DNA from: an uncultured delta proteobacterium
Lineage (GTDB): Bacteria > Desulfobacterota > Zymogenia > Zymogenales > Zymogenaceae
DNA: 22,967 bases
Direction of reading: 5' to 3'
Assembly: GCA_963792965.1 (NCBI GenBank)
Contig: CAWBYW010000036.1
Coordinates: forward strand, 1 to 22,967
Part shown: piece by piece, positions 1 through 22,967 of the stretch
Numbering within the stretch: the first letter of the stretch is position 1
Layout: each line of letters opens with the position of its first letter
Notes under the pieces: model-generated
The model's input: the letters and a program-made list of their open reading frames with translations, nothing else
What the model was told of the DNA's origin: nothing
Database searches by the model: none
Made by a program: the position numbers and the translations under genes

Positions 1-235
1 ACGCACGGGTTGCCGCCAGACACGGAGGCGATCGGCTCCGCACTTGTCGGCGAACCGCCGGCACCAAGGGCGCCAGAGTTGCCGCACTCACCGAACGATG
101 CAGGAATCCGCGTGATTTCGGCAGAAAGCCCTTGCGTCCGGGCGATCGTGAGGGCTATATGCCGGGGACTGCGTCCGATGCGCGGTTCACGGGGAGCGTC
201 GGGCGGTTCGCGAAACGGAGCAACGGGAGGTCTGC

Positions 236-513
236 ATGCCTGAAGTCGAACTCAAGCACGAAAGAGCCAAACTCCAGCGGGTGCTGCGGCGCTGGGATCT
301 CGTATTCTTCAGCGTCTGCGCGCTCATCGGCCTCGACGCCATCGCAGGGCTGGCGAAGTTCGGCCTCTGGCAGGGCGTCACGTGGCTGGTCATCTTCGTC
401 TTCATCTTCCTGCTGCCCTACGGATTGATCAGCGCAGAGCTGGCCTCGACCTTCCCGGCCGAAGGCGGCATCTACACCTGGGTGCGCATGGCCTACGGCA
501 AGCTCCCGGCGGG
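236..513 (+). pseudogene. APC-family amino acid permease, N-terminal fragment (truncated at junction with kamE)
   Basis: GGGAGG RBS before ATG 236. LQRVLRRWDLVFF...AELASTFPAEGGIYTWVRMAYG is the typical APC TM1-TM3 signature. After ~513 the frame only reads the antisense of kamE. Confidence 0.8.
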
Positions 514-1059
514 TTTCTGGGTCACCACCTGGGAGACAAGGATCACGTCCGCTTTCTCGCGGATCGCCTCGCGGACCACCTCTTCCGAGCTCACCTGGGC
601 CCCCATGTTGATCGCCCGGAAACTCTTGTAGCGCTCAAGGCCGTAGTCCCCCGCGTACCCCTTCATGTTCATGATGGCGTCGATCCCGACGGTATGGGCG
701 TCGCTCTCGATACAGGCCCCAACGGTCGTGATGACCCGACCGAGCTTTTCCTCGATCATATGATCGATGACCTTCATGTTCGGGACCTTCGCCTCCTTCT
801 CCTGGAACCCCTCGATCTCGCTTATGTCCACCTGGTGGCGGACCCGTCCGTAGAGGACGACAAAGGTCATGTGCGAGCCGATGTCCGCGCTGTAGCTGAC
901 GTACGGGGTGTCGATCCCCATCTTGACGGCCAACCTCCGCGCGACCTCGTCGGCAAGCGGCCCCGACACATCGGGCAGGGTAAACGAGAGCTGAACGGCC
1001 CCGTCCCCCATCGAGTCGCCGTACGGCTTGACAAGCTTGCGAACTGTCTCTTGCTTCAT
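493..1059 (-). CDS. kamE: D-lysine 5,6-aminomutase beta subunit (B12-binding), C-terminally truncated
   Basis: VKPYGDSMGDGAVQLSFTLP dimerisation domain; cobalamin motif DAHTVG; IDAIMNMKGYAGDYGLERY; ADVILVSQVVTQK, after which similarity stops abruptly at ~514. Confidence 0.9.
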   Translation of the reverse strand: MKQETVRKLVKPYGDSMGDGAVQLSFTLPDVSGPLADEVARRLAVKMGIDTPYVSYSADIGSHMTFVVLYGRVRHQVDISEIEGFQEKEAKVPNMKVIDHMIEEKLGRVITTVGACIESDAHTVGIDAIMNMKGYAGDYGLERYKSFRAINMGAQVSSEEVVREAIREKADVILVSQVVTQKPAGSLP

Positions 1060-2598
1060 GGTCGTGCCTCAAGAAACGGATTGTAATAGTCCTCGGCCTT
1101 CTCGAGGACTCCCTCGGCCCCCTTGCCTCCCTTCGGGTCACGGTGGATGTCGGCAAACATCCCCCGCGAGAGCGCCTCAATGAGCGAGATATCGGCGATC
1201 TCGCCGAGCATCTCGTGCGCCTTCGAGAGGACCTCCGCGGCCCGCCGCTGGATGGTCCCCCCTGAGCGAAAGAGATCTCGTCGACGATCCCCTTCATGTT
1301 GTTCTTGGCGTACCGCGCCCCGGAAAGAGCCAGGTAGCGATCCCCCACAAAGGGCGTGTGGATCGCCTCGGTGAGGATCCCCAAGAGATGTATTGACTGG
1401 CCGGTCATGACCGAGCAAACGTTGAACATCATATCGGTCAGGTGCGTCTGGAACACGTTTCCCGTCACGTGTTTGGTCGGCGGCATGTACTTGATCGGCG
1501 CGTCGGGGAAGATCTCCCGGATCATCTGCGCCTGGGCAAGCTCCATGAGGAATCCTCCCTCGACGGTCGGATCGATCTCGAAGGCGTGGCCCAGCCCCAT
1601 GAGCTGGGCGGGGAGCCCCGACTTGTATGCGAACTCCTCGTTGATGAAATCGCTGGCCAACACGGTGTGCGCCTTTTCAACCGCGTCGGCGGTGGTCAGG
1701 TAGTTGTCCTCGCCGGTGTTGATGATAATCCCGGCCTTGGCGTTGATCATCCGGGAGAAATGCTGATCGACGAAGGTGCGGTAGGTATTGATGTTGCGGA
1801 AGATGATCCCGTACATCGAGTCGTTGAGCAGCATGTCCAGCCGTTCGAAGGCCGCCGCCACCGCGATCTCGGGCATGCAGAGGCCCGAGGCGTAGTTGAC
1901 CAGATTGATGTAGCGTCCCTGCTCGGCCAGCACTCGTCCAGCGCCGCGCGCATGATCCTGAAGTTTTCCTGGGTGGCGTAGGTGCCGCCGAAGCCCTCGG
2001 TGGTGGCCCCGAAGGGGACGTAGTCGAGCAGGCTCTGGGCGGTTGAGCGGATGACGGCGATGCAGTCGGCGCCGTTGCTCACCGCGCTTCTGGCCTGGGT
2101 CACGTCCTCGTAGATGTTGCCGGTGGCGACGATCACGTAGAGGAGCGGGGGCGCGCTCATCGGATATCTCATTCTGAGATCATCTCTTTCCTCCGCGCGT
2201 TTTGCGATCCTGGCAAGCCCCGCCTCGGCAAGGGGCCCGATGATCGCCCGGCGCCTTTCGCCCGACAGCTCCGGGACGTCCTTTACCCTGACCTTTCTTT
2301 CGGAGATAGCCCGGGCGGCCTCCGTCAGGGTGCCGCCCGTGTGCGCGATGAGATCGGCGCACGAAAGCGCTACCCCCGAGCGTAAGCCCCGCGCCTGCTT
2401 TATCGCGTCCACGAGGACGTTCGGGTAGGGGGTCCCGATTCTGTCCTTCCCGTCCAGGCCCAAAAGCCGTGTCACCGCCCGTTCAACGCTGTCCGTCGTA
2501 TGGGAGCGAATAAACCCCATGAGGTCTTCGGTGATCCTGTCGGCAAGGGTGCGGCACTCGTCGATCACTTTCCCGTCCAGGCCGAGTTTGCTTTCCAC
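1056..2598 (-). CDS. kamD: D-lysine 5,6-aminomutase alpha subunit, split by two single-base frameshifts (probable sequencing errors)
   Basis: Three consecutive frames give MESKLGLD...YVIVATGNIYEDVTQA...YVPFGATTEGFGGTYATQENFR / NYASGLCMPEIA...PIKYMPPTK...EAIHTP / GMFADIHRDPKGGKGAEGV...YYNPF. Shifts are at ~1933 and in the C-run 1257-1262. Confidence 0.9.
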
Positions 2599-2599
2599 G

Positions 2600-3616
2600 C
2601 TATCCCTCCCGCATGATATCGAAAGTCGGAATATTCGGTATTCCCGCCCTCATCCCGTCCAGGAAGGGGAGCGGGCTAAAATCCACCCCCTCGGGGTTAT
2701 GGGGGTTTATCGTCAACGCAATAACCTTGATTTCCCGCTCCACCTCGATTCTCCCGCCGCCCGCCTCGAACATCGCCTTTGATCTCTCGGAGATGAACAG
2801 GCGCGTGGGATCCCGGACGACGACGACCGGGAAAAGACGCTCGGCCATAAGCGATTCGATAACGCCGTCGGACAGGGCCCCCGATATGAAGAGGAAGTCC
2901 TTCCCCCGCTTTAACGAATCGACCAGCGTCCTCAGGTCGGTGATCGCCGAGCCTTCCGTCACCTCCCACTCACTCCCGTCGGCGCTCGTGGCAAAGTAGC
3001 GGGCGATCCCGCGGGCGTTCGGCGACACACATTGTGTCCGCCTCGTCATGAACAGACCCGCCACATGGCGGGTTTTTGTCACCACCGAGTCTATGTCGGG
3101 CCCGAGGATTGCCCCGGTCGCCAGCACGATCCCTTCTGAAACGTCGGGCGTCGCCACGGCCACGCGGTCAAGGGACCCGTCAATAATGACCCGGCGGACC
3201 CTATCTTCCTTGATCAGCGTGGACGCAAGCTCTCCCGTCTCGGCCGCCGTGGCGGGCCCCTCGAGGATCACCAGGGTTCGCCGCCGCGCTCCCACAACCA
3301 CGATCCTTCCGAGGGCCGTGATAAAGCGGGTATCCCTGACCCGGAAGAGCCCCTCGCTATCTGCAAACGATCGCTCGCTCGTAGTGGCCACGATACCCGG
3401 AACGATAGTGACACGCGGCTTTTCCCTCCGGGTTATTTCGTCGATCGCCTCGCCGTCTCTCCCCGTGGAGGTAAGGGCAAGCGCCTCGGGTCTTTGTTCG
3501 AGGTGTTTCACGAGATAGAGCAGGGTCGTCGTCTTCCCGGTGTTCTTTGCCAGGCCCACTACCGCAATTACCCGGGAGTCCTCTCCCAGGACGAGGTCGA
3601 TGAGGGTCTCACGCAT
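2600..3616 (-). CDS. kamB: Lysine 5,6-aminomutase accessory/reactivase subunit KamB-like P-loop protein
   Basis: VVGLAKNTGKTT P-loop, TSTGRDGE...D.ITRREKP, IIDGSLDR, LATGA; sits between kdd and kamD as in kam clusters. Confidence 0.7.
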   Translation of the reverse strand: MRETLIDLVLGEDSRVIAVVGLAKNTGKTTTLLYLVKHLEQRPEALALTSTGRDGEAIDEITRREKPRVTIVPGIVATTSERSFADSEGLFRVRDTRFITALGRIVVVGARRRTLVILEGPATAAETGELASTLIKEDRVRRVIIDGSLDRVAVATPDVSEGIVLATGAILGPDIDSVVTKTRHVAGLFMTRRTQCVSPNARGIARYFATSADGSEWEVTEGSAITDLRTLVDSLKRGKDFLFISGALSDGVIESLMAERLFPVVVVRDPTRLFISERSKAMFEAGGGRIEVEREIKVIALTINPHNPEGVDFSPLPFLDGMRAGIPNIPTFDIMREG

Positions 3617-4646
3617 AGAGCTTCATGAAGATCTCCCTCAACGCCGGGCTTTCCCGGAGGATGTTGAGAGAGATCTCGGCATGACCCTTGGTATACCCGT
3701 TCCCGATGATCATCGTCGCGTCCGAGGCGATCCCCTCGGCGCCGAGGGCCGCCTTGGTGAAGCTGGTCGCCATCGAGAAGAAGTAGATGAGCCCGTCGTT
3801 CTTTGTGGCGAGTATCGAGCCCATCTCGGTGTTCGGGATGTTGACGCAGTTGATGGTGATGTCGGCCATGCGGCCGCCGGTGAGCTTTGAGACCGCCTTT
3901 TCCACCTCGATGGGATTGGTGGCGTTCACCTGGACGACGTGGTCGCAAAAGCCGAGCTCCTTGATCCTTTTGGTGCTCTCCGGGCTGTGACCGGTGCCGA
4001 TGACCGTCCCGGTGACGCCGGCGCGTCGCCTGGCCTCGTACGCGCACAGCATCCCCGACTTTCCGCCGGCGCCGATGACGAAAACACAGTCGCCGGGTTT
4101 GACAAGCTTGGCCGTCTGGGCGGCCGCCCCGGCTACATCGAGGATCGCCAGCGCCACCGACTGGGGCATGTCTTCGGGGAGCTTGACGTAGATCCCGCTT
4201 TCAAACAGGATCGCCTTGCCGATGATGTCCACCTGATCACGGTCCGGCCGGATCTCGACGATCTTATCGATGGCAAGGGGGGTCGTCGAGAGGGAGACGA
4301 GTGAGGCGATGAAATCCCCCGGCCGTATCTTGACCGTGTCTTTGAGGGCCGGGCCGACCTCGGCGATCGTCCCCATGAACATCCCGCCGGATCCGGTGAC
4401 GGGGTTATGCTGTTTCCCCCGGTTCTTGACGGTGTCCATGATGATCCGGCCGATCTTTTCCGTGTCATGGCCCGCCTCTTCCTCGATCTGGGTGAAGGAG
4501 GCCGAGTCAACGTTGAGGGTTTTCACGTTTACGAGGATCTCGTTATCGTAGATCTCCATGGTATTGTCGATCTTATCCGCCGCCTGGGGGAGCACACCTT
4601 TAGGCGCGATGACCCGGTGTGCCCCGTATTTATCCCCTTTCTTCAT
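3609..4646 (-). CDS. kdd: L-erythro-3,5-diaminohexanoate dehydrogenase
   Basis: MKKGDKYGAHRVIAPKGVLPQAA...NVDSASF...RGKQHNPVTGSGGM...LDVAGAAAQ...FFSMATSFTKAALGAEG. ATG at 4646 with AGGAG 6 nt upstream. Confidence 0.93.
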   Translation of the reverse strand: MKKGDKYGAHRVIAPKGVLPQAADKIDNTMEIYDNEILVNVKTLNVDSASFTQIEEEAGHDTEKIGRIIMDTVKNRGKQHNPVTGSGGMFMGTIAEVGPALKDTVKIRPGDFIASLVSLSTTPLAIDKIVEIRPDRDQVDIIGKAILFESGIYVKLPEDMPQSVALAILDVAGAAAQTAKLVKPGDCVFVIGAGGKSGMLCAYEARRRAGVTGTVIGTGHSPESTKRIKELGFCDHVVQVNATNPIEVEKAVSKLTGGRMADITINCVNIPNTEMGSILATKNDGLIYFFSMATSFTKAALGAEGIASDATMIIGNGYTKGHAEISLNILRESPALREIFMKLYA

Positions 4647-4757
4647 CACACGCTCCTTTATAATCACCCTGTCGCATTACGACGTCACACGGGGCCGAGA
4701 GCACCGCGCGCCGTTGATGGTCGGACATAACTATCTCATATCACACTAAAAATTACT

Positions 4758-4787
4758 ATTAAACAACAAACCGCGGCCTTCTGTCAA
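4758..4787 (-). promoter_or_regulatory. Candidate sigma70 promoter for the kdd-kam operon
   Basis: Minus strand TTGACA (4787-4782), 18 nt spacer, TTTAAT (4763-4758), in AT-rich intergenic DNA. Confidence 0.5.
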
Positions 4788-4933
4788 CCAAATTCATCAA
4801 CGATGCCCGCTCAAGCCGTTTCCTCCTCGTTCCCCGGATGGATACGCCCATCGAGGCCGTCGGACCTATCATATGCGCGCCCGGATATCGTGCGTCACGC
4901 TCAAAAACATGATGATTTTACCTCACTATATCC

Positions 4934-4962
4934 TTGACAAACCTCAACGTAATGAGTAAATA
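4934..4962 (+). promoter_or_regulatory. Candidate sigma70 promoter for precursor 1
   Basis: TTGACA 4934-4939, 17 nt spacer, weak -10 TAAATA 4957-4962. Confidence 0.4.
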
Positions 4963-5085
4963 GGTAAGAATAGAGCGATGGGCCAGCATATCTCCCCTTC
5001 ACGAGAGAGAAGGATATGCGTGCTATCTGTTATCGCATTGCCGTCTCTGAGATGGACAGGACCATAATAAACGTAGGAGAAGACA

Positions 5086-5412
5086 ATGGAAGACAAGAGT
5101 AAAAGGGAAACGACGCAGAGCCAAAAAGACAACGCGCAGGGCCCCGAGAAGGTGGGACGACGCGAAGCCCTGAAGCGCATGGCCAAGGGACTCGCGCTGG
5201 TCGGGACGTTGGGCATCACCGCCGTTGTCACTCAGGGTCAGGATCAGTGTACTCCTCCCGTTCCCCCCGGTCTCTACTCAAACAGTTACTATAACTATTC
5301 AAACGCCTACTATAACTACTCCAACACATATTATAACTATTCTAACACCTACTACAACTACTCGAACGCATACTATAACTACTACAACAGCGGCGGCTAC
5401 TACAACTGGTAG
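5086..5412 (+). CDS. Putative RiPP-like/lipoprotein precursor 1 (RR leader, Cys55, YSNxYYN heptad core)
   Basis: AGGAGAAGACA-ATG; leader VGRREALKRMAKGLALVGTLGITAVVTQGQDQC; core of five YSN(S/A/T)YYN repeats; four paralogs adjacent. Confidence 0.88.
   Translation: MEDKSKRETTQSQKDNAQGPEKVGRREALKRMAKGLALVGTLGITAVVTQGQDQCTPPVPPGLYSNSYYNYSNAYYNYSNTYYNYSNTYYNYSNAYYNYYNSGGYYNW
5275..5379 (+). repeat. Five 21-nt coding tandem repeats (YSNxYYN)
   Basis: tactcaaacagttactataac / tattcaaacgcctactataac / tactccaacacatattataac / tattctaacacctactacaac / tactcgaacgcatactataac. Confidence 0.9.
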
Positions 5413-5596
5413 TCACAGACAGCACCGGCTCGCGTTGATTGGGGAGGCGATAACTTTGTTCATCGTCTCCCTTCTTGCCTTCCGCACGTTTTGCGTCTCC
5501 AGGAAAAGCGGACATCGTCTTCTCCTTTCCGCCCGCATTGGGTACCCGCCTCGAATTGGAGGCAATGTCTATTTTTAGCTGTCTATTGAAAAGCGC

Positions 5597-5625
5597 TTGA
5601 ATTATCCCTCCGGCTGTACTATACT
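5597..5625 (+). promoter_or_regulatory. Candidate sigma70 promoter for precursors 2-3
   Basis: TTGAAT 5597-5602, 17 nt spacer, TATACT 5620-5625; near-identical to 6868-6896. Confidence 0.6.
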
Positions 5626-5733
5626 TTTAAAAGGAAAATCTCACGATTTGACGGGCTGAGAACTCGTCATCGATACATCTAAAATTGTCTTGCCTGCTTT
5701 ATTTCGAGAACGCAATAAAACAAGGAGAAGACA

Positions 5734-6189
5734 ATGAAAGATAGACGGGGCACGGAGATACCGAAAGACAAAACCCCGTACGCCGACGAGCAGAAAAGAA
5801 TCGGCCGGCGCGAGGCGATGAAGCGAATGGCCAAGGGGATTGTATTGATCGGCACCCTCGGCATGGCGAGTATCGTCACCCGGACCGAGGGTGAATGCGC
5901 CTATTTTGACCATCACTCCAACACATACGATAATTACTACAATTACTACAACGCAAATCTGTTTTACTACAACGCATATTTCTACTACAACTATTACGAC
6001 TACTACGATTACCACAACTACTATAACGCATATTCCAATTACGTAAATTATTATGTCAACATATACGAATTCAATCCAGGATTCTACTATTTTGATTATT
6101 ACCGTGAGCGTGACCGCGACAGTGACCATGACCGAGATCGCGACCGTGATCGAGACCACGACCGCGACAGATACCGCCGCAACAGATGA
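5734..6189 (+). CDS. Putative precursor 2 (RR leader, Cys55, Y/N/D-rich core, Arg-Asp repeat tail)
   Basis: AGGAGAAGACA-ATG; IGRREAMKRMAKGIVLIGTLGMASIVTRTEGEC; YDNYYNYYN...YYDYYDYHNYYN; RERDRDSDHDRDRDRDRDHDRDR tail. Confidence 0.85.
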   Translation: MKDRRGTEIPKDKTPYADEQKRIGRREAMKRMAKGIVLIGTLGMASIVTRTEGECAYFDHHSNTYDNYYNYYNANLFYYNAYFYYNYYDYYDYHNYYNAYSNYVNYYVNIYEFNPGFYYFDYYRERDRDSDHDRDRDRDRDHDRDRYRRNR

Positions 6190-6365
6190 GCGCGCGGGTC
6201 GACGCGGCCACCCCCAGACAAGAATATGCCGGAGCAGACCGCGGGTTATACGCGAGGACACGGGACCTGTGGTTCCATGCCAAAGGTAATCGGCATCCCC
6301 CCAGGCTTGACCGGCGATCGTCTTTTCGCCTCACAGCTATAACGTGAAGAGCCGAGGAACGGGTA

Positions 6366-6686
6366 ATGGATGATAGAGAAAAGCGAGGAGCGCCCGCAAA
6401 CGAAATCCGGGGAGTCGGAAAAGAGGAGAAGATCGGCCGGCGCGAGGCGATGAAGCGCATCGCCAAAGGGATCGCGTTGGTCGGCTCCCTCGGGCTCACC
6501 GCCGCCGCGCTCCAGGGCCAGGGCGAGTGCGGATATGTAAACTACTACGTCAACTCATACTATAATTACTCCAACGCATATTATAACTATTACGATTACA
6601 GCAACTACTACAACTATTATAACTATTACAACTATAGCAATTCGTATTTCAACCACTTCCACCACTACCGCGACCATCACCATTAA
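6366..6686 (+). CDS. Putative precursor 3 (RR leader, Cys55, YxN core, His-rich tail)
   Basis: GAGGA RBS; IGRREAMKRIAKGIALVGSLGLTAAALQGQGEC; YVNYYVNSYYNYSNAYYNYYDYSNYYNYYNYYNYSN; HFHHYRDHHH. Confidence 0.87.
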   Translation: MDDREKRGAPANEIRGVGKEEKIGRREAMKRIAKGIALVGSLGLTAAALQGQGECGYVNYYVNSYYNYSNAYYNYYDYSNYYNYYNYYNYSNSYFNHFHHYRDHHH

Positions 6687-6867
6687 CGGGCCCGTGGGCC
6701 GAAACGTGACCCCCACAAAAGATCACGTCGGATAACCTCATCAACTTTTCGGTAAGGCAACAACCTGCCGGCGCGTACACCTGTTGCCGACCGCGCGGAT
6801 CATCGATCGCAAGAACTGCCATGCGGGAGATATCCGATAAAAAAGTCGACCATCAACTAACGTTCGT

Positions 6868-6896
6868 TTGACATATCCCTCCTTCTGTACTATACT
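6868..6896 (+). promoter_or_regulatory. Sigma70 promoter candidate for precursor 4
   Basis: TTGACA 6868-6873, 17 nt spacer, TATACT 6891-6896. Confidence 0.65.
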
Positions 6897-7062
6897 TTTA
6901 TAAAGATTATCCAAGGAATAACAGCACAAGCGAGGGAAAAGGAGAATAGGAATAGGCGGAACCGAAGACTACACCAGGACAGATCAAGAGCATCGGCACC
7001 GTTGAGTATAGAATTGTCTTACCTGCTTTATCGTGGAAACACAATGGAATAAGGAGGGGGCA

Positions 7063-7392
7063 ATGGAAAAAGGAAAAAGGAAGGGGACGCCGATTGAGGA
7101 GGGCGCGCAATCCCGTGAGACGGAAGGAATTTCACGGCGTGAGGCGATGAAACGTATGGCCAAGGGTGTGGCGCTGGTCGGGACCCTCGGTCTCACGAGT
7201 GCTGTCGTCGGGGGTCAGGGTGAGTGTGGATATGTAAACTACTACGTTAACGTGTATTATAACTATTTTGACTCGTATTCCAATTGGGGCTTCTTTTATT
7301 ACAACTTCCACGAAGGGTTTGAAGAGCGCGGGGAACACGAAGAGCATGAGGAGCACGAGGGCGGTGAGCGTCGCGGGGGGGGACGGCGTTAG
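7063..7392 (+). CDS. Putative precursor 4 (RR leader, Cys55, short YxN core, HEE-repeat tail)
   Basis: AAGGAGG at 7051-7057 before ATG 7063; this start puts the Cys at residue 55 as in paralogs 1-3. ISRREAMKRMAKGVALVGTLGLTSAVVGGQGEC; EHEEHEEHE tail. Confidence 0.85.
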   Translation: MEKGKRKGTPIEEGAQSRETEGISRREAMKRMAKGVALVGTLGLTSAVVGGQGECGYVNYYVNVYYNYFDSYSNWGFFYYNFHEGFEERGEHEEHEEHEGGERRGGGRR

Positions 7393-7601
7393 GACAGAGT
7401 GACCTGCCCGTGTGCGGTGCTTCACGAAGTTTTCCTTCATGTCGCCCTTCCTGCCCACTCCGCCACAATGTTGGCGGCATGGGGAGGCGCGAGACGGGCG
7501 GCTATCCCTTGGCTGGAGTCGTTTCCCGGGGGAGCCTGATATGCCATACCGATTTCGGGGCCGGATTCAATCCGCTCATATTTGACTGGGCGATTATGTA
7601 C

Positions 7602-7630
7602 TTGACGGAAGTCAGAGTATGCAGTATATT
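7602..7630 (+). promoter_or_regulatory. Candidate sigma70 promoter for precursor 5 and the maturase operon
   Basis: TTGACG 7602-7607, 17 nt spacer, TATATT 7625-7630. Confidence 0.55.
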
Positions 7631-7788
7631 TTTTAGACTACACGGCTCGTGAAATAGAAAAGAAACGCCGTTCAGGGGTCTAGTATATACGAAGGAATCG
7701 AGAAGTTCGAAACATCGCACAGTCTGGTAAGATCGTACTACCTTACTATCGAGTTTGCCCCTCTATGGAATTGAGCAGAGAATAGACA

Positions 7789-8142
7789 ATGAACGACAAA
7801 AAGAAGAGCGAAAAGCCGGCCGTCGAGAAGGGAGCTGAGAGCAACGAGAAGCTAAGCCGTCGCGAGGCCATGAAACGAATGGCAAAAGGCATCGCACTGG
7901 TCGGGACACTGGGCGTCACGGCCCTTGTAACGCAGGGTCAGGACGAGTGCACCGGCGGTTATAGCAACCTCTATTATAACTATTCGAACGCATACTACAA
8001 CTACTCCAACTCCTACTCTAACTATTCAAACTCCTATACCAACTATACAGAATTGTACTATAACTATTATAACTACAACAATTATTCCGATTACCAAAAT
8101 TATTCTGATTACCAGAATTATTACGATTACTACAACAATTAG
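7789..8142 (+). CDS. Putative precursor 5 (RR leader, Cys54, long YxN/YxD core)
   Basis: LSRREAMKRMAKGIALVGTLGVTALVTQGQDEC; YSNLYYNYSNAYYNYSNSYSNYSNSYTN...YSDYQNYSDYQNYYDYYNN. Confidence 0.88.
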   Translation: MNDKKKSEKPAVEKGAESNEKLSRREAMKRMAKGIALVGTLGVTALVTQGQDECTGGYSNLYYNYSNAYYNYSNSYSNYSNSYTNYTELYYNYYNYNNYSDYQNYSDYQNYYDYYNN

Positions 8143-8280
8143 ACTGGTGGATGAAAAGACTCGCTGTTTGTATACCACCGTTCCGTTCCGTTGGGGCGGT
8201 TTGGCCGTTTGGTTCGGGCTCATACTCGCCGTAGAACGCGATAATCGCCCGTCCTCATTTTTACCATTCGGGGAGCAACT

Positions 8281-9312
8281 GTGGCAAACCTCCTGATGAC
8301 ATCCCGATGCGTCCGCTCGTGCCCTTACTGCTTCGCCAAACGTGAGATGGACGACTCCGCCTCGGGCGGCGTTGTTTCCTGGGAAAACCTGATATACCTT
8401 ACCGATTTCCTGGCCGCATCCAATCAGGATCACATTTCTCTCCTCGGCGGTGAGCCCACACTTCATCCACAGTTCGTCGATATGGTGCTGTTCCTCCTTG
8501 AGCGCCGGTTTCACGTCACCGTATTCACCAGCGGCATCATGTCCGACAAACGCCTGGCCGAGCTGGCGGAGCACCTCGCCCCGCTGTCTGCCGAGCGGTT
8601 GAGCTTCGTCGTAAATCTCAACAACCCGGTTCAGACCCCCGCACCCGCCCACGAGAAGAGCCGTATCGAGCGGTTCCTCTCTCTGATGGGCCCCTGGTCG
8701 ACCCCGGGATTCAACATCTATCGGCCCGATTTCGATATCGAATTCCTGTTTGACCTCATCAGCCGTTACGGGATGAGACGGCACATTCGCCTCGGACTGG
8801 CATCCCCGATGCCCGGGGTGAGCAGCACATATATCCGCCCGGAAGAGGTCAGAGATATTGCCGCCAGGCTTTATACATTCAGCCCCCTCTTCGATCGGCT
8901 GGCGGTCAAGCCGGGGCTCGACTGCGGCTTTCCCCTGTGCGCATTTACCGACGAACAGCTCGGGTGGCTCACACGATATTCCGGCATGTTCAAGTTCGGC
9001 TGCGGCCCGGCCGTCGACCTGACCCCCGACCTGAACGTCTACGCATGTTTTCCCCTGTCGGGGTTTCATAAGAGGTCGCTGTTCGAGTTCGACTCCATGC
9101 ACCAGGTCAACGAGTTCTACATGGGGCTTTTCAACCGTATCCGCAGCGAGACGGCTGGTATCTATGAGGAGTGCGACGGCTGCGTCCACCGCGAGGAGGG
9201 GAGGTGTTCGGGAGGCGGCGCCTGCCAGGTGATGAACCGATTCGTGGGTGAAGCACCCGTGAGGCTTGTGGAGATAGAACGTGGGCTTTCCAAACCTTGT
9301 TTGTCCGTTTGA
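8281..9312 (+). CDS. Radical SAM protein with C-terminal SPASM/twitch-like Cys domain
   Basis: CVRSCPYC (CxxxCxxC), LLGGEPTLHP, CGFPLC, CGPAVDLTPDLNVYAC, CDGC...CSGGGAC. GGGGAG RBS before the GTG. Confidence 0.88.
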   Translation: MANLLMTSRCVRSCPYCFAKREMDDSASGGVVSWENLIYLTDFLAASNQDHISLLGGEPTLHPQFVDMVLFLLERRFHVTVFTSGIMSDKRLAELAEHLAPLSAERLSFVVNLNNPVQTPAPAHEKSRIERFLSLMGPWSTPGFNIYRPDFDIEFLFDLISRYGMRRHIRLGLASPMPGVSSTYIRPEEVRDIAARLYTFSPLFDRLAVKPGLDCGFPLCAFTDEQLGWLTRYSGMFKFGCGPAVDLTPDLNVYACFPLSGFHKRSLFEFDSMHQVNEFYMGLFNRIRSETAGIYEECDGCVHREEGRCSGGGACQVMNRFVGEAPVRLVEIERGLSKPCLSV

Positions 9313-10159
9313 TCAAGCGCTGATCGCGCGCCTTACCGATCGGGTAATCGTTCCCCGGGTCACGGACCCCTCCCTTATAGTTGACGCCGTGGGTCTTGTG
9401 CGCGCATCGACAAACCGCCTCTCCACGCTCATCCTCGACACCGGCCTTCCGGTAGCGGAAATACCCTTCAGCAAGGAGTGGGAAGGCGTGGCCCTGGCGG
9501 TCTTCGCCCCCTCGATGGGAAACTTTCGCGGGGTCGCCCGACACATCGAGTTGATCAGGCGCCTCGACCCCACGATCTACCTCCCGGTCGACAGCGGCGA
9601 GAACCTCTCGGCCCTTCGCGTACTCTCGTCGGTCGACGTCCGGTGCGCGGCTGTCTTCACGGGGCCCGGCCCGGTCGACTGGGAAGGGCTTTCCGATCTC
9701 ATGACCTACGCCATTCTCGGAACCGTCCCCCACGCATCGATCGAGCCCTTCGCCTATATCTCCGCCCGGTATCGAGCCGCCGGCTGGGTCAGGTGGGGCT
9801 CGGTCTTTTTTGACGATCCGCAGGACTTCTTCCACCTCGACAGAGAAGGGCGCGTGGCGCTGTCGGCCCGGGAGCTCGCCGAGGGAGCCTTCATCGAGGA
9901 AGACGTCGAGCGCCTCGACGATATCGCCAGCTACCCGGCCTACCGTCAGCGGATCGGCGTGCCGAAGGACATCTTCCTGGACTATCATCCCTGCTCGCGC
10001 TGCCCGGGGTGGCGCCTCTGCCTCGGGAGATTCGCGATCGGGTCGGAGGCACCGGAGGGGTGCGCCTCCTTTTTTAGCGAGATGATCGATCTCCTTCAGC
10101 AGTATCGGGGCCGTCAAAAGCAGTCGAAAAAGGAGCTCAATGACAACCGTCATCTTTAA
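9281..10159 (+). CDS. Radical SAM partner protein: no CxxxCxxC, C-terminal SPASM-like CxxC-x5-C...C cluster
   Basis: Overlaps both neighbours; ends HPCSRCPGWRLCLGRF...EGC; no SAM-cluster motif at the N-terminus. Confidence 0.7.
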   Translation: MGFPNLVCPFDQALIARLTDRVIVPRVTDPSLIVDAVGLVRASTNRLSTLILDTGLPVAEIPFSKEWEGVALAVFAPSMGNFRGVARHIELIRRLDPTIYLPVDSGENLSALRVLSSVDVRCAAVFTGPGPVDWEGLSDLMTYAILGTVPHASIEPFAYISARYRAAGWVRWGSVFFDDPQDFFHLDREGRVALSARELAEGAFIEEDVERLDDIASYPAYRQRIGVPKDIFLDYHPCSRCPGWRLCLGRFAIGSEAPEGCASFFSEMIDLLQQYRGRQKQSKKELNDNRHL

Positions 10160-12218
10160 GCCGACCGAGGCCTGCAACGGCAACTGTGTCTATTGTGAGG
10201 TGGTCAGGAAGGACCGCGAGCGGGGTGCACGGCTGCCCCAGGAGGCGCTCGAGCGATTCTTCATCAGGATCAATGAATTTCTCCTTGCGCGCCCGGAGGA
10301 GCGATTTCAGATCATCTGGCACGGCGGGGAGCCGCTGCTGTTGGGACCGGACTATTTCATGCGGGCCCATGAATACGAGAATAAGCACTGTCCCGAGACA
10401 AAAGATCGCATCACTCACGACATCCAGACCAACATCACCCTCTTCACGCGCGAATACGCGGAGGTATTCCGGACAATCGGGATAAGCCGGGTCAGCACGA
10501 GCTACGACCCGATCCCGGACGTTCGCGGGCTCGGGATTTCCACCGATTCGAAGGCCTATAATCGCCGCTTCATGGACGCGCTCTCGCTCCTCGACGAGGA
10601 GGGTTTCGACTGGGGGATGATCTATGTGGTCACCAAGCTGTCACTCGCGCACCCCCTCGATATCTTCTATTTCCTGACCAACCTCAATAAGACCGGTTCG
10701 GTCAAGTTCAACCCGATCTATTTCTACAAGCGGCGGATACAGGAGCTGGCGGTGACGCCCGAGGAGTTCGTCGAGTTTCTCGGCGCGATCTTTCCGGTCT
10801 GGTGGGAGCACCGGGAGCGTTTCCAGGGTACCCGGCCTTTTAACTCCTTTGTCGAGGCGATCATTGAAGGGAGCGGCGGCCTGGAATGCGCCGAGTCCGG
10901 GGCCTGCGCCGACTCACACTTTTCTCTGGGACCGTCCGGCACCTTTTCCCAGTGCGGTCGCTCCTCGGACTGGGGGCTTTTGGACTACGGTTCGGTCCAG
11001 GATCAGTCAATCGAGGCGGTATTCACCCACCCGCACAAGGAGCTATTCCGGTCACGATCACCCCGGCTCAAAGAGGGAGAGTGTAAGGGATGCCGATTCT
11101 GGGAGCTGTGTCACGGGGGATGTCCGCTGGACGCCTATGCCGAGACGGGTGATTGGCTAAAAAAATCTCCGCTCTGCGCCTATAGGAAGGGCTTCATCGA
11201 AAAGTACTTCGAGCCGATCACCGGGGTGCGCTACGAGCCGGACGCGCCAAGCCGCGTGCCCGAACCGGCGGACGAGCCAGCAGAGCCGAGCCGGGAAGTA
11301 AAGAAGATCGTGTCGTTCCCCTCCCCGCCGAAGAATAAACCCGTCTGGATCAATCCCTTCGGCGGACTTGGCGATACGGTGATCCTTTCCAGCGTCCTGA
11401 AGGCCGGGCTCGATAAAAACCCAAAAAGAAGGTTCAACGTAGTCGCCCGCACATCCTACGGCGAGCTGCTGCGGGGTCACCCGGCCGTCGACAAGATCGG
11501 GAATCCGCCCCCCGGCACTTATGTCGTCTCCACCGCCTATTGGGATCACCCCGACTTCGGCGGCCCCGGCGGGAGGCCCTTCGGTATTCTTTCCCGAATG
11601 CTCGGGCTTGATCTTCCTCAAGAGGGGCCCTTGTTCGTCCCGCCACCGATCGAGATCGACGAGCTCCTTGTCTCGCGCATCCCGTTTTCCGGCAGGAACG
11701 TCCTGATCTGCCCCTCCTGTTCTTCACCGCGGAAGGAGATGGAACTGAGCACCTGGGAGGCTGTGGTCACCGAGCTATCCGCGCAGGGGGTCTTCGTCGC
11801 CCAGGCAGGAAGGCGGCATGATCGCTACGTCCGGGGGGCTTTCAGCCTCCTCGGCGTCACCACCCCGCGTCAGCTCATTGCCCTCGTCTCAAGATTTGAC
11901 GCCATAGTGGCGACTGACAACTTCATGGGACCCGCTGCGCATCTGGTCGGGAGGCCGGCCGTCGTCCTCTGGGGGCCGACCGACCCGGCAACCTTCGGCT
12001 ACCCTTCCCAGACCCACCTGTTGGGGCACCGAATCTGCCAGAACCCCGAGGGATGCCTTGCCCGCGGACGGGCGACGCTCTATGCGACCCGCTGCCCCCT
12101 CGGGCCGTCTCACTGCATGAACCGGATAGAAGCCAACGCGATCGTCGCGGCGGTGAAAAAAGTCTTGGCGGGCGCCAGCGAGAAAGGAAAGGCGATCGGC
12201 ACCGGTCCTAAAACGTAA
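10140..12218 (+). CDS. Radical SAM/SPASM maturase fused to a C-terminal GT9 (heptosyltransferase-like) glycosyltransferase
   Basis: KPTEACNGNCVYC, IWHGGEPLL, IQTN, CAESGAC...QCGR...CKGCRFWELCHGGCP...LC; Pro-rich linker; then GGLGDTVILSSVL, SPRKE, TDNF...AAHLVGRPAVVLWGPTDP and a C-terminal Cys cluster typical of GT9. Confidence 0.88.
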   Translation: MTTVIFKPTEACNGNCVYCEVVRKDRERGARLPQEALERFFIRINEFLLARPEERFQIIWHGGEPLLLGPDYFMRAHEYENKHCPETKDRITHDIQTNITLFTREYAEVFRTIGISRVSTSYDPIPDVRGLGISTDSKAYNRRFMDALSLLDEEGFDWGMIYVVTKLSLAHPLDIFYFLTNLNKTGSVKFNPIYFYKRRIQELAVTPEEFVEFLGAIFPVWWEHRERFQGTRPFNSFVEAIIEGSGGLECAESGACADSHFSLGPSGTFSQCGRSSDWGLLDYGSVQDQSIEAVFTHPHKELFRSRSPRLKEGECKGCRFWELCHGGCPLDAYAETGDWLKKSPLCAYRKGFIEKYFEPITGVRYEPDAPSRVPEPADEPAEPSREVKKIVSFPSPPKNKPVWINPFGGLGDTVILSSVLKAGLDKNPKRRFNVVARTSYGELLRGHPAVDKIGNPPPGTYVVSTAYWDHPDFGGPGGRPFGILSRMLGLDLPQEGPLFVPPPIEIDELLVSRIPFSGRNVLICPSCSSPRKEMELSTWEAVVTELSAQGVFVAQAGRRHDRYVRGAFSLLGVTTPRQLIALVSRFDAIVATDNFMGPAAHLVGRPAVVLWGPTDPATFGYPSQTHLLGHRICQNPEGCLARGRATLYATRCPLGPSHCMNRIEANAIVAAVKKVLAGASEKGKAIGTGPKT

Positions 12219-12985
12219 TGCACCCCATCCTCTTCACCATCGGCCGTCACCTCGTCTACGGCTACGGTTTTTTCGTGACCCTCGGCTATCTCTCGGGCGT
12301 CGTACTCTTTCTCGCGCTCGTCGGCCGTGAGGGGCTCCCCGTCTGGACGGGAGTTGACCTCATCCTCTGGATGCTTCCCTCGGCCCTGATTGGGGCAAAG
12401 CTTCTCTTCATCGTAACCAACTGGGACGAATTCGTCATGCAGCCTTCCCCCACCGCGGGCGGCTGGTCCTTCCAGGGGGCGCTCCTCGGGGCGCTCGCCC
12501 TGGCCCTTTTCCTTTTCAGGAGGCGGCGGCTTGACGCTTGGCGGTGGCTCGACACCGCAGCGCCGTCGCTTGCGCTCGTCGCCGCAGTGGGCAGGATTGG
12601 GTGCCTCATGGCAGGCTGCTGCTACGGCTCCCCCACGAGTCTGCCCTGGGGCGTCGTCTTCACCAAATCGACGGTCGCCCCCCTCAACACCCCCCTGCAC
12701 CCGACCCAGGTCTACTACCTGATAGCAAATCTCGCCATATGTGTTACGCTGCTGGCGCGCAGGAGGACGGCGGCTTTTCGCGGAGAGCTGATTCTCCTGT
12801 TCGTCCTCCTCTACACGACCTCCCGCAGCATAATCGACCCCTTCCGGGGTGGTGTCGAAAAGACCTACCTGTGGGGCACCGTCACCGCCTACCAGATCAT
12901 CACGATCACCGCGATTATCGTCGTGGCTCTCCTCTACCTCCGAATGAGGGAGAGGAATAAGACGGAAGACCGGATCGCCGATTGA
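12218..12985 (+). CDS. lgt: Prolipoprotein diacylglyceryl transferase family protein (cluster-encoded Lgt)
   Basis: MHPILFTIG...YGFF, IGAKL, GGWSFQGA, LDTAAPSLAL...GRIGCLMAGCCYGSPTSLPWGVVF...LHPTQVY, RSIIDPFRG. TAATG coupling to the upstream gene. Confidence 0.88.
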   Translation: MHPILFTIGRHLVYGYGFFVTLGYLSGVVLFLALVGREGLPVWTGVDLILWMLPSALIGAKLLFIVTNWDEFVMQPSPTAGGWSFQGALLGALALALFLFRRRRLDAWRWLDTAAPSLALVAAVGRIGCLMAGCCYGSPTSLPWGVVFTKSTVAPLNTPLHPTQVYYLIANLAICVTLLARRRTAAFRGELILLFVLLYTTSRSIIDPFRGGVEKTYLWGTVTAYQIITITAIIVVALLYLRMRERNKTEDRIAD

Positions 12986-12995
12986 CCCGGATGTT

Positions 12996-13520
12996 CTAAC
13001 GACTCGGCTCGTTCACCGGCGGCTGGAACTGTCCATCCACGGGGCGCCAGCGGTCCGTGGATTTAGGATCGATATGGTAGCCGATGTCTTTTTCGTCGTC
13101 GAAGACGTGAAGGGGACGGAAGGCGTCGTTGTCGGTGATCTCCCAAATATCAAGGTTCGGGTCGTCGTCGAGGTTGGCCCAGGCCCGGGCGAGAAAGGCC
13201 GTGCAGTCGGCCGATATAATTGACCATTCGTAGCGGCGGGTCTTTGGCGGGGAAAAATCGAGCACTGCGGGATCCCGGGAAAAGCAGTGATGCGTCGCAT
13301 AGTAGCTCATCTCGGAGTCATAAAGGGACGCAAGGATATCTTCGGCTTCCTTCTGTTTTGGCTCGGTATAGGCGGATCGAAAAATAGGGATCGTGACGGC
13401 GAAAAAACCGACGGCAAGACAGATCAGGACGGCGGCTGCGATGAGTATGAGGGTCCTCGTATCTGTAAACCGGCTCGGTTTCTTGGAAGAATCGAAAGCT
13501 CGATCTTTCTTCTGAGGCAT
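12996..13520 (-). CDS. Type IV pilin-like membrane protein lacking the prepilin cleavage motif
   Basis: TM helix, then IPIF...KQKEAEDILASLYDSEMSYYA...DFSP...RY...FLARAWANLDDDPNLDIWEI, resembling the deltaproteobacterial PilA globular region. No G|FTLIE. Start at ATG 13520 is tentative. Confidence 0.6.
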   Translation of the reverse strand: MPQKKDRAFDSSKKPSRFTDTRTLILIAAAVLICLAVGFFAVTIPIFRSAYTEPKQKEAEDILASLYDSEMSYYATHHCFSRDPAVLDFSPPKTRRYEWSIISADCTAFLARAWANLDDDPNLDIWEITDNDAFRPLHVFDDEKDIGYHIDPKSTDRWRPVDGQFQPPVNEPSR

Positions 13521-13651
13521 GTCAATCCTGCCACGTCCTTCGTTAATCGACCGGTCCGACCATAACGGGTCGGCCGATCGTCGAGCCGCCCTGACGCCTG
13601 CCACAAGACAATATCAGCTCTGACCGTTACTCTTGCCCGACTTCGTCGCCC

Positions 13652-13945
13652 CTACGATCCCCCCTGCCCCGGGCCGGTCTCCCGGATGTAGCGCGTCAGA
13701 TCATCCCGTGCGGCCTCGGCCTCCGGCGAGAGCTTCTGGCCGCGAAAGGCGATCAACCCCTCAAAGTCGGCGACCCCCAGGAACTCCTCCGCCCCCTCAA
13801 TCAGGCCCGGGGGGATCTCGTCGAAGTTCCACTCGCGCGTCTTCAGATTGTAGTAGTAATACTTTCCGATGTCCAGCTCGTCGGTCATGATATGGATCAT
13901 CGGCTTTTCGATGATCTGGATGTAGCAGACCTTGAGGATCTTCAT
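13652..13945 (-). CDS. Small hypothetical protein
   Basis: AAAGGA RBS before the ATG; natural-looking composition (MKILKVCYIQIIEKPMIHIMTDELDIGKYYYYNL...); no family recognised. Confidence 0.6.
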   Translation of the reverse strand: MKILKVCYIQIIEKPMIHIMTDELDIGKYYYYNLKTREWNFDEIPPGLIEGAEEFLGVADFEGLIAFRGQKLSPEAEAARDDLTRYIRETGPGQGGS

Positions 13946-14085
13946 GATTGGGTGTCCTTTCCGTTCGCGGGAACGGTCTGCATCCCCTCGACTCCAAAGA
14001 CTTCCCCTCGGATGGGCGCTCTGCCTGTCGATGTCGCCGCGACATCGCCGCGACGGATTAATCTCTCTTTGGATGCCTCGGGCAT

Positions 14086-14114
14086 AAAAAAGGGGCGCTC
14101 ATCGCGCCCCTTTT
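14086..14114 (-). terminator. Rho-independent terminator after fadB
   Basis: GGGGCGC-5 nt-GCGCCCC stem (14092-14110), with an A6 run giving a U-tail on the minus strand and T4 on the other side. Confidence 0.8.
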
Positions 14115-14134
14115 GGTGGTCATGGACAATCCGT

Positions 14135-16177
14135 CTATTCCGCGGAGGCCAGAGTCTTTCCCGTTATCTTCTTGGAATAGCCCTTCTGATCTAAGTACTT
14201 GGTGATGCCGCCCATGAAGAAGGGCCAGCCCGCACCCATGATCATGCAGGTATCGATATCCTTGGCGTTGCTGACAACACCCTCATCGAGTATCATGCGG
14301 CACTCTTCGACCAGCGCCGTCAGGAAGCGGTCCAGCACGTCCTGCTGGGTGAACTTCTTGCTGCCGCGCGGCCAACCCTTCACGACGTCCGGATCCTCGT
14401 TGCCGTTCCAGTCGTAAACACCCGGTTTCTTGAGTTCGACCATCTTCTTGAAGCCCGGAGAGATGTAGAAGCGGTTCCCGAAGGCCTTCTGCAGCGTCTC
14501 GGCGACATGGAGCGCCACAGGGGGGCCCACCAGCGCTAACAGCGCGAACGGGCTCATGGGGAAGCCGAGGCTCACGCAGTAGCCGTCGATCTCCTTGAAC
14601 GAGTTATTGCTCTCGTCGATGATCTTCATGATCTCGCCCATCCAGCGGGTGAGGAGCCGGTTGACCAAAAACGCCGCCGAGTCCTTGACCAGGATGGAGG
14701 TCTTCTTGATCTTCTTGCCCATCGCAAAGGCCGTGGACAGCGTCACATCGTTGGTCTTGGCGCCCTTGACGATCTCGAGTAGCGGCATGACGGCCACGGG
14801 GTTGAAGAAGTGGAAACCGACCACGCGCTCGGGGTTCTTCAGGTCCTTGGCCATCTCGGTGATGGAGAGCGAGGAGGTGTTGGTGGCCAGGATGGTCTCG
14901 GGCTTGATGTGCGACTCCACCTCGGCGAAGACTTTCTTCTTGAGGGGCATCTCTTCCAGCACGGCCTCGATGATGTAGTTGCAGTCGCCGAAGTCCTTGT
15001 AGTCCAGCGTTCCCTTGACCAGTGATTTCATCCAGATGCCCTTGCCCTCATTGACCTTTCCCTTCTTGACGAGCTTATCCACTTGGTCATGCACGTACTT
15101 GAGGCCCTTGTCGACGAATTCCTGCTTGATATCCTTGATAACGATGGGGCACTCGTAGCGCTGCAGGAACAGGGTTGCGATCTGCGCGCCCATGAGCCCG
15201 GCCCCGATAACGCCGATCCTGGTGATCTTGGCGGGGGGAACTTCCGGCACGCCGACCGGCTTTTTGGCCCGCCGCTGCACGAGGTCGAAGCTGTAGACGC
15301 CGGCCCGGCACTGATCGCTGATGATCAGGTCTCCGAGCGCCTTGCTCTCTTCGTCAAAGCCCTTGTCCAAGCTCCAGTCCTTGCCGCCCTTGATGAGCTC
15401 CAGCGCCCGGTAGGGGGCGATCGCGGCTCCGTGGACCTGGCCGTCGATGAAGTCTTTTGTCTTCTTGTACAGCTCGTCGAAGCCCGCCCAGTCGGCGGCC
15501 TTCCGGTCGATCTTTACCTTACCCTCGATAATGTCGACCAGTAAATCAAAGGACATATCGTAGAACTCACCGTTGGGGAATATCTTGTCGGCGATGCCAA
15601 GCTCTACCATATCCTTGGCTTTGATCATCTTGTTGCGGTTAAGTGGATTGTTGATGATGATCTGGATCGCCTTTTCCGGTCCGATCAGCTTGGGGAGCAG
15701 CTGGGTGCCGCCCCATCCGGGGACGAGACCCAGGAAGCACTCCGGCAAAGCCGCGATACCGACGGCGTCGGAGACGCTGCGGTATTTACAGTAAAGTGCA
15801 ATCTCCATCCCTCCGCCCATGATGGCGCCGTTGATGGCGGCAAGCGTCGGGAACTTGAAGTCGAGGATCTTCTTCATCGCATCGTGGCCGGCCTTACCGG
15901 TCATATAGCCGTCGTCGAAGTTCTTGATGTCGGCGGTGCCGTCCAAATCCGCGCCGACGGCGAAGATGAAGGGCTTACCCACGAGCATCATTCCCTTCAC
16001 ATCCTTTTCCCCGTTGATCTTGTTTATCGTCTCCGTTAGTGAGGTCAGTCCTCCGAGGCCGAAGGTGTTGGGTTTGGTGTAGTTCTCGCCGTTGTCCATC
16101 GTGACGACGGCGATTTTTCCCGCACGGGATTTATTAAACGTCACATTGAATTTCGTGACTAATTCTTGATAGGCCAT
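14135..16177 (-). CDS. fadB: Enoyl-CoA hydratase / 3-hydroxyacyl-CoA dehydrogenase multifunctional subunit (FadB/FadJ-like)
   Basis: FAVGADL, AINGAIMGGGMEIAL, LPECFLGLVPGWGGTQLLP, GVIGAGLMG, IEAVLE, ATNTSSLSI, GFHFFNPV. Confidence 0.9.
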   Translation of the reverse strand: MAYQELVTKFNVTFNKSRAGKIAVVTMDNGENYTKPNTFGLGGLTSLTETINKINGEKDVKGMMLVGKPFIFAVGADLDGTADIKNFDDGYMTGKAGHDAMKKILDFKFPTLAAINGAIMGGGMEIALYCKYRSVSDAVGIAALPECFLGLVPGWGGTQLLPKLIGPEKAIQIIINNPLNRNKMIKAKDMVELGIADKIFPNGEFYDMSFDLLVDIIEGKVKIDRKAADWAGFDELYKKTKDFIDGQVHGAAIAPYRALELIKGGKDWSLDKGFDEESKALGDLIISDQCRAGVYSFDLVQRRAKKPVGVPEVPPAKITRIGVIGAGLMGAQIATLFLQRYECPIVIKDIKQEFVDKGLKYVHDQVDKLVKKGKVNEGKGIWMKSLVKGTLDYKDFGDCNYIIEAVLEEMPLKKKVFAEVESHIKPETILATNTSSLSITEMAKDLKNPERVVGFHFFNPVAVMPLLEIVKGAKTNDVTLSTAFAMGKKIKKTSILVKDSAAFLVNRLLTRWMGEIMKIIDESNNSFKEIDGYCVSLGFPMSPFALLALVGPPVALHVAETLQKAFGNRFYISPGFKKMVELKKPGVYDWNGNEDPDVVKGWPRGSKKFTQQDVLDRFLTALVEECRMILDEGVVSNAKDIDTCMIMGAGWPFFMGGITKYLDQKGYSKKITGKTLASAE

Positions 16178-16214
16178 CTCATTACCTCCAGAATGTCAGC
16201 ATGTTAGTGATGAA

Positions 16215-17405
16215 TTAGGCCAGGAGGTTTTCGCAGAAAACCGTCCCGCCCTGCCCGAGGCCGACACACATTGTGGTCATGCCGTACTTGACGTTCTTCC
16301 TTTCCTGGAATGCGTGCATCAAGTGAATCATCAGCCGAATTCCGGAGGAGGCCAGCGGATGCCCGAAGGCGATGGCGCCGCCATAGATGTTCATCCGCGG
16401 ATCATCCACGACCTTCATCCCGAACTCATTCATGAAGGCGATCGCCTGAACGGCGAATGCCTCGTTGAGCTCAATCAGCCCGAAGTCTTCGAACTTCATG
16501 TTGTAGTTTTTCAGGGCTTTCTTGGTGGAGGGGACGGGGCCGTATCCCATGATCTTGGCGGGCACACCCGCAAACGCCCATCCGAAGATCTTGATAACCG
16601 GCTTGAGACCGAGCTCTTTGGCCAGATCGGCCGACATGAGGATCGCACCCGCCGCGCCGTCGTTGAGGCCGGAGCTGTTGCCGGCAGTGACCCTGCCGCC
16701 TTCGCGGAAGGGGGTCTTGAGCTCGCTCAGACCCTGCATGGTCGTCTCGGGCCGGGGCTGCATGTCCCAATCGGCGCGGGTCCACCCGTCCTTGGTATAG
16801 ACGGTCATGGGGACCATCATCTTGGCGAGCATACCGTTGTCAAGCGCCTTCTTTGCCTTCTGCTGGCAGAAAAGGGCGTACTCGTCGCACGTCTCTTTCT
16901 TGATCTCGGGGAACATGTCGTGAAGGTTCTCGGCCGTCTTTCCCATGTTGATGTCGTCGACGGTCACGATATTTTCCTGGAAGAGTCTCGGGTTCGGATC
17001 GGCGCCCGCGCCCATCGGGTGGTGCCCCATGTGCTCCGCGCCTCCGGTGATGACGCAATCGGCCGCGCCCATGGCGATCTGGCCGGCGCCGTAGGTCAGG
17101 GCCGTCATGCCGCCCGCGCACATCCGGTCGACGGAACATCCGGCGGTGGAGATGTCGAGGTTCGACGTAAGGACGGTCGTCCTGCCCATGGTGATTCCCT
17201 GGTCTCCCACCTGCGTGGTGGCGCCCCAGATGTTGTCATCGATCATTTCAGGCTTGATCTGCGGATTGCGATGGAGCAGCTCGTCGATGACCTTCGTGAC
17301 CATGTCGTCGGCGCGGGTGAGCCAGAAAAAGCCCTTTTCCCCTGCTCTTCCGAAGGCGGTACGGATACCGTCCACCATAACCACATCCCGTAACTTCTGA
17401 GCCAT
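16215..17405 (-). CDS. fadA: Acetyl-CoA C-acyltransferase (3-ketoacyl-CoA thiolase)
   Basis: DGIRTAFG, DRMCAGG, TAGNSSGLNDGA, ELNEAFA, GGAIAFGHPLASSG, MCVGLGQG. Confidence 0.92.
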   Translation of the reverse strand: MAQKLRDVVMVDGIRTAFGRAGEKGFFWLTRADDMVTKVIDELLHRNPQIKPEMIDDNIWGATTQVGDQGITMGRTTVLTSNLDISTAGCSVDRMCAGGMTALTYGAGQIAMGAADCVITGGAEHMGHHPMGAGADPNPRLFQENIVTVDDINMGKTAENLHDMFPEIKKETCDEYALFCQQKAKKALDNGMLAKMMVPMTVYTKDGWTRADWDMQPRPETTMQGLSELKTPFREGGRVTAGNSSGLNDGAAGAILMSADLAKELGLKPVIKIFGWAFAGVPAKIMGYGPVPSTKKALKNYNMKFEDFGLIELNEAFAVQAIAFMNEFGMKVVDDPRMNIYGGAIAFGHPLASSGIRLMIHLMHAFQERKNVKYGMTTMCVGLGQGGTVFCENLLA

Positions 17406-17523
17406 TGCTTCCTCCTTATTGTTTTCGATAGCTTATTTTGGAATATCCTATCGTTTGGTGAGCGACGCTAACTAAAAGAAAACACATGACATATTATCTA
17501 CTCCCCGTAGCCGGTCCAAATAC

Positions 17524-17541
17524 TGAATGAATATACATTCA
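17524..17541. promoter_or_regulatory. Palindromic TetR-type FadR-like operator upstream of fadA
   Basis: TGAATGAATATACATTCA, one mismatch to the B. subtilis FadR (YsiA) box TGAATGANTANTCATTCA, ~120 nt upstream of the thiolase start. Confidence 0.65.
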
Positions 17542-17720
17542 TTTTTTTTAAAAAGCAAGGATATTTTTCGCGGTGAGTGTTTTTTTCGATCGGGGCAACA
17601 TACGCGATTCGCTGCCCTCGACGTGTCCTCGGGGTAGAACTCGGCTCGGTAGTGAGGAGTGGATGGGCGTTTCTGTGACGCGGTCGGGGAGCCGTGCCTC
17701 CGCAAACTGTCGCCCTACAG

Positions 17721-17754
17721 AAAACAAAACCCCCGTTTCTGTCGAAACGAGGGT
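17721..17754 (-). terminator. Rho-independent terminator after the FmdB-like gene
   Basis: Minus strand ACCCUCGUUUC-GACA-GAAACGGGGGU followed by UUUGUUUU. Confidence 0.75.
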
Positions 17755-17782
17755 ACCCGGCACGACGTACAAGAGGAACCGA

Positions 17783-18115
17783 TCAGTCCTCTGTGGTGCT
17801 CTTGGCGGGTTTGTCGGCGGCGGACACGGCACTCTTCTCGGCCGGCTTATCCGTTGCGGCCGCCTCCTTCTTGGAGTCTATATCTTTCATGCGGTTCTTG
17901 AGGTCTGTCCGCTTCCCGTTACCGGAGCCGTTGCCCTTCTTGGCGTAGTCCGTTGCGTACCAGCCGGTCCCCTTGAGTACAAAGCTCGTGCTGGACATCA
18001 CCTTGGCAAGCGAGCCGCCGCACGTAGGGCATTTCTTCAGCGGCGGATCGGACATCTTCTGCATCGCCTCGACGGTCTTGCCGCATTTCGTGCATGAATA
18101 TTCGTAGATCGGCAC
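17783..18115 (-). CDS. FmdB-family zinc-ribbon protein
   Basis: MPIYEYSCTKCG...CPTCGGSLAKVMS...FVLKGTGWYATDY; GGAGG RBS. Confidence 0.9.
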   Translation of the reverse strand: MPIYEYSCTKCGKTVEAMQKMSDPPLKKCPTCGGSLAKVMSSTSFVLKGTGWYATDYAKKGNGSGNGKRTDLKNRMKDIDSKKEAAATDKPAEKSAVSAADKPAKSTTED

Positions 18116-18399
18116 AGGTCACCTCCAGGACACAGATAATCTATATATAATATAACTATTTACGCGATAATTTCAAGGAAAAAATGATGCCGCTTTCGGT
18201 TGATCGTCCCAGAACGCAACGACCGCCGGGATTCCCAACGACTCCTCCGCGCCTTTCCATACCCTCTTCCCCTCAGGCGACCCACCACGACGCTACCGAC
18301 CGTCACGCCGATATTCCCGGGCAGGAAGTGCCGACAGTACTATTAAGGTCCAGATAAAGATTGTCGCCACATGACCGAACGTCCAATATCCAATTTCCC

Positions 18400-18428
18400 T
18401 TGACACTAAAAATCTCCGGTGATACGGT
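18400..18428 (+). promoter_or_regulatory. Candidate sigma70 promoter for the aminotransferase operon
   Basis: TTGACA 18400-18405, 17 nt spacer ending TGA (extended -10), TACGGT. Confidence 0.4.
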
Positions 18429-18478
18429 ATCTGAAAACGACCGGGCGTCGCTTTCCTTCCCCTCAACAGGAGTCACCC

Positions 18479-19747
18479 ATGGACTTCGTCGGGCAATACC
18501 CCAAGGAAAAAATCATCGAGCTCTTTCGTGACCACGTCAACTCCGGCAAGGCCGACTTCTTCAAGCAGATGGGGATGGACTTCGTCTTCGGACGCCGGGA
18601 GGGGATCTACGTCTGGGACGTGTCGGGGGAGAAAAGAATCATCAACTGCCACTGCAACGGCGGCGTCTTCAACCTCGGCCACCGCAACCCCCGGATCATC
18701 AACACGATGACGGCCGCCATGAAAGAGCTCGACATCGGAAACGGCCACCTGATCAGCGAAGCGCGCGCGCTGTTGGCCCAGCGCCTCGCCGAGCTTGCCC
18801 CGGGCACGGGGCTGACCCGCACCTGTTTCGGCAGCGGCGGTGGGGAGGCGGTTGACTTTGCGATGAAGCTTGCCCGCGGCTATACGAAAAAATACAAGGT
18901 CATCAGCGCCAAAGGCGGCTACCACGGGCACACGGGGCTTGCGCTCGCCGCCGGCGACGAGAAATACCGCGCCCCCTTCGGGCCGCTTTCTCCCGGGTTT
19001 TCCCAGATACCCTTCGGGGATACCGAGGCCATGGAGAAGGCGATCGATGCCGAGACCGCGGCGTTCATCGTCGAGACGGTGCCGGCCACGCTCGGCATGC
19101 CGATCCCGGACGACGATTATTTCCCCCAGATCAGGGAGATCTGTACCAAGAAAGATGTCGTCTTCATCGTGGACGAGGTTCAGACGGGCCTCGGGCGCAC
19201 CGGCAAGCTCTGGGCGATCGAGCACTTCGGCGTTGAGCCGGACATGATGGTGACGGCAAAAGGGCTCTCGGGCGGGATCTTCCCCATCTCGGCCACGATG
19301 TTCAACGAGAAATACGAGCGGTTCTTCCTCGAGACCGACCCCTTCATCCACGTCTCCACGTTCGGTGGGGCGGAAGTCGGCTGCCCCGTGGCGCTGGAGG
19401 TCCTGGCAATCTCATCGGATCCGGCCTTCCTGAAGAATGTCTCCAAAACGGCGGAGATCTTCAGGAAGGGATTTGCGAGGCTCAAGGAAAAGCACCCCGA
19501 GATCCTCGTCGGCCTGCGCCAGCTCGGCCTCATGATGGGTATCGAGATGGTCAACGAATACTGCGGCCCGGCGATGTCGCTGACCTGCTACAATAACGGC
19601 ATCCTCTCGGTCTACGCCAACAACGACAAGCGTATCAGCCAGCTCCTCCCCCCGCTCATCATCACCGACAAGGACGCAAGCGAGATCCTCGAGCGGGTCG
19701 ACGCGGCGCTGGGCGACGCCAAGAAGATGCTCGGGCTTGCCAAATAG
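18479..19747 (+). CDS. Class-III PLP-dependent aminotransferase (putrescine/ornithine aminotransferase-like)
   Basis: FNLGHRNP, SGGGEAVDFAMKLAR, GYHGHT, DEVQTGLGRTG, TAKGLSGG, STFGG. CAGGAG RBS before ATG 18479. Confidence 0.88.
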   Translation: MDFVGQYPKEKIIELFRDHVNSGKADFFKQMGMDFVFGRREGIYVWDVSGEKRIINCHCNGGVFNLGHRNPRIINTMTAAMKELDIGNGHLISEARALLAQRLAELAPGTGLTRTCFGSGGGEAVDFAMKLARGYTKKYKVISAKGGYHGHTGLALAAGDEKYRAPFGPLSPGFSQIPFGDTEAMEKAIDAETAAFIVETVPATLGMPIPDDDYFPQIREICTKKDVVFIVDEVQTGLGRTGKLWAIEHFGVEPDMMVTAKGLSGGIFPISATMFNEKYERFFLETDPFIHVSTFGGAEVGCPVALEVLAISSDPAFLKNVSKTAEIFRKGFARLKEKHPEILVGLRQLGLMMGIEMVNEYCGPAMSLTCYNNGILSVYANNDKRISQLLPPLIITDKDASEILERVDAALGDAKKMLGLAK

Positions 19748-19784
19748 GCGGGCGGCCGGGAAACGTCCGTGCTCCGGGAGAATA

Positions 19785-20139
19785 ATGGCTATCGTACATC
19801 ACTTCCCCGATTTCATGAAAAACCCGTCAAACGCCGTCGCCTCATCGTCCCAGAGCCCGGGAGTCCAAGGGTACGTCTTCGACGGCGCCGACGGAAGCCA
19901 GATGGCCTTCTGGGAATGCCGGAAGGACGGCGTCTCAGGCGAGCATACGCATGACTTTGACGAATACTTCGTTGTCCTGGAGGGCCGCTATACGCTGATT
20001 ATCGACGGAGAGAGAATCAGAGGTTACCCCCGGCCGGGAATATCACATTCCGAAGGGCGTCCCCCACGCGGGGGAGTTCATCGCCGGGACGCGGACGATC
20101 CACGCCTTCGGGGGCCGGAGGGCCGAGCGGAGCCGCTGA
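19785..20139 (+). CDS. Small cupin-domain protein, frameshifted at ~20020
   Basis: EHTHDFDEYFVVLEGRY (cupin motif 1); the shifted frame continues EVTPGREYHIPKGVPHAGEFIAGTRTIHAFGG (motif 2) to TGA 20137-20139. Confidence 0.75.
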
Positions 20140-20234
20140 CGCGAGAAAGCGACGCCGCCCAGGGCGCGCACGCAAAAAGAATATCTTCCGGCATATATAT
20201 CCATATGTCACAATAGTCATAAGGAGTCATTTTC

Positions 20235-21210
20235 ATGAGCCGTCTGACGATCGATAAGAAGCTGCTGACCTCGTTTGAGGAAGGGCTTGACCCCCGCCAT
20301 CCCGACAGGAGCAAATTCCCGCGGAGGTGCTGGGCTACGGCGAGATGTCCACGGTATTTGCGGTCGGCGCCGAGGGACACCGCGATCTCGCGTACAAGCG
20401 GATGCCGATTTTCCGGACGAAGGAGGAAGTTACCCGGTACGAGGGGATCTACAACGAGTATAACGAGATCCTCCAAAAGAAAGTGGGGATCGCAGGTGCC
20501 GCCGTTCGACTCGACGGTCGTCACAACAAAAAGCGGCAGGCTCGTGATGTTCGATGTCCAGAAGAAGCTTGAGCCCGCCTCCATCGGGAACCGCACCATC
20601 CATATCGTGAACGAGGATCAGGTCCTGTTGATGGTGCGCCTTGTGCTGCGTGAGCTCAAGAAGGTCTGGGTTTTCAACGCGAAAAAGACGGGCATCGAGA
20701 TCGGCATCGACGGGCAGATATCCAACTGGTCGATCGTCGGCTTTGACCCGAAAAAGCCCGCGGTCACCGAGAAAACGAAATTCGTCTACTTCGACACGAG
20801 CACCCCGTTCATCAAGAAGAAAGGCGTCGAGCAGCTGGACCCCGAGCTCTTCCTCAGGGCGGCCCCGTCGTTTCTGGTCTGGCTCATCCGGTGGCTTTTC
20901 TTGAGCCGATGTGATGACGCGCTACTACGATTTTCACCTGGTGGCCGTCGATCTCGTCGCCAATTTTTACAAGGAGCAGCGGCCCGAGCTGATCGGCCGC
21001 CTCGTCGGGGTGGTCAACGACTTCTTTGCGACCGAGGCAAAGGAGCTCGGGATCCAGCCGATCACGGAAAAGGAGGTCGCCTCGTACTACAAGGAGGACG
21101 CCTGGATCTGGCGGCTCTGGCTCCTTTTCAGGAGGATCGACCGGTTCCTGAAGACGCGGATCCTCATGAGGCCGTACCCGTATATCCTGCCGGGGAAAAT
21201 AAAACGATGA
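20235..21210 (+). CDS. Kinase-like-fold protein (DUF6206-like), three frameshifts
   Basis: Reassembled: ...EVLGYGEMSTVF...LAYKRMP...IGIDGQISNW...VYFDTSTP...RYYDFHLVAVDLVANFYKE...YPYILPGKIKR. Shifts at ~20315, ~20492 and ~20907. Confidence 0.65.
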
Positions 21211-21229
21211 GTGCCCCGCCCCTTCCACC

Positions 21230-21312
21230 GTCATTGCGAGCGCAGCGAAGCAATCCCCCGACTGCCTCCGCGGACGGGAGATTGTATCGTCGATTTGCTA
21301 CCTCGCGATGAC
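21230..21312. repeat. REP-like palindromic element (GTCATTGCGAG...CTCGCGATGAC type)
   Basis: Terminal inverted repeats gtcattgcgag / ctcgcgatgac and internal gcaatccc / gagattgt arms; intergenic. Confidence 0.7.
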
Positions 21313-21374
21313 ACTTCGAACCCCGCTCGGGGAAATGCTTGATTACATAAACCCGATAGTAATAAGGTTAGGAA

Positions 21375-22199
21375 ATGAAAGATTTTAAGGACAAGATCGT
21401 TTACGTCGTCGGCGGCTCAAGCGGCATCGGCCTGGCCGCGGCCGAGCTCTTTGCCGCAAAGGGCGCGCATGTCTGCATCTTTGCCCGTAACGAGGAGCGG
21501 CTGGAGGCGGCGTGCGTCGTGGTCGGTGGGCGCGCGGCCGGAAAGCGCCAGCGCATCGCCTCCTATTCGGTGGACGTTGCGAATAACCGGCAGGTCGAAA
21601 AGATCATGGCGCACGCGGTCAAGGAGTTCGGCGCCCCGGACGTGCTGCTCAACGCCGCCGGGCAGGCAACGCCCCGGAAGTTCGAGGAAGTGACCTACGA
21701 GCAGTTCGACGAGACGATGCACATCAACCTCTACGGCACCCGCAACACCGTCGCCGCGCTCCTGCCCGCCATGAAGGCGCGGGGAAAGCCGCCATCGTCA
21801 ACATCTCGTCTATCGCGGGCTACATCGGGGTCTTCGGCTACACGGACTACAACGCCAGCAAGTTTGCCGTCCTCGGCTTTTCCGAGGCGCTCCGCTCCGA
21901 GCTGAGGCAGTACGACATGGAGGTTTTCGTCCTCTGCCCGCCCGACACCGACACGCCGGGCCTCACCATCGAGAACCAGACCAAGCCCCCGGAAACAAAG
22001 GCGGTGACGGCCGGGGGCGGCCTCATGAAGCCCGAGGCGGTGGCGGCCGCGATGATCCGGGGGATGGAAAAAGGGAGATTCATCACCGTGCCCGGGTTCG
22101 AGGGGAAGTTCTCGGTGCTGGCCCAACGGCTCATCCCCGGCTTTGTGAGGTGGACGCTGGATCGTACGATCGCCGAAGGCCCGGAAGGGATCACGATAA
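21375..22199 (+). CDS. Short-chain dehydrogenase/reductase, KDSR (3-ketodihydrosphingosine reductase)-like; frameshift at ~21784
   Basis: GGSSGIG, NAAG; after the shift IVNISS...YNASK, then CPPDTDTPG..ENQTKP.ET. True stop is either 22199 (needs one more shift at ~22175) or 22315. Confidence 0.78.
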
Positions 22200-22339
22200 A
22201 CCGAAGACAACACCCAATCCGACGACGGAAGGCGGAAGAGCGGATGGATTGCGCCGATGTAACTTTGCCATGTTATTGGCAGGCTTTTGGCTGGTCAGTA
22301 CCACCCCGGACGTAACATTCTGATTTCGAAGGATGATAC

Positions 22340-22967
22340 CATGAAGGCGGAACCAGACAGTAAGCAGTGAGGGTATGGATTAGATAGAAGACTGGCAAAT
22401 AGTCGAGATGGAGAATGGGAAATCATCGAGGAATGGGGCGGCTTTTTATGCGTTCACAGAGACAATTCTAATCCATTCCCAGCAGTCCTGGTAGTCAATG
22501 ACAAGAAACTTTCTGATGGTGAAAATAGGCTGACATCGACATAAGTAATCTAAATCTCGTGAATGGTTTAATCCATCCTATGGCCATTGTCTTTAGGTAC
22601 CAAGACCCCCAGCATTACTATTTCTCCGGGAATGGGCAGTTATCAAAGAAAATTCGTGATCAGAAAGCGAGTCCCTGTCGGAACACGTATCTCAATGTAT
22701 GAGGATCCCCGTCTGAGATCAGAGAGGTAAGTACCTATTCAATAATACTAAAGCTATGGGAGAGAATCGAACTGTACCTTAACAGCGGTCGTGATGTGGG
22801 AATTAAAGTCCTTGAGGCAACAGATGCTCAAGAGCCATTCTACGACCATGGGGACATAGGGATAAAGGTGCACCAAAACCAGGATGGTCAGAATAGAAAA
22901 TGTGTACTATAGACCTATAGAGCCAAAATGCTTTATTACTATGCCCTTTAAAGATCGCAGACTAAAT
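22340..22967 (+). pseudogene. Fragmented low-GC ORF: lectin/ConA-like beta-sandwich segments followed by a CFITMPF motif, running off the window
   Basis: Fragments RDGEWEIIEE, MAIVFRYQDPQHYYF (22580), ERIELYLN...LEATD...HGDIGIKVH and MVRIENVYYRPIEPKCFITMPFKD (22884-end), interrupted by stops and frame changes. Confidence 0.45.

Follow-up and report, generated by a model that had tools for sequence, protein, structure and literature searches.

Gene organization of the locus

The 22,967-nucleotide stretch of DNA analyzed here (the window) comes from an uncultured delta proteobacterium of the family Zymogenaceae. On its forward strand we found five paralogous precursor genes spanning positions 5086-8142, together with genes for three radical-SAM-fold proteins, a GT9 (heptosyltransferase-like) domain and a divergent paralogue of the prolipoprotein diacylglyceryl transferase Lgt (Table 1). 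Each precursor has a single Cys at residue 54 or 55 (precursor 4 being numbered from the ATG at 7063), and a Tyr/Asn-rich core follows it. In precursor 1 a charged N-region, GRREALKRMAKG and a hydrophobic stretch lie upstream of the QDQC box, and the protein matches the leader HMM with E=3e-17.

Table 1. Features of the precursor genes and the adjoining cassette.
Feature	Coordinates	Strand	Remarks
Precursor 1	5086..5412	+	108 aa; QDQC box (Cys55); 12 YxN triplets; C-terminal GGYYNW
YSNxYYN heptads	5275..5379	+	Five in tandem; Ser codons tca, tca, tcc, tct, tcg
47-nt conserved upstream element, copy 1	5594..5640	+	Ahead of precursor 2; DNA repeat D10
Sigma-70-like site in copy 1	5597..5625	+	TTGAAT-17-TATACT
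Precursor 2	5734..6189	+	151 aa; EGEC box; signal as in precursor 1; 15 aromatic-x-N/D triplets
DNA repeat D7	6103..6169		Arg-Asp/His repeat tail at the C-terminus of precursor 2
Precursor 3	6366..6686	+	106 aa; QGEC box; 13 triplets; His-rich tail
47-nt upstream element, copy 2	6865..6911	+	Ahead of precursor 4; 81% to copy 1
Sigma-70-like site in copy 2	6868..6896	+	TTGACA-17-TATACT; 11/12 consensus
Precursor 4	7063..7392	+	109 aa from ATG 7063 (119 aa from alternative upstream GTG 7033); QGEC box; 6 triplets; Glu/His/Arg-rich tail
Promoter-like site	7602..7630	+	TTGACG-17-TATATT ahead of precursor 5; consensus match only
Precursor 5	7789..8142	+	117 aa; QDEC box; 17 non-overlapping triplets
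Radical SAM enzyme 1	8281..9312	+	343 aa; CX3CX2C at C10/C14/C17
Pseudo-radical-SAM protein	9281..10159	+	292 aa; radical-SAM/SPASM-like fold; invariant C238, C241, C247
anSME-like radical SAM/SPASM domain	10140..11294	+	Residues 1 to about 385 of 692-aa protein
GT9 domain	11322..12218	+	Same 692-aa protein; PF01075 28.7 bits, cut-off 22
Lgt paralogue	12218..12985	+	Start overlaps upstream stop (TAATG)

The window was compared with 80 related loci from many phyla, giving a set of 81. Orthologues of precursor 1 (L004_a, L053_a), precursor 4 (L004_b) and precursor 5 (L004_c, L053_b, L005_b) were identified among them, and the genome of the window itself encodes two orphan precursors without the Cys box.

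Triplet repeats in the precursor cores

A preliminary description of this DNA had read the cores as triplets of the types YYN, YSN, YVN, YTN, YQN, YHN, YYD and YSD. All eight occur in the cores, and both the count of 12 YxN in precursor 1 and the varying Ser codons of its five heptads were reproduced. The Y-x-[N/D] counts in precursors 1 to 5 are 12, 14, 13, 6 and 18, against means of 4.2, 8.4, 5.0, 1.0 and 7.1 when the residues of each core were shuffled 5000 times; the observed count was reached by 31 of the 5000 shuffles for precursor 2 and by none for each of the other four. The triplets are real and non-random. Non-overlapping aromatic-x-[N/D] triplets, numbering 12, 15, 13, 6 and 17, hold 36/44, 45/65, 39/47, 18/25 and 51/59 of the residues in the repeat zones, and an aromatic residue stands two positions before 12/12, 15/29, 13/13, 6/6 and 18/19 of the Asn and Asp residues. 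The cores therefore consist of triplets with single-residue spacers and do not form an unbroken period-3 array. Precursor 2, with its ratio of 15/29, has an Arg-Asp tail.

Counted pairwise, the five heptads show 25 synonymous and 8 non-synonymous codon differences. The earlier proposal that selection acts on the protein is supported by an identity of only 60-77% among the DNA repeat copies and by the orthologues. Between orthologous cores of related loci, pS is 0.55-0.98, which is near saturation, as against a pN of 0.08-0.28, and dN/dS is 0.05-0.14 in the pairs for which dS could be computed.

Precursors with the same leader occur in 72 of the 81 loci, 68 of them detected with the leader HMM, one with phmmer (L012) and three by composition (L014, L073 and L078). 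Throughout this family, 1100 of 1717 Tyr residues (64%, with 34% expected) have Asn, Asp or Ser at +2. This is the sole top offset for these residues in 58 of 73 cores, and in 51 of 72 cores at most 10 of 1000 shuffles reach the observed count. Conservation of the i,i+2 unit Tyr-x-[N/D/S] extends over some 70 homologous precursors from many phyla. The homologues do not lack the motif, as a refutation of the preliminary description by its own terms would have required, and even cores with a repeat period of four (GYSS/YTSG) still hold Y-x-S. The exceptions are three alphaproteobacterial precursors (L064, L072 and L077), which carry Asn, Asp or Ser at +3 rather than +2. Some relatives are proteins of 250-340 aa with folded C-terminal domains, the Tyr-repeat zone lying between the Tat signal and Peptidase_S74 in L066 (2.1e-16) or Lcl_C in L073 and L078 (1e-9 and 2e-10). 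Both domains are typical of trimeric fibres.

Predicted Tat signal and export

From its sequence, the N-terminal "leader" is predicted to be a twin-arginine (Tat) signal. All of the precursors match the Tat motif, and those of the window combine a charged n-region, [S/G]RREA[L/M]KR[M/I]A, a Gly/Thr-rich hydrophobic stretch and a Q[D/G][E/Q]C box. They gave no match to the Tat-signal model TIGR01409, for which the relatives score up to 16.3 bits (cut-off 16.7). TatC is encoded in the genome of the window, and tatC or tatA lies within the same locus in 8 of the 81 loci, always above the Pfam cut-offs and directly downstream of the precursor in six (L046, L051, L069, L075, L076 and L080). The signals of the relatives end in a strict lipobox in 13 cases, in a loose one in 4 and without Cys in 35, some of the last being visibly of the AxA type.

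The radical SAM cassette

Of the 81 loci, 76 encode radical SAM enzyme 1, 78 the 292-aa protein and all 81 the SPASM enzyme; in most cases the genes are adjacent and in this order, across many phyla. Enzyme 1 has seven more invariant Cys in its C-terminal half. No CX3CX2C motif was found in the 292-aa protein, whose AF2 model (pLDDT 94.7) gave ChlB (TMq 0.61), anSME (0.57), SuiB, CteB and PqqE as its best Foldseek matches. These two proteins are predicted to form a heterodimer: the modeled complex has an ipSAE of 0.82 (runs 0.82, 0.80 and 0.83; best of three controls 0.00), a mark that 116 of 157 solved complexes attain, as do 2 of 215 mismatched pairs, with a partner pLDDT of at least 84 and a contact agreement of at least 97%.

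The SPASM enzyme has CX3CX2C and eight further invariant Cys including CX2CX5CX3C, which is the full SPASM Cys set. Its top NCBIfam matches are DynA (4e-41) and anSME (7.5e-38), with DarE, DarW, AmcB, GrrM/OscB and YhhB among the further best ones, and its matches among PDB sequences are anSME (6e-18) and ChlB (2.6e-8). It falls below every cut-off of the curated cyclophane-synthase, daropeptide and anSME models; against the anSME model it scores 132.7 bits (cut-off 349.45), whereas two true anSMEs in the same genome score 429 and 403. It scores 44.6 bits against a true GrrM, as compared with 92-103 bits for GrrM against anSMEs, and by sequence it is an outlier relative to both groups. The maturase kinship suggested in the preliminary description holds insofar as the nearest neighbors are DynA, anSME, DarE and the cyclophane synthases, but the enzyme is farther from GrrM than GrrM is from the anSMEs. 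With three radical-SAM-fold proteins equally conserved in the cassette, the triplets may be a target of enzyme 1 and not of the SPASM enzyme, or may receive two kinds of modification.

The GT9 domain and the Lgt paralogue

By sequence the GT9 domain matches only WaaF and other GT9 proteins. The top structural match of its AF2 model (pLDDT 92.2) is the protein heptosyltransferase TibC (TMq 0.70, E 2.6e-10), followed by WaaF and WaaC. The domain is present in 60 of the 81 loci, fused to the SPASM enzyme in 26 and split from it in 34; it was not found in the other 21, some of which lie on cut contigs.

The genome has three Lgt-family genes, of which the Lgt paralogue is the most divergent, scoring 156 bits with Pfam (263 and 218 for the other two) and 89.9 with TIGR00544 (220.9 and 146.4; cut-off 118.9). 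Among the 81 loci it stands beside the cassette only in the window, L004, L005 and L053, which are exactly the loci with Q[D/G][E/Q]C precursors. This box is not a lipobox. Lipidation is suggested by gene linkage only, in four closely related loci that would represent one evolutionary event. An Lgt fusion was seen once (L004, 949 aa); the TAATG overlap is kept there in another frame, and the fusion may be a frameshift error.

Relationship to known systems

We regard the system as a variant related to triceptides, HXS and DAG-RiPPs. Triceptides (as defined in PMC11499958) are made by XncB/XyeB, OscB/GrrM, MscB/FxsB, YxdB, YhhB, HaaB, ChlB and MicB. In the manner of triceptides, the window precursors repeat an aromatic-X-X3 unit whose third residue is Asn, Asp or Ser. 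The links given in excerpts of PMC11002830 join Tyr-C3 to Asp-Cβ and Trp or Phe to Asn-, Asp- or Ser-Cβ; together with excerpts of PMC12912966, these name Tyr-C3 enzymes acting on Asp-, Arg- or Lys-Cβ. The window maturase is likewise an anSME-like radical SAM/SPASM enzyme homologous to ChlB and GrrM, but differs in lying below every curated cut-off as a pairwise-score outlier. The window proteins also have 6-17 motifs each, a predicted Tat signal instead of a protease-removed leader, two more radical-SAM-fold proteins as obligatory neighbors, and the attached GT9 domain and Lgt paralogue.

The closest functional analogue would be the HXS antiphage system, as far as it is described in excerpts of PMC13128918. 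There, as in the pathway proposed below, two radical SAM enzymes (HxsB and HxsC) and an accessory partner, HxsD in complex with HxsC, mature an aromatic-x-Ser repeat protein (HxsA, with His-x-Ser repeats) in the cytoplasm. The protein is exported and then acts as a periplasmic effector whose repeats form a multivalent array; its modification is +8 Da and not -2 Da (PMC13128918). The window system lacks HxsD and a peptidoglycan-binding domain, and matches to the Hxs models are all far below the cut-offs (enzyme 1 to HxsC 2.8e-4 and HxsB 3.8e-4; SPASM enzyme to HxsB 1.1e-15). Its repeats differ in that they are built on Tyr and carry no charge, which makes DNA binding unlikely. A PADLOC defense search returned only weak viperin-model matches to the radical SAM domains.

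DAG-RiPPs are RiPP-lipoprotein hybrids made by MNIO enzymes, and according to excerpts of PMC13056109 they resemble the pathway proposed for the window in the cytoplasmic modification of a ribosomal peptide whose N-terminal signal, with a conserved Cys, leads into the lipoprotein pathway. They use canonical lipoboxes and the host Lgt, LspA and Lnt, unlike the window system with its radical SAM enzymes, Tat-type signal, non-canonical box and own Lgt paralogue; the word "Tat" is absent from the main text of that paper (PMC13056109).

Two further comparisons concern single enzymes of the cassette. The best solved-structure sequence match of the SPASM enzyme is anSME, from which its score separates it. 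Like the chemistry proposed below, that of anSME is a Cβ hydrogen abstraction, at Ser or Cys of a protein that is exported afterwards. No sulfatase gene was found near the cassette. TibC/BAHT and the LPS heptosyltransferases are the GT9 relatives, from which the window domain differs in its fusion to a radical SAM enzyme. The substrate of TibC is an exported, repeat-rich protein, which it glycosylates on Ser.

Proposed pathway and alternatives

The preliminary description had treated the products as peptides, missing the Tat signal with its Cys box, the Lgt paralogue and the TibC-like GT9 domain. In view of these three features, the products are more likely to be proteins that are exported, anchored and glycosylated than free peptides. 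We favor, at a probability of about 0.5, a reading as exported tyrosine-repeat proteins that undergo triceptide-type stapling in the cytoplasm, glycosylation, Tat export and lipid anchoring; the five genes would then not be classical leader-plus-core antibiotic precursors. We infer the following steps and their order. Each precursor would begin with a Tat signal ending in the unusual Q[D/G][E/Q]C box, and while it is in the cytoplasm its Tyr-x-Asn/Asp units would be the substrate motif of the adjacent machinery, comprising a radical SAM enzyme, a catalytically dead radical-SAM-fold partner and the anSME-like radical SAM/SPASM enzyme. The likeliest chemistry would be Cβ hydrogen abstraction two residues after Tyr and coupling to the Tyr ring, giving three-residue cyclophanes of the triceptide type (up to 6-17 in each protein) and with them a stiff, stapled rod. 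Sugar addition is the probable task of the TibC-like domain at the C-terminal end of the SPASM enzyme. The completed chain would leave through Tat, a carrier of folded or modified cargo, and the Lgt paralogue of the cluster would add diacylglycerol to the invariant Cys, in a box that the housekeeping Lgt is not expected to accept. The role may be that of an envelope-anchored structural or protective array.

The triceptide-like part of the preliminary description is borne out by the conserved Tyr-x-[N/D/S] unit and a full-SPASM neighbor near the cyclophane synthases, and weakened by the position of that enzyme below every family cut-off. A different radical chemistry on the same Y-x-N/D/S unit, with substrates and export route unchanged, is accordingly a possibility that we hold tentatively. 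It could be an HXS-like +8 Da bridge, an anSME-like Cβ oxidation of Ser or Asn, daropeptide-type Tyr-O-Cβ ethers on Y-x-Y, epimerization, or two different marks from two active enzymes. In its favor, the best scores of the SPASM enzyme are those to DynA and anSME, not those to cyclophane-synthase models, and relative to GrrM it is an outlier; the cassette conserves two active radical SAM enzymes, and both match HxsC or HxsB models, far below the cut-offs. HXS maturation adds +8 Da on SHRSS (excerpts of PMC13128918). For the ethers, Y-N-Y recurs in the window's heptads too, but Y-x-Y is not family-wide: NYANY-type cores have a Tyr-Tyr lag-2 count of 0 and nearly complete Y-x-N. Asn, Asp or Ser at position 3 fits triceptide-like Cβ abstraction and ring capture over the Ser/Cys-specific formylglycine reaction.

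It is unlikely that the proteins owe their function chiefly to their composition or to self-assembly into an amyloid-like fibre, a trimeric fibre or a glycosylated stalk, the radical SAM modification being minor, site-specific or, as in HXS, only for processing or export. The preliminary description had listed both glycosylation and a fibre as alternatives, and each gains some support, the former from the GT9 domain (60 of 81 loci) and the latter from the relatives fused to Peptidase_S74 or Lcl_C, beside the prion-like N/Y composition; in HXS the mark was detected on only one of five repeats (excerpts of PMC13128918). Composition alone would hardly place Asn, Asp or Ser so strictly two residues after Tyr through changes of repeat period, and across phyla the precursors and the three-gene radical-SAM cassette are inherited together. 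We consider it very improbable that the system is a classical RiPP in which the RRxAxKRxA segment is a maturase-recognized leader removed by a protease, the product is small and diffusible, and the Tat and Lgt resemblance is coincidental. RR[D/E]A[L/I/M]KR[I/M]A is conserved across phyla beyond what a Tat motif needs, the window precursors fall below TIGR01409, and the N-terminus of precursor 5 has a weak similarity (E 0.013, 15.6 bits, cut-off 50) to TIGR04117, a model for radical SAM targets with Cys-Xaa-Xaa-Xaa repeats. Yet the conserved cassette has no protease or ABC exporter, tatA or tatC adjoins the precursor in eight loci, and relatives show canonical lipobox or AxA ends after the hydrophobic stretch or, at 250-340 aa, folded C-terminal domains.

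We found no description of such a system in print. The system is widespread and apparently undescribed, and it probably makes cross-linked, membrane-anchored peptide rods.

Precursor genes and their tyrosine-rich cores

Five paralogous genes of 106-151 codons each (p1 to p5) occupy positions 5086-8142 of the forward strand, in a region whose G+C content (0.49-0.52) is below that of its flanks (0.60-0.64). Each encodes a charged N-region, the motif [S/G]RREA[L/M]KR[M/I]AKG, a Gly/Thr-rich hydrophobic stretch, a Cys box and a Tyr/Asn-rich core. The Cys boxes are short and polar (QDQC, EGEC, QGEC, QGEC and QDEC in p1 to p5), and the single Cys of each precursor ends the box at residue 54 or 55 (with p4 counted from the ATG at 7063). 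The paralogue-specific tails listed in the table may serve metal binding or charge tuning; the acidic/His tail type is kept in L004_b, a precursor from a related locus.

Precursor genes, their C-terminal tails, and the genes of the cassette
Feature	Position	Strand	Remarks
p1	5086-5412	+	
p2	5734-6189	+	
p2 C-terminal tail	6103-6169	+	Arg-Asp/His, 12-nt repeat
p3	6366-6686	+	
p3 C-terminal tail	6656-6683	+	His-rich end, HHYRDHHH
p4	7033/7063-7392	+	
p4 C-terminal tail	7300-7389	+	Glu/His/Arg-rich
p5	7789-8142	+	
Radical SAM enzyme 1, 343 aa	8281-9312	+	directly downstream of the precursors
292-aa protein	9281-10159	+	32-nt overlap with preceding gene; no match in Pfam or NCBIfam
692-aa radical SAM/SPASM protein, C-terminal GT9	10140-12218	+	
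Lgt-family gene	12218-12985	+	ATG overlaps preceding TAA

The preliminary description had read the cores as arrays of aromatic-x-Asn/Asp triplets under selection at the protein level, and both points hold. Every triplet type that it named (YYN, YSN, YVN, YTN, YQN, YHN, YYD and YSD) is found in the cores, with 12 YxN in p1. Non-overlapping triplets number 12, 15, 13, 6 and 17 in p1 to p5 and contain 36/44, 45/65, 39/47, 18/25 and 51/59 of the residues of the repeat zones; an aromatic residue stands at -2 of 12/12, 15/29, 13/13, 6/6 and 18/19 of the Asn and Asp residues. The cores are therefore triplets with occasional single-residue spacers. When the residues of each core were shuffled 5000 times, the observed Y-x-[N/D] count was never reached in four cores and was reached 31 times in p2.

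At 5275-5379 there are five YSNxYYN heptads, whose Ser codons are tca, tca, tcc, tct and tcg, and pairwise codon differences among them are synonymous in 25 cases versus 8 non-synonymous. Orthologues of three of the precursors were identified in three related genomes (L004_a and L053_a for p1; L004_b for p4; L004_c, L053_b and L005_b for p5). Between the cores of orthologue pairs, pS was 0.55-0.98, which is near saturation, and pN was 0.08-0.28; dN/dS was 0.05-0.14 among the pairs with computable dS. The DNA repeat copies are 60-77% identical to each other, so that it is the peptide and not the DNA repeat that has been kept.

A sigma-70-like site lies about 110-160 nt 5' of p2, p4 and p5 (5594-5640, 6865-6911 and 7602-7630), and two of these three sites fall inside a conserved 47-nt element. 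Four of the five precursor starts are preceded by a conserved ribosome-binding stretch resembling AAGGAGAAGACAATG. The N-terminus of p5 (7789-7930, 47 residues) is weakly similar to the NCBIfam family TIGR04117, "Cys-Xaa-Xaa-Xaa repeat radical SAM target protein", with a score of 15.6 bits (E 0.013; cut-off 50). This likeness hints at a leader type common to another radical SAM target family. Two orphan precursors are encoded on another contig of the same genome, C7, at 493818-494228 (reverse strand, 136 aa) and 439496-439921 (forward strand, 141 aa). Both have the RR leader found in the window and Tyr-x-Asp/Asn cores and lack the QDEC Cys box. No maturase genes lie alongside them, and no second cassette was found in this genome. 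The expression look-up listed no RNA run; three DNA runs from one study contain 5-9% of the sampled words.

Conservation of the motif in related precursors

In 73 homologous cores, 1100 of 1717 Tyr residues (64%) have Asn, Asp or Ser at +2, compared with 34% expected at that offset from core composition and 19-44% at other offsets; these counts are drawn from related sequences, so that the cores are not independent events. In 58 of the 73 cores no other offset equals +2, and the observed motif count was reached by at most 10 of 1000 shuffles in 51 of 72. Tyr-Tyr spacing is chiefly 3 or 6 (48/72 cores). Cores with a period of 4 (GYSS or YTSG, as in loci L029, L030, L036 and L056) nevertheless retain Y-x-S, and the Tyr-Tyr count at lag 2 is zero in NYANY-type cores. 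What is conserved is therefore the unit Tyr(i)-x-[Asn/Asp/Ser](i+2), rather than the periodicity or Y-x-Y. Three precursors from alphaproteobacteria (L064, L072 and L077) depart from this, with Asn, Asp or Ser at +3.

Variant architectures were also observed. The precursors of L015-L017 and L022-L025, a sub-family, have strict NYxNYx cores of period 3 with one Cys near either end (NYCNY...NKCK), and those of L022-L025 occur without a GT9 gene. In some larger relatives, a Tat signal and Tyr zone precede a Peptidase_S74 (chaperone of endosialidase) domain (L066:12040-12807) or an Lcl C-terminal domain (L073:12014-12826 and L078:4269-5144). Domains of both kinds are characteristic of trimeric fibres.

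Organization and distribution of the cassette

Full-length relatives of the 692-residue protein number in the hundreds. Scanning a single genome from each species gave 80 loci, which were taken with 10-kb flanks and, with the window, make a set of 81. Their labels cover delta- and alphaproteobacteria, Acidobacteriota, Nitrospirota, Bacteroidota, Spirochaetota, Chlorobi, Planctomycetota, Verrucomicrobiota, Fibrobacterota, Elusimicrobia, Gemmatimonadetes, Armatimonadetes and Veillonellaceae, and the carriers include a human-gut Segatella copri genome (L080) and the cultivable Pleomorphomonas oryzae DSM 16300 (L077). Radical SAM enzyme 1 was matched in 76 of the 81 loci (in one of them weakly, at 2e-6) and the 292-residue protein in 78; in most loci the two genes lie in the same order directly 5' of the SPASM gene. 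GT9 is fused to the SPASM enzyme in 26 loci and is a separate ORF in 34. No GT9 was found in the other 21, among which are several cut contigs. Precursors were found in 72 loci: the leader profile led to small Tyr-rich ORFs in 68, and others were located by phmmer (L012) or by composition (L014, L073 and L078). The remaining nine loci are mostly short or cut contigs.

An extra SPASM-type radical SAM paralogue lies between the SPASM and GT9 genes in two Bacteroidales loci (L056:11114-12193 and L060:11124-12197). In PADLOC, the radical SAM domains gave only weak matches, to the viperin model, and no defence system was assigned.

The lysine fermentation genes upstream of the precursors, and the pilin-like gene and fatty-acid oxidation genes further downstream, look unrelated. 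The alpha subunit of lysine 5,6-aminomutase (635-2598, reverse strand) is split into two overlapping ORFs, of which 1747-2598 covers profile positions 1-219 and 635-1933 covers positions 221-444. The split may be natural, or may result from a frameshift or an error in the assembly.

Radical SAM enzyme 1 and the 292-residue protein

Radical SAM enzyme 1 has the CX3CX2C motif and seven invariant C-terminal Cys residues, and an ESM Atlas search with it returned solely unnamed radical SAM clusters. The 292-residue protein matched nothing among the sequences of solved structures at E values up to 1. Its model (pLDDT 94.7) has a radical-SAM/SPASM-like fold, with the best structural matches being ChlB (TMq 0.61) and anSME (0.57), followed by SuiB, CteB and PqqE. 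The protein keeps C238, C241 and C247 but has no CX3CX2C motif, and is therefore a pseudo-enzyme.

Complex prediction with these two proteins gave an ipSAE of 0.82 (0.82, 0.80 and 0.83 in separate runs), against 0.00 for the best control. Of 157 solved complexes, 116 attained this value, as did 2 of 215 mismatched pairs; these counts hold only roughly because the prediction used alignments of our own. In the predicted complex, the pLDDT of the partners is at least 84 and contact agreement is at least 97%; the predicted interface includes residues 66-75 of enzyme 1 and residues 81-87 and 110-118 of the 292-residue protein. The prediction supports binding of enzyme 1 to the 292-residue protein. 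An active radical SAM enzyme paired with a dead partner of the same fold would be a new enzyme architecture.

The SPASM enzyme and its GT9 domain

Among 24 sequences, the invariant Cys residues of the SPASM enzyme are C12, C16 and C19, which form CX3CX2C, and eight more (C250, C256, C272, C315, C318, C324, C328 and C346), among which is the pattern CX2CX5CX3C. The enzyme passes the SPASM model TIGR04085 (42.3 bits; cut-off 27). Its best matches to curated families are DynA (141 bits) and anSME (130 bits), then DarE, DarW, AmcB, GrrM/OscB and YhhB, all far under their cut-offs.

The cores had been read in the preliminary description as poly-cyclophane rods made by a triceptide-type maturase, and this reading stands in part. 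In its favour are the motif, which is family-wide, and the presence of a SPASM maturase. Against it, the enzyme misses the cut-offs of the cyclophane-synthase families GrrM/OscB (TIGR04261, 82.2 bits against 310), XyeB (TIGR04496, 38.6 against 450), FxsB (TIGR04269, 57.8 against 370), YhhB (NF041707, 75.5 against 445) and AmcB (NF041718, 84.3 against 425). It is likewise under the anSME cut-off (TIGR03942, 132.7 bits against 349.45), which two true anSMEs elsewhere in the same genome exceed at 429.1 and 402.9 bits. Its matches to PDB sequences are anSME at 6e-18 and the triceptide synthase ChlB at 2.6e-8. We also compared it pairwise with a reference set of three true anSMEs and one true GrrM, the latter from a genome of the same phylum (323.7 bits). 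The SPASM enzyme scored 44.6 bits against GrrM and 49-68 bits against the anSMEs, whereas GrrM and the anSMEs scored 92-103 bits against each other; the enzyme therefore belongs to a branch of its own within the anSME-like group. We infer that it may act like a cyclophane synthase, and a cyclophane is our best single chemical guess for the triplets, although an unproven one.

The GT9 domain passes PF01075 (28.7 bits; cut-off 22). Its model (pLDDT 92.2) is most similar to the protein heptosyltransferase TibC (TMq 0.70, E 2.6e-10), and Foldseek matched it to TibC, 3tov, WaaF and WaaC at E values of about 1e-10 to 1e-9, indicating a GT-B fold like that of heptosyltransferases. At the sequence level, a profile of the domain matches WaaF at 2.6e-6 and misses TibC.

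Probable Tat signals, Cys boxes and the Lgt paralogue

The Tat consensus is [S/T]-R-R-x-hydrophobic-hydrophobic-K, followed by a mildly hydrophobic stretch. In all five window precursors, [S/G]RREA[L/M]KR leads into a hydrophobic stretch, for example GIALVGTLGVTALV. The precursor "leader" is probably a Tat signal; [S/T]RR[D/E]A[L/I/M]K agrees with the consensus. None of the five matches TIGR01409, and relatives score 16.3, 13.8, 13.4 and 10.9 bits against its cut-off of 16.7. The genome encodes TatC (254 bits). In eight of the 81 loci, tatC or tatA lies in the locus of the precursor, with all matches over Pfam cut-offs, and in L046, L051, L069, L075, L076 and L080 these genes are directly 3' of the precursor.

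The hydrophobic stretch of 78 leaders ends in a strict lipobox in 13, a looser one in 4, other Cys contexts in 26, and no Cys in 35, some of which visibly have AxA-like ends. Twelve of the 26 leaders with other Cys contexts are those of the window clade. The window precursors have no canonical lipobox, their boxes being Q[D/G][E/Q]C or EGEC.

Of the three Lgt-family genes in the genome, the one in the window has diverged most. It scores 156.4 bits with PF01790 (cut-off 24.9), versus 263 and 218 for the other two copies, and 89.9 bits with TIGR00544 (cut-off 118.9), versus 220.9 and 146.4. At the position of GRIGNFINGELFGR in the copy on contig C26, the window copy has GRIGCLMAGCCYG. The non-canonical paralogue on contig C16 (199715-200584, reverse strand) has GRIGCLMAGCCYG in common with the window copy and passes TIGR00544. 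Of the 81 loci, just four (the window, L004, L005 and L053) have an Lgt gene adjoining the cassette, and these are exactly the loci with non-lipobox Q[D/G][E/Q]C precursors. The four form one clade, so that the association represents one event. From this pattern we reason that the cluster Lgt would carry out a dedicated lipidation step.

Two other observations on Lgt were not used as evidence. A 949-residue radical SAM-GT9-Lgt fusion in L004 (P0003) was rejected as Rosetta-stone evidence, being a possible frameshift in a long-read assembly; the TAATG stop/start overlap is kept there in another frame (L004:12020-12130; window 12170-12260). A match in L014 (E 6e-16) was set aside as unrelated because it lies 1.8 kb beyond the cassette and the precursor there has a canonical lipobox.

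Relationship to known systems

The defining feature of triceptides is a link from an aromatic residue to a Cbeta within an aromatic-X-X3 motif (PMC11499958); the known links include those from Trp/Phe to Asn/Asp/Ser and from Tyr-C3 to Asp/Arg (PMC11002830), and from Tyr to Lys (PMC12912966). The window resembles these systems in its aromatic-X-X3 precursor motifs and radical SAM/SPASM maturase, but the maturase is outside every curated cyclophane-synthase family tested. The family may lie inside the triceptide landscape networks of 2020 and 2022 (Nguyen et al.; Sugiyama et al.).

In HXS, two radical SAM enzymes mature an effector with HxS repeats, which is periplasmic and bears a +8 Da mark (PMC13128918). 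The window enzymes are under the cut-offs of the HXS models (TIGR03978, 57.4 bits for the SPASM enzyme and 19.3 for enzyme 1 against 370; TIGR03977, 19.9 against 267.9), and neither HxsD nor a PG-binding domain was found in the Pfam/NCBIfam domain annotation of the window. DAG-RiPPs are MNIO-modified peptides that enter the normal lipoprotein pathway (PMC13056109). These and other lipoproteins have a canonical lipobox, whereas the window precursors do not; the cluster Lgt passes PF01790 and falls under the TIGR00544 cut-off. Our literature search, which covered subscription journals thinly, retrieved no paper that combines radical SAM with a Tat signal, with Tyr-rich repeats or with a heptosyltransferase.

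Biological implications

The precursors, probably Tat-signal proteins, belong to a cassette that is widespread and apparently undescribed and that contains three genes of the radical-SAM fold. In the window clade this cassette is combined with a GT9 domain and a private Lgt paralogue. We consider it possible, with a probability of roughly one in five, that the Tyr-x-Asn/Asp/Ser arrays are stapled, glycosylated, Tat-exported and Lgt-anchored units of an unrecognised bacterial envelope material. The arrays would be stapled by the radical SAM enzymes and glycosylated by the TibC-like transferase in the cytoplasm, and would leave ready-made via Tat. The dedicated Lgt paralogue, having evolved to lipidate a non-lipobox Cys (QDEC), would then hold them at the membrane, and some lineages would tip the arrays with the trimeric-fibre domains Peptidase_S74 and Lcl_C.

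If this envelope-material proposal is correct, the arrays would correspond, in prokaryotes, to wall proteins that are rich in Tyr and cross-linked, of which plant extensins are an example. If the proposed modification and export hold, the products, at up to 17 motifs in one chain, would be among the largest known poly-cyclophane (or otherwise radical-stapled) ribosomal products and, to our knowledge, the first radical-SAM-modified substrate family sent through Tat. Tat is able to carry folded cargo; the proposed route would agree with this capacity and would explain how a heavily cross-linked chain exits without a dedicated transporter. Recruitment of an Lgt paralogue for a non-canonical Cys box would mean wider rules of bacterial lipoprotein recognition. 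Since the cassette occurs in many phyla, including in Segatella copri, its product could be a common but unseen component of the bacterial envelope.

Follow-up and report, generated by a model that had tools for sequence, protein, structure and literature searches.

A candidate RiPP-like system of tyrosine-repeat precursors, radical SAM enzymes, a GT9 domain and an operon-embedded Lgt in an uncultured delta proteobacterium

The window (the whole stretch of 22,967 nucleotides that was analyzed) comes from an uncultured delta proteobacterium and contains a cluster of nine genes, all placed on the + strand by ORF calling. Five paralogous precursor genes are followed by four enzyme genes that overlap, in order, by 32, 20 and 1 nt, and the genes bounding the cluster on either side are oppositely oriented. 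The first-pass annotation had described this arrangement, and all of its coordinates were confirmed:

3609-4667, - strand: flanking gene (ORF calling)
5086-5412, + strand: pre1, precursor 1, 108 aa (ORF, alignment, profile match E 7e-49)
5734-6189, + strand: pre2, precursor 2, 151 aa (ORF, alignment, profile match)
6366-6686, + strand: pre3, precursor 3, 106 aa (ORF, alignment, profile match)
7033-7392 (ORF; likely start 7063), + strand: pre4, precursor 4 (ORF, alignment, profile match, ribosome-binding repeat)
7789-8142, + strand: pre5, precursor 5, 117 aa (ORF, alignment, profile match)
8281-9312, + strand: rSAM1, 343 aa (PF04055, 50.3 bits)
9281-10159, + strand: p292, 292 aa, familyless (invariant Cys, AF2 model, Foldseek)
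10140-12218, + strand: rSAM/SPASM-GT9 fusion, 692 aa (PF04055, TIGR04085, PF01075)
12218-12985, + strand: cluster-specific Lgt paralog (PF01790, 156 bits)
12996-13604, - strand: membrane-anchored protein, 174-202 aa, faintly pilin-like (synteny in 6 loci)

The likely start of pre4 was set by a conserved ribosome-binding repeat (repeat families D6/D8), and promoter-like sites were found upstream of pre2 (5597-5625), for pre4 (6868-6896, 11/12 matches) and for pre5 (7602-7630). The window's precursors share one layout, with an RR leader, a hydrophobic stretch, a Cys and then a Tyr/Asn-repeat core, and residues R25, R26, E27, A28, K30, R31, A33, K34, G35 and C55 are invariant when the five are aligned. 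In pre1 the hydrophobic stretch is followed by QGQDQC and (A/T)YYNYSN repeats. The common leader precedes a Y/N/D core and a tail of Arg-Asp repeats in pre2, a YYNYSN/YYNYYD core with a His-rich end in pre3, a short Y/N core with a tail rich in Glu/His in pre4, and a core of YSN/YYN/YSD/YQN in pre5. No Pfam or NCBIfam family matches these peptides, and their named relatives are limited to 'hypothetical' entries plus one NCBI 'Tat signal' protein.

The gene order of the cluster is kept in six related genomes. A wider set of 40 loci, from MAGs whose labels span about ten phyla, was found through p292; rSAM1 is present in 39 of them, the SPASM enzyme in all 40, and an ORF for a leader-bearing peptide with Tyr-rich repeats in 34. 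Across loci the leader consensus is RRxA[LIM]KR[IM]A, followed by the hydrophobic stretch and the repeat core, and there are one to three precursors per locus as against five in the window. Co-occurrence with GT9 and lgt, which the first-pass annotation had also put forward as a check, was seen in 28 and 3 of the 40 loci, respectively. Since the arrangement recurs with synteny in six relatives and its core in 40 loci of many phyla, it is not due to chance, and comparative sequence evidence supports the view that the peptides and the three proteins of radical SAM fold form one conserved system. The family is probably widespread in uncultured anaerobic bacteria, and we found no description of it in the literature. 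Neither a defense context nor a PADLOC match was detected beyond generic rSAM similarity.

The 692-aa protein combines an rSAM/SPASM part (residues ~1-375; PF04055, 44.5 bits; TIGR04085, 42.3 bits, cut-off 27) with a GT9-like part (residues ~396-692). The latter matches PF01075 over residues 516-620 with 28.7 bits (cut-off 22), a partial coverage of model positions 103-218 of 247. A profile of the GT9 domain found WaaF (E 3.7e-5) and WaaC (E 0.013) in the PDB, and its solved relatives are only these two and a GT9 protein. It carries four invariant C-terminal Cys, which may parallel the iron site that Cys residues form in TibC. Of 27 loci, 16 have the domain fused to the SPASM enzyme and 11 encode it separately. 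The best curated NCBIfam matches of the SPASM domain are DynA, anSME, DarE, DarW, AmcB, GrrM/OscB and YhhB, and in the PDB anSME (69 bits) and ChlB (37.7 bits). Scores lie far under the curated cut-offs (score/cut-off: DynA 141/450, anSME 130/349, DarE 98/650, AmcB 84/425, GrrM 82/310, YhhB 75.5/445, FxsB 58/370, XyeB 38.6/450), so that the type of cross-link these families suggest is only a lead.

rSAM1 has a CxxxCxxC motif (C10, C14, C17) and, in an alignment of 26 sequences, seven further invariant Cys, a SPASM-like count; its similarity to known families is limited to the first ~100 residues. It adjoins p292 in 39 of the 40 loci. The first-pass annotation had taken p292 for a SPASM-only protein, and this did not hold, as there is no sequence match to TIGR04085 or PF13186 and there are four invariant Cys (C238, C241, C247 and C261, all C-terminal) instead of seven. 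The radical SAM Cys motif is absent, and no match was found in Pfam or NCBIfam (in both even at E <= 10) or among PDB sequences, nor was similarity to rSAM1 detected by profile-profile comparison (probability 0.1). Homologues fall in 442 clusters among 1.84 billion representatives. The AF2 model (pLDDT 89.4) gave ChlB (E 7.8e-4, TM 0.61) and anSME as best Foldseek matches; the likeness of p292 to rSAM/SPASM enzymes is one of predicted fold only. Judging from this fold and the missing Cys motif, p292 is probably a non-catalytic partner. In a variant linked to a lasso peptide, p292 is fused to the GT9-like part, and rSAM1 and p292-GT9 are present without the SPASM enzyme.

In the cores of leader-bearing peptides across loci, 626 of 894 Tyr are followed by N, S, D or R at position +2, as against 341 ± 11 (maximum 376) in 1000 shuffles. 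This enrichment agrees with the aromatic-X-X3 motif found in triceptide cyclophanes. PMC11499958 makes an aromatic-to-C-beta link within such motifs the defining feature of triceptides, and describes ChlB as acting on YDR, a Tyr-first motif. The same system may carry out other chemistry, such as the ether or C-N links of darobactin and dynobactin, Tyr-Tyr coupling, epimerization, or the oxidation of Ser/Asn as by anSME, with the sugar perhaps attached to a residue that rSAM1/p292 activates beforehand. We regard this as a real possibility, although one clearly below an even chance. Consistent with it are the sub-threshold scores for every curated family, the position of anSME as best solved sequence relative, and the lasso-linked variant, in which the occurrence of rSAM1 and p292-GT9 without the SPASM enzyme implies a separate chemistry for the rSAM1/p292/GT module. 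In HXS, a +8 Da change of unknown nature results from the action of two radical SAM enzymes, according to the accessible text of PMC13128918. Against these points, the Tyr-X-(N/S/D/R) spacing shows strong enrichment over shuffles and corresponds to the published triceptide motif, including its Tyr-first case, as far as PMC11499958 sets it out.

The leaders look like Tat signals, judging by their sequence. Tat signals carry a motif of the type S/T-R-R-x-hydrophobic-hydrophobic-K (similar to S/T-R-R-x-F-L-K) before a hydrophobic stretch, and typical Tat cargo includes proteins that Fe-S enzymes have modified in the cytoplasm. All 33 leaders have the RR pair (33/33), in the pattern RRxA[LIM]K; 51 ORFs show a signal-like hydrophobic stretch after the motif, with an AxA-like or lipobox end, and TatC is encoded in the genome. 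No peptidase or exporter had been noted in the cluster, and none is conserved beside the system in the neighborhoods of the 40 loci, which makes general export plausible. The Tat reading of the first-pass annotation is nevertheless only partly upheld, as the lasso-linked precursor also carries the RR motif. That precursor lacks the hydrophobic stretch and lies next to an ABC exporter, which excludes a Tat role for its RR motif; the motif therefore probably serves also, or instead, for recognition by the maturases. A role in leader recognition alone, with Sec export, N-terminal membrane anchoring or a RiPP-like release in place of Tat, would in addition accord with RRxA[LIM]KR[IM]A being conserved more tightly than the usual Tat consensus, and with the failure of TIGR01409 and the Pfam Tat models to match any of the window's five leaders at E <= 0.01. 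We consider it quite unlikely, since the motif agrees with the Tat pattern and precedes a signal-like hydrophobic stretch, Tat models do match 16 of 33 leaders (TIGR01409, weak matches at E <= 10 only, best 0.0034), and substrates modified by cytoplasmic Fe-S enzymes would suit that pathway.

The Cys box of the window's precursors is acidic and non-canonical (Q-D/G-E/Q-C). The Cys that the first-pass annotation had called invariant is so only among the five peptides of the window; in the wider set it occupies the box position in 14 of 17 peptides of the window's family (f1) and 12 of 34 others, and is absent from three f1 peptides and from two orphan paralogs that lie apart from the cluster in the same genome. 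By a PROSITE-type rule, canonical lipoboxes occur in 5 of 34 distant precursors, in none of the window's five and in none of the 17 in f1. The proposed lipidation of the precursors is accordingly favored by the recurrence of lipoboxes among distant members, but not by the box found in the window itself.

The cluster Lgt matches PF01790 (156.4 bits) over model positions 1-238 of 240 and aligns with E. coli Lgt (5AZB) over residues 2-239; against TIGR00544 it scores 89.9, below the cut-off of 118.9. There are three Lgt genes in the genome, and the cluster copy scores lowest with the Pfam LGT model. The canonical Lgt signature is GRxGNFxNxExxG, with residue roles known from work on E. coli Lgt. 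The cluster copy has the variant GRIGCLMAGCCYG, in which Cys replaces positions that we take to be important in the E. coli enzyme, N146 and E151. A second type of Lgt adjoins lspA in the window's genome and is presumably the housekeeping copy; it has the same variant signature, and the remaining copy is canonical. The copies linked to clusters fall into a single clade (100/99) that nests within the family's second Lgt type. Genomes bearing the cluster have the extra, cluster-linked Lgt, and G002, without the cluster, has two Lgts only. In G001 the third Lgt is on a 2.8-kb contig that carries no cluster gene. In G009 the cluster Lgt is in frame with the maturase as one ORF of 949 aa, a fusion seen in a single assembly that an indel error could explain.

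The single clade, together with this in-frame fusion in one genome, indicates that the Lgt is a dedicated paralog. The first-pass annotation was right to give the system its own Lgt in this respect, but the gene is not part of the core, being an addition of the window's own family found in 3 of the 40 loci. The faintly pilin-like gene has the same restriction and lies beside Lgt only in the window's family (3/40 loci); it has 27 clusters, 'hypothetical' in every one with a source name, and its match to PilA is weak (E 0.099).

It is rather unlikely that this Lgt acts otherwise than on the precursor Cys, as a passenger duplicate, a tether of the maturase at the export site or a transferase to another nucleophile, the conserved Cys then having a different role, for example in a thioether link or metal binding. 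Such a reading would account for the failure of Q-D/G-E/Q-C to follow the lipobox rule in 17 of 17 f1 peptides, for substrates without a Cys, for the 37 of 40 loci in which the core system lacks a cluster Lgt, and for the altered active-site signature. However, the variant is shared with the copy adjacent to lspA, which argues that it belongs to an active Lgt, and the cluster copies make up one conserved clade. In the loci examined, acidic Cys boxes are found where the cluster has an Lgt (14/17 peptides there) and nowhere else, and the gene overlaps that of the maturase by 1 nt in the window and appears fused to it in G009.

The reading that we narrowly favor, from the sequences at hand, is a RiPP-like maturation in which Tyr-repeat peptides are cross-linked, glycosylated, exported and, in the window's family, lipid-anchored. 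In the cytoplasm the SPASM enzyme would make carbon-carbon, cyclophane-type cross-links at Tyr-X-(Asn/Ser/Asp/Arg) triplets, rSAM1 with the catalytically dead p292 would introduce a second modification, and the GT9 domain would add a sugar to the peptide. The n-region of the signal peptide would double as the recognition sequence for the maturases, and Tat would then export the finished peptide. Solely in the window's family would a duplicated Lgt have been recruited into the operon, where it probably diacylglycerylates the Cys of the acidic box, outside the ordinary lipobox rule, to give a membrane-anchored, cross-linked glyco-lipopeptide.

A further, speculative reading, which we think unlikely to be right in full, joins a dual-role signal peptide with an Lgt co-evolved with its acidic lipobox and a cross-linked Tyr-repeat surface layer or fiber. 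The twin-arginine n-region would be read first by the maturases and then by the Tat translocase, and p292 might retain it in the manner of a Tat proofreading chaperone. If true, the product would be a layer or fiber of cyclophane-cross-linked, glycosylated, lipid-anchored Tyr repeats that in syntrophic anaerobes would serve a structural or redox function or act as a barrier to phage, and the Lgt would be, to our knowledge, the first dedicated to a substrate.

Several known systems share parts of this arrangement. anSME modifies proteins in the cytoplasm before export, and is both the best solved relative of the SPASM domain and its second-best NCBIfam match, but the score of 130 is under the cut-off, no sulfatase lies nearby, and a C/S-x-P-x-R motif was not seen in the printed precursors. 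TibC and Aah are GT9-related autotransporter heptosyltransferases. With the GT9 heptosyltransferases WaaC and WaaF the system shares a PF01075 match above cut-off, but here the domain is fused to, or encoded beside, a peptide-modifying radical SAM enzyme. Similarly, the cluster Lgt matches its family at full length and groups with the lspA-adjacent copy, but differs in its signature and in being a third, operon-embedded copy.

The closest parallels are with peptide systems. Triceptides, like this locus, combine an rSAM/SPASM maturase that has no RRE domain with repeats of the aromatic-X-X3 motif in the core, and Tyr-first motifs are known among them (PMC11499958); the best curated matches of the SPASM domain are in this group (ChlB, XyeB, GrrM/OscB, YhhB, DynA, DarE), and by fold p292 matches ChlB best, to which the SPASM domain is also similar in sequence. 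As far as they are known, they differ from the present system with its second rSAM, pseudo-rSAM partner, GT9 fusion and precursors of 80-250 aa that have a signal peptide and no accompanying protease or exporter. HXS (HxsA-D; Nat Commun 2026, PMC13128918) comprises rSAM-matured, exported repeat proteins. Its accessible text describes two radical SAM enzymes with a small or non-catalytic partner, and a target with X-x-Ser-type repeats and a signal peptide that is matured in the cytoplasm and acts at the envelope, all features in common with this locus. HxsA4 is weakly matched by 2 of 33 precursors; however, NCBIfam matches are weak and under cut-off (HxsB 57.4/370, HxsC 19.9/267.9), the repeats here are based on Tyr and not His, scanning the window's proteins against Pfam and NCBIfam gave no HxsD and no peptidoglycan-binding domain, and HXS, in that text, has neither GT9 nor Lgt. 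DAG-RiPPs (PNAS 2026, PMC13056109) are RiPP-lipoprotein hybrids whose peptides carry a signal peptide of lipoprotein type and undergo modification in the cytoplasm; in those described, MNIO enzymes carry this out and the Lgt is the one the host already has, with the lipoprotein pathway removing the leader and anchoring the product. Some distant members of the present family have canonical lipoboxes in common with them, but the enzymes here are radical SAMs, a term that is absent from that paper, the signal resembles those of Tat substrates, and a dedicated Lgt in the window's lineage goes with an acidic, non-canonical box. The first-pass annotation recognized no described class in this architecture, a claim that is tempered by DAG-RiPPs and HXS, both published in 2026, which between them embody its two main ideas.

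The cluster described in the first-pass annotation was borne out as nine ORFs on the + strand: five precursor peptide genes followed by those for rSAM1 (a 343-aa radical SAM enzyme), p292 (a 292-aa protein), a 692-aa maturase in which a SPASM enzyme is fused to a GT9-like glycosyltransferase, and an Lgt.

Features of the cluster and its flanks in the window
3609-4667, - strand, bounding gene on one side of the cluster
5086-5412, + strand, precursor 1, small ORF
5734-6189, + strand, precursor 2, small ORF
6366-6686, + strand, precursor 3, small ORF
7033-7392, + strand, precursor 4, ORF with its start placed at 7063 because of the conserved ribosome-binding repeat
7789-8142, + strand, precursor 5, small ORF
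8281-9312, + strand, rSAM1, with Radical_SAM
9281-10159, + strand, p292, ORF overlapping its neighbours
10140-12218, + strand, rSAM/SPASM-GT9 maturase, with Radical_SAM, SPASM and GT9
12218-12985, + strand, Lgt, last of four overlapping ORFs
12996-13604, - strand, bounding gene on the other side of the cluster

The ribosome-binding repeat is conserved at each of the five precursor genes, promoter-like sites lie upstream of three of the five, and the precursors are apparently transcribed from promoters of their own. A 47-nt element, present in two copies (5594-5640 and 6865-6911, 81% identical) upstream of precursors 2 and 4, contains a promoter-like TTGAAT/TTGACA-17-TATACT. The G+C content is 0.49-0.52 across 4501-8500, compared with about 0.57-0.64 in most of the remaining window, which fits the abundance of Tyr and Asn codons. 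Among the sequencing runs listed for the sequence, three are of DNA, with small word shares, and none is of RNA.

Within the Zymogenaceae, the family of the window, the fused maturase is full or near-full length in seven of nine other genomes, and in G005 it is in pieces with stops; in 31 sampled genomes of other families only generic rSAM/SPASM matches to it were found. A p292 profile found matches in 15 of the 401 genomes of the phylum and, in a set of 1.84 billion representatives, in 442 clusters. Scanning with p292, one genome per species, gave a set of 40 loci from MAGs labelled Thermodesulfobacteriota/deltaproteobacteria, Acidobacteriota, Spirochaetota, Bacteroidales, Ignavibacteria, Verrucomicrobiota, Planctomycetota, Nitrospirae, Alphaproteobacteria, Polyangia and others. 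In these, rSAM1 lies beside p292 in 39 (the single miss is at a contig end), a SPASM enzyme is present in all 40, and at least one leader-bearing ORF occurs in 34. GT9 is found in 28; its ORF is intact in 27 of these, as a fusion in 16 and as a gene of its own in 11. An all-against-all comparison of neighbours in the 40 loci revealed no conserved protease or transporter. The only other recurrent neighbour (10 of 40 loci, not in the window) is a protein of about 395-410 aa without a Pfam match, placed between precursor and rSAM1 (e.g., 6769-7956 of locus L036). The first-pass reading of the cluster as a RiPP-like system was largely sensible. It needs correction on the core, which is widespread and consists of rSAM1, p292 and an rSAM/SPASM enzyme, with or without GT9, accompanied by Tat-like Tyr-repeat precursors, and on Lgt, a family-specific addition tied to a non-canonical Cys box: Lgt and its pilin-like neighbour occur in only three of the 40 loci, all from the family of the window.

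The order precursors-rSAM1-p292-maturase-Lgt, followed by a convergent gene for a membrane protein of 174-202 aa, is common to six family loci, including those with dissimilar outer flanks. In the window this neighbour is the membrane-anchored protein at 12996-13604 (-), whose probable start is the Met at 13523 (174 aa) and which matches PilA faintly (E 0.099). In each of the six loci it lies beside the cluster Lgt, and distant loci lack it; its own family comprises 27 clusters, for which every source name given is 'hypothetical'.

In the alignment of the five window peptides the block RREA-KR-AKG is unchanged throughout; a hydrophobic stretch and a single Cys, also invariant, come next, and then repeats rich in Y and N. 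Among 33 aligned precursors three positions (R24, R25, A27) never vary and three more (K29, R30, A32) hardly do, giving the leader motif RRxA[LIM]KR[IM]A, mostly with S or T in front. The idea that the small ORFs are chance products of low-complexity DNA was rejected on the ground that this leader is conserved across phyla. The twin-arginine consensus has Phe where the leader motif has Ala; apart from this substitution the leader fits the consensus, and a signal-like hydrophobic stretch comes after it. Models of Tat signals matched 16 of the 33 precursors weakly (best E 0.0034) and none of the five window leaders at E <= 0.01. One relative carries the NCBI name Tat-signal protein, the remaining named ones in 91 clusters being 'hypothetical', and TatC is encoded in the genome. 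TIGR04117 (Cys-Xaa-Xaa-Xaa repeat rSAM target) was considered as a relative and rejected, with one leader giving a weak match (E 0.013) and the genome score lying under the cut-off. Elsewhere in the same genome, two more precursor-like genes on contig C7 (4497-4922 (+) of L025 and 4819-5229 (-) of L026) share the leader and have Y-x-N / Y-S-D cores, but they lack a Cys behind the hydrophobic stretch and have no maturase gene in their vicinity; their products may be substrates modified in trans.

The core repeats vary by lineage, being YYNYSN in the window and YYNYGD, YSRYSR, YSSYGS, GYTS or YDDYY elsewhere. N, S, D or R stands at +2 of 626 of the 894 core Tyr in 48 precursors, where shuffling within the cores gives 341 ± 11 (maximum 376 of 1000), a count that serves as description and not as a probability since repeats are not independent events. 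This is the spacing of the aromatic-X-X3 motif of triceptides, in which, as set out in PMC11499958, an rSAM/SPASM enzyme links an aromatic ring to the C-beta of the third residue, the substrate motif of ChlB being YDR; an Aro-Xaa-Asn motif is likewise noted for strained cyclophanes in PMC9062424. Charged tails (regions 6100-6189 and 7300-7392) distinguish precursors 2 (Arg-Asp repeats), 3 (His-rich) and 4 (Glu/His-rich) from precursors 1 and 5, which have none. At locus L063 (8604-9353, +), from a MAG labelled Bacteroides, a Tyr/Ser-repeat precursor with a canonical lipobox (LSSC) carries at its C-terminus a Peptidase_S74 domain ('chaperone of endosialidase', E 4e-16). Domains of this kind typify trimeric fibre proteins, a hint that a fibre may be formed by the repeats. 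Locus L033 (8796-9531 (-) of G153:C350) encodes two CRVWGNR-repeat peptides whose Tat leader (SRRAFLTSLG) looks canonical. They adjoin two rSAM/SPASM genes and a weak p292-like match (E 5.7e-13), and the locus may be a sister system with another repeat.

In an alignment of 26 sequences rSAM1 has the C10/C14/C17 motif and seven more invariant Cys, which is the count expected for a SPASM domain; its similarity to known families is confined to about the first 100 residues, and the protein Atlas contains no entry for it. SPASM and GT9 both score above cut-off in the maturase, where Radical_SAM is also present. Its best curated matches (DynA, 141 bits; anSME, 130; DarE, 98; then DarW, AmcB, GrrM/OscB and YhhB) are all far under their cut-offs, and the relatives of solved structure that its sequence retrieves are anSME and ChlB. 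Against solved structures a profile of the GT9 part, in which four C-terminal Cys are invariant, retrieved heptosyltransferases only (WaaF, E 3.7e-5). No sequence match to p292 was found in Pfam, NCBIfam or PDB, the last searched also with a p292 profile. The protein lacks CxxxCxxC and has four invariant C-terminal Cys, and its confidently predicted model (pLDDT 89.4) has the rSAM/SPASM enzymes ChlB, anSME, SuiB, CteB and PqqE as closest folds (best E 7.8e-4, TM 0.61). Since CxxxCxxC is missing and the model is rSAM/SPASM-like, p292 is read as a putative catalytically dead rSAM-fold partner; profile-profile comparison with rSAM1 gave nothing (probability 0.1), so what speaks for this is the predicted fold. 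The earlier designation of p292 as 'SPASM-only' does not hold in a sequence sense, the likeness lying at the level of that fold.

The genome has three Lgt genes. One, on contig C26, has the canonical GRIGNFINGELFG signature; a second type, with signature GRIGCLMAGCCYG, directly adjoins the sole lspA of the genome (contig C16, 199850-201057, L002); and the window copy shares the Cys-rich variant signature of the lspA-linked one. The classic position beside lspA suggests that the Cys-variant Lgt is an active subtype, of which we know of no study. Among ten family genomes the first type is present in all and the second is full-length in eight (the G009 copy is in two pieces and the G008 copy partial at a contig end). 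Each of the eight cluster-bearing genomes has a further, cluster-linked Lgt, frameshifted in G005; the cluster-free G002 has two copies, and G001 has a third on a 2.8-kb contig without any cluster gene. In a tree of 25 sequences, which omits the third G001 copy, the frameshifted G005 cluster copy, the two-piece G009 copy and the partial G008 copy, the cluster copies, seven in number, make up a single clade (100/99) that lies within the second type. The maturase and Lgt of G009 are in frame as a single 949-aa ORF, which may be an indel error as it is seen in a single assembly. On contig C2 of G005 (L024 / L071) the genes for p292, maturase, Lgt and the pilin-like protein are split across several frames with stops, while its two precursor genes and rSAM1 are apparently whole; in this genome the cluster seems to be undergoing decay.

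In distant precursors the hydrophobic stretch ends in an AxA-like site or a Cys. A Cys is present in 12 of 34, and five of the 34 satisfy the PROSITE lipobox rule. In the window's family, Cys is found in 14 of 17 precursors, always in an acidic box (TQGQDEC, QGQGEC, FFQDEC), and none of the 17 satisfies the rule. At the loci examined the acidic Cys box and an operon-borne Lgt co-occur, and occur only together, and this is the main argument that the cluster Lgt would serve the precursor peptides.

A variant in another genome (G371, contig C21, 2450-9718, L032) has a lasso-peptide set of ABC exporter, PqqD-transglutaminase B and Asn-synthase-like C, then a 54-aa ORF, then rSAM1 and a 528-aa p292-GT9-like fusion, which suggests that p292 and the GT9-like domain work together. 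The small ORF has KRREALKRIS, no hydrophobic stretch, and a T-x-G...D pattern typical of a lasso core; its product would be a lasso peptide tailored by the rSAM1/p292-GT9 module. Because the motif is kept without the hydrophobic stretch, the maturases can apparently read it independently of export, and we think that the n-region of the signal peptide probably doubles as their recognition sequence.

What is established is that leader-bearing Tyr-repeat ORFs are conserved with rSAM1, p292, the rSAM/SPASM enzyme and usually GT9, that no dedicated protease or exporter goes with them, and that Lgt is specific to one lineage. In the mechanism we propose, the SPASM enzyme would cross-link the peptide at Tyr-X-X3 in the cytoplasm, rSAM1 with p292 would add a second modification, GT9 would glycosylate the peptide, and Tat would export the modified product; in the window's lineage, the dedicated Lgt would then transfer diacylglyceryl to the Cys, followed by LspA cleavage. 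We are highly confident of the overall architecture. The chain of mechanism taken whole is slightly favoured, lipidation by the cluster Lgt is an evenly balanced proposition, and the cyclophane chemistry is tentative, at somewhat below even chances.

If the model holds, the newly recognised RiPP-lipoprotein hybrids gain an rSAM-based, Tat-routed branch, and p292, with 442 clusters in public data and no Pfam or NCBIfam model, is a marker family for it. Cyclophane-type chemistry would then take in, beside small secreted peptides, long envelope proteins with Tyr repeats, in uncultured anaerobes of ten or more phylum-level groups. The pairing of a dedicated paralog with an acidic box is a natural experiment on lipobox recognition by Lgt, and the leader is a testable case of a signal peptide doubling as a RiPP leader. 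Should the model fail, the locus is still a conserved, unnamed four-gene module deserving a family model.

The first-pass annotation put the system forward as a candidate for an undescribed class. The gene combination is indeed unmatched in the literature found, as is the conjunction of heptosyltransferase, radical SAM and RiPP, with subscription journals and supplements (e.g., SSN tables of rSAM cyclophane synthases, possibly listing the cluster) outside the scope of both searches; its general ideas, however, already have precedent. The system would work like a triceptide pathway, yet it falls outside every curated cyclophane-synthase family. DAG-RiPPs, as presented in PMC13056109, are MNIO-modified peptides with a lipoprotein signal that are lipidated by the host pathway. 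The logic is the same here, but the window peptides fail the lipobox rule and the enzymes are rSAMs, a phrase ('radical SAM') absent from that paper. In HXS, according to PMC13128918, the substrate is a protein of His-X-Ser repeats with a signal peptide; cytoplasmic maturation by two rSAMs and a small partner prepares it for a periplasmic antiphage role. No link to defence was seen for the present cluster, since PADLOC gave generic viperin-type rSAM similarity only and thus no sign of a known defence system. The Hxs models score far under cut-off here; in gene content, HXS is the closest known system.

Follow-up and report, generated by a model that had tools for sequence, protein, structure and literature searches.

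The window, a 22,967-nucleotide stretch of DNA from an uncultured delta proteobacterium, carries five small genes on the forward strand, which are read here as precursor peptide genes, followed by a group of enzyme genes. Precursor 1 (5086..5412, 108 aa) has an Arg-Arg pair at residues 25-26, a hydrophobic region, a QDQ-Cys55 box (Cys codon 5248-5250) and a Tyr/Asn-rich core of the YYNYSN type. Precursor 2 (5734..6189, 151 aa) has EGE-Cys55 (codon 5896-5898), a Tyr-rich core and a tail rich in Arg, Asp and His. QGE-Cys55 is found in precursor 3 (6366..6686, 106 aa, codon 6528-6530) and in precursor 4 (7063..7392, 109 aa from ATG 7063, codon 7225-7227), the latter with a Glu/His-rich tail, and precursor 5 (7789..8142, 117 aa) has QDE-Cys54 (codon 7948-7950). 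The open reading frame listing begins the fourth gene at GTG 7033. The numbering of its Cys as residue 55 requires ATG 7063, and this start was adopted because a conserved repeat of ribosome-binding site plus ATG supports it. None of the five precursors matched a Pfam or NCBIfam family in the profile search.

The preliminary description of this DNA had claimed a shared arginine motif, a hydrophobic stretch and a lone Cys at residue 55, or 54 in the last copy. With the fourth copy begun at ATG 7063, all of these were recovered in five of five peptides: the motif [GS]RREA[LM]KR[MI]AKG in the alignment, an uncharged stretch of 15-19 residues after it (best 12-mer 1.90-2.23 on the Kyte-Doolittle scale) and a single Cys, at residues 55, 55, 55, 55 and 54 in copies 1 to 5. 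The triplets at positions -3 to -1 of this Cys (QDQ, EGE, QGE, QGE and QDE, in the same order) are also as described. About six polar residues separate the hydrophobic stretch from the Cys, and position -1 holds an acidic or amide residue. Invariant in the five-peptide alignment are R25, R26, E27, A28, K30, R31, A33, K34, G35, L38, G40, L42, G43 and C55. The five copies are homologous, and their agreement therefore reflects descent, not chance. The informative signal is the conservation of the box across genera rather than the agreement among the copies in the window.

This conservation was surveyed in 29 distinct leader strings of the window-peptide type. A box of the form [QE][DG][EQ]C was found in 23 of them (QDEC in 17, QGEC in four, QDQC and EGEC in one each), and Q-[DG]-E-C persists over four genera in spite of diverging cores. 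The remaining six comprise four leaders without Cys, one truncated string and one (L092) with a different signal end. The four Cys-less leaders are full length; two occur within Lgt-bearing clusters of another genus and two in the source genome itself, on another contig (L008:1240-1650:- and L012:1453-1878:+), with the RR motif and the hydrophobic region present. The Cys that had been called invariant is thus constant within the window (5/5) but not in the family, where two paralogues from the same genome lack it.

Downstream of the precursors, on the same strand, lies the gene for a radical SAM protein, rSAM1 (8281..9312, 343 aa), which scores 50.3 bits on PF04055 against a cut-off of 29.5. 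It has a Cys motif near its N-terminus and is conserved in all related loci; no specific NCBIfam family was reached. The next forward-strand gene (9281..10159, 292 aa) is read as a pseudo-radical-SAM/SPASM partner with an rSAM/SPASM-like fold. It has a conserved C-terminal CxxCxGWxxCxG...C motif, lacks CxxxCxxC and falls outside every Pfam or NCBIfam family in the profile search. The third enzyme (10140..12218, forward strand) resembles rSAM/SPASM peptide maturases and is fused to a GT9-like domain (residues 516-620). All models stayed below their cut-offs for this protein, the best being DynA with 141.2 bits against 450, and the nearest ones (DynA, anSME and DarE) represent C-C or ether cross-linkers and anSME. 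Its stop codon is overlapped by one base by the start of a gene for a third, divergent paralogue of the lipoprotein diacylglyceryl transferase Lgt (12218..12985, forward strand, 255 aa). A gene for a pilin/GspG-like protein with one N-terminal transmembrane helix (12996..13604, reverse strand) converges with the Lgt gene and stays beside it in the clusters of the family. The profile searches found neither a transporter gene nor a leader peptidase gene in the cluster. The enzyme core is found with similar leaders in many phyla.

A single Cys just upstream of a repeat core, next to radical SAM enzymes, could be the donor of a thioether (sacti- or ranthi-type) or another cross-link made by one of these enzymes, and the rSAM/SPASM protein does show weak matches, below cut-off, to the PapB and StsB families. 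However, the same three enzymes occur with Cys-free precursors (e.g., L057, L058, L060, L061, L063 and L098), so the Cys is not required by the radical SAM enzymes. It is likewise missing from the two orphan paralogues of the source genome, the best SPASM models are those of C-C or ether cross-linkers and anSME, and it is the Lgt gene, not that of a radical SAM enzyme, whose occurrence follows that of the Cys. Such a role of the Cys is considered very improbable. Action of the GT9 domain on the Cys was rejected, since GT9 is also present in Cys-free clusters.

The leader itself is Tat-like. An Arg-Arg pair follows Gly or Ser within the first ~35 residues of all five peptides (R25-R26; R24-R25 in copy 5). 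Compared with the Tat consensus S/T-R-R-x-F-L-K, the copies read [GS]-R-R-E-A-[LM]-K, with Ala at the Phe position, and the extra basic residues R31 and K34 stand between the Arg pair and the hydrophobic region. Neither Pfam TAT_signal PF10518 nor NCBIfam TIGR01409 matched the five peptides at E values up to 10; the distant relatives L073 and L075 reached 14.2 and 15.6 bits on TIGR01409, where the cut-off is 16.7. A profile made from the leaders cross-matches true SRR-x-F-[LI]-K signals of exported proteins of 380-520 aa in other families of the phylum. The source genome encodes one TatC and has six matches to TatA/B/E. RR is present in 19 of 23 distinct precursors from outside the family that lie beside the same enzyme core; the other four, all from Bacteroidota, have KK or KR.

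These deviations bear on a reading in which the leader is a docking site for the rSAM and pseudo-rSAM proteins that only resembles a Tat signal, no export by Tat takes place, and Lgt is either uninvolved or has some other activity. The segment A-[LIM]-K-R-[IM]-A is more strictly conserved than Tat would require and is kept in the four Bacteroidota precursors without RR, the Tat profiles do not recognise the window peptides, and copy 5 weakly resembles the N-terminus of TIGR04117, a radical-SAM-target family (E 0.013). Nevertheless, the TIGR04117-like neighbours themselves carry textbook SRRKFLK or SRRVFMK signals, and nearly all relatives keep a hydrophobic stretch with an AxA-like or lipobox end, which would be needless for a cytoplasmic docking peptide and therefore counts against docking as the sole function. 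The want of a transporter and a leader peptidase in the cluster points in the same direction. Docking without export is judged improbable.

The end of the leader was compared with the canonical lipobox [LVI][ASTVI][GAS]C, a PS51257-like pattern, and none of the five window peptides (0/5) matches it. The pattern is matched by the relatives L069, L073 and L075 and by the CxxxC protein of genome G157; as three members of the peptide family end in this way, lipoprotein-type ends recur in it. LspA and E. coli Lgt prefer a small residue at -1 of the Cys, and signal peptidase I can cleave where small residues occupy -1 and -3. Small residues (T-Q-G, A-A-A or V-G-G) follow the hydrophobic region just ahead of the box, and such sites would also allow cleavage by signal peptidase I. 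The preliminary description had proposed a Tat-lipoprotein signal; the leader is indeed Tat-like and the box tracks Lgt, as described below, but neither the Tat profiles nor the lipobox rule recognise it. The lipoprotein enzymes in the source genome comprise three Lgts, one LspA and one Lnt. No second Lsp was found in the genome, and no LspA lies within the cluster. A genome-wide search with the loose pattern of an uncharged run followed by [DEQ]C returned 137 mostly spurious open reading frames and no second clear candidate substrate, and a canonical-like lipobox pattern returned 218 frames with an uncertain false-positive rate; neither result is given evidential weight.

The co-occurrence of the box with Lgt was counted after duplicates had been collapsed, in clusters where a precursor could be recognised and the sequence ran on for 1 kb or more past the SPASM/GT9 gene. 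The box [QE][DG][EQ]C stands at the leader end in 8/8 complete Lgt-bearing clusters versus 0/21 Lgt-less clusters, of which three (L069, L073 and L075) end in the canonical lipobox instead. Every Lgt-bearing cluster comes from one bacterial family or from close relatives of it, so that a single event in evolution may account for the association.

This count speaks against a different reading, namely that the leader is a genuine export signal which signal peptidase I cleaves a few residues ahead of the Cys, that the Cys belongs to the mature peptide, where it would serve a disulfide-linked dimer, metal binding or another attachment, and that the Lgt paralogue has other substrates. Small -1/-3 residues precede the box in 5/5 copies, the box fails the lipobox rule, most relatives from other phyla end in AxA-like sites without Cys, and Cys-less paralogues exist in the source genome and in the same clusters. 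Left unexplained by such a cut are the joint presence of box and Lgt in 8/8 clusters and their joint absence in 21/21, the constancy of Q-[DG]-E-C over four genera amid diverging cores, and the position of the sister Lgt beside a protein that carries a Tat signal plus Cys. Cleavage by signal peptidase I is accordingly regarded as possible but rather unlikely.

The cluster Lgt belongs to the PF01790 family over practically its full length (156.4 bits against a cut-off of 24.9, spanning positions 1-238 of 240), the fold family of the housekeeping enzyme of E. coli (PDB 5AZB/5AZC). It differs from the latter as a third copy, placed inside a peptide-maturation operon, which scores below the cut-off of the equivalog TIGR00544 (89.9 versus 118.9) and of NF000778 (158.9 versus 334). 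In the NF000778 control search for a GC...GCC-type Lgt as sole Lgt, no control genome rose above the cut-off. As to the other two Lgts in the source genome, one is E. coli-like and the other adjoins lspA. In the tree, the cluster Lgts group together in a single clade (support 100/99). The sister of this clade comes from G157, where its gene sits immediately downstream of that for a different repeat protein, which has SRRKFLK, a hydrophobic region and a ...GASC end. The box of this neighbour is canonical, so an unusual box need not be the reason for a dedicated Lgt. The preliminary interpretation, in which the unusual box explains the dedicated Lgt, is supported in part: box and Lgt occur together (8/8 against 0/21), but their association goes back to a single lineage.

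The residues essential in E. coli Lgt are Y26, H103, R143, N146, E151, G154, Y235, R239, E243 and R246 (PMC4728403). Six of them are retained in the cluster Lgt: Y16, R126, G137, Y199, R203 and R210 correspond to E. coli Y26, R143, G154, Y235, R239 and R246. The other four, H103, N146, E151 and E243, are replaced by Q86, C129, C134 and D207. The lspA-linked paralogue shares the changes N146C and E151C and has Tyr at position 103. In E. coli, the H103Q and E151A/Q mutants were inactive (PMC4728403). The cluster Lgt diverges from the E. coli enzyme at the arm-2/HGGL region, which is rebuilt, and this is the region that Mao et al. propose as the binding site of the lipobox peptide (PMC4728403). 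A decayed pseudogene was considered and rejected, since the gene occurs in four genera with an uninterrupted reading frame and has retained the catalytic Arg pair. A complex prediction that paired the cluster Lgt with the aligned precursors (residues 18-70) gave 0.02 against a mark of 0.32 and counts neither way.

Because Cys-ended leaders adjoin radical SAM enzymes and a private Lgt, the products may be lipid-anchored modified peptides. The five genes would encode ribosomal-peptide precursors with a Tyr/Asn-rich repeat core. Judging from gene order, the two radical SAM enzymes and the pseudo-rSAM partner, perhaps with the GT9-like domain, would modify the core in the cytoplasm, and from the nearest models cyclophane or ether cross-links might be guessed. 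The N-terminal 50-odd residues would then act as a twin-arginine-type signal that, once the core has been modified, carries the peptide through the inner membrane, where the cluster Lgt would place a diacylglyceryl group on the Cys of [QE]-[DG]-[EQ]-Cys and thereby anchor the peptide. This last step is suggested by the co-occurrence and by the location of the paralogue's divergence. The extra-conserved A-[LIM]-K-R-[IM]-A segment of the signal would probably also serve enzyme recognition; the preliminary idea of the leader as a recognition element for the maturases fits one observation, the persistence of A-[LIM]-K-R in the four Bacteroidota precursors without RR. Taken as a whole, the proposal that the peptides are modified by radical SAM enzymes, leave the cytoplasm on a Tat-like signal and receive a lipid on Cys from the cluster's own Lgt is considered evenly balanced between right and wrong. 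The narrower claim, that this Lgt is specialised for an acidic Q-[DG]-E-Cys box on Tat-exported, radical-SAM-cross-linked Tyr-rich peptides, is put forward more tentatively and with some doubt.

Several known systems share parts of this arrangement. Tat-dependent lipoproteins, which occur in Streptomyces and haloarchaea, also have an RR motif and a moderately hydrophobic region followed by Cys. L069, L073 and L075 fit both the Tat and the lipobox motifs, whereas the window peptides have Ala for Phe after RR-x, extra basic residues, a polar spacer and Asp, Glu or Gln at -2/-1. The targets of the HxsA/GrrA/TIGR04117 type described by Haft and those of triceptide and dynobactin maturases are, like the window peptides, low-complexity repeat peptides that lie beside paired rSAM/SPASM enzymes. 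The nearest models of the rSAM system in the window (DynA, DarE, AmcB, GrrM/OscB, YhhB and HxsB/HxsC) all remain below cut-off, and to our knowledge the pseudo-rSAM partner, the GT9 fusion and Lgt are absent from these types of systems. Similar in outline are the DAG-RiPPs, RiPP-lipoprotein hybrids reported in PNAS in 2026 (PMC13056109), where a short precursor also lies beside cytoplasmic modifying enzymes and has an N-terminal signal ending in a conserved Cys. This Cys was shown experimentally to be S-diacylglycerylated and N-acylated (PMC13056109). The published DAG-RiPPs use MNIO enzymes, SignalP-predicted SPII signals, canonical lipoboxes and the Lgt, LspA and Lnt of the host (PMC13056109), whereas the window has radical SAM enzymes, a twin-arginine-like signal, an acidic box and a cluster Lgt.

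The literature search found nothing joining Lgt with radical SAM precursor peptides, nothing on SPASM-heptosyltransferase RiPPs and nothing on radical-SAM RiPPs with Tat signals, including Syntrophobacter target peptides or cyclophanes. Lgt is usually viewed as one housekeeping enzyme with one recognition rule, on which the lipoprotein predictors rest. If the narrower claim holds, the cluster Lgt would be the first lipoprotein diacylglyceryl transferase dedicated to a natural-product-like peptide, and its box the first alternative lipobox found in nature together with an enzyme of its own. Such a private enzyme, reading a box of another kind, would mean that gene duplication can re-target lipid anchoring. 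It would also extend the RiPP-lipoprotein hybrids to radical SAM chemistry and Tat export, and offer a compact pair of enzyme and tag for lipidating engineered peptides. Beyond the Lgt-bearing family, rSAM1, the pseudo-rSAM partner and the rSAM/SPASM enzyme, with or without GT9, make up a widespread, uncurated system in many phyla, whose substrates appear to be Tyr-rich repeat peptides with signal-like leaders.

Five tandem genes for Tyr-rich precursor peptides lie on the forward strand of the window, at 5086-5412, 5734-6189, 6366-6686, 7033/7063-7392 and 7789-8142. Their alignment revealed a set of invariant leader residues (R25, R26, E27, A28, K30, R31, A33, K34, G35, L38, G40, L42, G43 and C55). 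The only Cys of each peptide is residue 55 in copies 1-4 and residue 54 in copy 5, preceded by QDQ, EGE, QGE, QGE and QDE, respectively. Ahead of this Cys run 15-19 uncharged residues, the best 12-mer of which has a Kyte-Doolittle value of 1.9-2.2. Copy 4 fits the pattern only with a start at ATG 7063, which is supported by a conserved ribosome-binding-site-plus-ATG repeat (family D5). The preliminary description of an RR motif, a hydrophobic stretch and a lone Cys behind a non-canonical triplet was correct for all five copies. It also called the Cys invariant, which holds for these five; another contig of this genome encodes two extra paralogues in which the RR motif and hydrophobic stretch are present and Cys is absent altogether.

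C-terminal to the Cys is a Tyr/Asn-rich repeat core, which in copies 2 and 4 is followed by a charged tail of Arg/Asp/His or Glu/His. These long tails (RDRD...H or EEHEEHE...RR, at 6100-6186 and 7310-7389) also occur in the second precursor of a related stretch (L043/L056), while other precursors finish in ...YYNW instead. The tail types point to two putative product subtypes inside one cluster.

Downstream, on the same strand, follow a radical SAM protein (rSAM1, 8281-9312), a 292-aa protein that belongs to no Pfam or NCBIfam family (9281-10159), a fusion of a radical SAM/SPASM enzyme with a GT9-like domain (10140-12218), and an Lgt homologue (12218-12985), the start of which overlaps the preceding stop by one base. 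The SPASM/GT9 enzyme comes closest to the models of DynA, anaerobic sulfatase maturase and DarE, and reaches the cut-off of none. A CxxCxGWxxCxG...C motif is conserved at the C-terminus of the 292-aa protein, which lacks CxxxCxxC. The best fold matches of its predicted model (mean pLDDT 73.9) are the radical SAM/SPASM enzymes SuiB, anSME and ChlB (Foldseek E 1e-3 to 1e-2, TM about 0.5), and it is read as a putative pseudo-radical-SAM partner.

The 292-aa protein served as a locus marker and was found at 29 loci in reference genomes (Thermodesulfobacteriota, Acidobacteriota, Phycisphaerae, Spirochaetota, Nitrospirae, Bacteroidota, Ignavibacteria and Alphaproteobacteria) and on 20 metagenome contigs. 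The core of rSAM1, 292-aa protein and radical SAM/SPASM enzyme is present at all of them, with GT9 fused, separate or absent. Nearly all have an upstream Tyr-rich peptide with an N-terminal [RK]R-x-A-[LIM]-K-R followed by a hydrophobic stretch. RR is found in 19 of the 23 distinct precursors from outside the window's family, and KK or KR in the other four (all Bacteroidota). The extra conservation of the leader probably reflects a second role as a docking site for the enzymes; precursors that have lost RR still carry A-[LIM]-K-R. The leader proved very rare in a word-indexed search, which gave three other proteins, every one ending in QDEC. When a leader profile was run on 401 genomes of the phylum (400 and the window's own), the window's genome and 8/9 others of its family matched strongly, and matches elsewhere were weak. 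Several of the weak ones fall at the N-terminus of larger proteins (380-520 aa) that bear a textbook SRR-x-F-[LI]-K signal; to a profile, the leader therefore looks like a Tat signal. The three-gene module is widespread and uncurated, spanning at least eight phyla. In many phyla, the GT9-like domain is encoded separately or missing (L053:11326-13322 and several other loci), and some loci have a second radical SAM/SPASM paralogue (L067, L069, L075, L104).

The relation between the Cys box, [QE][DG][EQ]C at the leader end, and the cluster Lgt was tabulated from 63 stretches. Duplicates were collapsed (L056 into L043, L070 into L045, L082 into L047, L071 and L101 into L051, L062 into L054, L084 into L053, L105 into L072, L099 into L098, and L100 into L068). 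Stretches that extended less than 1 kb past the SPASM/GT9 gene were dropped, among them L089, L090 and L093, which have the box. L067 and L074, where the search pattern gave no precursor, were dropped as well. It was found that the box ends the precursor leader in all eight Lgt-bearing clusters (window, L043, L045, L047, L049, L051, L052, L094) versus none of the 21 without an Lgt within the stretch. A canonical lipobox fits in three of these 21 (L069 ...LTVSC, L073 ...FLSSC, L075 ...SWTAC), two of which (L073, L075) fall 1-3 bits short of the TIGR01409 Tat-signal cut-off. A fourth is a near miss to the lipobox (L076 ...LIPGC), and most of the remaining precursors have AxA-like site ends and no Cys. 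Among 29 distinct leader strings assigned to the family, the box is present in 23 and Cys is missing from four; the other two are a truncated string and one of non-family type (L092). The same three enzymes accompany precursors without any Cys, which indicates that the radical SAM enzymes do not need it. It is the Lgt gene whose presence follows that of the Cys. A pilin/GspG-like gene (12996-13604, reverse strand) is convergent to the cluster Lgt in all eight complete Lgt-bearing clusters and missing from the Lgt-less ones; its product has a single transmembrane helix, at the N-terminus, and a prepilin cleavage motif is not evident.

The window's genome (88.85% complete) encodes a single copy each of TatC, LspA and Lnt, together with six TatA/B/E matches and three Lgts. 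Of these Lgts, the first resembles the E. coli enzyme (TIGR00544 213.5 bits, motifs FHGG and GRIGNFINGE), the second adjoins lspA (143.7 bits), and the cluster Lgt (89.9 bits) is below the cut-off of 118.9. The first two types are present in 10/10 genomes of the family and the third in 9/10; in the tenth, the cluster contig stops at the precursor. In a tree of 22 Lgts of the family, the cluster Lgts form one clade (support 100/99) branching among the lspA-linked type. As sister to the Tyr-cluster Lgts, the tree places the third Lgt of G157, a genome without a Tyr-rich precursor and with no Tyr-peptide cluster alongside this gene. Immediately upstream of this Lgt is the gene of a 155-aa protein (L085:561-1028, contig C277) that has SRRKFLK, a hydrophobic stretch and ...GASC, followed by CTxxC repeats, and resembles the radical-SAM-target family TIGR04117 (E 3.6e-6, below cut-off). 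By genomic context, the Lgt clade is twice tied to repeat proteins with a Tat-type signal and a Cys. The canonical box beside the G157 Lgt makes it less plausible that the odd box alone accounts for a dedicated enzyme. Contig C33 of the window's genome also encodes a Cys-rich CTxxC-repeat protein (L088:1393-1833, reverse strand; TIGR04117-like, SRRVFMK), which adjoins a radical SAM/SPASM gene; SRRKFLK and SRRVFMK are both textbook Tat motifs.

When mapped onto E. coli Lgt (5AZB), the window Lgt keeps the equivalents of Y26, D129, R143, G154, Y235, R239 and R246, and has H103Q, N146C, E151C and E243D. The lspA-linked paralogue has the same two Cys substitutions, with Y at position 103; the shared changes are therefore subfamily traits rather than signs of decay. 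Within the cluster clade, the strongest remodelling is at W-[ED]-G-G-[LM]-x-x-[HY], which corresponds to arm-2 and the HGGL motif of E. coli Lgt. According to Mao et al. (PMC4728403), H103A/N/Q/R/Y, E151A/Q, R143A/E/K, R239 and E243 mutants of E. coli Lgt do not complement, and the arm-2/HGGL region is their proposed binding site for the lipobox peptide. A changed peptide-binding site would fit a changed box, and equally a changed or reduced activity.

According to a 2026 paper (PMC13056109), an SPII signal with a canonical lipobox is present in some RiPP precursors modified by MNIOs, which are triacylated by the host pathway; the products were named DAG-RiPPs, and the authors expect cases beyond MNIOs. 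The window's system may be a radical SAM counterpart, which is ranked as the most likely reading, with confidence in it evenly divided. Whereas DAG-RiPPs, as described there, combine an MNIO, a canonical lipobox and the host pathway, the window's cluster has radical SAM enzymes, a Tat-type signal, an acidic box and its own Lgt. Modification of the repeat core would take place in the cytoplasm, the Tat-type signal would carry the modified peptide out, and in the window's family the cluster's own Lgt would lipidate the Cys of the non-canonical acidic box. The Tat system accepts folded or cross-linked cargo. In the literature search, no paper was found that links Lgt with radical SAM enzymes and precursor peptides or that deals with a SPASM-heptosyltransferase RiPP, and none of relevance that combines Tat signals with RiPPs, radical SAM and a lipobox.

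The preliminary description had proposed a Tat-lipoprotein signal, and this stood in part: the Cys tracks the Lgt, and the window's peptides miss both the lipobox and the Tat profiles. Other weak points of lipidation are the single origin of the Lgt-box pairing, the polar spacer and acidic -1 residue ahead of the Cys, the lack of a second Lsp in the window's genome, and copies without Cys inside the same clusters. The main rival, in which signal peptidase I cuts a few residues upstream and the Cys has another role, draws on the misfit to the lipobox and on the copies without Cys, and has the Cys-Lgt association against it; it is considered rather unlikely.

Several minor features were also observed. 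One precursor copy in genome G247 (L045:3493-3675) is only 61 aa long and stops just ahead of the box. Several genes of L045 and L047 (rSAM/GT9, Lgt, kdd) appear as split tblastn segments, which suggests frameshift-prone assemblies. In the window, the lysine 5,6-aminomutase alpha subunit (635-2598, reverse strand), part of a lysine-fermentation block with kamB and a 3,5-diaminohexanoate dehydrogenase gene, is present as two overlapping ORFs, 1747-2598 and 635-1933, matching PF09043 positions 1-219 (first half) and 221-444 (second half); this is probably a frameshift, by assembly error or in a broken gene. A 47-nt repeat (5594-5640 and 6865-6911, 81% identical) upstream of precursors 2 and 4 contains a promoter-like TTGAAT/TTGACA-17-TATACT site, and a similar site (7602-7630) lies upstream of precursor 5. 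With 10 promoter-like sites observed versus 3.8 expected, the precursor copies seem to own individual promoters.
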